Assembly: GCA_035221665.1 (NCBI GenBank)
Contig: CM069131.1
Location: 149,730,001-149,794,000 of the forward strand
Source of the DNA: Okamejei kenojei
Lineage: Eukaryota
Direction of reading: 5' to 3'
DNA length: 64,000 nt
Shown here: piece after piece, positions 1 to 64,000 of the stretch
Layout of the letters: each line of letters opens with the position of its first letter
How positions within the stretch are numbered: the stretch's first letter is position 1
Program-made: the position numbers and the translations under genes
Notes under the pieces: generated by a model
Database searches by the model: none
Told to the model about the DNA's origin: nothing
Seen by the model: the letters and a program-made list of their open reading frames with translations, nothing else

Positions 1-430
1 CTAACACCACAGTTTCCGTTTTCCTCCAAGCTCTCCCCACCCGAGGACATTAGCTTCATCTTGGTGCATGATTCATTTGGCACAAACAGCCCTCTGGTAC
101 TTGAGAACATAGCTGTTATTCAATTATTCATCAGTCTATTTGTGTACCGGCCTTGGCAGTAAATGTCAGTAGGTTATCTGACCATGGGAAGGTGACAGCC
201 AGGTCCAATTGAGTTTTCATCCAATTTCCATCCAGGTCCATTTCCAGAAGAGAGCACTGGAAAGCAGTCAGGTGTGGAGATTGCGGCTCACTTTATCCCT
301 CCTCACCCAGTGACTGATCTGATCTGATGCTGCTCCATTGCAATCAATGAACTCCACGCCTTCATTAACTGGACTTTTCCATTGCTCTACAGTTTCTCAT
401 TGGATGGATGAATTCAGAGAACTTAAACTG

Positions 431-727
431 GTTTAGTTTAGTTTAGAGATACAGCATGGAAACAGGCCCTTCGGCCCACTGACCAGCGATCCCCACACAC
501 TTACACTATCCTACACACACACACAGTAGTGATAATTTACAATTACACCAAGCCAAACCGGTACGTCTTTGGAGTGTGGGAGAAAATTGGAGATCCTGGA
601 GAAAACCCACGCAGGTCACAGGGGGAACATATGAACTCTGTACAGAGAAGCACCCATAGTTGGGATCGAAGCTGGGTCTCTGGCGCTGGTGAAGCAGCAA
701 CTCTACCGCTGCATCTCCATACTGCCC
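431..727 (-). mobile_element. HE1-type V-SINE (tRNA-derived), near full length
   Basis: Reverse complement shows a tRNA-like head, the V-domain core (TTTCTCCCACACTCCAAAGAC), a CR1-type tail and a (CTAAA)n end. Confidence 0.9.
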
Positions 728-947
728 CTTCATTTGATCTTGCTGCCAAGGTACAATGCTTACAGTTAAGTCATTTGCAAAACTTCCCTACTTGGATGAT
801 AGTCTGGCAAGAACACTTGAAATCGCCTTGCCACAAATTTCACTACCATTCATTGATTAAATGAGTATGGTACCATTTATATGCATCAAGATGACATACG
901 AAAAGATCCATTCTATGGTAAATTATTCTCAGAATAGCAGTGATTGG

Positions 948-1098
948 TTAGAGTCATACACCACAGAAACAGGCCATTTGGTCCAACTTGCCCTTGCCGA
1001 CCAAGATGTTCCATGTACACTAGTCCCACCTGCCCGTGTTTGGCCCATGTCCCTCTAAACCTTTCCTATCCATGTTCTCGCCCAAATGTCTTTTAAAT
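948..1098 (-). mobile_element. CR1/HER1 LINE 3' end fragment
   Basis: Matches the 3' ends of other CR1 copies in the window (e.g. 58112-58270). Confidence 0.8.
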
Positions 1099-1357
1099 TA
1101 AAAAAAAAATAGCAGGTCCCACAGAGGGGCTCAGAAGATGTCATGGGCCATGGCTGGGACACTTTTTAAACCTTGCGATTAGATCACTGCCCTGATCTCA
1201 TGTGAAGAGAGGGTTATTTTGGTTACAAAAAAAAGTTCTGCCATGGCTTTACTCAGTTCTTGGTCCCTGTATTGACAGCAGTTGTTGTTACTGACAGAAA
1301 ACGTGTTTTGTGTTGTTATTAAAGCATTAAGCCTCCTTTGAGCGGCAGTAGTATCAA

Positions 1358-1493
1358 AGTGTAGGAAAGAACTGCAGACGCTGGTTTAGACCAAAGATAG
1401 ATACAAAGAGCTGGAGTAAGTCAGCGGGTCAGACAGCATCGCTGGAGAAAAGGAATAGGTGACGTTTCGGGTCGAGACCCTTAATCAGACTTC
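1358..1493 (-). mobile_element. Penelope-type pseudo-LTR element with decayed hammerhead motif
   Basis: Minus strand CTGATTAAGGGTCTCGACCCGAAACGTC; flanking direct repeat AGTATCAA at 1350-1357 and 1494-1501. Confidence 0.8.
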
Positions 1494-1919
1494 AGTATCA
1501 ATAGGTTGCCTCAAAATTAGGTTATAATGCTGGCATTTCTGAATTTCAGCCAGAAATCTGAATCCTTGGTGCAAGCAGTGATCAGGACAAAGACCTTAAA
1601 ACCGAGTTGACATTCAGCAAGGTTCTCTCATCCTGATGGAATGATCTCTGCCCCAACCGTGATATTCCGGACTCAAGTTCAAGCTCAAATCCTGACTGCC
1701 CAACATGGTGGAGGCCAGCTCTGAACTGAGGGTTGATATTCCTATTCAATGTGCACAAATGGCTCTCCTATTCCTGTATAAATGGTGTGTGATTAGTTTT
1801 GGATGATTGTAGCTCAACCCGAATATAAAATCCACGAACAGTGCAATAAGAAAGCATTTCTGACACTCTTCCCTTGTAAATATTTATTCTCCGGGGTTCA
1901 CATTTCCGAACTCGTCAAT

Positions 1920-2130
1920 CATTATCTCACTTATTCATCTCTGGCATTTGTCCAACCATCTGCCTATTGAAAAGACCCCTCACCTGTATCCACCCACCAA
2001 CCTTCCTCTCTTCCAGCTTCCCCCCCCCCCCATCATCATCACAATCAGTCTGAAGAAGGGTCCCAACCAAAACTCCATCTACACATGTTCTCCAGTGATG
2101 CTACCTGACCCACTGTTAGTCCAGCACTTA
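1920..2130 (+). mobile_element. Penelope-type 3'/pLTR fragment
   Basis: Pyrimidine-rich tract, then CAGTCTGAAGAAGGGTCCCAACC and the conserved GATGCT.CCTGACCC block. Confidence 0.7.
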
Positions 2131-2325
2131 ATATCTTTATAGATTAGCAGTGGACTTTAGTACCTATGCTCAAGTTTCCACTGCATTGAGTTAAATAAAA
2201 ATGAAAATCAGTTGGTATGTAAAATGAGTGACCAATTTTATGATGGACAAACCTGCCTTTGTAGGTCTCTGTTCAAAGTTCAAAGGCGTGTCAAAAAGGG
2301 CTAGAGGTTTTCTTGAACTGGAGTC

Positions 2326-2527
2326 AAGACAAAAGTGCTGGAGTAACTCAACGCACCAGGCAGCATCCCTGGAGAACATGGATAGGTGACATTTTGGATT
2401 CTGAAGAAGGGTCCCGACCTGAAATGTAATCTATCCATGTTCTCCAGAAATGCTGCCTGACCTGTTGAATTACTCCAGCATGCTGTCTCTTCTTTTATAA
2501 ACCAGTATCTGCAGTTCCTTGTTTCTA
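2326..2527. mobile_element. Penelope-type element, inverted pair of pLTR units
   Basis: Minus-strand unit followed by a plus-strand unit starting CTGAAGAAGGGTCCCGACCTGAAA. Confidence 0.8.
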
Positions 2528-2909
2528 TGTAATGCTCTAGCTGTTGTCATAGCCGATGAGTTTGCAACTGGTAGACTGAGGAGGATGTGCCTTTTATCAC
2601 AATGGGAATACGCAAGTAGTGGGCCTGAAGGGTCAAGCTAATTTAATAGCTTAAAAAAAAGTATCTAGATCCTTATTTATTACCACCTGTGAATAATATC
2701 AAGCAGCCACAGTGGTCTTTAAAATCCCAGTGATATTTTATCAAACAAGATGCCTTACCCTAACAGATGGTTGTAAATTAAGTTGTTGCAAAGTTATCAC
2801 TGATGAAAAAATAATAGGTTGACTCAAGTTTCACTTATTTTTGAGGTGTAACTTTAGACTAGATTAGCAGATTTATACAAAATCATCTAACTCTGGGAGA
2901 CAATTTTTA

Positions 2910-3240
2910 TTTAATTTGTTCAATGAGTGTAGCCAATGCGACACGACGTGCATTTCAGTTCTCCTTCTGAAATGACCTTGATAAAATGATGCTGGAATAC
3001 TTTCATAAACCTGTACAGCCCATGCGATGAAGACATTAAAAGAATGCTTTTTGACAAGGGTTTACAGGATTTTGAACAAACAATGATGAAAAAGAAAAGC
3101 AGTGATGTACTTTTAAATCAGTGTTTGGATTGGAACTGATGTGACAGTATGTTCACTTTGTCCTTGTCCTTGCAGGTATTAGTGACGTCTGGTTTGGGAA
3201 ATATTTTGGAGCAACTCGTAAATTAATATTGTGTATTCTC
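2910..3240 (-). mobile_element. Old CR1-group LINE 3' remnant (same type as 32585-33272)
   Basis: Degenerate reverse-complement similarity to 33000-33270. Confidence 0.45.
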
Positions 3241-3401
3241 TTCATGTGCTTTGTCTAAGAAAGCGCAAAACTCTTCATTGTTTTTTGAACTGCACTTATC
3301 CAGGTTTATCCTGGTGCCATTCGGATGGCTTAAAGATTCTGTGGATCAGGGAGTGAATCAAACATCACAGGATACCCAGCCCCCGACTTGCTCTTTTAAC
3401 C

Positions 3402-3502
3402 GTGTAGCAAGGAACTGCAGATGCTGGTTTAAAGTGGAGAGAGACACAGAATGCTGGAGTAACTCAGCGGAATCGGCAGCATCTCTGGCGAGGAGAGGAA
3501 TA
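3402..3502 (-). mobile_element. Penelope-type pLTR fragment
   Basis: GGAACTGCAGATGCTGG...GCTGGAGTAACTCAGCGG...GCAGCATCTCTGG block. Confidence 0.8.
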
Positions 3503-3544
3503 TTTATCCAGATGATCCAGCAACGTTTCTGGTCAAAGATACCA

Positions 3545-4170
3545 CAGGTCGGTAGTGCCACTGATTGCCAAAGGGAGGTAGCGTCTGTAAATAAATGAAA
3601 CCGTGGAACTTGACTGGCCTCAGTGCCTCAGAACCTGTGTGGACTAGCTGGCAGAAGTATTTGCGGGCATTTTCAACCTCTCTCTACCCCATTCTAAGGT
3701 TGCCACTTGCTTTAAAAAGACCACTATAATCTCAGGAATAAAGCAAGGCAAGGTGCCTTAAGGACTACTGCCCAGTGGCTCTGACATCCATTATCCTGCA
3801 TTGCATTGTCTAGCCAGTCATGACGCACATTAACTCCACCCTCCCAGACAGTCTAGAACGATGGCCTACCAACACAACAAATCTATGACAGAAACATTTC
3901 CCTGACCTTACAATCGTCTCAGGAACATATGGATAACAGGCACACTTGCCTCAGACTCCCCATTTAATGACGATAGTTCCACCATCATTCTAACCAAACT
4001 CCCAGGTCTAGGTCTCACCACCTCCCTCTGCCATTGGATCCTCAACTTCCTGATCCACAGACCACAACAGCATAGCTGATATGACATCTTCCAGGACAAC
4101 GCTCAATACTGGGCCTGACAGGACTGCACACTCAGCCATTGCTCTACCCCCAATACATTCTCAACTGTGG
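3545..4170 (+). mobile_element. Rex1/Babar LINE RT remnant
   Basis: Broken translation gives LAEVF..IFNLSL, CFKKTTII and DYCPVALTSII, typical Rex1 RT N-terminal motifs. Confidence 0.7.
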
Positions 4171-4435
4171 CAGGCCGGATCAGAAACAATTGTGAAATGG
4201 AAGTACAGGATAAAGATGGAGAGTTCAGTTACAAGGTGTAACTAGAGCCCATTTTTCCCTTCCTAGTTACCACCATGAGCAGGAGTCCACTGCCATGGTG
4301 ACTGGTTACTTGACCAAATGGTCATCAGTTTGGGCAATTGGTGCCAAACGTTTTTTCCATCAGAGAGGCATCACAGCTCATTCCAACGTGTCCTTCAGTA
4401 ATGTTCACACAATGAACAAACTGTGGAGCTTTCTT

Positions 4436-4655
4436 GTGTAGGAAAGAACTGCAGACACTAGTTTACACCAAAGATAGACACAAAATGCTTGAATAACTCA
4501 GTGGGGCAGGCAGCATCTCTGCATGAGAAGAAATGGGAGACATTTCGGGTTGAAACCCTTCTTCAGACAGTGTGAAGGGTCTCGACCCGAAACGTCACCT
4601 ATTCCTTAGCTCCAGAGATGCTGTCTGTCCCGCTGAGTTACTCCAACATTTTGTG
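4436..4655. mobile_element. Penelope-type element, inverted pair
   Basis: Minus unit with intact core CTGAAGAAGGGTTTCAACCCGAAATGTC, then a plus unit; approximate TSD GTGGAGCTTTCTT / GTGGGACTTTCTT. Confidence 0.85.
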
Positions 4656-5334
4656 GGACTTTCTTTACCAGTGCGACTTAATTTCATGCAGACATGTGCT
4701 CCTTGCCAACCAAACTATAGGCAGAGCTTTGTAGTATGACATTAAACTGATTTGTTTTGTGCAATAGAGTTGCCATTTGAATCCTTGCATAAGAAGTTTG
4801 GAATATGTCTGCCTTGCAACAATATGTTAGCTCATCTCCATCAGCAGGAACACAAGAGCTTTATCCTCCCATTTTATTTTTTTCTCTACCTTGTGCTGAC
4901 TACCTCAAGTGCGCTTCCTGTCATCTGTTCATGCTCATAAGCCAGATCTGGCTCTGGTCTTAATTGCTTTCTTCAGAAGGTGCATAATAATTACAGCAAA
5001 TTAACTTTTGCCTTCTCTGCTGCCAACTTGTGGAATTCAATGCCCATACTGCTAAAAAAAAAGCTCAGCCTTATCAGCATTTAAATCATGTATGCGTAGT
5101 TACTTATAATTAACCTTGGCTGAAATGACGACGGCTTCCTTGATTGTTATTCATTGTCATTACCTAACACATTGACTGCTGCAACATTTTCCTGCATTGT
5201 TTTCCAGAAAAGTAATAATGTTTTTTCATGCCAATGCTATATGCCGCAGCATAGGTATTCATCTGTCTTTTACCCACGGTCTGATAAGCAGCTTGCTTTT
5301 CATCCCTGCAGTATATGACATTAGAAACCAAAGG

Positions 5335-5560
5335 ATGCAGTTACCTGATGAAATGGGTTAGACATGGGTCTTTCATCTTCAGGATTTGGCTTCAATTCAG
5401 TCCAGACTGATGAGATGAAAGTCTCGCCTGTCTGTTGGTTGTCCTTTGCAAAATGCATTTGGGCACTCTCAATCTACTTCCTAATAGGACAGGCTCACAA
5501 CACAAAAAAAAAAAATTACCAAATTGTAAATCTCATTCAGAAAGGATGGCTGCTGTCAGG
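5335..5560 (+). mobile_element. LF-SINE-like ancient SINE relic
   Basis: Collinear blocks CTTTCATCT, TTCAATTCAGTCCAG, GAAAGTC, TCTGTTGGTTGT, AAATG, TCTCAATCTACTTCCTA, GGACAGG, CACAAAA resemble the LF-SINE consensus as I recall it. Confidence 0.55.
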
Positions 5561-6307
5561 GAGAGAAATATCATCCGCGTGCAGCAGTGGCTGCCAGGCT
5601 ATTGTTGAGCTTTATTCTATATCAAACTGTTCTACAGCTGACCTGGGATTGCTCGATGCTGCTGCAAAGTATCCAACATAGACACAAGAATTACTCTGGC
5701 TGCTATCTGCAGTGATATTATAAATGTTATAAAGAACATGGTTGCGATGCTGCTACACACTGCAACCAGAGTAATCATTAACCTTAGGAATAAAAAAAGG
5801 ACATCGTCTTACATCTCACTGACAGTGCACACGAGTCTGTGTTTCAACATGTAACATGGGTCGGCCACTGCTGCGTTTGCATCAAAGCAGAAGCGCTTTG
5901 GTTTGTTTGTTCAGGTCTATTATACACTGAAGCACATTGTGATATCTTGCCACAAAAGCATGGCTTCTTCTTGCATGTTGTGATTCCTTAAGAGCACAGC
6001 AAATCATAAGAATACAGGAGCAGGAGGAGGCCCACTAGATTCCTCAAGCCTTTAGTATGACCACAGCCTGTTTTCCCCAGGCCCAAATACTTTTTTTTTT
6101 TGGCATCAGTTCCCCATTGCCCAACTCTTCTGAAACATGTATCTTCCTCCTCTCTAACTGCTCCAATGGATCTCGCATCCAAAAAGCCTCTGAGGTAGAG
6201 AATTCCAGAGATCAACTACCGACTGTGGGAAGTATCTGTGCATCTCAGTTTTAAATGACCCATGTAACTACTGGTTTGAGATTCCTCTGCTGATAGAAAC
6301 ATCTCAT

Positions 6308-7683
6308 GGGCGGCACAGTGCGCAGCTGTATCGTTCCTGCCTTACAGCGCCAGTGACCCGGGTTCGATCCTGACTATCGGTGCTGTCTGTATGAAGTTTG
6401 TAAGTTCTCCCTGAGACCGCTTGGGTTTTCTCCGTGTGCTCCGGTATCCTCCCACATTCCAAAGACATACAGGTTTGCACGTTAAATACCTGTGGTGAAG
6501 ATTGTAAATTGTCCCTAGTGTGTAGAAACATAGAAATTAGGTGCAGGAGTAGGCCATTCAGCCCGTCGAGCCTGCACCGCCATGCAATATGATCATGGCT
6601 GATCATCCAACTCAGTATCCCGTACCTGCCTTCTCTCCATACCCCCTGATCCCCTTAGCCACAAGGGCCACATCTAACTCCCTCTTAAATACAGCCAATG
6701 AACTGGCCTCAACTACCCTCTGTGGCACAGAGTTCCAGAGACTCACCACTCACCGTGTGAAAAAAGTCTTTCTCATCTCGGTCTTAAAGGATTTCCCCCT
6801 TATCCTTAAGCTGTGACCCCTTGTCCTGGACTTCCCCAACATCGGGAACAATCTTCCTGCATCTAGCCTGTCCAACCCCTTAAGAATTTTGTAAGTTTCT
6901 ATAAGATCCCCTCTCAATCTCCTATATTCTAGAGAGTATAAACCAAGTCTATCCAGTCTTTCTTCATAAGACAGTCCTGACATCCCAGGAATCAGTCTGG
7001 TGAACCTTCTCTGCACTCCCTCTATGGCAGTAATGTCCTTCCTCAGATTTGGAGACCAGAACTGTACGCAATACTCCATGTGTGGTCTCACCAAGATCCT
7101 ATATAACTGAAGTAGAACCTCCCTGCTCCTATACTCAAATCCTTTTGCTATGAAAGCTAACATACCATTCGCTTTCTTCACTGCCTGTTGCACCTGCATG
7201 CCTACTTTCAATGAATGGTGTACCATGACACCCAGGTCTCGCTGCATCTCCCATTCCCTAATCGGCCACCATTTAGATAATAGCCTGCTTTCCTGTTTTT
7301 GCCACCAAAGTGGATAACCTCACATTTATCCACATTATACTGCATCTGCCAAACATTTGCCCACTCACCCAGCCTATCCAAGTCACCGTGCAGTCTCCTA
7401 GCATTCTCCTCACTGCTAACACTGCCCACCAGCTTAGTGTCATCTGCAAACTTGGAGATATTGCCTTCAATTCCCTCATCCAGATCATTAATATATATTG
7501 TAAATAGCTGTGGTCCCAGCACTGAGCCTTGCGGTTCCCTACTAGTCACTGCCTGCCATTGTGAAAAGGACCTGTTTACTCCTATTCTTTGCTTCCTGTT
7601 TGCCAGATAGTGTTGGTGTACAGGGATCGAGGTTTGGCGTGAACGGTGGGCTGAAGGGCCCGCTTCCATTCTGTGTCTCTATC
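6308..7683 (+). mobile_element. HE1 V-SINE split by a CR1 (pieces 6308-6525 and 7606-7683)
   Basis: GGGCGGCACAGTG head, B-box GGTTCGATCC, V-domain; TGTAG|GATAG rejoins when the CR1 is removed. Confidence 0.9.
6523..7605 (-). mobile_element. Young CR1 LINE, 5'-truncated, RT C-terminal half
   Basis: ORFs 7208-7669 and 6750-7247 (PQGSVLGP, FADD, RRLRGDLIE); TAGAAACA tail repeats. Confidence 0.95.
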
Positions 7684-7989
7684 TCGACATCTATCATGTC
7701 CTCTCAAAATCTTGCACGTTTCAATAAAATGGCACCTCATTCTTCTAAACGCAATATAGTTTTATTTTCCTTTAGCTGCTCTTGATAAGACAATCATTTC
7801 AACACCATCAATTAAGTGGTGGATCTCTTTGTGGATTGCCTTCAAAACAAGTATATCTTTTGTGGAAAAATTGATCTTTTTTCCCCAAAGTAATCAGCTT
7901 TCTGACACTTTCCCCACATTAAATTTGCCAACATTTTGTGAGCTCATCATGGAGATCAGAGGAATTAACAGCAAAGCCACATGAACACA

Positions 7990-8288
7990 GGGCAGCACAG
8001 GACAGTGACGCAATGGTAGAGTTGCCGCCTTACAGTGGCAGAGGCCCAGGTTCTATCCTGACTACGGGTGCTTGTCTGTACTGAGTTTGTACATTCTCCC
8101 CATGACCTACATGTGTTTCTCCAAGATCTTCTGTTTCCCCCACACTCCAAAGACGTACAGGTTTGTATGCTAATTGGCTTGGTATAAATGTAAATTATCC
8201 CTATTGCGTGTAGGATAGTGTGCGGGGATCACTGGTGGGCTGAAGGGCCTGTTTTGACATCGTATCTCTAAACTAACCTAAACTAAAC
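7990..8288 (+). mobile_element. HE1 V-SINE
   Basis: tRNA head, V-domain, (CTAAA)n tail. Confidence 0.9.
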
Positions 8289-8444
8289 ACATGGAGGGAG
8301 AAGACCTGGTTTATTCAGTTTTTTTTCTCTTTTTTCTCATTTGACTCAAATCTATGTTGGCTCTTAAAGCAATGGCATAATCCCTTTCTCCATTCATCTC
8401 TCTCATATGCCCAACAACTCCCTTCAGAGGCACTTGCCAAAAAA

Positions 8445-8645
8445 AGGATAATTTACAAATGCCAATTGAACTATTAACAAGCACATCTTTGGGATATGGG
8501 CAGAAACTGGTGCACCCAGGAGAAATTCATGCATTGGCAGGGAAAAATGTGCTGACCCCACATAGTCAGCATTGGAGACTAGGAATAAACTCACATCACT
8601 GGAACTGTGAGGCAGCAGCACTACCCAAGGTACTACAGTGCTGCT
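8445..8645 (-). mobile_element. Older V-SINE, diverged
   Basis: Degenerate head and V-domain on the minus strand. Confidence 0.7.
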
Positions 8646-9929
8646 GTGTAACTGCTGAAAGGTTCAGTTTCACCTGAGGACTACATTGCAACATTTCAAT
8701 CACTCACCCTCAGCCCTGCTGCATGACAAGCTGTACTCTGCAGTCTCTAAATTGTGGACTCCCATATCCCACTAGGAACCAGTAGAGAAACGTACCATAA
8801 CTTCGCTCCTTGAAAAATAAAATATCCTTGCATTCTTTGTTAATTATTTTATCCTATCAAATTATATTTTGATCACATTATTCACAATCTCAGCTCTCTT
8901 CTCATTTTGCAAAGCACTTTCAGTGATGATATACAGCTGCCCCTGTTCAGTAGGCTTGTGCATGCTTGAAGGAAACCATCGGGCTTTTGGTTGGAGGTAG
9001 AATGAATGCTTCACGCAACTAAAATAATTTCGTTCAGTGAGAAAGCTTCACTGCTTCATTGGAGATGTGAAGAGGCAATGACTGGTCCAAACATTCAAAT
9101 AATTGGAGAGAAGAAACACAGGGAAATAGGAGATTAAACTGACTGGTTCTTCTTTTGCAATATCCGGTGATTCATTTATTGACCTGAAGGAATAAATTAT
9201 TATTTCTTTTGATGAAGGAAATTAAGGTAATGGCAGGAACTAATCTTCATTGACACTGTGGATTTTACAAAGTATACAATTACAGGTTTTGTTTTTCTCC
9301 TGGTTAATCCAATTGAATTTCTGAGCTCTATTTCACTACAGCTAAACACTATGCTGATGGTTTAATCAATGTTTCCATTATACTATTTAGCACATTTCCT
9401 GATCGGCTTATGTCCTATGAACATATCTCTCCTTCCATTATTTTGGAAGCATAACAAATATTTTATGATCACCTCTGGTCAACAAAAAAAATGATTTACT
9501 TTAATTTGGAAGATATTAGAGGACTAAATATTTTTTACAAAGGTCCACCCATTTCTTGGACAAACATACCGATGATACAGGGTCACCCTCCTACACCCGC
9601 ACAATTGACACTCACCTGTACCTCTGCTCACGGTCCTTCCAATTGTCCACTAAATTGCCAGGCTGTTTGCTCCATTTTGGATGTGCAGAAATTCCCCACA
9701 TGCAATTCTGAGGGGATCAAAATTATTGCCTTTGACTCCTTTCGCAAGCCACTGGCTCCATCCCTTTGCCTGGTAACCGTCTGAAACTGGAACAGGTTGT
9801 TTGGAATCATGGTGCTATATCCAAGTTTGGGAGGAGCTCTGAACTACATGCATATGTCATCAGTAAATTAACCTCCATAACATTCACTCCACTGAAGGTT
9901 TTATTTGCACCGTTGCTATCTTAGACTTG

Positions 9930-10212
9930 AGCGTTTAAATGCACTATGGCCAGCCGCACCGTCATACCTTAAAGAAAATGAAGCTCATCTGAAACTCCAC
10001 TGTCCATGTTCCATTCTGCTTCCAACCTCCATACATCTCCAACTCACTGCCCCCGAGTGACGTAATCTGAAAGTACGGGGTCAACTTCCAAATCTACACA
10101 GTTGACATTCACGGCTATCTCAGTTCATGGCCCTGTGCTCACTGATTGTGTTGACCTCTTGTTAAGCAACATCTAGATATTAAAAGATCATCCTTGGTTT
10201 CAGATTAATCCA
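9930..10212 (+). mobile_element. L2 LINE RT C-terminal remnant
   Basis: AAGCTCATCTGAAACTCCACTG and CCCTGTGCTCACTGA...GTTAAGCAACATCTAGATATTAAAA resemble the L2 QN.AA..PVL..LHWLPV.QR.DFK region. Confidence 0.5.
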
Positions 10213-10362
10213 GGAAGGAAAGTTAATGGGGAATAGGAATGCTCAGTGAACTGAAATGGCCTCTCACTAGGTTAAAAATATATGTGGAAAATTGCTTGCT
10301 CAAACTTCTGTTTCTCTTTCTCTCTTTAAATCTTGTCCAATTCAACAAGTATGTTATCCACT

Positions 10363-10640
10363 GCCCATTTAGAACTGAGATGAGGAAAAAAAATTTTTTT
10401 TCACCCAGAGAGTTGTGAATTTGTGGAATTCTCTGCCACAGAAGGCAGTGGAGGCCAATTCACTGGATGAATTTAAAAGAGAGCCAAATAGAGCTCTTGG
10501 GGCTAGCGGAATCAAGGGGGAAAGGGGGGGAGAAGGCAGGCACGGGTTACTGGCTGTGGATGATCAGCCATGATCACAATGAATGGTGGTGCTGGCTCGA
10601 AGGGCTGAATGGCCCCCTCCTGCGCTCGTTTTCTATGTTT
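10363..10640 (+). mobile_element. CR1 3' end fragment
   Basis: FFTQRVVNLWNSLP coding remnant, 3'UTR and TTCTATGT tail. Confidence 0.9.
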
Positions 10641-10646
10641 AATAAA

Positions 10647-10775
10647 AGATAGACACAAAATGCTGGAGTCGCACAACGGGTCAGGCAGCATGTCTGGATA
10701 GAAGGATTGGGTGATGTTTCGGCTCGAGACTCTTCTTCAGATTTATGTTTCGGGTTGAGGCCTTTCTTCAGGCTT
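10647..10775 (-). mobile_element. Penelope-type element with two tandem hammerhead motifs
   Basis: Minus strand CTGAAGAAAGGCCTCAACCCGAAACATA AAT CTGAAGAAGAGTCTCGAGCCGAAACATC. Confidence 0.8.
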
Positions 10776-10799
10776 TTGAAGAAGTTCATCTCTCAATGG

Positions 10800-11202
10800 G
10801 GGGGGGGGGGGGGGGGTGCAATTGAAACATACAGAATAGTGAAAGGCTTGGAGAGAGTGGATGTGGAGGGAATGTTTCCACTAGTGGGAGAGTCTAGGAC
10901 TAGAGGTCATAGCCTCAGAATGAAAGGACGTGCTTTTAGGAAGTAGATGAGGAGAAATTTCTTTAGTCGGAGGGTAGTGAATATGTGGCATTTGTTGCCA
11001 CAATAGGTTGTGGAGACAAAGTCGGTGGATATTTTTAAGGCAGAGATAGATAGATGATTAGTATGGGTGTTGAAGTTTATGGGGAGAAGGCAGGAGAATG
11101 GAATTAGGAGGGAGAGATAGATCAGCCTTGATTGAATGGTGGAGTAGACTTAATGGGCCGCATGGCTTAATTCTACTCCTATCCATTATGACCTTATGAC
11201 CT
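10800..11202 (+). mobile_element. CR1 3' end fragment (different subfamily)
   Basis: IETYRIVKGL...TRGHSL; TATGACCT tail. Confidence 0.9.
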
Positions 11203-11815
11203 CAATAGTCAGGTGAAACACACTTAAGCCACTGAGTTGCATTAAAAAGTGCTATGTAAAGCCAAATCATTGTTGATACCGAGTACAACATCAACCAGAT
11301 ATAATCAGCATGCTCCAACAACACCAGGGGAAAGATCCCAGTTATTTTTTGTCCCTAAGAAAGCAAAACGTTTTAAAATAAATCTTCTTGAAAAGCTTTC
11401 TTGCAATCTTCACATCAGCTTGCTGGTATGCAGCGATGGAACAGGTCAAGATTCAAACTGTCTGAAAATCTATAATTCCATCTTAGAAAATGTGCATCAA
11501 CATCAAATAACAGAGAAATCACATCACCAGCCCTGAATAACAAGCAAAACACTGCTACTGTTCTACCTCTCTCAATACTTTAATTTAAGAACTTGATGCA
11601 TTTAACTGCACGTCTTTAAATGAAAAAAACAACCCCAGGTCTTAATCATAAAACTACAGAATACATTAAGTGTCCATTGGTCTGCTAAACCACCTATTAG
11701 GACATTGATGCAAGCAGGTTACACAGTTGCATGCTCAGGTGATTTCACAACCCCACAGTGTTTATCAACCAATTTACTGGATTCCTGAAATCACAGGATT
11801 CACACTGGTGCCTTA

Positions 11816-12331
11816 TCAGCCTGTCCACTTAAGCGATTTTTTCTGCGACTGCCGGCGATTGTCATGGTCGTAGCAGGCCACCGAAAAACCAGCGACTGGA
11901 CCCCCCCTACAACAATGTCTACGACAATGTCTACAACAACCTACCACCTAGTCGACGTCAATCTATGGCAAGCTACTGACAACCGGCGACCCAGGACGTC
12001 CACCTATGACCACACCTACGACAACCTACGTCCACCCGCGGTAAGCTACGACAAGGTACCACCCTGCCGGCGACAACTGAAGACAACTTTAGACAACCTA
12101 CATCATCCTGGTGACAACCTGCGACAGCACCTACGTCAGGAGAAGTCAAGCTACGCTCAAGTCAACTATCGCCAAAAAGTTTGAACATTTCAAAAACCAG
12201 CAGCGATCAAAAAAATCCAACGTTTCTTTGGGCAACTGAGGAACAGGCGACACCCCGGCGACCATGTGGTGACAGGTTAGTCGCCTGTCGTCGCCTAAAA
12301 AAAAAAAAATCACCTAAGTGGAACAGGGGCA
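11816..12331. mobile_element. PIF/Harbinger-type MITE
   Basis: TIRs CCTGTCCACTTAAGCGATTTTT / AAAAATCACCTAAGTGGAACAGG; TTA TSD at 11813-11815 and 12332-12334; internal ACGACAACCT-like repeats. Confidence 0.85.
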
Positions 12332-12756
12332 TTACACATTGAATTATCCTGCCATATTTGAATTGCCTTCAGGCAAATTATTAGGAGGGCAGATGAGTGG
12401 GGACCAGGCCAAAGTTATTAATAATACTTTGTTAATATTCTGCTGCCAAGGAGTGGCTTCCAGACTCTGCAAAATTGTATAATCATTCAGGAAATGTGGA
12501 AAGCAAGAGTGCAGGTGGCGTCACAATGGTCAGAAGAGATGGAGGGAGATCATAGTGGGGTGATGTCCATGACAGGGGAAGATGAAACTTCCCTAAATCA
12601 AATGGCATCAATGGGTTCTGGCTGGCGAGGAAGCTGCAAATAATTATTATCTCTGGTCAGAGACCAATCTGCACTTTTGTCCTTACAATGTCATTAAATC
12701 CTTATCCATAGATTAAAATAAGGTTCCCTTTGACTTTGGGTGGTTTTGCTACTGGA

Positions 12757-12882
12757 GTAGGGTCTCGACCCAAAACGTCACCCATTCCTTCTCTCCAAAG
12801 ATGCTGCCTGTCCCGCTGAGTTACTCCAGATTTTTGTGTCTATCTTCAGTTTAAACCAGCATCTGCAGTTCCTTCCACCACA
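12757..12882 (+). mobile_element. Penelope-type pLTR fragment
   Basis: GGGTCTCGACCCAAAACGTCACC...CAGCATCTGCAGTTCCTTCC. Confidence 0.85.
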
Positions 12883-13165
12883 TTAATTAGAATCCAGATG
12901 GTTTCATGGCAGATAAATAAAGTGCAACTTCATACCTCCCTCGGTTCCCTTGGCTTTTAGCCAGATGCACAGAGTTACGATCACCTTCCATAACTTGCAA
13001 TGGTGACCATTCTCATTTATCCATGCTTCATTTGCAGTCAGTTCAGTTATCAGTCATTCTGTTTCGGACCCAACTCTTCATTAGCATTATTTACAAAAAA
13101 CGTTTGTCCACATTTTGTGGCCCTAATTTTGTGCAGGCTAGGCTGGCCATCATGGTTCTGACAAA

Positions 13166-13375
13166 GGATAGACACAAAATGCTGGAGTACCTCAACGGCT
13201 CAGGCAGCATCTCTGGAGAAAAAGAATGGGTGACGTTTAGGGTTGTCACCCTTCTTCAGGCTGCAGGGTTCTGACCCAAAACATCACCTATTTTTCTTTC
13301 CAGAGCTACTGCGATGCCTATCAGCATTTTGTGTCTACCTTCGGTATAAACCAGCATCTGCAGTTCCTTCCTACA
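13166..13375. mobile_element. Penelope-type element, inverted pair with 15-bp TSD
   Basis: CATGGTTCTGACAAA at 13151-13165 and CATAGTTCTGACAAA at 13376-13390. Confidence 0.88.
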
Positions 13376-14650
13376 CATAGTTCTGACAAAAAAAACAATT
13401 TCTATTTTGATTGCTGTTTCCTGACCTGCTGTGCATTTCCTGTTTTTATTTTGGATATTCCCTGAATAAAATCACTTTACAGAGAAAGATGACAAACAAT
13501 TGATCGAAAACAGTGTGTGCGCAGCCTACAATGCAGGTGAATGCCTGTGCTGTTTTATTCTGCTTTGCCTATCACAAATGTGATGTAGGCGTTCTTTCCT
13601 GCAATAGAGTACATCAGTGACCTCACAGGAGAAAAGATACGGGGACCCTATTGACATCCCCTGCAACAGTCCAAAACAATCCATGGCAAAAAATATAGAA
13701 GGTAACAGTTACAGGCAATGCATTTCAACTGCTGGTTTGAAGCTTGAACTGTTCATAGTCTCCTTTCGAAAGTACAGGTACTTCACAGCTCTCTCAGAAC
13801 AATTAAGTAGGAGATATACTCTGTGGGTGCACAGTTGATATAATCTCCCGAGCCTACTCCTTCTCAACCCATTACTCCCAATTGCCCCCGTTCTTTTCAC
13901 TGTTCCCTTGTGAATCCTGCAGCCCAAAGGCAGACCTACCACGCAACCCATCATTGCAATGAAACGGTTTGCCAAGCATTTAAAAGGCAACTGAACACGT
14001 GCACTATTCACACGAGTCAGAATTAACTTGGAGTATAGAAGCGGCTGGGAAAAGCCAGAGGTTAACCCCAAGCTTGTGGGAACAAACTAGCAGCTAATCA
14101 GTATGGAGTGGAGAAGCCATTTAAATTGCACTTCTGCAAGGGCTGGTGGGGCCAGAACCTGCTAGGAGAGTTTCTCACACAACAAGTCGGGCTTTGAAGC
14201 AGCTCGGTTTCACAGGAGGAGCCTGGAGTAAACCACGGATCCCCAGTAGAATATGACAATACACTTAATTACACCTGACATGCATTCAAGCTGGTTACAG
14301 ATCAGCTGGATCAAATGTTGCAGGTGTCCTCTCATGGTGGAGAAGCAGAGTGTCCCTATAGTACTTTATAATTTACCTCTTCTGAACCTGTGGGACACTA
14401 CCAGTCTGGATTTTACTATGTTGCAGCTGGTAATTCATCACAATAAGACCACCCACCATCATCTGCCACAATCATTCAAAATGAAGCAAGTAGTTTCCAA
14501 AACTTTAAGTAATTTTGCTAATATTCATAGCGTCAATTAAGATGGCTGTTACAGGGACGTTAGAGTTTCTAAACCCCCTGAATCATTGATGTTTTCTAGA
14601 TCGGGAAAATGCGTCCCTGGTCAGTGGTGCCCCAAGCTTCTGGAGAGATT

Positions 14651-15330
14651 TAGACAACAGACAATAAAAAAAAATAGGTGCAGGAGTAGGCCATTCGGCC
14701 CTTCGAGCCAGCACCACCATTCAATGTGATCATGGCCGATCATCCCCAATCAGTACCCCATTCCTGCCTTCTCCCCACATCCCCCGAGTCCGCTATCTTT
14801 AAGAGCCCCATTTAGCTCTCTCTTGAAAGTATCCAGAGAACCAGCCTCCACGCCCTCCGAGGCAGAGAATTCCACATACTCACAACTCTGTGAGAAAAAG
14901 GGTTTCCTCGTCTCTTATTCTTAAACTGTGGCCCCTGGTTCTGGACTCCCAACATCGGGAACATGTTTCCTGCCTCTAGCGTTTCCAAACCCTTAACAAT
15001 CTTATATGTTTCAATAAGATCCCCCTCCCATCCTTCTAAAATCCAGAGTGTACAAGCCCAGCCGCTCCATTCTCTCAGCATATGACAGTCCCGCCATCCC
15101 GGGAATTAACCTTGAAAACCTACGCTGCACTCCCTCAAAAGCAAAAATGTCCTTCCTCAAATTCGGGACCACAACTGCACACAATACTCCAGATATGGTC
15201 TCAATAGGGCCCTGTACAACTGCAGAAGGACCTCTTTGCTCCTATACTCAACTCCTCTTGTTTTAAAGGCCAACATGCCATTCGCTTTCTTCACTGCCTG
15301 CTTACTTTCATAGACTGATAGACAAGAACA
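14651..15330 (-). mobile_element. CR1 3' fragment
   Basis: GDLIETYKI remnant, 3'UTR, GACAATA-type tail. Confidence 0.92.
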
Positions 15331-15361
15331 AGGATTTGGTCATTTAAACTTTCCACCCTGG

Positions 15362-15967
15362 TCACCAAAATCCTAGCTTACAGACAATACCACTCCTCTT
15401 ATAGCATAGGTGATGTTTCGGATTGGGACCGTTCATGAGACTAAACTGTTTAGTGGTTTTCAGAATAAAATGGTCTCCCTGGAGAATGGAAGTAGCCAAT
15501 GAAAGTGGTAACTCCAGTATTTGAACAATAGAAAAAACAGGAATAATCCACACTTTTTCAGGTACATTATGAAGTTTATTAAATAATTGATATGTCTCCA
15601 GAAATGACATGAGCACATGTCCTTCACCTAGAAAAACAATTAGGCTGTTGTCTAATTCTATAAACAATCTGATGAGTTTGTTTCCATTGTCGTTCAGTTT
15701 GCCGAAGTCAATGCTCACGAAACACTCAAATACTAACTTTTCTGACAGATTTTTAAAATTCCGACAATATGGAAAGGAGGAGTTATTTGGGACACCTCTT
15801 CTCTGAAGACAGATTTTACAATCAAGCTTGAATGAATCAAATATCAAATTAACAATACTGTTCTGATACCTCCCCATACTGCTGTTGCTTAATATTTCTC
15901 CAGAATTAGTAAACAACTTCACAAGGACCAACAGCTGGGTAGATGGTGCAGAACTTCCAAATGCAAT
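15362..15967 (-). other. Unexplained 201-codon stop-free frame in unique DNA (possible exon or pseudo-exon, weakly class C GPCR/ANF-receptor-like)
   Basis: Open from the TAA at 15970-15968 to the stop at 15362; protein-like composition; last ~28 codons run into repeat remnants. Confidence 0.35.
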
Positions 15968-16117
15968 TTAGTGATCACATCTGCCAAGATATAACTTAGG
16001 TACAAAATCAAAGTATGAATCGAATCAAAACACCTTAAATTTTTGATTTGCATTAAAACATACTTTCCTCAATGACCCCTGAATCAATTGAAAGCTTTTA
16101 TCTGAACTAAAATCCAT

Positions 16118-16990
16118 TGCAGTTTGCTTACCATCGCAACTGATCCACTGCAGACACCAATTCCCTGGTCCTAAACTCATCTCTGGAACACCAAGAGAAC
16201 ATTGACACCCATGTTAGACTCCTATTCACCGACCATAGGTCTGCCTTCATCACTGTAATATCATCCAAACTCATTGGCAAACTCTTGGACCTAGTAATCA
16301 CCTTCCGCTTCTTCCACTGGATTCGGGACTGTAGACTACAAGCAATGAGTACAGGAGACGACACCTCCCCCACAATAATTCTCAACACCGATGCCCTCCA
16401 AGGTTGCGTTCTCAGTCTCCTATTATACACTCATGACTTTTCAGCCCAATTCGGCTCAAACTCCATCAACAAGGTTGCAGATAACACCACTTTGGTGGGG
16501 TGGATCATGAGAAACAATGAGACAAAAAACAGGAAGGAAATAATGAACTCAGTAAATTAATGATGATAGGAAACCAACCTCTCCCACAATGTCAACAAGA
16601 TGAAGGAGCAAGTTTCAGTAATCACAGTGGAGTACATGGCCCCATCAGCATCAATGTTGACAAAGTGGCAATAGTCGAGAGCTTCAAGTTCCTTGGTGTT
16701 AATGTTACCAATGATCTGTTGTGAACCAACCACCATGATGCACCAGCCAAGAAGGCTCACCAACGCTTCCACTGTCTACTGAGGACATTCAGCATGACTC
16801 CAATGATGCTTACAAACTTCTACTGATGCACCATAGAAAGCATACAGTCAGGTTGCATCACAGCTTGGTTTGGGAACAGTTCTGCCCATTAAGAAATTAC
16901 AGAGTTATAGAAGTAGCCCAGTTCATCACACAAATCACATTTGCCACCATTGACTACATCTATACTTCACACTGCCTCGGAAAGCAGTAA
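16118..16990 (+). mobile_element. Rex1/Babar LINE RT remnant
   Basis: QFAY.RN.STAD, LNT.A.QGCVLS.LL.YTHD, K.ADNTTLVG (ORF 16285-16560), FKFLGV. Confidence 0.85.
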
Positions 16991-17199
16991 AATGTATTTT
17001 ACAACATCTGCAGTCTCTTGGGAGTCCGTGTCACCATTTTACCATGCTAGCCTATAGAATACTGCCAAATTGTGAGCATCCTGCAAGTCCATCAACAATT
17101 GACTGCACTTTATACAATGCCTTTAATATTGTACGTGGGCCATGGGTGACCCGCAGGGATGCTGGCAAACAAAATCTAGCATCGAGCCACATTCTGGAA

Positions 17200-17390
17200 A
17201 GATGATCCAAAACTTGACATTAAAGTAGATGCTGACAGTTAAAGGAGGAAGGGGAAACAGAACCGGAGACATTTATGAGAGGGGTTTTCAAACTTAGGGC
17301 TTACGCAGTTGACGACAGGGTAGTCAGGCTATGAGCAAGGTAGAGAGTAGGGTAGAAATCTCAAGATAGTAAGGCGAGAGGAGATTACAA
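17200..17390 (-). mobile_element. L2 3' remnant
   Basis: TTAAAGGAGG...GAGAGGGGTTTTCAAACTTAGGGC...GCAGTTGACGACAGG resembles an antisense L2 end. Confidence 0.4.
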
Positions 17391-19681
17391 GAAAAGAGAA
17401 TACCTTTTTTGGAAAAATGGAAAATGTATTTGAATGTGAAATACACGTTGGGAAGCATTATTTATAATACATTCGAAAAGTGAAGATATGGATATGATAT
17501 TGGATTATTTTTAGTTAGTTTTACATTAAAATGAGTTGAAGGAACTTTTTTTAAATGAAGGTAAGGTACCGTCAATGTAGGTCTTTTATTACTTTTAGTT
17601 CAGTCGAAGAATTGATTCCCCCTCCCTCTGATCTACAACTCGGGTTAGTGTCTGTCTATAACAAGGTCTTATTCCCAATGTCACATTTAATCTCATTCAC
17701 TGTCAGATAGGCTTGACATTTTCAGATTAAGTGTTGTGGGTGAGGAATTGAAATTTTAGTGAGCTATATCTAAATATATTTCTGTATTATATATAGAAAG
17801 AAAAGCCTGCAACATATAAACATTCATAAACACTGCGAACATCTCCATGACAATTGATGGTACAATCAACTGTCACATCTGCTTGTGCTTGACAATGATG
17901 GGGAAAGATGGAGAATTTATGAGGCAAAAATCACCTACATACACGTCCCTATTTTGCATAAATCTGAAATATCAGCCTCCAACTTGCTCCAATAGTGTTA
18001 GGACAATTTCATAAATATTATGACAGGAATATATCACATTCAGAGAGATATGAATGTCCCTTATGAAAATAAATGACAAAAAAAAAAAAAAAAAAATCAG
18101 GTCATAAATCAACAACAAATGCTTCTTTTTTTCAAATAAAAACAATCCCTTGATAGGAGACCCTTTGTCATGAAAAATTTTCCTCACATTCAAATTATAT
18201 AAAGGTATTTTGGTTTTACTTTGACATTTTCCGCTAATTAGTATGCCATGAACACTCCAGTCCCCAGACAACTGAAACCAGCTGTGCACCAGACTAGGTT
18301 ACTCTAGTCAGCGTGATTATCTGCTGCTAAATTTATAAGCCTTATCAAAGAAAGTGAAAAATCCCCTAAAGTCACTTCAAGTGCGAGTTAAGTGCTTTTC
18401 AAAGGCAAACAAATTTCTCTCCGTAAATAGGCTTTATGTGTAGCCAAGGCATTTAATTGGTGTCAGTACTTTCTTTTGCTTTGTTTCCCCTTCCTGTCTA
18501 AACAGCCCTATGATCTGGCTTGCTGGGAAGCGGTGATCTGTGTGCTTTCCCTCCACGTACATTTTGCTCACTCACGTCTCGCCGCTCTCTCGTCAACTGC
18601 TTCAATCTGACAGTTCGCCAATGCTACGGCATTGGGAGCAGGAGGGCTGTGAAGAGCTACGCACTCAACTGCCCCACACTGCGTGTAAAACTGACATGTT
18701 ACACATCCGGCAGCTGGGAGAACATTATGACAAGTATTTGAATAAATCTGCCTTGTTTCCTGTCAATAACTCCATTTACTATTCAATTAGCTCAGCACTG
18801 TTCACTCGGAGGTATCTGTTAGTGTGTTTTAGAGCACTATTCTATTTCGGTCTTGCCATGAAATCTGAAGTTTATTCGCCTTAATCCTGGATGCAGATGT
18901 TTTCGTTCTAAGCAGATTTGTTAGATCAGCAGTGTATAGTGGGATTTTGGCGAGACCTGTTAAAATATGGAGCAGTGAGGGGAGTGGCATTTTTGCACTC
19001 GGGGGGAGTCAAAGAAACATAGAAAATAGGTGCAGGAGGAGGCCATTCGGCCCTACGAGCGAGCACCGCCATTCATTGTGATCATGGCTGATGGTCCGCT
19101 ATCAATAACCCGTGCCTGCCTTCTCCCCATATCCCTCGACTCCACTAGCCCCGAGAGCTCTATCCAACTCTCTCTTAAATCCATCCAGTGATTTGGCCTC
19201 CACTGCCCTCTGTGGCAGGGAATTCCATAAATTCACAACTCTCTGGATAAAAAGTTTTTTTCTCACCTCAGTCTTAAATGACCTCCCCTTTATTCTAAGG
19301 CTGTGGCCCCTGGTTCTGGACTCACCCAACATTGGGAACATTTTTCCTGCATCTAGCTTGTCCAGTCCTTTTATAATTTTATATGTTTCTATAAGATCCC
19401 CCCCTCATCCTTCTAAACTCCAGTGAATACAAGCCTAGTCTTTTTAATCTTTCCTCATATGACAGTCCCGCCATCCCAGGGATCAATCTCGTGAACCTAC
19501 GCTGCACTGCCTCAATCACAAGGACGTCCTTCCTCAAATTATGAGACCAAAACTGTACACAATACTCCAGATGTGGTCTCACCAGAGCCCTATACAACTG
19601 CAGAAGAACATCTTTACTCCTGTACTGAAATCCTCTTGTTGTGAAGGCCAACATTCCATTAGCTTTCTTCACTGCCTGCTG

Positions 19682-20862
19682 TAAGCAACATCTAGATATT
19701 AAAAGATCATCCTTGGTTTCAGATTAATCCAGGAAGGAAAGTTAATGGGGAATAGGAATGCTCAGTGAACTGAAATGGCCTCTCACTAGGTTAAAAATAT
19801 ATGTGGAAAATTGCTTTCTCAAACTTCTGTTTCTCTTTCTCTCTTTAAATCTTGTCCAATTCAACAAGTATGTTATCCACTGCCCATTTAGAACTGAGAT
19901 GAGGAAAAAAAAAACTTTTTCACCCAGAGAGTTGTGAATTTGTGGAATTCCCTGCCACAGAAGGCAGTGGAGGCCAATTCACTGGATGAATTTAAAAGAG
20001 AGTCAAATAGAGCTCTTGGGGCTAGAGGAATCAAGGGGGTTACTGGCTGTGGATGATCAGCCATGATCACAATGAATGGTGGTGCTGGCTCGAAGGGCTG
20101 AATGGCCCCCTCCTGCGCTCGTTTTCTATGTTTAATAAAAGATAGACACAAAATGCTGGAGTCGCACAACGGGTCAGGCAGCATGTCTGGATAGAAGGAT
20201 TGGGTGATGTTTCGGCTCGAGACTCTTCTTCAGATTTATGTTTCGGGTTGAGGCCTTTCTTCAGGCTTTTGAAGAAGCATCTCTCAATGGGGGGGGGGGG
20301 GGGGGGGGGGAGGAGGGCAATTGAAACATACAGAATAGTGAAAGGCTTGGAGAGAGTGGATGTGGAGGGAATGTTTCCACTAGTGGGAGAATCTAGGACT
20401 ATAGGTCATAGCCTCAGAATGAAAGGACGTTCTTTTAGGAAGTAGATGAGGAGAAACGTCTTTAGTCGGAGGGTAGTGAATATGTGGCATTTTTTGCCAC
20501 AGTAGGTTGTGGAGACCAAGACGGTGGATATTTTTAAGGCAGAGATAGATAGATGATTAGTATGGGTGTTGAAGTTTATGGGGAGAAGGCAGGAGAATGG
20601 AATTAGGAGGGAGAGATAGATCAGCCTTGATTGAATGGTGGAGTAGACTTAATGGGCCGCATGGCTTAATTCTACTCCTATCCATTATGACCTCAATAGT
20701 CAGGTGAAACACACTTAAGCCACTGAGTTGCATTAAAAAGTGCTATGTAAAGCCAAATCATTGTTGATACCGAGTACAACATCAACCAGATATAATCAGC
20801 ATGCTCCAACAACACCAGGGGAAAGATCCCAGTTATTTTTTGTCCCTAAGAAAGCAAAACGT
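19682..20862 (+). repeat. 1.2-kb local duplication, inserted copy inside CR1 RT
   Basis: Copy of 10163-11371 flanked on both sides by CR1 RT sequence. Confidence 0.97.
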
Positions 20863-22663
20863 CCAGGTCCCCCTGCAACCTCCTAACATCCTCTTCACAC
20901 TTCACACTGCCACCCAGCTTTGTGTCATCCGCAAACTTGCTAGTGTTGCTCCCAATTCCCTCTTCCAAATCATTAATATATGGTAAACAGTTGCGGCCCC
21001 AACACCGAGCCTTGCGGCACTCCACTCGCCACTGCCTGCCATTCTGAAAAGGACCCGTTCACTCCTACTCTTTGCTTCCGGTCTGCCAACTAATTTTATA
21101 TCCATCTCAACACCCTACCCCCAATACCATGTGCTCTAATTTTATCACCAGTCTCCCGTGCAGGATCTTATCAAAGGCTTTCTGAAAGTTTAGATACACT
21201 ACATTCACGCTTCCCTTCATCCTGAAAAAATTGCAGAAGATTGGTCAAGCATGACTTCCCTTTCATAAATCCATGTTGACTTGGACTAATCCTTTTACTG
21301 CTATCCAAATGCTCCATTATTACCTCTTTAATAATTGACTCCAGCATCTTTCCCACCACCGGTCAGGCTAACTGGTCTGTAATTCCCTGTTTTCTCTCTC
21401 GCTCCTTTCTTGAAAAGTGGGATAACATTAACTATCCTCCAATCCACTGAATTGATCCTGAATCTATTGAACATTGGAAACTGATCCTGAATCTATTGAA
21501 CATTGGAAAATGATCACCAATGCGTCCACTATTTCTAGAGCCACCTCCCTGAGGACCCTGGGATGCAGACCATCAGGCCCAGGGGATTTATCATCCTTCA
21601 GTCCCATTAGCCTACCCAATACTATTTCTCGCCTAATGAAAATTTCTTTCAGTTCCTCTACCCCCTTAGATCTTCTGTCCTCCAGTACATCTGGGAGATT
21701 GTTTGTGTCCTCCTTAGTGAAGACAGATCCAAAGTACCTATTCAACTCTTCTGCCATTTCCTTGTTGCCCATAATTATTTCACCCGTGTCTGCCTTCAAG
21801 GGACCCACATTTGACTTTGCTACTTTTTTTCCCTTAACATATCTAAAGAAACTTTTACTGTCCTTCTTTATATTCCTGGCCAGTTTCCCCTCATACTTCA
21901 TCTTTTCAGCCCGTATTGCCCGTTTTGTTTCCTTCTGTTGGCCTATGAAAGTTTCCCAATCCTCTGGCTTCCGGCTACTCTTTGCTGTGTTATACATCTT
22001 TTCCTTCAGTTTTATTCTATCCCTAACTTCTCTTGTCAGCCACGGTTGCCTCCTACTCCCCTTAGAATCATTCTTCCGTTTTGGAATGAAATTATCCTGC
22101 ATCTTCCGAATTATGCCCCAAAATTCCTGCCATTGCTGTTCCTCCGTCATTCCTGCTAGGATCCCTTTCCAGTCTACTTTGGCCAGCTCCCCTCTCATGC
22201 CTTCATAGTCCCCTTTGTTCAACTGCATCACTGCCACTTCTGATTTAACGTTCTCCTTCTCAAATTGCAGATTAAAACTAATCATATTATGATCACTACC
22301 TCCAAGCGGTTCCTTTACCTCGAGTTCTCTTATCATATCTGGTTCATTGGACAACACTAAATCCAGAATTGCCTTTTCTCTGGTCGGCTCCATTAGAAGC
22401 TGCTCTAAGAATCCATCTCGGAGGCATTCTACAAACTCTCTTTCTTGGGGTCCTGAACCAACCTGATTTTCCCAGTCTACCTGCGTATTGAAATCCCCCA
22501 TCACCACAGTGGCATTATCTTTGTTACATGCCAGTTTTAACTCCTGCTGCAACTTACACCCTACATCCAGGCTACTATTTGGGGGTCTGTAAATAACACC
22601 AATTAGTGTCTTCTTGCCTTTACAATTCCTCAACTCAATCCACAGTGACTCTACCTCATCAGT

Positions 22664-25086
22664 CATATAACCATATAAACCATAAAACAATTACAGCACG
22701 GAAACAGGCCCTCTCGGCCCTTCCAGTCCGTGCCGACCATTTGTTTTCCCCTGGACCCATCTACCTGCACTCAGACCATACCCCTCCATTCCCTTCCCGT
22801 CCATATACCTATCCACTTTACTTTTAAATGTTAAAATCGATCCTGCCTCCACCACTTCTGCTGGAAGCTCATTCCACACAGCCACCACCCTCTGAGTAAA
22901 GAAGTTCCCCCTCATGTTACCCCTAAACCTCCATCCCTTAATTCACATGTCATGCCCTCTTGTTTGAATCTTCCCTACCCTTAATGGGAAAAGCTTATCC
23001 ACGTCAACTCTGTCTATCCCTCTCATCATTTTAAAGACCTCAATCAAGTCCCCCCTTAACCTTCTGCGCTCCAAAGAATAAAGACCTAACTTGTTCAACC
23101 TTTCTCTGTAACATAGTTGCTGGATCCCAGGCAACATTCTAGTAAATCTCCTCTGTACTCTCTCTATTTTGTTGACATCCTTTCTATAATTAGGCGACCA
23201 AAATTGTACACCATACTCCAGAATTGGTCTCGCCAATGCCTTGTACAATTTTAACATTACTTTCCTGCTCCTATATTCAATGCTCTGATTTATAAAGGCC
23301 AGCACACCAAAGGCTTTCTTTACCACCCCATCTACATGCGATTCCACCTTCAGGGAAACTATGGCACAGTTATTCCTAGATCTCTCTGTTCCACAACATT
23401 CCTCAATTCCCTACCATTTACCATGTACGTCCTATTTTGATTTGTCCTGCCAAGATGTAGCACTTCACACTTATCAGCATTAAACTCCATCTGCCATCTT
23501 TCAGCCCACTTTTCCAAATGGCCCAAATCTCTCTGTAGACTTTGAAAATCGACTTCATTATCCACAACACCACCTATCTTAATATCATCTGCATACTTAC
23601 TTATCCAATTTTCCACCCCATCATCCAGATCATTGATGTACATGACAAACAACAGTGGACCCAACACAGATCCTTGAGGCACCCCACTGGTCACCGGCTT
23701 CCAACCTGACAAACAGCCATCCACCATTACTCTCTGACATCTCCCATCAGCCACTGTTGAATCCATCTTGCTACTCCACCATTAACACCCAAAGATTGAA
23801 CCTTCTAAACCAACCTTCCATGGGGAACCTTGTCAAAGGCCTTACTGAAATCCATATAGACAACATCCACTGCTTTACCCTCATCAATTTCCCTAGTTAC
23901 CACTTCAGAAAATTTAAGAAGGTTTGTCAAACATGACCTTCCAGGCACAAATCCATGTTGGCTGTTCCTGATCAGACCCTGTTTATCCAGATGCTTATAT
24001 ATATTATCTCTAAGTATCCTTTCCATTAATTTACCCACCACTGACGTCAAACTAATAGGTCTATAATTGCTAGGTTTATTCTTTGAACCCTTTTTAAACA
24101 ATGGAACAACATACGCAGTACGCCAATCCTCCGGCACTAGTCCCGTTTCTAATGACATTTGAAATATTTCTGTCATAGCTCCTGCTATTTCTACACTAAC
24201 TTCCCTCAATGTCCTAGGGAATATCCTGTCAGGACCTGGAGACTTATCCACTTTTATATTTTTCAAAAGTGTCAGTACTTCCTCCTCTTTGAATCTCATA
24301 GTTTCCATAGCTACGCTACTATTTTTCCTTACTTCACATAGTTCAATATCCTTCTCCTTGGTGAATACCGAAGAAAAGAAATTGTTCAATATCTCCCCCA
24401 TCTCTTTTGGCTCTGCAGATAGCTGTCCTTTCTGTCTCTCTAATGGTCCAATTTTATCTCTCATTATCCTTTTGCTATTAATATAGCTGTAGAAATCCTT
24501 TGGATTTACTTTCACCTTTCTTGCCAAAGCAACCTCATATCTTCTTTTAGCCTTCCTAATTTCTTTCTTAAGATTCTTTTTACGTTCTTTATACTCCTCT
24601 TGCACCTCATTTACTCCATATCTCCTACGATTATTGTAGATATCTCTCTTTTTTCGAAACAAGTGTCCAATTTCCCTTGAAAACCATGGCTCTTTCCAAT
24701 TTTTACTATTTCCTTTCACCCTAAACAGGGACATAAATATTCTGTACTCTTACAATTTCCCCTTTAAATGTTCTCCATTTCTCTTCTACATCCTTCCCAT
24801 AAAACAGAGTGTCCCAATTCACTCCTTTTTAAATCCTTATGCATTCCCTCAAAGTTAGCCTTTCTCCAATCAAAAATCTCCACCCTAGGTCCAGTTCTGA
24901 CTCTCTCCATAATTATATTGAAACTAATGGTATTGTGATCACTGGTCCCGAAGTGCTCACCAACGCATACCTCCGTCACCTGACCTGCCTCATTTTCTAA
25001 CAGGAGGTCCAGCACTGCCCCTTTTCTGGTCGATACCTCTATGTACTGCTGCAAAAAACTATCCTGCACACATTTTACAAACTCCA
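22664..25086 (-). mobile_element. Second-family CR1/HER1 LINE (2.4 kb) nested in the endonuclease of the first
   Basis: ORFs 24764-25087, 23805-24734, 23359-23766, 22943-23347, 22691-22915; CATATAAC tail; host frame AREDIW|TDEVESLW rejoins; CATAT at both junctions. Confidence 0.95.
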
Positions 25087-25500
25087 TATGTCTTCCCTCG
25101 CAAGGGACTGAATTTCATCCCTCACTAGCAGAGCAACCCCTCCTCCTCTGCCCACCTGCCTGTCCTTTCTATAGGATGTATAATCCTGAATATTAAGTTC
25201 CCAGGCCCAATCCTCCTGCAGCCACGTCTCAGTAATCCCCACAATGCCATATCTACCAACCACTAACTGAGCCTCAAGCTCATCTACTTCTCATACTTCG
25301 CGCATTCATGTACAATACTTTTAATTCCTTACGCATCTCACCTTTCACATCGATCCCTATTACACTTGGCCATACTCTCCTATCCCTTTGTGAGCTTCCT
25401 TTCCCGTTAATTCTGGGGTCATTAACCATCCCTTTACTCTCGTTCCCTTTATCTCCATCGTCGACTATCTCATTTGACACCCCACCCCCCCTTATTCAGT

Positions 25501-25926
25501 TTAAAACCACCCGTGTAGCAGTGGCAAACCTGCCTGCCAGAATGCTGGTCCCCACCAGTTAAAATGCAATCCGTCCCTTTTGTACAGTTCCCCCTTACTC
25601 CAAAACTGATCCCAGTGATCCAAGAATCTAAATCCCTGCCCCCTGCACCAGTTCCTCAGCCACACATTCAGGTCCCGTATTTCCCTGTTCCCGCTCTCGC
25701 CAGCACGAGGAACTGGAAGCAAACCGGAGATAACAACCCTGGAGGTCCTGCTTTTCAGCATTTTTCCGAGCTCTCTAAAGTCACGCTGCAGAATATTCAT
25801 CCCCCTCTTTCCGCCATTGTTTATGCCGACATGCACTACCACTTCCGGCTGTTCACCTTCTCCCTTGAGAATTTTCTGCACTCTGTGACATCCTGGATCC
25901 CGGCACCAGTCTTGGGGCGAGTGCAT
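25501..25926 (-). pseudogene. CR1 ORF1 SGNH/GDSL esterase domain (frameshifted)
   Basis: VVVHVG.N, VVISGLLPVP and DGLH.N motifs. Confidence 0.88.
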
Positions 25927-26048
25927 GTAAGACAGAGGACATTCAGCCAGAGGACATAGATTTAGGGTAGTAGGTAAAGAGATTTAAATGGGATTTGTGG
26001 GCGAGGCAAAACAGAAGTGTCCATTCAGGCACTTGAATTGAGAAGCCA

Positions 26049-26478
26049 AGGATTTATGAGGATGTTGCCAGGACTAGAGGGTGTGAGCTGTAGGGAGAGG
26101 TTGAGTAGGCTGAGATTCTATTCCTTGCAGCACAGGAGGATGAAGGGTGATCTTATAGAGGTGTATAAAATCATGAGAGGAATAGATTGGGTAGATGCAC
26201 AGTCTCTTGCCCAGAGTAGGTGAATAGAGGTCCACAAGACATAGGTTTAAGGTGAAGGGAAAAAGACTTAATAGGAATCCGAGGGTAAATTTTTCACACA
26301 AAGAGTAGTGGGTGTATGGAACAAGCTGCAAAAGGCCATAGTTGAGGCTGGGACTATCCCATCGTTTAAGAAACAATTAGTCAGGTACATGGATAGGACA
26401 GGTTTGGAGGGATATAGGCCAAATATGGGCAGGTGGGAGCTTGTAGCTTGGCTGGTGTGTGCAAGTTGGGCTGAAGGA
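26049..26478 (+). mobile_element. CR1 3' fragment within older CR1 debris (25930-26600)
   Basis: RMLPGLEG..RERL..GDLIEVYKIMRG and 3'UTR. Confidence 0.9.
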
Positions 26479-26683
26479 CCCGTGTCAACACTATATTGAA
26501 TGCCATAGGCCAAGCTCTGGAAGACAGGATTGACGAGGGCAGGTGCCTGCTGATCAGTGTGGACCTGGTGGGCTGATTGCCAGTTCTGGGGACACATTGT
26601 TCAAAAGGGAATGGGTAAAGTGGTGTGGAAATATTTTTTTATATTGGATGATGGGATAGAACAGATAAAAGTAAAAATCCCTT

Positions 26684-26777
26684 GATAGACCCAAAATGCT
26701 GGCGTAACAGCAGGACAGGCAACATATCTGGATTGAAGGAATGGGTGATGTTTCAGGTTGAGACCCTTCTTCAGACT
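26684..26777 (-). mobile_element. Penelope-type pLTR fragment
   Basis: Minus strand AGTCTGAAGAAGGGTCTCAACCTGAAACATC. Confidence 0.8.
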
Positions 26778-27997
26778 TCTCACCAATGTCTTGTACAACT
26801 GCAACATGACCGCCCAACTTCTATATGAGGCACAAGGTTATTCAACACCTCCTAAGATTCAATGAAGACAAATGGAATCTGTGATTTTCAATCAATTCAC
26901 CAGCTGTGAATGATTGTTTGAAAAACTTTCCTGTGCTCCCCACAGAAGTTCTTCCATTACCAAACAGAAACTACTGGATTCTGTTTCAGATGTTTCTTGA
27001 ATGCTTTTCTGTTGGGTAAATGTCCTAGCTAACAGTTAAGTTTCATATGATCGAATCTTCTGTGCTGAAATGCAACAACCCGCTATACACTTAGAAGAGC
27101 ACAAGGTACATGACTGGAGCTCTGGAAGATCGATTACAGCAAGCATGGAGCCAAAAGGGTTAAGTTATCTTGACCTTGTGAAACAATGCAATATGATTCT
27201 GCGCTACAGATTCCTTACTCGTGTCTCAATGGCTTAGATACTCAAGATCTTTTGATGTGTAATTAAGTGGTATATGCATGTCGATGATATTGGGAGGCTG
27301 GGAATAGGAAGAGTGTAGCTCTGTGTAAAACACGGTGATGCAGATTAGTTCCTTTGTTAGAAACACCCCTGTGGTTAATGAATATTAATAAACCTTTCAA
27401 AAAAAGAGACGAGTTCTTTATGCTGACAGACAAGATTTGTTGTGCTGTAGGATGAGAATGGGAATAACTTCAAACCAATGTTACTTACTTTTTATCAAGG
27501 ACTAAGTTTCCAAGCAGTATTTTGCTTGAGGGCCACTTCATTGAGTGCTCCAATGTGCTACACCATCAAGCGCTGCAACACAAATGCACCCATACTTCCT
27601 CAGAGAACAAGGCCTTGATTTCAGTCACATCACCATGGGCAGTTGCTGGGTGGTGTTGAGGCATTTTCCCATGGGAACAACAGAAATAAAAACCTCTGGC
27701 GATGAAGTTGCTTCCAAATTCTGAGCTCTAATATAAGTAAAGCACTATCACAAGATGTATGCATTCGGAAATAATTGTGCCTTCTAACAGTTGCTCTTGG
27801 AGGCCTAACTCGTAATGGGACAAATGATCCCAAACCAGGATTGACTAGGTTTATGGTGTTGTCGAAGCATCTAACCTATTCAAAGTGTTCATGGACAAAT
27901 TGCAAATCTTCCCAGGCCAACGATTGGCAATGATAGGCAACTTCAGGATTTCCTTTGCCATGAAAGTGTAGGCTGGAAAAAAAAAAAAAATCAAATA

Positions 27998-28270
27998 TCA
28001 TAGGGCATAGCTCTAAGGTGAGAAGGGAAAAGTTTGTGGGCATTAACTTTTCACACAGAGGGTGATGAGTGCCTGGAATGCGCTGCTAGGCCGGTGGTTG
28101 AAGCAGATACATTTGTGGCATTTAGAGACTTTTGGATAGGCACATGGATATGCAGGGAATGGAGATTTATGGGTTATGTGCAGGTAGATGTGATAGTCTT
28201 GGCATCATGTTCGGTACAGAAATTGTGGGCCAAAGGGCCTGTTTTTCTGCTGTGCTGTTCTATGTTCCAT
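27998..28270 (+). mobile_element. CR1 3' fragment
   Basis: RGHS.KV, FTQRV..WNAL remnant and 3'UTR. Confidence 0.8.
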
Positions 28271-28515
28271 GAAAATAACTCTCAACACAGGATTGCAGGC
28301 TGTGATGTCGTTTTTTATGGCGACAGTGTAAATTGGATGAGATTGGGCAGATTTCTCATTGCATGTTGATTTTCCTTCTTATGTGGACAGGTATTATTAC
28401 TTGTCCACATGGCGCAACAGTGTCATGGACGTAATAGTGTAATGGATGCTGAAGCATACAGCACGTTTGAGACCGTGAGCTCAGATCACCGAGTAGTGAC
28501 AATGCCAGTCAGTCT

Positions 28516-29024
28516 TAACCATATAACAATTACAGCACGGAAACAGGCCATCTCAGCCCTTCTAGTCCGTGCCGAACTCTTACTCTCACCTAGTCCCATC
28601 TACCTGCACTCAGACCATAACCCTACATTCCTTTCCCTTCCATATACCTATCCAATTCATTTTTAAATGATAAAATCGAACCTGCCTCCACCACTTTCAC
28701 TGGAAGCTCATTCCACACAGCTACCACTCTCTGAGTAAAGACGTTCCCCCTCATGTTACCCCTAAACATTTGTCCCTTAATTCTCAAATCATGTCCTCTT
28801 GTTTGAATCTTCCCTACTCTCAATGGAAAAAGCTTATCTACGTCAACTCTGTCTATCCCTCTCATAATTTTAAAGACCTCAATTAAGACCCCCTTAACCT
28901 TCTGCACTCCAAAGAATAAAGACCTAACTTGTTCAACCTTTCTCTATAACTTAGGTGCTGAAATCTAGTAAATTTCCTCTGTACTCTCTCTATTTTGTTG
29001 ATATCTTTCCTATAATTTGGCAGC
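28516..29024 (-). mobile_element. CR1/HER1 3' fragment (family of 22664-25086) inserted in the RTE
   Basis: Near-identical to 22670-23195. Confidence 0.95.
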
Positions 29025-29113
29025 CCAAGTCTACAGGCCCCAAGGAAAAAGTGGTCTGGAAGTTGTTTTCCTCTTGACCAGATCTATAAGCCCAATACAC
29101 AGTAGAGGTGGTG

Positions 29114-29243
29114 GGGTGGAAGATTGCAGCCTTCAAGTGGTCCGTCCTGTTTCAACTAATGCAATCAACTCGACGTGCACAAACGGAAGATCAAATAGAA
29201 CAAGTTGTCCAACAACTTTAGGCTGTGCACGCCACACGAAAGT
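29114..29243 (+). mobile_element. 130-bp 5'-truncated retroposon insert with 13-bp TSD
   Basis: AGTAGAGGTGGTG at 29101-29113 and 29244-29256; removal restores the RTE frame. Confidence 0.8.
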
Positions 29244-30676
29244 AGTAGAGGTGGTGAACCGCTTCCAGATGCTGGAGGAGGAGAAATGAGGAGGAGGAAG
29301 AGGAAAGGGGAGGAGCTGAGGCGAGGGAAAATGCTGCAGCTCGCTATGAACGGTTCATAGAGGACAACTCTGAAACAATGAAGAGTCTACCCAAAGTGAA
29401 GCGTGTGAGAAGTCGCAACTCCGAGCACCCAGAAGTTGTTGCAGCAGGGAAAGTAGTTGTTGAATGCCAAGAGGCGTACACTAGGAGCAGGGTGGAGCAG
29501 CTCAAGGGGGACCTGACTGACAGGCGGCCAAATCGCAACTGAGGTGTACGACAAACTGAAGGAGGAGGAGGTAGCGAGAATGATAGAGGGAGTAGAGGCA
29601 GCCAACAATGGAAAGAGGTATAGTGAGGCATGCAGGGTCGTGAACAAGATCAGTGGCAGGAAGAAGGCCAAGTCAGGTCAAGTCAACGGGAACTCTCCAG
29701 AGGACCGAATCAACACGTGGTTCACCCACTTCAAGAACCTGCTTGGGTCACCTCCGACTGTCACTGAGGAAGATGAGGAGATCGAGATTGTCCTCATGGA
29801 TGTACAGATTCACGACGGCCCCTTCACCATGGAGGAGCTGTGAAAAGTGAAGACCTCGCTAAAGCAAGGGACGAGTCCAGGCCCCGTCATCATAACCACC
29901 TGCTGGCCGTCCTAACCTTCATAGACTTCAAGAAGGAGTTTGACTCGATTCATCGATGCAAATTGATGAGGATTTTGATGGTGTATGGTATCCCTCCTCG
30001 TCTCCTGGGAGCCATTGTGGACATGCACTTGGGCACTACAGCCAAGGTTGTCACCCTGGATGGCGAGAGCAAAGTGTTCGAGATCCTCACATGGGTCTTC
30101 CAGGGAGACATGCTGGCAGCCTTTCTCTTCGTCATTGTCCTTGATTATGCCATGAAGGAGGCGCTCAAGGAACACGAGGACCTCGGCTTCACAATCACCC
30201 CAAGGCGTTCGAGAAGAATCGGGTCAGCCAACTTGTCAGACATCGACTTTGCTGATGACATCATGCTGCTGCCAGACTAGATTAGGGAGGCACAGGAGCT
30301 GCTCGGCAGGGTCGAGACGGTGGGCCTCCACCTCAATGCCAAGAAGACGGAGTACAAGGCGTTCAATGTTGGTGACCATGAGCCTCTCAAGACCAGTGGC
30401 GGTGCATCGCTCAAGAAAGTGGAGACTACAAGTACCTGGAAGCGAGGATGCAGAACTCGGAGAATGACATCAAGGTCCGGAAAGCGCTCGCATGGAAAGC
30501 CTTCAATAACATGGGGAACATCTGGACGTCTCGGATGTCTAAGGGTCTCAAACTGAGATTCTACCATGCAACTGTAGAGACCATATTATTGTACGGGTGC
30601 GAGGCATGGACCTCTCACTCGAGCACCGTCCACGTCTCTATGGTATCTACACCCAAATGCTCAGAAAAGTTCAAAA

Positions 30677-30827
30677 GAAGGGTCACGACCCGGAACCAGT
30701 CTGAAGAAGGGTCTCGACCCGAAACATCGCCTATTCCTTCTCTCCATAGATGTTGCCTCACCCGATGAGTTTCTCCAGCATTTTTATCTACCTTCGATTT
30801 TCCCAGCATCTGCAGTTCTTTCTTAAA
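30677..30827 (+). mobile_element. Penelope-type element with perfect 15-bp TSD and 1.5 tandem hammerhead motifs
   Basis: CAGAAAAGTTCAAAA at 30662-30676 and 30828-30842; CTGAAGAAGGGTCTCGACCCGAAACATC at 30701-30728. Confidence 0.92.
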
Positions 30828-32584
30828 CAGAAAAGTTCAAAATGTCAGTTAGAGGGGCAACATCACCAACGCCCAGCTCTATGGGGAGATTCCACCTCTG
30901 ACTGAGAAGATCAGGTGGAGAAGGATGAGACTCGCTGGTCACTGCTGTCGCCACCCAGAAATGCCAGCAAACAAGGTTGTGCTGTAGGAACGCATCCACG
31001 GAAGACGTGACCCGGGAAGGCCAATCAAGACGATGCTGAAAATGTTGATGGAAGACGCATGTGCAGAGACAAGGAGTTTGCCAGCTGCATGGAGGATAGA
31101 GATGTGTGGTGCGTCTGTTACCGTGCCCGTCGGAAACCAGCACCACTGCTTTGGTAATGTTTTCAACGATTTAACAATAATAATAATAAATAAATATTAT
31201 TAGTGTTGAAAATGTGACGTTGAAAAAGGTTGAGAATAGGCTAAATAATAATGATAGTTGTTTCAAGCCCCATGTAGAAGCATCCCATCGACAGGATAAT
31301 GCAGGGTCATGCTCAGCCTAATGCTGCCACTAGTAACTGCAGACTGGAGATTTACAGTAGGAGCAGTGCCATTCGTGGTGCTTCACTTATAAAAATGTAG
31401 CAGCAGATCTGTGGACATGATTCTGATGGGATTTGCTTGAGCCCAGATAGTAAAACATCGATAAACAGGCAACAAACCTAAACAATTGAAGAACCATTCA
31501 GGACTAACTTACAAGCTCAATCATTTGTTCATGGTTTTAAAGAAGCTGACATTGTAATACTTTTCACTTATTGTTAATACTTGTTTTTATTTTGCAAAAA
31601 TGTCACATTTCAAGTAGTCCCTCAAATCATAACAGTGAGATGACACTATAAATGGTTTAAAAATCCCCTGTCCTATAGAGTATTATACAAATCAATTACA
31701 CTGAGTTTTATTTCTATTTGTTCAAATTGTTTGAAGAAAATTTTAAATCATTCATGGGTTGTGTGGAAAATAAAAGAGTGGCTGAGAATGGAGAAAATAT
31801 TCTAGAGACAAGACAAAACCTCGGTACTGCATTTAGTATTTACTTGTGGGACGCGAGTGCAGAGCCAACTGATATTTTAAAACCTGAATATGTTGGGCAC
31901 TTTGCCAACAAAGGGGACCAGTGCAGCAAACAGAAATAACAATTCTGATCTGATACCGAGGACCTTGTGTTACAAGGCTGGTTACCTTGCAGGTTAAGGG
32001 CAGCGGGTTTTGATCAAACACAAGAGATGGATACATATTCTGCAATTTGTACATGATTAACTCTGGGGATCAGGAATTTTAAGCAGGAACCTGCCCCAAG
32101 AGACGGTTAGATAAGAGCAGGTTCACACCAGGTCGAGAAATAACATGGTCAAGGAAGGAACAGACTTAATGGCCTTTATACCTGATGTAAGCTCATTAGC
32201 CTTGCTCAACATCTTCTCTTCACATTTTTAGAGAGTGACGCTATTGCCCAGATTAAAGAAACTACCAGGACCAAAGCCTGATGTTGAATCTGTCACTGCA
32301 TAAAATAGCAGCAAAATATGATCAAAATTGGCACTTTATCATCCATGTGTCTTATCAGATCTCTTCTGGGTTGCCTGTTTTTATGTTCTATAAACCATTA
32401 AAAGTGGCAGGAGGATATATGTGAAAATAAAATCAAACAGTTTAATTTCCTCTTGCTGAAAAAGCTGTTTAATGAGCAAGCTGCGGTGTGCAGAATAAAG
32501 GAAAATGGTTGAAAATTGCAAGAGCCCAGACAAGTTACGTTTTCTGCCACACAAAGCAATGACGGATTCCAATGAGAGAAAATC

Positions 32585-33272
32585 TAGTTATCACTCCTTG
32601 ATATTCAATAGCATTACCAACACTTTCAATGTCTCAGGGGCTACCGTTGACCAGAAATTGAACTGAAGTAGCCAATGCGCGTGGCTGCAAGAACGTGTCC
32701 AAGGCTAGGAATTCAGCAGAGAGTAAATTTACTCCTAACTCGCCAAAGCCTGCCCACCATCTACAAGGTACAAGTCAGAAGTGTGATTAAATATTCTCTA
32801 CTTGCCTGGATGACTGCAGCTTCAACGACACTCAAGAAGCTCGCCCCCATCCAGGACATAGCAGACTGCTTGGTAGGCACCACATCCACGACCATTCACT
32901 CAGTCCACGAACAAACACACACAGTAAGAGGAATTTGTACCGTCTACAGAGTGCACTGTGGTAACTCAGCCTAGACTCCTTAGATGGCACCTTCCAAACC
33001 CACAACCTCTCCCAGATAGGACAAGGGCAGCATAAATATCGACACATCACCAGCTGGCTTTTGTCCTTCAAGCTGCACACCATCTTGACCACACCATTGC
33101 TGGGTCAAAACCTTGGAACTCCCTCCACGACAGCATAGTAGTTATACCCGCACCTCTTGGACTGCAGTGGATCAAATAGACAGCTCACCACCACCACCTT
33201 CTCACGGGCAACTAGGGATAGGCTATTAAATGCTCACTCAGCCGGCAAAGACCACATCCCTCGGACAAGTAT
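32585..33272 (+). mobile_element. Old CR1-group LINE 3' part
   Basis: ORF 32675-32974 TIYK.QVRSV..YS.LAW..AASTTLKKL; 3' end AAATGCT...CCACATCCC. Confidence 0.75.
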
Positions 33273-35700
33273 AACATCTAAGTAAAGGAAAAGGGCTTTG
33301 AAGATCACTGTTTTGACGTCCTAGGGGCCAGTCTATGATGATTAAGCAAGCACATAGCAGCCCACTTAATGTGCAGGAGGACCAATATGTATATTACACT
33401 ATTTGAAGCTGCTCAGAGCCAAAAGAAAGGTCCAAAACAAAATACTTCTTTGTAGTATATCAAGAGAGGTTGCAAAGAAGTTGGATACCAGGAACGAGCC
33501 CCTGGTCATTTTATCAGTTTGAATGCCATATACACCATGTTGCAACTGCACGTCACATATATATGTTATGTCAAAGATATCCAAGATGCTAGACTACTGA
33601 ATACCAACTTTCCCAGACTGTACACAGGCAAATGGGAAATCCTGGGGCATCTTCATCTGTACAGATGACTTGGGCCAAAGGACTTGTTCCTTGCTGCATT
33701 GCTCTATAGATCTATGACTCAAAGACTGATGCATTATATCAGTTTGTAAATATCAGTTTCTATTCTTAAAGCTGGGACATTCATTTTATAGTGTACACAG
33801 AGGAACAGTGACATTGAGGCACATCCGAGTAAAACGCAACCAGAATACAATGAGATACAATCAAGCTTTTGCTAAGAGCTCATAGTTTGTCTTCAGATTA
33901 AATCAAATGCATTAACTCTCATTCAATGGGGATAAACATTTGCATTCCAGGAAACAACTCTTGTTTGCCTCTCTAGGTTTAAGCTGGAACAAAGTAATTG
34001 ATTGTCTCTACAATAAACAGATCCTGGCCAAATGTGCATACTATGCATATTTTCGATTAAACAATGTCAGCCCCCTTTGAATTGTCACTTACAAAAAACG
34101 TCATTCTCTTGACTTATCTTTCAGAATTATAGACTGAGTTCTGCTGCAGCAAAACACCTGCTGGCTTACTTGCATAGTTAGATTAATGGAGGGTACTTGA
34201 TGGGAAAGGGGTTAATGCACTTTTTATTACGTGAGCAAGGCAGACCTAATAACTCAATGAGCAACAAAATTGAGAGTTAGCTAATGCAGAGCTGCCTCGT
34301 GAGTAGAATAAGAAAAGCAGATTAAGCAATTTTTCATCAAGTTTATGCAACATAAATATTTCAAGTTTTTGCACATTTAAAAAATATGTAAAGGAGAATA
34401 CATATATTTTGTGATGTTGCTATACAGCTTTGTTCCACAATTTACTCCAACACAAGTAGATTTTCAACTATTTTATACTGCTTTTTTTTTTCAGATCATA
34501 TCAGGACATGACATTTAACAGCTTTTATAAACATTTCTTCCTTCCGAGTACCTACAGGTGTATCCCACAACATACTTACCTGTAGTCATTTCAATGTGGA
34601 CAAGAATTTGAAAAGAAAGGTATAGTTATTTTCAAAATGTATTCCTCTATTTCCTTGTTTTTGTAATCCTCAATGTGTGTCATTGCTTAGGTCGATTAGA
34701 AACATCAATTTCCAAACAATCCAAAGATCAATGAACAACATGACTTAGCTATTTCCACCTCCGGAAAATCAGCAGAGATAAAAAACGAACTAGAATAAAA
34801 TAGGAGATAGGGATAAATCCTTTGTTTTACATTTGAGGGAGCAAAGTGAGATGGCAAGGCCCAAAGTGTGACTGATTATAAAGAATGGAAAGAGCTGGAG
34901 GAGAAGAGACTGGATCAACAGATGTGCTAACGTTTTGAGTTGATCCTGTGGGCTGCAAGGTAAAGGGAAGGTATCACTTCATGTCATAGTAAATCAAGCA
35001 CTTGAAATGCTCTGCAATAACACACCATTTTACAGCAGGGAAATTAAGAAAAGGGCATGTTACATGTTAAATGATATCACCCAAATCAGCCGCTTGAATC
35101 AGTTTTGAAATATGCTCTGAAGCATGATATAGGTCAAAGCCAATCTTATAATTAATTCTGCATTAATAAAACAATTAATATTTGCCCAGGAATATTTCCC
35201 CTTAATCAAATGTTGCAATAAATATATTGTTCCTTGCTGCATTGCTCTAGCGTCTGTGTGCTGCTAGCGTCTTTGTGGAGAGGTTTGCAGATTTGATCAG
35301 TGATTTTGACACAAACTACAGCTACATCGTCTCCAATTTTGGGAGGATTTTCCTTCCATGTTTTCCTATATAGTCGTTTTAATTTGCAAATGCAAATGCA
35401 AAACCGTCCAGAAATTATCATATTAGGAAAGGACTAAGAGAGGCGACATGATGCAGGACTTACATTAATAACAAAAAATAAGGATGGAAATCATAATGTT
35501 TAAATAATCATCTGTGAGTAATCTGATTTTAAACAGATAAAAATAACGTGAAAATTGTATGTAGAACCATTTGGTCATCATATTATTAAGCTAAGTATTC
35601 CTCCTTCTAATAACATCCCTTATTATTAAGAGGTTTCTCAACGGCTTCAAAACAAGTGCATTTAGCACGCATTCACAATCATTATTAATTCAATAGGATA

Positions 35701-37165
35701 CTAGACTAAGTGGGACCCGTTAGGTCCCATTGTCACACAGGAGACCTGCTCTCCCAATGCAATATTCCACCACTCACGCATTGGCCCCAACTGTGCAGGC
35801 GCGGAAAGTGGAAAAGGGAGTTATTAAAGCTTAAAACGTGAATATCTTTTAAAATATAACAACAATTTTAATGTTAAGGATGAGATTTATTCAGTCCATT
35901 CTTTCTTGTTGCTTCTCTTGTTGTGTTCTGCAACCCGGGGAGGGGGACAGGTTCAGGTGGGAGCTGTTGGGGGCCGGTGATGGGAACGTCCTGCAGCAGG
36001 GCGAGGGGCAGGGCTTCAGGCAGCGGGAGGGCGACACCTTCAGGCGGGGCCTGTCGGGGGCCAGTGGGGGAGCCCTGCTATGGCCTACTGCTGCCATGGC
36101 CCAATGGGGGTGGGGGAAGCATCCTGCAGCCAGGGGATGGGGACTGTAAGGATGCTTCCACCACCCCCATTGGGGACACATGGGGGCTCTCGGGGGCTGT
36201 AAGGGGAAGGGTGGTGGGGGGCTTTCTGGAGGGCTGGTACAGGTGTTGTGAGCCGAAGGAACTGGTTTCCAGGGGGCTGTTACGGATATTGTGGGCCAAA
36301 GGGACTTTTCTTGGGCTAGCACGTGTTGTGCGCTGGAGGGATGGGTTTCCAGAGGCCTAGTACAGACATTGAGGGCCAAATGGACTGCAGCTGGGGACAG
36401 CTTCAGGCGGGGGCCGGCAGGAACATTCTGTAGCCGGGGGAGGGGGACGGCTTCAGGCGGGGGCCGGCAAGCAGAGTCCTGCAGCCGGGGGAGGGGAGGG
36501 GGACGGCTTTAGGCGATGGCCGCTGCGGGGGGTGGGGGCCGGCAAGCAGAGTCCTGCAGCTGGGGACAGCAACGGCTTCAGGTGCGGGCCGTTGGGAGGG
36601 GGTGGGGGAAGCTTCCTGCAGCTGGGGGCAGCTTCCGGCGGGAGCCGGCATGGAGTGTCCTGCAGCCAGGGGAGGTGGGGCAGCGCTGCCATGGCCTACA
36701 GCTGCCGCTGCCTACCCCTGCCATTGCCTGACACTGCTGCTGCGGCCCACCGCTGTCATGGACTACCGCTGGCGTGACCTATTGCTGCCATGGCCAGCAG
36801 CTGCCGCTCCCCACCAGCTTCAAGTGAGGGCCAGTGGGGAGCATATGCAGCTGGGGATGGGGACGGCTTCAGGTGGGGGGGTGGGGGGGGGGGGGGGGGG
36901 AGGGAGCTTCAGGCGGGGACCGTTGGGGTGGGCTGGAGCATCCTGTAACAGGCGTCAGTGACGGCTGCAGGCGGGAAAATTAAAATAGAACAAGACTTAC
37001 CAGTGGAGACGTGATGAAGTGGGAAAAAAAAGATGGCGATCTACTGAATGTACTCTGGAAAGGCACCAACTGCGCAGGCGTGGCTAATGACCCGTCGATT
37101 GCCCTTTATGACACCAATAAAGACGCACACGGGAAACCTCCCCGTACTATGCATGTACCCCTGGA
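35701..37165 (-). mobile_element. Putative non-autonomous Helitron-like element with GC-rich internal repeats
   Basis: Minus strand ends in a TGGGACC/GGTCCCA hairpin, 6 nt, then CTAG|T; the other boundary is uncertain. Confidence 0.5.
35930..36975. repeat. Degenerate GC/G-rich tandem array (~50-bp units)
   Basis: Recurrent GCTTCAGGCGGGG and TCCTGCAGC(C/T)GGGG blocks. Confidence 0.85.
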
Positions 37166-37172
37166 ATTCAAT

Positions 37173-37697
37173 TGACAATAGACAATAAGTGCAGGAGTAG
37201 GCCATTCGGCCCTTCAAGCCGGCACCGCCATTCAATGTGATCATGGCTGATCATCCCCAATCAGTACCCCATTCCTGGCTTCTCCCCATATCCCCAGACT
37301 CCGCTATCTTTAAGAGCCCTATCTAGCTCTCTCTTGAAAGTATCCAGACAACCGGCCTCCACCACCCTCTGAGGTAGAGAATTCCAGGCTCACAACTCTC
37401 TGTGGGGAAAAAGGGTTTCCTCATCTCTGTTCTAAATGGCTTACCCCTTATTCTTAAACTGTGGCTCCTGGTTCTGGGCTCCCCCAACATCGGGAACATG
37501 TTTCCTGCCTCTAGCGTCTCCAAACCTTTAATAATCTTATATGTTTCAATAAGATCCCCTCTCATCCTTCTAATCTGGAGTGGCTGGGCGTGTATACTCA
37601 TCCAGAGTATACACGCCCAGCCACTCCATTCTCTCAGCATATGACAGTCCCGCCATCCCAGGAATTAACCTTGTAAACCTCCTCAATAGCAAGAATT
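37173..37697 (-). mobile_element. CR1 3' fragment containing a fold-back palindrome
   Basis: Same family as 14651-15330; GACAATA tail. Confidence 0.93.
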
Positions 37698-37769
37698 AGA
37701 TCTATCTACTTTCAAACATTCACCGTGTTTCCAGCGGATTGGAAAATATTACACTTGCTCAAAAAATGG

Positions 37770-38830
37770 TGCCTCCAGTTACCAGTGGACCACTGTTCCC
37801 TTTTGATAATACTAATGATCCAGACATGGGTGTAAAGTATGAAATGTTCAAATTTGTAGATGGTACACAACTTGGAAGTGTTCATAACAGTGAAGAGAAT
37901 AGTTATCGACTGCAAGAGAGATAAACAGGGTTGCTGAGCAGGGTGACAAAATTTAATACAAAAAAAAGTACATAGCGATTCACTTGGACAGAAAGAATAG
38001 AGAAAATCCTGTGCAAAATAGAACCATTCTAAAGAAAGTGCAGGAACTGGAGGACCTATGTTCCTTAACATTTGCAGAAAACAATGAAAGAGTGTTCAGT
38101 GAAACATAGGATCTTCAGATTCATATAGAGGCATAGAGTACAAAAGCAGTAATGTCATGTTGACCTGCATGAAATACTAGTTAGGTCACAGACGGATATT
38201 GTATCCTATTCTGGTCACTGCACTTTACGGAGAATGTGAAGGCTCTTGAGGAAGTGCAAAAAAGCTTTACTAGAATGGATTGCAACAATAAAGAAAGACT
38301 GGAGAAGCTGGGATTCTTGGAGCAAAGAAGGTTCAGATAAGATTTAATGAAAGGGTATAAGATCACACCATGGTCTTATACACCTTTATCATATCTTATC
38401 TGATCCTTAGGTTAACTAGGGGAAAGCTATTCCTTTTATTGGATAGTTTAAAGGCTACAAAGCACAGATTTAAAAGTGTGAACAAGATAAATAAGGAGGA
38501 TGCAAGCATTTTATTCACATAGAGAGTTGATAGGATAAAGAAGTTTCCCGGGATAGGGTTGTCTCAAACTAGAGGACACAGATTCAAGGTGAGAGAAGAA
38601 AGATTTTTAAAATACCTCTTTTCGTAGAGAGTGGGGTGGGTAAATGGAATAAGACGCCAGAGGAAGCTATAGAGGCAGGTATAATAATGTTTTAAAGCCA
38701 TTTGGATAGGTGGATGAATCGAAAAAGTTTAGAGGGATATGGACCATATGCAGGAAAATAGTATTAGCTCAAGTCTTGGTCGCAATAAACGAGTTGGGTC
38801 AGAGAGCCTGTTTTGTGCTGTGAAACTATG
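37770..38830 (+). mobile_element. Old CR1 RT/3' remnants (two pieces)
   Basis: GPL..FKFVDGTQLG (ORF 37739-37924), IEYKS, TRGH and 3'UTR. Confidence 0.8.
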
Positions 38831-39139
38831 AATTTACTATCCAAAAGAAGATGGGGAACTACCAAGGGAAATGGGATAGCAATTGAGAAAGAACAATTTG
38901 TAAGGTCATATGAAAGGAGTAATGAACTTTGTCTGTCCATTTACCTCCACAGATGCTTCCTGACCCACTGAATTCCTCCAGCAGTTTGTTTTTTTGCTTA
39001 ATATTGCAATAAGGATAAACAGTGCAGATCACCATTTAAACTCTTGACTTGTGGTAGATGGTTAAACTAGTTGGTTTTGACAGCACAAGTTTTGATCTTT
39101 CACCTTCACTGGAATTGGCTTAATAGTTTGTCTGCTAGA

Positions 39140-39250
39140 TGAACCCCAACAATGCAACACCCTCTCCCTGCACTGGTGAAGAGCTAGTCTATGCATCCTA
39201 AACCCTAGCGTAGGGTTTGAATCTATAACCACATCACTCAGAGCTAAGAA
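39140..39250 (-). mobile_element. Possible DeuSINE/SacSINE1-like head remnant
   Basis: CTGCACTGG...GGGTTTGAATCTATAACC...ACTCAGAG resembles an antisense tRNA-derived head. Confidence 0.35.
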
Positions 39251-42200
39251 AAAAACAGAGCATAAATGACAGTGACAATGGAGTAAGTCTTTCTGAAAAG
39301 TAAGATTGACTCATTACTCACATCAAGACATAACTGGAACGATGCCATGCAATGTGGGTACATGTAGTTCAGCAGCAAACCAAACTGAATGGAATCGGAT
39401 TTTAAATTCCATTATATTTTGGTTACTTCAATAGTAAATGTCTGATTAAATTTTACGAGTTTCTTGATGCAATACTTCTTTTGCCAGAATCCTGGAGTAT
39501 ATTTAAAAGAGTGCAATGCATCAAACTGCTTGAGCCCTGCACAATATATTACAGCTACTGCAAAGTTTTAAGTAACTGGTTGTAAAGCACATTTCAACGG
39601 CTTCAACTCCACGGTGTCACACAGAATTGATGATCTCCGCTTAGTTTTGTCCGTGATGCATGCGTAAGGTGCCAAGGTGATAGTCTTCAGCTCGCCTGAT
39701 TGTCCCTTTATAAATTTACTGAATGATTTTGTGTGAAATCCTCAGAAACCAGGATAAAGCTGAGGAGAGTCAACTCGGGCAAAGGGTAAATTGGGTGGGT
39801 GATCCGGTCCCATTAGGTTCCCACCAGGCGAGCTGGTTTCAAGTTCTCCATTTGCTGTTGTTTTGGCTCATGAAGAATAGGGATGTGACCAGAATACCAG
39901 TGGGCAACTGAAGCTCACAGAATTGCACACAAGCATGAATCAGGGGAGGAGATGAAAGGTTGAAAATATGGGGGAGAAATATAGTGGCTTGTTAGTGCTG
40001 CTCATTATGGGATAGCAAGTCACCAGAAACAAGGATGCTGTCAGCATATCAGAACATTGTAACAGGCTGCAGCCAGATATTTGGGATTACCCTACTGAGT
40101 TAATCCATATTCCAAGTAAATAGATTTGAAGTGGATAACAAATTAGTGTAAGAATCAAAGTGGATAGTTCGATTACTAAAACTCTGAAACTGGTTACCTG
40201 ACGTGAGCAAGGGAAGATGGAATCCTGTTGGAACTTTTTTAGTAACAGTAGTTACTTTTACCCAATGTGACTAACTAGACTATCGTCAAATCTTGCATTT
40301 TTAACCAAATGAAATGACAACATTTTGCAAAATTGCTCCATGAAATCGAAGCCAAATTCACTGTTAAAAGCAGAGCGCACGATTTCCCTTGACAAAGACA
40401 GGATATGAAATATGTTATCCATCTCAATTACCGGCAAAGAATACGACAGACAGATGGAGAAAGGAAATGCAGCAGGGAAAGCTCTCAAGCCTGACCCACC
40501 AAAAATCACTTACTTTGAAAGTTGAAAACAAAATGAAGCGCTCCAAGAATTAAACAGCATAATTAAATCTCAAAACAAAATATAATGAAGTATCGTCTGA
40601 CAGAACTTTCTATTTGTTAACATCTTTGATTTAATTTTTTGCATTTTAATTAACTATTCGTATTTTACCTTCTGGATATTAATTCAATGTTTTGTCATGC
40701 CATTATTCAAATAAAATTGAATGCTGACAATGGTTTTACTCAATAGCGTTGCATGAAATTTTACTAATAGGATGTGATGGTGGAAGTGTTTACTACATGG
40801 TATGTACAAATGAGGAAAGGGATGGACAGAAGCTACGAAGGAAATCTACTGTCTAATGGTCATGATGATTCTTCACCATTTAAAAGTAATCAATTAATTC
40901 AGGTATTCTGATGTAAAATGTTAAATATTCTCATAGTCTTGCATAGTTCTCATCAGCCCAGTTCTACAGCCTTCTATCTGGTGTGAGCAACCTTGACGGT
41001 AACACAGATGATTTTCTTTTTCTTTAAAGATCACTACCCCTGTCTAAGTGATTTCATGCTATCTCAACAAGCTAAAGGTTAGCTCTTTGCTGAAAGGCTA
41101 GATAACACAGTTGGCCGAGACATTTAATTCAGCTTGGAGGGAACACATAGTCGATGATTCCTTCTTGCTGAGAGTTGTTAACAATCACAAGGAGAAATGA
41201 TGGAAGCTTAAGAATCACTCGCCGATCAAAGGATATATTTTTAAGACCTATCTTACTTCACCAGCTAACTCGTACAGTTGCTAATATTAGCCATAATGAA
41301 TTATTCAGGCGGCTAATAGATATGGGGTTTCAGTGTAAAAGTCTACAAAGAACAAATGTTACGCGTTTGAAGATATGTGTATTTTTATAATCTTACAATT
41401 TTACACTTTGTTATCTTTAAGCAAACTGTGAGACAATTTTCCACAAATTAAAAACTCATTTAAAGAATGCTATGGTGACGATATTGACCATGTTCAGTTC
41501 TCATTGAAAAACAAATTAAGTTCCACTAAACTTTCTGCTTTGTAAACAGGGCAGAGAAGAGACAATGGAGATGATACCAAGCTCTCATTCACTGATGAAA
41601 GAAGAGAAATGGTGGGAGATCATTACTAACGTGATTTGTTGACTGTAAGCTGACAGTTCAATTCACCTTCTCTAGGTCATTGCTACACTGAGTGGTTTGG
41701 TGGTGACCAGCTAAAACATATGTCCAATGAATCCATTCTCATGGATATATGTATGATACATTGGAAAGCGAAGGGGAGGGGGAACAGAATTCAAAATGTA
41801 AAAATAACTAAAAAGTGATAATAGATAAATGGAAGTGCACACCACTTAGATTTATTTCTTAAGATACACTTGGGTAAACAATTTGATTCTTGGATCCACA
41901 TAGGCTGAAAATGGATTAAAAAATGTAAAAAACAGCATGAGGATATCCAACAGAGCAGAATAACCTTGAAAATTGTAAGAATATAGGCATACCCTGGGAG
42001 AGCTTGTACTTCAGCATTCTGGTTTTGATTCCAATTTTATCCATTTACTCAGTAAATAAATTTGAACACATCCTTGAGAAGGCCGACTGAACTGAATCAT
42101 ACATTTTTCTTCAATCTCTTGCCCTTACCTTAGTGGTGTCCTTGTTGTGGATTTGAACCTTTAACTAGGTTTCACTGCGTCCTTATTTTGGAATCCTATT

Positions 42201-42784
42201 GCTCAATAACGCACTAAGTTGACCATCTATCCTCTTATTAATAAAGGATACTCATTGGGACATCACTGTAATGCTACAGCAACAACTCATTTACTAAGAA
42301 CATCTTGTCAATACAGCACAGTTTCTCTCTCTCTCCCCACCCCACCCCCCTTTCAGTAAATACAAGTTAGGGGTATAACGATTATCAATCTTGCTAATTG
42401 AGTTGTCAGCATGAAAACTAATCAATTAACTAATTAATCAGTTAAGCTATGGCTATGTTTGATTTGTAGCATTAAGTCAGTACTGCAAATACATCACCAA
42501 TCCCATCACTTCAAATTCCCGGCATGCTTTGTTAAACCAAGACACAAATGACGTTGAAGAATTAAATAATACAAAACTCAGAACAAATATTAACAAACTG
42601 ATAAACGGTGTAATGCAAATATGCTATTGTTGCATTTTGTTGCTGTTGTTGCATTGCTTTTGTTGCATCATTAAGGCCTCTGTAATAGGTCTTGCATTTC
42701 ACTAGAGGTTGCTTTAGAATTGTTTAAAATATCCTTTGTTTAACAACAAATGGTTGATGATTTTTATTCCTAGTATAAAAATCT

Positions 42785-43250
42785 GGCAATTTGGGTTGAG
42801 CAATGGCTCATGGAATTTAGTTAGCTACGGGATGATATCAGTATGTTGGTGAAATGGAGTGAGAAATGCCAGATAGAATTTAATCCAGATAAATATGAGG
42901 TAATGCATTTTGGAACTACTAATGAGACTAAGACATACACCATGAATGGTAGGGCCCTTGGGAGCATTGAAGAGCAGAGCAAACTTTTAGTACAAGCGCA
43001 TCAATCCCTAAAGGTAGAACTCAGATGCACGAGGAAGAAAAGAAAGTAAATATGATGTTGGCTTGCACAGTAAGAATCTGTTGGAGGTAGGTACTCTCAC
43101 AACATTAACGAGGTAGCTGGAGTACACACAAATTGACAATATACCAAAGGCTTCTGGCTGAATGCTGGCAAACGTGATTAGCATGGATGGGTAAAATGAT
43201 TGGTATGGGCATTGTGGGCCGAAGGGCCCGTTTTGAGCTGCATAACTGTG
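42785..43250 (+). mobile_element. Old CR1 remnants
   Basis: W.EKCQIEFNPDKYEVMHFG (ORF 42843-43049) and 3'UTR. Confidence 0.8.
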
Positions 43251-43377
43251 CAATTAAAATACTGTACAGGAAATGAAGTTGCAAAATGGTAATGCCACTG
43301 TGTTGTTACCTAAAGTGCTAATGTCATCAATGATATTACATCTCCAATATCTTTTTACATAAGCAATGTTGTTCTTG

Positions 43378-43482
43378 GAACATCACCTATCCATGTTCTC
43401 CAGAGATGCTGCCTGACCCGCTGAGTCACTCCAGCATTTTGTGTCTATCTTTGGTAAAAAAAACAGCAGCTGCAGATGCTTG
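43378..43482 (+). mobile_element. Penelope-type pLTR fragment
   Basis: CCATGTTCTCCAGAGATGCTGCCTGACCCGCTGAG block. Confidence 0.8.
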
Positions 43483-43929
43483 TTATTACATGGATTAATT
43501 ATTTCATGGGTGAAGCCTTTTGTGATTTTTTTGTGTGATTCACCAGAGTTCGGCTGCTCTCAAAGTTCTCATTCGCACAGCCTCCAGCTGAGTCGGTTCA
43601 TTCCACATGATATTAATTGGCAAAGTGCACTAGAGAGAATTAAATCTGTGGGGCCTGAATATAAACAGCAATTTCAATCAATTCTTGTCCAATTTATTGT
43701 CCTTTACACCAGGAAGCAATGAAATGTCTTGTTCACATGAAGCTCACAAGTACACAGTAAACATACAGGAATGCTACATGTAGCAATAAATACACCAATG
43801 GGGGCAAACAACAGGATGGTGCAAGGTTGCAGAGCAAATCTGAAGTTGTGTAACAAAAAGTATAATGACTCAGTCTGCCATTTTAACAAGAGCAACAACG
43901 TGTCTGGGTGCCCGGCAATGAGTGACATA

Positions 43930-44235
43930 TCTTCAAGCCTCTCCACCATCAATAAGGCTCAATGTCAGGTATGGGATTAATTATTTTCTATTTGCCTGGA
44001 AAAGCCAAGACTTCTTGACAATATAGTCAAGACTTATGACGTTATCAATGTCATGGAAACACAATCACTCCCATTTCCTATTTAAGTTGCACATCGTTTC
44101 AACGCGCGTGCTTCACCATTCTTCGCTGTTGCTGGGTTAAAATCCAGGACCTTCCCATCTAACCATGTGGAAGCCTTTTGTTCACAAGGACTACAATAAT
44201 TCAAAGAGAAGGCCACTGCCTCCTCCGGGCAATCT
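43930..44235 (+). mobile_element. Old CR1-group LINE remnant (type of 32585-33272)
   Basis: CCACCATCAATAAGGCTC...TTGCCTGG and GCTGGGTTAAAATCCAGGA. Confidence 0.55.
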
Positions 44236-44880
44236 GAATGATCAATTACACAAATTGCTCTGCATTGATGCAATGTCATTTCAGTTACACAGCAACAGAT
44301 GGCAGTAATTCTACTTTATTTCCATTCTATCATGCAATAAGGGTCACCTTTGCATAAGTTAACTTATTCGACAAGTTGTGGCAATAGATTGCAATGAAAG
44401 AATGTGGCCATCCTGGTTGTACTAAAAGAAGAAAGAATGCTGATTTAGTGGGTGCTGATTATTTCATTAGCACATCTCAATTGTATTGTGATGTCTAGTT
44501 AGGTGACATTTAGGAATGAGCAATTTACATGCAAAATAAATACAAATAAGCAAAGCTATTTTGCAAGCAATGTCGTCATTGTATCTGTACTTCACTGTAC
44601 TCGTGCACATAAATATATACTCGACTTGACTTGGGTCATATCCTGCACCACAAGTAACTAAACATATCGCCAAGTTGCATCAATCCAAACTGCGCCAGGT
44701 CAGGTCAAAATGATAAACAAATCCTCAGTAGGTTGTTCCCCAAATGTCTAAATCTAAAATATTATGGAGCTCACCATAAAAATTCAAGCTTTTGCAAAAT
44801 AGGGTCGATGGTCAGAACCAACTGTGAAAGATTAGTTTGTGATTAAGCTTGCATTTTTATAATGAGCTCTATATTATTTT

Positions 44881-45148
44881 AGATAGACACTGAATGCTGG
44901 AACAACTCAGTTGGTCAGGCAGCATCTCCGGAGAAAAGGAATAGGTGATGTTTTCGGTTGAGACCCTTCTTCAGATTCAGTTTGAAGAGGCTCTCGACCT
45001 GAAACGTCACCATTCAGTCTGAAGAATGGTCTCGACCCGAAACGTCTCTTATTCCTTTTCCCCAGTAATGCTGCCTGACCCGCGGAGTAGTTACTCCAAC
45101 ATTTGAGTCTATCGTTGATGTAAACCAGCATTGCAGTTCATTCCTATG
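44881..45148. mobile_element. Penelope-type element, inverted pair with two tandem plus-strand hammerhead motifs
   Basis: Motifs at 44982-45008 (decayed) and 45019-45046; antisense motif at 44944-44974. Confidence 0.88.
45019..45046 (+). ncRNA. Minimal type I hammerhead ribozyme motif (Penelope type)
   Basis: CUGAAGA-A-stem II(UGGU-CUCG-ACCC)-GAAAC-GUC; palindromic ACGU stem III; one stem II mismatch. Confidence 0.6.
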
Positions 45149-45224
45149 TAATTTCTTGAAATTAGCCCATTTTCATCCCCAATGCTGTTGGAAAAAATAT
45201 GCAGAATATGTATTGCTTAGCATA

Positions 45225-46095
45225 GAATATTACAGCACTGAAACAGGCCAATAGACAATAGACAATAGGGTCTCGACCCGAAACGTCACCTATCTCCTTC
45301 GCTCCTTAGATGCTGCTGCACCCGCTGAGTTTCTCCAGCCTTTTGTGTACCCCCAATAGACAATAGGTGCAGGAATAGGCCATTTGTCCATTTGAGCCAG
45401 CACCGCCATTCAATGTGATCATTGCTGATCATCCCCAATCATTACCCCGCCTGTCTTCTCCCCATATACCCTGACTTCGGTAACTTTAAGGCCCTTCAGC
45501 ACATGGTGTTTGTGCCAAATATGATGCCGAATAAAACTAATCCTTGCCTCTGTGGCAATAAATGTCAACTATGCCTCTTTGACATTTCCACCCTGATAAA
45601 ATGGTTCTGTTTGTCCACTTTATCTATGCTTCTTATCATTTTATAAACCTCTCTCAGGTCTTTCCTCAATGTCCAACTCTCTTCTGCACCATCTCCAAAG
45701 CATCTACATAGTTCCCATCATGGGGCAACCAGAAAAGCACTCAGAATTCCAAGTGCAGCCTAACCAACCTTTTAGAAAGCTGGAATATGATTTCCAGACT
45801 CTCAAACTCAATGCCCCAACCATGAAGGCAAGTATACAATGCCTTCTTAACTCCTTCTACTTGCTTTGCTCATCATTGCCATTAAGGGTCTTGTCATTAA
45901 TACTATTTCCCCTTACATTTGACTTCTCAATTTGCAACACCTCACACTTGTCTGCTTCACATTAAGCTCCCTCTGCCATTTCTCTGGCCATATGTGTAAG
46001 TGATCTACATCCTTCTGTATCCTTTGACAGCCATCTTCACTCTCTGCAACGCCATCAATTTTATGGCATCTGCAAACTTTACAACTGATCCATCT
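45225..46095 (-). mobile_element. CR1 debris (old RT/3' plus a young tail) with a small Penelope-type insert at 45270-45353
   Basis: Insert flanked by CAATAGACAATAGG at 45256-45269 and 45354-45367. Confidence 0.75.
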
Positions 46096-46199
46096 ACGTT
46101 TTCACTCGTCATTGGCTCTTTCAGTAAAATTCAGCTTTTTATTCTTCAGGTTTCAAGATAGTTATGGAAAAAAGATGTGGTTGGTGCTCTAGTTAAAGC

Positions 46200-46975
46200 C
46201 CAGAATTGCGGGAAAACTGATGTTGACAGCACGAGAGAGAATTTGGCGAAAGTAAATTAGAACTGTTTGTGGGTTAGATTACACCTGACAAGTGGGAGTT
46301 TTTTTTTAAAAAGGAGAGCTGGCTAGAGGTCAAGTCCTTATATTCTGGCAAGAGAGAAAGTCAAAAATAACAAGATGAATGAATCTTGGATATCAAAGGT
46401 TATTGACAGTTTGATCAGGGAAGAAAAGGATGCATATGACAGGTAACTACAATCAAACAAGTTTCTTGGAGAACATCAACGGTGTGTAAAAAAAAAAAAG
46501 GAGACCGCAATGAGGCCATGAACTGCCCTTGGCAGGTAGGATCAAGGAAAATCCTAAGTCATTCTATAAATATATTTGGAACAACAGAATAGCTTGGGAT
46601 AAAGTACACAGGAATCATCAATGTTTGGAGCCAAGGGGTGTGGGTTACGTGCAAAATGAATACTTTTCTGTGTTCACCAAGGAGAGGAATGCTGAGGATA
46701 ATGAGTTCACGGAGGGATAAACTGACAGCCGGGGGCATGACAGTGTTAAGATGGAAACTAGTTTGATGTCATGGAACAAATAAGTGTGGATTAATTTGAG
46801 AGGCTGGATGAGCTCCATTGCAGAATGTTATGGAGTATAAGGAAAGAGGTTGATAGGTAACTGAAGGAGATTTTGGAATCTTTTTTCGCTACAAATGAGG
46901 TACCTGAATACTGAATGATAGCGAATGTTGTTCCTTTATTTAAGGGCACCAAGGTTAATTCCCAGTATGGCGGCA
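46200..46975 (+). mobile_element. Old CR1 EN-RT linker remnant
   Basis: LAGRIKENPKSFYKY...NEYFSVFTKE (ORF 46529-46720), ANVVPLFK. Confidence 0.8.
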
Positions 46976-46984
46976 CTGTCATGT

Positions 46985-47417
46985 GCTGGGAGAATGGAGC
47001 AGCTGGGCTTGTATACTCTGGAGTTTAGAAGGATGAGAGTCGATCTTATTGAAACATAAGATTATTAAGGGGTTGGACACGCTATAGTCAGGAAAAATGT
47101 TCCCGATGTTGGGGGAGTCCAGAACCAGGGGCCACTGTTTAAGAATAAGGGGCAAGCCATTTAGAATGGAGACGAGGAAACACTTTTTCCACACACAGAG
47201 CTGTGAGTCCGTGGAGTTTTCTACCTCAGAGGGCGGTGGAGGCAAGTTCTTTGGATACTTTAAAGAGAGAGCTAGATAGGGCTCTTAAAAATAGCAGAGT
47301 CAGGGGATATGGGGAGAAGGCAGGAACGGGGTATTGATTGGAAATGATCAGCCATGATCACATTGAATGGCGGTGCTGGCTCGAAGGGCCGAATGGCCTA
47401 TACCTGCACCTATTGTC
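46985..47417 (+). mobile_element. Young CR1 3' fragment
   Basis: MFPMLGESRTRGH and 3'UTR ending CTATTGTCTA. Confidence 0.92.
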
Positions 47418-50400
47418 TAAAACCAAACTGGTTATCTGTGTAGTTAACAAACTCATTTAATCTATCCAGCAGAATTCTTTCTAGGACCTTTGACAACATG
47501 CTGACTAAAGCTATGGGCCTGTAATTATTTAGGCTGCCTACTTTACCAGCTTTGTCCTTAATGACCGGTACTAACAGAACAGACAACATTGAGTCTGGTA
47601 GCAAGCCATGAATCATAAAGCCAGTAAAACAAATAGCAAGGAGAGGAGCTATCCTCATGCTCGCATACTTAAGATGTTCAGCAGAAATATGATCCAAGCC
47701 ACTTGCTTTGTGGTTGGACAGCTTGTTCATGGCATAGAAACATAGAAATTAGGTGCAGGAGCAGGCCATTCAGCCCTTCGGGCCTGCACCGCCATTCAAT
47801 ATGATCATTGCTGATCATCCAACTCAGTATCCTGTACCTGCCTTCTCTCCATACCCCCTGATCCCTTCAGCCACAAGGGCCACATCCCTCTTAAATATGG
47901 CCAATGAACTCGCCTCAACTACCTTCTGTGGCAGAGAATTCCACAGATTCACCACTCTGTGTGAAAATGATTTTCTCATCTCGGTCCTAAAAGACTTCCC
48001 CCTTATCGTTAAACTGTGACCCCTTGTCCTGGACTTCCCAAAAATCGGGAACAATCTTCCTGCATCTAGCCTGTCCAACCCCTTAAGAATTTTGTAAGTC
48101 TCTATGAGATCACCCCTCAATCTTCTAAATTCCAGCGAGTACAAGCCGAGTCTATCCAGTCTTTCTTCATATGGAAGTCGTGCCATCCCAGGAATCGGTC
48201 TGGTGAACCTTCTCTGTACTACCTCTATGGCACGAATGTCTTTCCTCAGATTAGGAGACCAAAACTGTACGCAATACTCCAGGTGTGGCCTCACCAAGAC
48301 CCTATACAACTGCAGTAGAACCTCCCTGCTCTTGTACTCAAATCCTTTTGCTATGAATGCCAACATACCATTCGCTTTCTTCACAGACTGCTGCACCTGC
48401 ATGCCTACTTTCAATGACTGGTGTACCATGACACCCAGGTCTCGCTGCATCTCCCCTTTTCCTAATCGGTCACCATTCAAATAATAGTCTACCTTCCTGT
48501 TTTTGCCACCAAAGTGGATAACCTCACATTTATCCACATTATACTGCATCTGCCATGCATTTGCCCACTCACCCAGTCTATCCAAGTCATCCTGCAGCCT
48601 CCTAGCATCCTCCTCACAGCTAACACTGCCCCCCAGCTTCGTGTCATCCGCAAACTTCGAGATGTTGCATTTAATTCCCTCGTCCAAATCATTAATATAT
48701 ATTGTAAATAGCTGGGGTCACAGCACTGAGCCTTGCGGCACCCCACTAGTCACTGCCTGCCATCCTGAAAAGGACCCGTTCACTCCTACTCATTGCTTCC
48801 TGTTCTCCAGCCACCGCCAATACCGTGTGCTTTAAGTTTGTATACTAATCTCTTGTGTGGGACTTTGTCGAAAGCCTTCTGAAAGTCAGGATATAACACA
48901 TCCACTGCTTCTCCCTTATCCACTCTGCTAGTTACATCCTCAAATTCAATAAGATTCGTCAGATATGATTTACCTTTCGTAAATCCATGCTGACTTTGTC
49001 CAATGATTTCACCACTTTCCAAATGCGCTGCTATCCCATCTTTAATAACTGACTCTAGCAGTTTCCCCACTACTGATGTTAGACTAACTAGTCTGTAATT
49101 CCCCGTTTTCTCTCTCCCTCCCTTTTTAAAAAGTATGGGTTACATTAGCTACCCTCCAATCCTCAGGAACTACTCCAGAATCTAAAGAGTTTTGAAAAAT
49201 TATCACTAAGGCATCTGCTATTTCTGGGGCTACTTCCTTAATGCAGCCTACTTCCTGGGATGCAACCTATCTGGCCCTGGGGATTTATCGGCCTTTAATC
49301 CATTCAATTTACCTAACACCACTTTCCGGCTAACCTGGATTTCACTCAGTTCCTCCATCTCATTTGACCCGCGATCCCCTGCTATTTCCGGCAAATTATT
49401 TATGTCTTCCTTAGTGAAGACAGAACCAAAGCAGTTATTCAATTGGTCTCCCATGTCCTTGCTCCCCATGATCAATTCACCCGTTTCTGACTGCAAGGGA
49501 CCTACATTTGTTTTAACTAATCTTTTTCGCTTCGCATATCCATAAAAGCTTTTGCAGTCAGTTTTTATGTTTCCTGCCAGTTTTCTTTCATTAATCCATT
49601 TTCCCTTTCCTAATGAAGCCCTTTGTCCTCCTCTGTTGGTCTCTGAATTTCTCCCAGTCCCCTAGTAGGCTGCTTTTTCTGGCTAATTTGTACGCTTCAT
49701 CTTTTGCTTTGATACTTTCCCTGATTTCCCTTGTTATTTACGGATGCGCTACCTTCCCTGATTTATTCTTTTGCCATACTGGGATGAACAATTGTTGTAG
49801 TTCATCCATGCAGTCTTTAAATGCCTTCCATTGCATATCCACCGTCAACCCTTCAAGAATCAATTGCCAGTCCATCTTGGCCAATTCACGTCTCATACCC
49901 TCAAAGTTACCTTTCTTTAAGTTCAGGACCCGTGTTTCTGAATTAACAATGTCACTCTCCATCCTAATGAAGAACTCAACCATATTACGGTCACTCTTGC
50001 CCAAGGGGTCACGTACAACAAGGCTGCTAACTAACCCTTCCTCATTACTCAATACCCAGTCTAGAATAGCCTGCTCTCTCGTTGGTTCCCCTACATGTCG
50101 GTTTAGAAAACTATCCCGCATACATTCCAAGAAATCCTCTTCCTCAGCACCCCTGCCAATTTGATTCACCCAATTTCTAGATTGAAGTCAGCCATTATAA
50201 CAGTTTTACCTTCGTTGTATGCATTTCTAATTTCCTATTTCATGCCATCCCGAACTCCACTACTACTGTTAGGTGGCCTGTACACAACATCCACTAGCCT
50301 TTTCTGCCCCTTAGTGTTTCGCAGCTCCACCCATATCGATTCCACATCCTTCAAGCTAATGTACTTCCTTTCTATTGCATTGCTCATGTGACAAACCCTC

Positions 50401-50810
50401 ATGTGACAAAATCACCATCGAGTCATTACTCTCAATATTGTCCACCCTATACAAATCACCATGGACACAGTTGAATAAAGTCCTATAATGTTGTCGCCAT
50501 AACTCCGCGATATTAGCTGTTCCGGAGATTGCATCGACAGTGCATGGTAGACATGTTTTGCAACTGTTAAGAGCTCTCACTTCTTTCCAAAAATCAGTAT
50601 CATTGTTACTTAGCAGCTTCTTAGCCATGGAATCAGCCCTCATAGCTTGCTCATTTTTACAGATGAAGCGAACAGCATACTTATATCTTGCATTAGTGGG
50701 CTTCTTGTACTCAAACACAGGCCCCTGTCTGGGTCAACCTGCCACAGCCCATGATTTAGTGGCTTTACAGGCTTCAGCATGATACTTGGCTACATACGTA
50801 TTCCAGCCAA
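47415..50810 (-). mobile_element. RTEX-like LINE ORF2 fragment split by a CR1 (pieces 50397-50810 and 47415-47733)
   Basis: GWN.YV...W...G.PRQGP, FWKEV, GLDHISAEHLKY, HG..P..M, NYRPIAL, NQFGF. Confidence 0.8.
47733..50381 (-). mobile_element. CR1 LINE, 2.65 kb (EN C-terminus to 3' end)
   Basis: ORFs 49738-50169, 49248-49496, 48786-49070, 47824-48687; CATAGAAA tail. Confidence 0.96.
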
Positions 50811-50824
50811 TTATGCAAATGTAG

Positions 50825-51085
50825 GAGGTTTGATTATTAGGAGTATCAAAGAAGACCCGAGTGGCAAGATTTCTTTTTACACAGAAAGTGGTGATATGTG
50901 GAATACACTGCCTGAGGAAAATCAGATGTAATTACCACATTTAAGAGACGTTTAGACATTAAATTAGACAAGTTATAGAAGGATACAATCCTGCTGTGGA
51001 CAAATGAGATTAATGTGGATCAGCAAAGGACCAGCATGGATATGATGGGCCGAAGATCTCTTTATTGTGCGGTGCAGCTCTATGA
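50825..51085 (+). mobile_element. Old CR1 3' end
   Basis: FFTQKV..WNTLP remnant and 3'UTR. Confidence 0.75.
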
Positions 51086-51499
51086 AAAATGCAATCATTC
51101 CACTAAAGTTAGCATTACTCAATGATGATTGAGAATTTTATTAGAAAGTCATTTATCTGATTTGTTTTCATTTGTTAGAAATTGTCACCATATAAAACTG
51201 AAAATAATTAAATCACAGCTTTTCTCTGCATCACCCTTCATCCAACCAAAAGCAACCATATTATAGTTATGGAAATGGAACCAAACAAATAAAATCAAAC
51301 TACTGCAGACACTGAAAACACGAAGCAAAAACAGAAACCACAAGTGATGTTGAAGAGCGCCTCCAGTGTTTTTCCTTGTCTCTTATCTGAAACTACCCAC
51401 CATAATTAGTTCCATCAAAACCAAACCAACTATAAATGATCACAGACCAATAAAATAATTGTTTCAGAACCAAATAGATACAACCAGTCTTTCGTGACT

Positions 51500-52105
51500 T
51501 ACCTTGTCAAACATCACCCTATAGCAAAATGATTCTCCCATCAAAGTCCATCACAGCAATCCTTGGGAAGCTCAGATTGTCAAAACCAATCCTGTAATAA
51601 TCAATGCCAATAAGCACCATGCCACAACTGACTCCAACATAAGCAACCTAGTGAATTCTGCCTCAGAGCTATATCCATTATAACTAACCACAGTAAAACC
51701 CAGCTGTCACAACTAACCCAACAACAACCATTCCATCGACACTAATATTGCCACTGCAAACTGATAAAATCCAGCTGTCATAGTTGACTCCCTAACAATG
51801 AGGTGATCAGTGCTGACTTCCAATCTATCCAATCTAACCAATCTGTCCTGATTTACAATGCTATAACGGGCCCCATCTTAATCTGCTTTGTCACAATCAG
51901 CACTGAGAAAATTCAGCTGTCACAGCTAGTTTTGTTATAATTAATGCTTTATAACTATCCTTGTCACTATTAACCTTGACTGAAGCCAACCATTGCAACT
52001 GATCACCAAAAACAAACAATCTAGCCATTCTATCACAACCAATCCATTATTTTGACCTACCACAACGGACCTAAATAAAGCTGCATCACAACTAATTTTA
52101 TTAAT
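51500..52105. repeat. Highly degenerate A/C-rich tandem array
   Basis: About 14 variants of TGTCACAACTAACC. Confidence 0.55.
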
Positions 52106-54087
52106 GATAAGTTTTCAGACATAATCTTCTTACACTATAGGTCTCCCACCAGTCTCTTTAAAAAGTAGGTATGATCCCCTGGTTAATATTTCATCCTGAA
52201 TCAATGTTGGTAAAATTATTTGGACATTATCGCATTACTGTTCATGAGAGTTGATTGCATATAATTTAGAGAACAGTGCTAACACCTCAAATACTCTGTG
52301 CAGAATGCGTTAGGATTTGTCGAAATAATGATAGGTGTTATGTAAATGAAATTTGTTCTTTCTCTCTATAAATTGAAATCAGTTGAATTACCTTCACAAC
52401 CAGAAATAATGTATATAAAATGGCGCAGCCACTGAATTAATATTGAGGTTAAAAATTAAGATACGTTTAAATTATCAGATTGCCAAAATGTTGTGTAGTA
52501 TTTGTTGGATGTAGGAGATTTTAGTTTCATTATCTCTCTATGTATGTTTTCTAAGATACTATCCAGATTGCAAAGACTAGCCAATGTAAAACAAAACAAA
52601 ACCAAATTGAGGGGACATTATGAATTTTAAATGCTGGGAAATTATTGGTAATTGAAAATTTGAATATGATTGTACTTCATAGTCTAAGAAAATATTAACT
52701 CAGAATCAAAATCATCAAGATGGCAGGAAAGTACATTTTGATTATTTTGGTGCCCTGTACCTGTGCTTCCCTTTTTAGATGGTCAACATATTTTATCTGA
52801 ATTCTTTTTGTGCTGTCCTTAATTATGCTGCTTCTTGGTGGTAAGCAGATCACATAGAGACTACAGAGAGCAGGGACCAATGAGCCGGTCACTTCCATCA
52901 TTAGCAGGAAGATGAAGATTTACAAATAACATGTACAGTGATAGGATTAATTACAGCAACATAATTGGTTCAACAAATATCAGAGAAATTGAGATGAGGA
53001 AATGGAAAGGCCCAGATTTTGCTGTAAACGTCAACAGGACCAGGTTATTATATTGTATTGAAAGAACTGAAATACTTAGGTTTTGTATCTTTCAAACTGT
53101 TTCACTGATGGACTCCCTGTGGAGGTCAGCAATGGGTTCAATATTGCTCCGATTCCTCAGCATTTACATTAGGAATTGCCTCCCACACTCAATCCTGGTT
53201 TAAAGTCCCCACTTTCACTTATTTCAATGGGGATTGAAAGACTGCACTTAGGGAAACTCAGCGGAAGGTAGGTTCCTTTTAAAAAAAACATATATATAGC
53301 TTTGTTCTGGGTGTTTTTAGCTTTATTTATGGGGTCAAAGAAAGAGCGTCCACCAATCTTTCCACCACCACGCACAAGAAGCATAAGAAGTGGCAAGACA
53401 GACACCATTGCATGCAGATGCCGAGAAGTGTGTTCAGCTCTGGCTGAACAACTACTAATCTTGTGTGTGGACTCGATAAGAAGAAGCTTTATTTATAGAA
53501 AATAATAAATCCCACATATTTCCTATTATTTATTACATTTGTAATAGTTTTTAGTTGTTTCTAAATGTCAGAGACATTAAACAGTTATTGCTTTGACAGG
53601 CAGTAAAACTAGGTATTTATTGAATGTAGGAGATATTTTATTCATTATTACTTGAAGTCCAACTATTTGAAATTACTGTCTTGTTTGTACTCAGCAAAGC
53701 ACTCAGAAGGATCTGGGATTAGGTTTCTTCTATGTGCCACTGTTCAGTAAATCAAATTGGAACAAGATAGGCTCTCCATATCTGGAATAAGTAAGGTTGG
53801 GCTGAAGGGTCTGCAGGCAGCTCATCATTATCAAAGTCTGTTCTGGTGCACGAAGGTGATGAATGGCTACAGCTCAGAAGAATGACTGATTATACATCCA
53901 GCTTTTTCTTGTACCCTCTACAAGAGATTGAGAGGAACAGAAGAGGAACCTTCCATGTACGACAACAACACTTATTGATGATCCGGCATGGAATTTAGGG
54001 TGAGTTCAGAAATGGCAATATATGATGAAAGAGGCTATATCCAAAAATGTCAATAGCTGAAAGAGGACTCTGGTTGGAACAGCTCAA

Positions 54088-54215
54088 TAAGAAACAAGGA
54101 ACTGCAGGAACTGCAGATGCTGGTTTATGTAAAAAGACACAAAAGTGCTGAAATAATTCAGCAGGTCAGACAGCATCTCTGGGGAACACGGATTCTGGTC
54201 GGGACACTTCTGACT
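54088..54215 (-). mobile_element. Penelope-type pLTR fragment
   Basis: GGAACTGCAGATGCTGG...GGTCAGACAGCATCTCTGG. Confidence 0.8.
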
Positions 54216-55088
54216 GAATCTTCTGAATGGTTCTTCCTTAAAGTCGGTTGCTGTCTGAATGCTTCTACCCCACAGTGGATTTAGTCTCTGAAACTGATGT
54301 GCTGCAATGTTGAGAACTATATTCTGCACTCTGTATCTTCCCCTTTGCTCTACCTATTGCACATTGAGTCAAACTCGAGTACAATAGGTCGAGCAAAGGG
54401 GAAGATACATAAATAATGATTCCGAGTTTCCAGATAGCAGCAACAAAACAGTACTCGGTTCATTATGCTTTCAGTTGTACAAATACTATCAGTGGGTTTT
54501 TGCACTATAGTTTGTAGTTTTAACAAATCAAAACCAATTCTGAACAATATGTTGACAAGGGAAATACTATTTGTCTCCTCACCCATCAAATTCCTTCTCC
54601 AATGTTTAAACAAGTCAGAGAAAGTTGGAAAAGCCTGGTATTTAAAAACAAAGAAAGCAGAATAAAAATCCTATAATTCATTACATTTTAATAACTCTCC
54701 AGCATATATAAAACTTGAAGGACTGAGACTACATACTTACAAAGTTAATTTTGAGGACAAGAGAATGTAATGGGCAAAAGTTGTTGCCTGTTACACCATC
54801 ATAAGTGTTCAGTGGTTGGTAACAATTAGTTCTAAATAGCCAGCCTTATGACAAAATCTTCATATGTTTATTAGAAATCAGTGATAAGGAGAATAGAAGT
54901 TATGAGCATTGATAATGTGATTAGAAGGAAAGTAGTAAAATCTGAAATTTTTGGCAAAATGAGTGGATGGAAATAGGAAAAGTATTTTATTTCAAACCAG
55001 TGGAGCCAACACCAAAATGAAGAGTCCAAAGCTTTGTGTGATCTTTGATCTGTGTCAATGGTTCCATGGCTAACAGAGCGAAACTATA

Positions 55089-55190
55089 TGTGTGGGAAGG
55101 AACTGCAGATGCTGGTTTACACCAAAGATATTCACAAAATGCTGAAGTAACTCCCGCTGAGTTACACCGACATTTTGTGTCTGTCTTCGG
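55089..55190. mobile_element. Penelope-type inverted pair with centre deleted
   Basis: CACAAAATGCTGAAGTAACTC / GAGTTACACCGACATTTTGTG arms abut; hammerhead region absent. Confidence 0.75.
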
Positions 55191-55219
55191 AGTGGAACTA
55201 TACTTCTACATGACATTGA

Positions 55220-55505
55220 AGAAGACCATTGAGTCTATGCCAGTTCACACTCTGCCTCTAATTTTCAGTGTAACTCATTCTCCCTCCTTCCCATCAACAT
55301 ACCCCAGGATCCAAAGCTCACCCTCACATAAGGGGCAATTTAGAGTGGCCAATTAACCTACAAACCCACATGTCTTTGGGATGTGGGGAGGCACAAGTGC
55401 AGTTTTGGGAAACTCATGTGGTTACAAGCAGAACAACACAGATTTCTATTGAACCCAGGTCGCTGGAGCTGTGAGACAACAGCTCTAATAGCTGTGCAAC
55501 TGTGA
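55220..55505 (-). mobile_element. Older V-SINE
   Basis: GCCAATTAACCTACAAACC..GTCTTTGGGATGTGGG and antisense head. Confidence 0.75.
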
Positions 55506-56894
55506 TACGATCATTAAAACAGCAATGGTGGTAGGCCATGTGACAATAATTTGTTTGAAAGTACCCAGTAATGTCCAAAGGTAGTGGCAAATTAATCACC
55601 AAAATGCTCGAGAGCAAAGTTCCAGAGATGCTGGTAATGGATAATAAATTATTTTCCCTAATCACAATGATGTATCCTGTGGTGTGAACACTGTCACACA
55701 TCAATGGCAAGCAGTGCACTGACAAGCTGCCATCAATATTGGTAGCCTCTGCCAGCACTCAAAATGGACTCAATACTTGCAAAGACCAATCCATGTATTT
55801 GAAATATTTCCAGTTTATTTTTAATACAGACTCAGAGGTGTGATTTCAAAACTCTAATTTAGCATTGTAATTTGGATGACGGTTATACACTTCTCAAGCT
55901 TTGCCCTTGCGATTTATGATGTATTTGAATGTCTCGATTAGATTACAACCTTGTTATTCACTTCTGGGTAGCTATTCTTCTGCCTGTAATTTGTGGCTTA
56001 ATATGGTCTTTCATCTGTTGCTACTCCTTTAATGTGACAGATAGAATTTCATCCAAGCACTTAGAATTCAGAACACAGGGAAGGGATAAAGTCTCTTTTG
56101 CACAAACTGATAAAGGGGTTCAGACATTCAAAAGATATTTGCGTCAAAATAACGAGCAATAATTTATAGGACGCAAGAGTGTGTTTTAACCATTCGGCTG
56201 AGATTTGCACGTCAATGATGTGACCCTTTGAGATATTAAAACAGCACTCCAATAACTTTAATTTCTTTTTCAAGATGATTATGAAAATCAAACTATGCAA
56301 ACAAGATACAGTGTAAAATGAGAAGCACATAATATTAAGTATTCCTATAGACTTCCCTCTATGTTTCTTTCATAGCTATTACAATGATTCATTTCGAAGT
56401 ACATAAGAAAAAGAGTTATTATCATTAAGGCAATGGATTGCTGTGGTGAAATCTATTAAAATATTCACCACAGCAACCTCTAAAATGCGCATATTTAAAC
56501 ATGCCTACAAGATACCAGAAATATAACGGAGTATAAAAAAACATTATTGGATAGTTTTTTTTTTACACAAGAATAACTAGAGATGATCAGATCTGTTAAC
56601 ATTTAATTCTTTGGAATCTGATTTCAGATTTTCAAATTCTTGCCCCAAGCCTGCATAGAGGTCTTGGCCTGTTTGTCTCTCACAACTTTTATGAGGGAGC
56701 TCTATCATAAAAAAGTTATATTAGTTTCTCAGGGCATTATGATAGTGTTTATTTAGTGAAATTTGAGTACACAATGAGAAATTATACCCTGCAGGACATA
56801 ACACAGTACATTTACACAAGACTCTAGTGGAACTATAATTGTCATCATTATACTGTACTTATAACTGAGAGACAATTATGCCACATTCAGCATT

Positions 56895-57208
56895 GGGCGG
56901 TAGGGTGGTGTAGCTGGTAGAGCTGCTGCCTCATAGCACCAAGGACCCGGGTTTGATCCTGACTACGGGTACTGTCTGTGTGTTGTTACGTTGTCCTTGG
57001 GTGGATTTCCTCCAGGTGCCCCAGTTTCCTCCCACATCAAAAGGATGTTGCAGGTAAATTGGCCTCTACAAAATTGCCCCGAGTGTGAAGGAAGTGGATG
57101 AGAAAATGGGATAACATCTGAACGGGTAATCGGTGGTTGGCGTGAAGTCAGTGGGCCAAACGTCCCGTTTCCATGCTCTATCTCTCAACTATACTAAATT
57201 AAACTTAA
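56895..57208 (+). mobile_element. HE1 V-SINE
   Basis: tRNA head, V-domain GTTTCCTCCCACATC, CTAAA-like tail. Confidence 0.9.
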
Positions 57209-58716
57209 AAGCATATGCAAGATACAGTATTTACAAATACAAATTTACAAATAACCAGTGATAATATTTCTATCCTTATGTGTATAGAAATATTGTGAAA
57301 AACCAATATGCATGTGTTTTCTTAATCAAATTTTCACGATTTACTTCTGAAACATGTTTAACAGGCAGCACTTATAAATCCCTTTTCTTCGAATTTTGTC
57401 TGGCTATTCCAAGTCTTTACACGTTTTAATGTGGATCTGTCTTACTGACGGTGAATTTATGTTCTGCACAATGCACTCTATTCAGATATATTACCCAGTG
57501 AAAAATAGGAATAATCAATCACAGGTCTCAACAAAGGTTGGTTCCTTGCTCTTCCTGCTAGCCAACAATTTGGTAACAAATCCGACAAGTTTTACTTGAA
57601 AAAATATATTTTCTTTCTTTCTCAGATATCAATAATGTTGCTTCACTTTAGTTTAGTTTCGAGATACAGTGTGGAAACAGGTCCTTTAACCTACAAACCT
57701 GCACATATTTGGAATGTGGGAGAAAACACTTTTTCTCATCATTTGGTTTATTTTATCCAATATGTCTTTTTTTTTTTAATTTCCTGGATTACCTTGTGAT
57801 TTCTATGTACACCCAGATGATCTAGACATAGTGCTAACTGAACTACTCAGACAGAAAATAAGTGCAGGAGTGATGGTGTGAATGGCATCCTTTAGTACGG
57901 CAATGATCCAAAAATTCCTTGTTTCGATTCTCTTACCACCACCTTCCAACCCCCAATGCTGTCAACCATGCCACAATTCGACTTGTCATTCTTCCAACTT
58001 CTAACCATATTATTCAATTGATGACAAAACACATAGAGGAACTCAGCAGGTCAGGCAACAGTTGTGAAGGAAATTGACAGGCGACATTTAGGTTCCCCAG
58101 GCTGTTCCTATTTAGAGTTATAGAGTCATATAGCATGGAAACAGCACTTCAGCCCAACTTGCCCATGCAAACCAACATTCCCCATCTACCTGCATTTGGC
58201 CAATATCTTTCTTAACCTATCCTATCCATGTATCTGTCCAAATGCATTTTTAAAACATTGTGATAGTACCGGCCACAACTACTTCCTCTGACAGCTCATT
58301 CTATATATTTACCACCCTTTAAAAAAAGTTGCCACAGGTTCTTATTAAATCTTTCCCCCCCCTTACCTTAGACCTACGTCCTCTGGTTCTTGATAGCCCT
58401 ACTCTGGGTAAAACACTGTGCATTTACCCTATCTATTCCTCTCATGATCTTGTGTACCTCTATAAGATCATCCTTCAATCCCCTCCCCCGCTCCAAGGAC
58501 TAAAGGCCTGTCCCACTTGGGCGACATTTTCAGCGACAGCCAGAAAAGAGGTTGTCGTGTCGTGGTCAGGTCATGACGCGTGGTGACACATGTAGTGATG
58601 CGTGGTGACGCGCGGTGTCTCCCTGTCGCCCCTGGATTTTGGAATGTTCAAAATGTCTCATCATGTTGTGCGCCCTGTCACACGTTGACGTATGCTGTCC
58701 TGCGGGTGTCGCCCAG

Positions 58717-58740
58717 TTAGGGTTACGGTTATGGTTAGGG
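58717..58740 (+). repeat. Short interstitial telomeric repeat (TTAGGG-like x4)
   Basis: TTAGGG TTACGG TTATGG TTAGGG. Confidence 0.8.
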
Positions 58741-59554
58741 ACCACAGATGGGCTGTAAAATATTCTTCCTTCAATGCATGGATTTTAAACATTAATATAT
58801 TAAAATTAATACATTAAAATCAATTGTGCAAATGAAAAGATGTCTGAGTCGTTCAGTTTTATTTACAGATGTATTTGTCCACTTCCAGATCCAATCACCA
58901 ACTCTTCACTGGGATCGATTCAGTGAGTGTAGACTGAACTTGCCTCTCCCCTCCACCCCCCTCACCCACCCCCCTGCCCCCATCCCTCCTTCTCCACTTC
59001 CCCCCCCCACCCTTCTCCCCCCCTTCTTCCCTGCCCCCTTCTTCGTCCCCTTCTCCCCGCTCCACTCTTCTCCCCCCTTCTCCACTCATCCCCCCTCCCC
59101 TCACATCCCCTTCAACCCATCTCCCCTTCTTCTCCCATTCTCCACCCCCCCCCCCCCCCCCACTTTCCCCGACGCCCCCCATTTGTGGACCCAGCCTGTG
59201 ACAGCTAGGTCCCACTAATAGTACTGCACAAAGGCTACATCATCTGTTTTATTAACATTGGCTATGGGATCAATGCAGACTTTGGGAACAACACCCCCCA
59301 CACCCCCCCCCCCCTCCACCCCCTCGCCTTGCTTCAAAACGGTGGGTATTTAGACTCAGTGGCCGGAGCAGGTGGGTGGCACTGGTACATTGACAACATT
59401 GCCTGTACCCAGTTGAAAAGCCCGCTGCCTCTGGGGATTTAGAGAGACCATTGGAAGAGAGGTCTGCGCTCTGGGACCACTCATGGCCAACAGTTTAGTT
59501 CCCATGAGAAGCAGATAGAACACTGGGGGTTTGTGTCTGGGGCCCCTATGTCAC

Positions 59555-59704
59555 AGTTAGTTCAGAGGTACAGTACCCTTTGGCCCACCAAGTCCGCATC
59601 GCCCAGCGATCCCCGCACACTAACACTATCCCACACACACTGAGGACAATTCCAAGCCTATCAACCTACAAACCTGTTACTCCTTTGGAGTGTGGGAGGA
59701 AACC
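59555..59704 (-). mobile_element. HE1 V-SINE 3' half, truncated at the telomeric repeat
   Basis: CAGCGATCCCCGCACACTAACACTATCC...TTTGGAGTGTGGGAGGAAACC. Confidence 0.85.
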
Positions 59705-59714
59705 CTAACCCTAA

Positions 59715-59850
59715 AGGGGATGTCCCACTACGGCGATCTAATCCGCGAGTGCAGAAGAGTGTCATCGACCTTCAAGCTCGAGGGCACTCGCCTGGAAAAC
59801 CTCGTGCTGGATCGACTGTCAGCGATGAAACTGCGAGCTGGATCAACCAA

Positions 59851-59884
<34 letters not shown>

Positions 59885-60521
59885 CGCAAAGGCGGGGGCC
59901 AGGGAAAGTGGGGGAGCGCTGTTTGAAATTCACACCCGCGATGAAGAGGAAGATAAAAGATGGCTGCACAGTGTACGGTAAGTCCTTTAGAGAGTGCGGG
60001 GGGGGGGGGAGGGAGAGGAGGAGGAGAGAAAGAGAGAAAGAGAGAGAAGGGGAGAGAAGGGGGGAGAAGGCGGTGAGAAGGGGGAGAAGGAGTGGAGACA
60101 CTTTTAAGAAGTCAGACAACGTTTCATAAAGTTTAGCGGGCATTTTACCTACCGGTCGGTTTTCCTTGGTTCTGTAAACAATGAGCCAATTAAAATGCCC
60201 GGTCAGCGAAGGAGATTGCCTACGGCTGCCCTCGACTGCATGTAACTAAATAGCAACCCCACTCCATTCCACTACGAGTTAAAAAGAACCATGCCGACCA
60301 ATCTTTACTCGCGGAAAAATTCTCAACATGCTGAAAAAATTTCTGTGACCTAGCTGAGGCCGCGAGTATCTTTTTTATCTTGCATGTGCCAAGATCATTT
60401 CAGAGCATCAAGGAGAGTTCCAGTGACCTCAATCGGACCTGCTAGGACCACGTGTTGACCCTGCTGCGAGTTTGAGTTGAGGGCAAACTCTTCTAAACTC
60501 ACAGATTAGGTCACAGCCCCT
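59715..60521. mobile_element. PIF/Harbinger-type MITE (807 bp) inserted into a CCCTAA repeat
   Basis: TAA TSD at 59712-59714 and 60522-60524; TIRs AGGGGATGT..CTAATCCGCGAGT..AGAAGAGT and its inverse; internal (CA)n and GA-rich tracts. Confidence 0.88.
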
Positions 60522-60640
60522 TAACCCTAGCCCTAGCCCTAACCCTAACCTGAACCCTAACTCTAACCCTAGCCATAACCCTAGCCCTAGCCCTAGCCCT
60601 AACTCTAGCCCTAGACCTAACCTTAACCCTAACCCTAACC
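60522..60640 (-). repeat. Interstitial telomeric array (CCCTAA/CCCTAG)n, continuous with 59701-59714
   Basis: About 20 degenerate hexamers. Confidence 0.95.
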
Positions 60641-60857
60641 GAACCGGGCATCACCCGCAGGACAGCATACGTCATCGTGTATGTCATACAACTACGGGCG
60701 TCAGTCACTGACGCTTGCAGTCGCCGTAAAAATCGTAAAATGGGCCCTTAAAGTCCCAACCTGCTCAAGCCCTCCCTATCTCAGGCCCTGGCAGCATCCT
60801 CATAAATAATTTCTGCACTTTTGAACTTAACAACCATTTTCCATCATTTTATTCCCT

Positions 60858-60975
60858 CCAGTCTGAAGAAGGGTCTTATTTCGAAACGTTACCGGTTCAT
60901 TTACTCCACAGATGTTGCCTGACTTGCTCAGTGTTTTATTCAATATCTCAACATCTGCAGTACCTTGAGTCTCAA
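60858..60975 (+). mobile_element. Older Penelope-type pLTR fragment
   Basis: CAGTCTGAAGAAGGGTCTTATTTCGAAACGTT. Confidence 0.7.
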
Positions 60976-61611
60976 CTTTATTCAATTAATAAATATTGAA
61001 CTTTCAGCAGAGGACACTAGGCAAACATAGATATAACGAAACAAGAAAAAATGAGAACATTTATAACATTTTTAGGATCATTAACAGTGGCAAACTTTAT
61101 GATTTTGAATTGTGGATGCATAACTGGTACTATATTCATCACAAATAATATCTTCATGCTCATACATCACATTGTTTCCCACCATTTTATTTCCTCCCTT
61201 CTTCAAGCCATTGACTACAGATCTATTACCAATGATTGCTTCCATTAACTCATTTAATTGACAAATAGATGTGTGGGGATCTTAAGAAAAGCATTATCCC
61301 ATTGCAAGACCATGGCATTTATCACAGTAAAGGCCAAACCTTTTGTCATCCAATGCATGACCAGCTGCATCATAAGCAGACAGAAGTCTTTGCTGAAATT
61401 CTTTCCTTTTTTATCTTGCATGTGCCAAGATCATTTCTAGTATCACCTATTGCTCCCTGGTCTGAGATGACAATCTCATCTCCCACTAGCGACTCACTGT
61501 ACATCTTCCTATTCTCCACGATTGAGCTACCTACTGAATAAACACAAATCGACTGGGGACTGGTTCCATCACTCTGGCTCCCACTTGCAGTCGCCAGCTT
61601 CCAGTCATCAC

Positions 61612-62220
61612 TTTAATGATGGTGGAGCAGCAATGGGAGGTATTTCTGGAATAATCCAGAAGATGCGAGATCATCTCATTCCAAAGAGGAAGAAAGATTC
61701 TAAGGGGAGTAAGAGGCGACCGTGGCTGACAAGGGGAGTCAAGGACAGTATAAAAATAAAAGGGAAGATGTATAGCATAGCAAAGAAAAGCAGGAAGCCA
61801 GAGGATTGGGAAACTTTTAAAGATCAACAGAAGGTAACTAAAGTGGCAATACTGGGAGAACAGATGAGGTATGATGATAAACTAGCTAAGAATATAAAGG
61901 AGAATAGTAAAAGCGTCTTTACGTATGTGAAGAGGAAAAAATTAGTTTAGCCAAATGTGGGTCCCTTGAAGACAGAAACAGGTGAATTTATTATGGGGAA
62001 CAAGGAAATGGCAGTCGAGTTGAACAGGTACATTGGTTCCATCTTCACTAAGGAAGATACAAACAATCTCCCAGATGTACTAGGGGACAGAGGACCTAGG
62101 GTGACAGAGGAACTGAAAGAAATTCACATTAGTCAGGAAATGGTGTTGGGTAAACTGATGTGTCTGAAGGCTGATAAATCCCCAGGGCCTGATGGTCTGC
62201 AGCTCAGGGTACTCAAGGAG
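61612..62220 (+). mobile_element. CR1 internal fragment (family of 19013-25910)
   Basis: PWLTR.VKD, FTKEDTNNLPDV, KSPGPDG; similar to the reverse complement of 21545-22150. Confidence 0.92.
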
Positions 62221-64000
62221 CAATATTAACCAAAATTTTAGCCCATAGATTAAGTTTAGTGATTCATAAATTAATACACCCTGATCAAACAGGCTTTATT
62301 CCAAAACGTTATTCATATTATAATCTGAGACGATTATTTAACATTTATATACTCAAATAGAATAGCTAATGTAGACCTAGCTGTCATCTCGTTAGATGCT
62401 GAGAAAGCATTTGATCAAGTGAAATGGCCCTATTTATTTTCGGTGATGGAAAGAATTCAACTGGGTGAGAAGTTTTGCACATGGGTTAAGCTTTTATACT
62501 AACCCAACAACTAGAATAATGACAAATCAAATGTTATCAACAAAATTTGATTTATCTAAAGGTTGTAGACAAGGATGCCCGTTATCCCCGCAATTATTCT
62601 CCCTTGATATCGAACCACTAGCAGAAAGTGTTAGAGCACATCCAGAAATATACGGGTATAATACTAAAAATACAGTCAATAAAATCTCTCTATATGCAGA
62701 TGATATATTATTATATATTACAAACCCAGAAATCAGCATTCCAAACTTGTTAAATCTTAAAACTCAATTTGGTTTATTTTCGGGATATAGAATTAATTGG
62801 AATAAAAGTGAGATTATGCCAATAACGAATATTGCAACAGTCACCTTTTAAAATAGCCAATGAAAAATTTAAATATTTAGGAATTTATGTGACCAAGAAA
62901 TATATTTCTTTATTTAAATCAAATTTCATGCCTTTACTTAATAGATTACATAAGAATATTCAATGCTGGAAAACAGTTCTCATTTCAATGCTTGGTAGAA
63001 TTAATGCTATTAAAATGATTTTCCTTCCGCAATTACTATACCTTTTTCAATCAATTCCAATATATCTCCCCAAAAATTATTTTAAAAGGTTGACTCTATT
63101 GTGACAAGTCTTATTTGGGATTGTAAGAATCACAGAATAAGCAAAACACATTTATGCAAACCCAAGACGAATGGAGGATTGCATAAAAATTTCTCACCAA
63201 ATTTCTTATTCTATTTCTGGGCAGTCAATGTCAAAAATATGAATTTTTGGTTGGAAGATATGGATCAACAACCAGACTGGCTAACGATGGAAAAGATTGT
63301 CTGCCTTTTGAAATTGATCTGATTCTGTTAGCTCCCACAAAATTGAATAAAAAAATCTACAGTGAAAATCCAGTAATACATAGTGGTATTCAAATTTGGA
63401 AACAACTAAAAAAGACATAGAAATTGAATAATTTATCACTATCTCTCCCCATTGCAAATAATCCTTCACTTAAACCTTCAGTATTGGATAAAGGTTTTGT
63501 ACAATGGAAAAATTAAGGTATTAAAAAGATGGGACATCTTTATAGAAAAGGTACTTTCCTCTCGTTTCAGAAGTTACAACAGAATTAGGGATCACATTCA
63601 AATAATTTTTTAGATATTTACATCTTAAAGATTATGTTAAATCATTTACACAAGAATACAGAACAAGAGAGCCAGAGATTCTAGATGAATGTTTGAATAA
63701 ACACCCCAATACAGTCAAATTAATATCTTACATTTATAATGCTCTTTTAGATAGTGAGATTCCGTCGACGGAATTATATAGACAAGCATGTGAAAACGAA
63801 TTAGCTCAACCCATAATGAAAGATATTTGGGATGAAAGTCTACAACATATACATCAATGTTCGTTAAATGCCAGACATTCTTTAATACAATTTAAAGTAC
63901 TACATAGATTGCATTATTCTAAAACAAAATTAAATAGAATCTTTCCTAATATCTCTCCTACCTGTGATAAATGTCAATACTCTGCATCTAATTTAACCCA
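62221..64000 (+). mobile_element. L1-clade LINE ORF2 (RT to C-terminal zinc-finger region), frameshifted, runs off the window
   Basis: [58 protein letters not shown]. Confidence 0.93.

Follow-up and report, generated by a model that had tools for sequence, protein, structure and literature searches.

A single insertion in an older repeat

The window, that is, the whole 64-kb stretch of DNA analyzed, appears to be repeat-rich non-coding DNA, and we take the host lineage to be that of a cartilaginous fish. Broken frames at 6750-7678, 21464-24749, 29777-30768, 47824-50187, and 62447-62851 resemble pieces of LINE reverse transcriptase or endonuclease. A long inverted repeat at 19015-20133, with segments of 138 bp (86%) and 97 bp (84%) around 629 bp, may be a fold-back element or, alternatively, a repeat present in two copies of opposite orientation. 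A GC-rich, repeat-like stretch at 35884-36961 has long open frames of low complexity and, at 36393-36496, a tandem unit of 50 bp.

The element described here (58504-60748; 2,245 bp) is flanked by TAA at 58501-58503 and 60749-60751, both on the + strand. It is one insertion into an older repeat, because the window holds a second copy of this host repeat (minus strand, 26476 to 26052), the alignment of which with the left flank stops at the TAA and is taken up again at that TAA in the right flank. The left part of the split repeat (58147-58500) aligns at 72% over 365 columns to the window copy at 26476-26119, and the right part (60752-60810) aligns to the window copy directly past the TAA. We take this host repeat to be of CR1 type. 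The TAA on both sides and the second copy bear out the initial annotation of a single TAA-flanked Harbinger-type insertion whose split repeat rejoins exactly. The structure is real, and it had been misdescribed in part. A 3-bp target duplication, usually TAA, is given for non-autonomous PIF/Harbinger elements in the available part of PMC2836001, and this feature is present here.

A self-search of the window identified a related element at 11815-12331. The left arm of the insertion (58504-58714, + strand), which comprises a terminal repeat at approximately 58504-58540 and a subterminal region, is collinear with one end of this relative (score 85.1, reached by 0 of 300 shuffles). The outer right arm (60681-60748, - strand), the terminal repeat of which is damaged, corresponds to the relative's other end (score 41.6; 0/300 shuffles), while its score against the opposite end was reached by 6/300 shuffles. 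The arms are two different ends of one related element type. Terminal inverted repeats, another PIF/Harbinger feature, are present on both arms as annotated, but the right one is damaged: only 23 of 32 aligned positions are identical, and its core has suffered a deletion. The arms had also been read as mirror images, which they are not: the spacing from terminal repeat to core is 139 bp on the left versus 33 bp on the right, and the score of the outer right arm against the left arm was reached by 14/300 shuffles. The element is not a full palindrome. Its mirrored parts are the terminal repeats and one block, a core plus a telomere-type tract, only.

The relative at 11815-12331 is gene-less and Harbinger-like, with terminal inverted repeats and a target duplication that is not clean. 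Its interior consists of degenerate, one-directional GTAGG/TGTCG repeats and has kept its CpG (32 CpG to 28 GpC). Six GTAGG motifs, all in one direction, begin at the position matching the core, so that G-rich repeat units are a native trait of elements of this kind; GTTAGG occurs 0 times in the relative. The left arm of the insertion is CpG-rich (CpG o/e 0.96). The motif TGACG, with three occurrences in the left arm and two in the right one, is a candidate subterminal motif; a subterminal motif bound by a Myb-like protein in non-autonomous PIF/Harbinger elements is described in the part of PMC9710019 available to us. Folding of three arm stretches gave nothing strong (z of -1.87, 0.48, and -1.89). 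Among the 12 frames scanned in the element, no transposase or Myb-like family, the products of an autonomous partner with which such elements share their ends, was detected, and no gene fragment scored above the Pfam cut-off; one frame had a proline-rich match far below it. Since its right terminal repeat is damaged, the present copy is likely immobile. In the outer element and in a second element nested within it, the right terminal repeat (60714-60748 and 60487-60522, respectively) has lost part of its core, which would likely immobilise each.

Mirrored block, nested element, and interior

The core of the mirrored block measures 35 bp. Its left copy (58680-58714, + strand), which lies inside the stretch collinear with the relative, is likely the original, and its right copy (60646-60680, - strand), identical at 32/35 positions, is likely an inverted duplicate. 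The 39-bp inner inverted repeat first annotated was reproduced at 35/39, and a further alignment gave 37/42. The core makes up a single inverted block with the tract (54/61), and both tracts begin within 5 nt of the equivalent point of this block. The core-bearing stretch of the left arm aligned collinearly with the relative with a score of 60.1 (0/300 shuffles); the core alone matched the relative weakly (2/300 shuffles). From these comparisons, we infer that the block on the right was copied, in inverted form, from the left. Collinearity of the core with the relative is confined to the left arm, so that a single inverted copy would explain the mirrored polarity of the tracts without two telomerase events.

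The left tract (58717-58740, + strand) consists of the four TTAGGG-type units expected from the initial annotation, with 2/24 mismatches (two units with one each). The right CCCTAA tract had been described without mention of a nested element. It is present, with 19 full units at 60525-60638 (tract 60523-60638, - strand) and two innermost units at approximately 59701-59714 (- strand), but the 808-bp nested element splits it, and the innermost units include the left TAA of that element (59712-59714). In both tracts, 5'-TTAGGG-3' is read inward from the terminal repeats, as had been noted. Such repeats are concentrated in the element: 22 of the 26 matches to two units in the window (at most 2 mismatches; whole-window shuffle mean 5.2) and 10/10 starts of 4-unit tracts (at most 1 mismatch per unit) fall within it. 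No 4-unit tract was found in positions 1-57000, and there was none in 30/30 shuffles of that stretch. Both tracts fall within the definition of short interstitial telomeric repeats in the available text of PMC7215372 (at least four units and a mismatch count below one per unit), the left with 2 mismatches in 4 units and the right with 15 in 19; that text places their insertion at double-strand breaks.

The 15 mismatches in the 114 bases of the right tract are not evenly spread among kinds of change, as eight of them, in eight units, are an identical T>C at unit position 1. Independent decay was simulated with five transition biases, 20,000 times for each, and P for a class as large as these eight identical changes was 0.002 or less with all five. 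The recurring T>C points to slippage or a variant template rather than to plain decay, and the right tract presumably grew by slippage or had such a template as its source. Scattered decay from a pure array, a feature of tracts made by break repair, is thus not what the right tract displays, 8/15 of its mismatches being one change. The recurring change makes a telomerase-made seed less likely, although a short seed would fit, as later slippage can explain the variant. The tract may also have originated from the GTAGG-type unit of the family itself. That none of the first four units has the variant is not significant (P 0.12). The divergences of the core (3/35) and of the tract (7/114, counting the other changes) have wide, overlapping intervals that do not resolve the order of events. 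A search for telomerase RNA with Rfam gave 0 matches at the gathering score in the whole window and none at E up to 10 in 58500-59980, where five weak matches far below the cut-off belonged to other families; a fragment of 25-98 bp could escape Rfam.

The nested element (59715-60522; 808 bp) is Harbinger-like and gene-less and lies within a TAA of the right tract. It has TAA on both sides and ends that match at 29/35, with an end-to-end score reached by 0/300 shuffles, and 11 bp are deleted from its right terminal repeat. Since it sits in a TAA of the tract, it was inserted after the tract had formed. Within it, a 32-bp stretch (60370-60401, + strand) is identical (32/32) to 61406-61437, 1,036 bp downstream, with unrelated flanks; this is one of four exact direct duplicates of at least 24 bp within 3 kb in the window. 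It is likely a templated repair insert copied from that downstream site. A younger age of this insert than of the core was considered, and the difference was not significant (p 0.24).

The interior between the tracts (58741-59700; 960 bp) is made of AT-rich, C-rich low-complexity, and unique-looking DNA, followed by the 5' part of a SINE. The ratio of CpG to GpC is 10:28 in the interior, with the C-rich stretches left out, versus 26:22 in the arms (Fisher p=0.015, on small counts); the interior is CpG-poor like the window, whereas the arms are not. By composition, the interior is likely captured host DNA. This agrees with the initial claim that the element holds captured genomic DNA, in that the interior looks host-derived, without a donor in the window: within the 64 kb, none was found apart from the multi-copy SINE. 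A local donor was considered on the basis of a 17/18 inverted match (58841-58858 with 57836-57853) and rejected, as 32/285 control tiles match likewise. The SINE fragment (59556-59703, + strand, start approximate) is 72-76% similar over about 110 columns to the window copies at 483-586 and 8235-8133. We take it to be HE1, the label used in the initial annotation. The fragment tracks five other window copies up to the right tract, where it is cut mid-element with a 3-4 nt overlap, so that the truncation and the fusion to the tract through microhomology were recovered as described. The Helitron-like end proposed within the interior was not: the window contains no other copy of it, and a stable hairpin is lacking (z -0.32).

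Origin of the mirrored tracts and of the interior

The reading that we prefer, with a probability of about 0.5, is that the mirrored block had a single origin, likely in the founder of a family of small elements, and that the interior is a one-off repair insert from host DNA. The element is probably a repair-scarred transposon rather than the outcome of two separate telomerase healings. The sequence itself shows the insertion, into the older repeat and with duplication of TAA, of an element whose arms correspond to the two ends of the related type. The tract would have arisen once, beside the core, from a telomerase-made seed or by slippage from a GTAGG-type unit of the family, and core and tract would then have been copied inversely into the other arm. 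The mirrored block was probably already in the founder of the small-element family. Short tracts are few per genome and head-to-head tracts are rarer, so a window is likelier to hold one if a multi-copy family carries them, and it is from these odds that we infer the family step. Head-to-head G-rich tracts in an inverted repeat may be prone to breakage, and after a break between the tracts, some 960 bp of foreign origin may have been joined in by way of the 3-4 nt overlap. The variant unit, which recurs through the right tract, would have spread by slippage, and a later Harbinger-like element entered a TAA of the tract.

Several lines of evidence argue for this single origin. The two arms correspond to opposite ends of the relative, with scores that none of 300 shuffles reached in either case; the mirror spans core and tract as one block (54/61), with tract starts within 5 nt; and the core lies in the left-arm stretch that is collinear with the relative (60.1; 0/300). 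One change accounts for 8/15 mismatches of the right tract (P of 0.002 or less), and GTAGG repeats are native to the relative. In its low CpG content the interior resembles the window and differs from the arms, and a second repair-type insert (32/32) is present at the same locus. On the other side, the relative in the window is without GTTAGG, and the core alone matches it weakly (2/300). There is no interior donor within 64 kb, and the CpG contrast is one of small counts, with C-rich stretches left out.

Also against it, no second copy with tracts was found in the 64-kb window or in scans of microbial, viral, and metagenomic DNA. Motif scans of metagenomes gave two loci with 22-30 bp in common with the element, read as chance, and those of viral contigs gave 0 matches; those of prokaryote genomes returned 0 matches and, in addition, 3 loci with 20-21 bp in common, again read as chance. 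The family is not expected in these collections, so the blank says little. A search for mis-annotated copies through translated frames of the arms gave none, the one match being an unrelated tandem-repeat protein. In the literature searched, with few subscription papers among it, no title or abstract among the matches listed described TTAGGG tracts inside a family of Harbinger elements or MITEs, and no transposon paper for the terminal motif was evident by title among the matches listed.

The closest alternative, possible although on the unlikely side, is a scar of this locus only: a Harbinger-type element would have broken, received a telomerase tract on one end, and been repaired with an inverted duplicate and a filler, so that no other copy would have tracts. 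The relative at 11815-12331 is indeed without a tract, and there is another templated insert at the locus. Such a scar also has a precedent in horse, where the available text of PMC7215372 describes inverted duplications of 38 and 53 bp with head-to-head stretches, and both tracts fit the working definition given there. In the horse case, however, the interior is inverted local DNA, and here no local donor was found in 64 kb. These events are, moreover, rare per genome, and a break, a tract, a duplication, and a distant capture would all be needed at one site.

An unlikely extension of the family idea would be a vertebrate Harbinger family with a built-in, break-prone, head-to-head telomere center, which seeds interstitial telomeric tracts throughout the genome, captures varied host DNA between them time and again, and offers TAA sites to other Harbinger elements. 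We regard as quite unlikely a Pack-type family, in which built-in mirrored tracts repeatedly capture varied host DNA and the loaded elements move. The anatomy is the same as under the single-origin reading, the interior looks host-like, and Pack-PIF elements are known in maize, as stated in the part of PMC8903248 at hand; yet one copy was seen, its right terminal repeat is damaged, and nothing indicates that the interior moved with the element. The absence of a gene fragment (1/12 frames with a proline-rich Pfam match far below the cut-off) also speaks against it.

The initial annotation had proposed, as one of two possibilities, that telomerase-healed arms were rejoined around a filler, and knew of no described example. 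The inward polarity on which this proposal was built stands, and two independent telomerase additions, one per side of a break, would fit it. The mirrored polarity also follows from inverted copying, and is therefore not evidence for two additions. Independent double healing is weakened by the arms not forming a full palindrome and by the inverted block: an inverted core would have had to exist beforehand, and two breaks would have had to fall no more than 5 nt from the equivalent point. No telomerase-RNA match was obtained (window at the gathering score; 58500-59980 at E up to 10), and the recurring variant would need slippage anyway. We consider two additions very unlikely. As for precedents, both parts of this idea are in print in the portions available of two papers: head-to-head tracts accompanied by short inverted duplications in PMC7215372 and telomerase addition on the second side of a break in PMC8537989, the latter proposed with head-to-head tracts in 3/41 TERC-flanked loci. 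A fusion of two neighboring insertions (a model proposed for plant Pack elements in the accessible text of PMC8903248), a local inversion, or an assembly error is highly improbable, since the two parts of the host repeat fit together exactly at a single TAA, from which it follows that the interior was not resident at the insertion site, the arms are complementary ends of one element type, and the single short local match to the interior is of a common kind (32/285 control tiles).

Relation to described elements and implications

Each ingredient of this element has a precedent, and the combination is a variant. The following comparisons draw on the parts of the cited papers available to us. PMC7215372 gives 229 short interstitial tracts for human and 142 for horse. 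The complex class of horse tracts resembles the present locus in its head-to-head tracts, its unit criteria, and the DNA between the tracts, and the inverted duplication is 38 and 53 bp there and 35-42 bp here. The present tracts differ in lying inside a transposon, in having an interior that is not local inverted DNA, and in the recurring variant of the right tract. The TERC-ITS loci (PMC8537989) are similar in having tracts on both sides with telomerase polarity, and 6/27 of them lie inside transposable elements; here, no telomerase-RNA fragment was detected by Rfam, the sensitivity of which is limited. In its accessible text, the TERC-ITS survey, which covers vertebrates, assigns transposons no role in spreading its loci.

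The element shares with mPing and Harbinger3N_DR (PMC2836001, PMC9710019, in part) the TAA duplication, the terminal inverted repeats, the lack of genes, the repeated subterminal motifs, and nesting into TAA. It departs from them in its tracts in both arms, its host-like interior, and its damaged right terminal repeat. Such elements typically form many uniform, dispersed copies; the elements in the window are related to the present one but not identical with it. With the maize Pack-PIF elements, as far as the available text of PMC8903248 describes them, it has in common Harbinger-type ends around host-looking DNA. Here, in contrast, there is no gene fragment and no donor in the window, one copy was seen, the genome is of vertebrate type, and telomere-type tracts lie at the boundaries.

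The weight of the finding depends on whether the tracts are family-borne. If they are unique to the element at 58504-60748, it would be one more complex repair scar of the kind described in horse, with little wider weight. If they are family-borne, interstitial telomeric repeats would be spread in a vertebrate by a DNA transposon, a mode that the available part of a review (PMC6410037) names only as a possibility. Such a family would also offer many natural replicates in which to ask whether head-to-head tracts are hotspots of breakage and capture.
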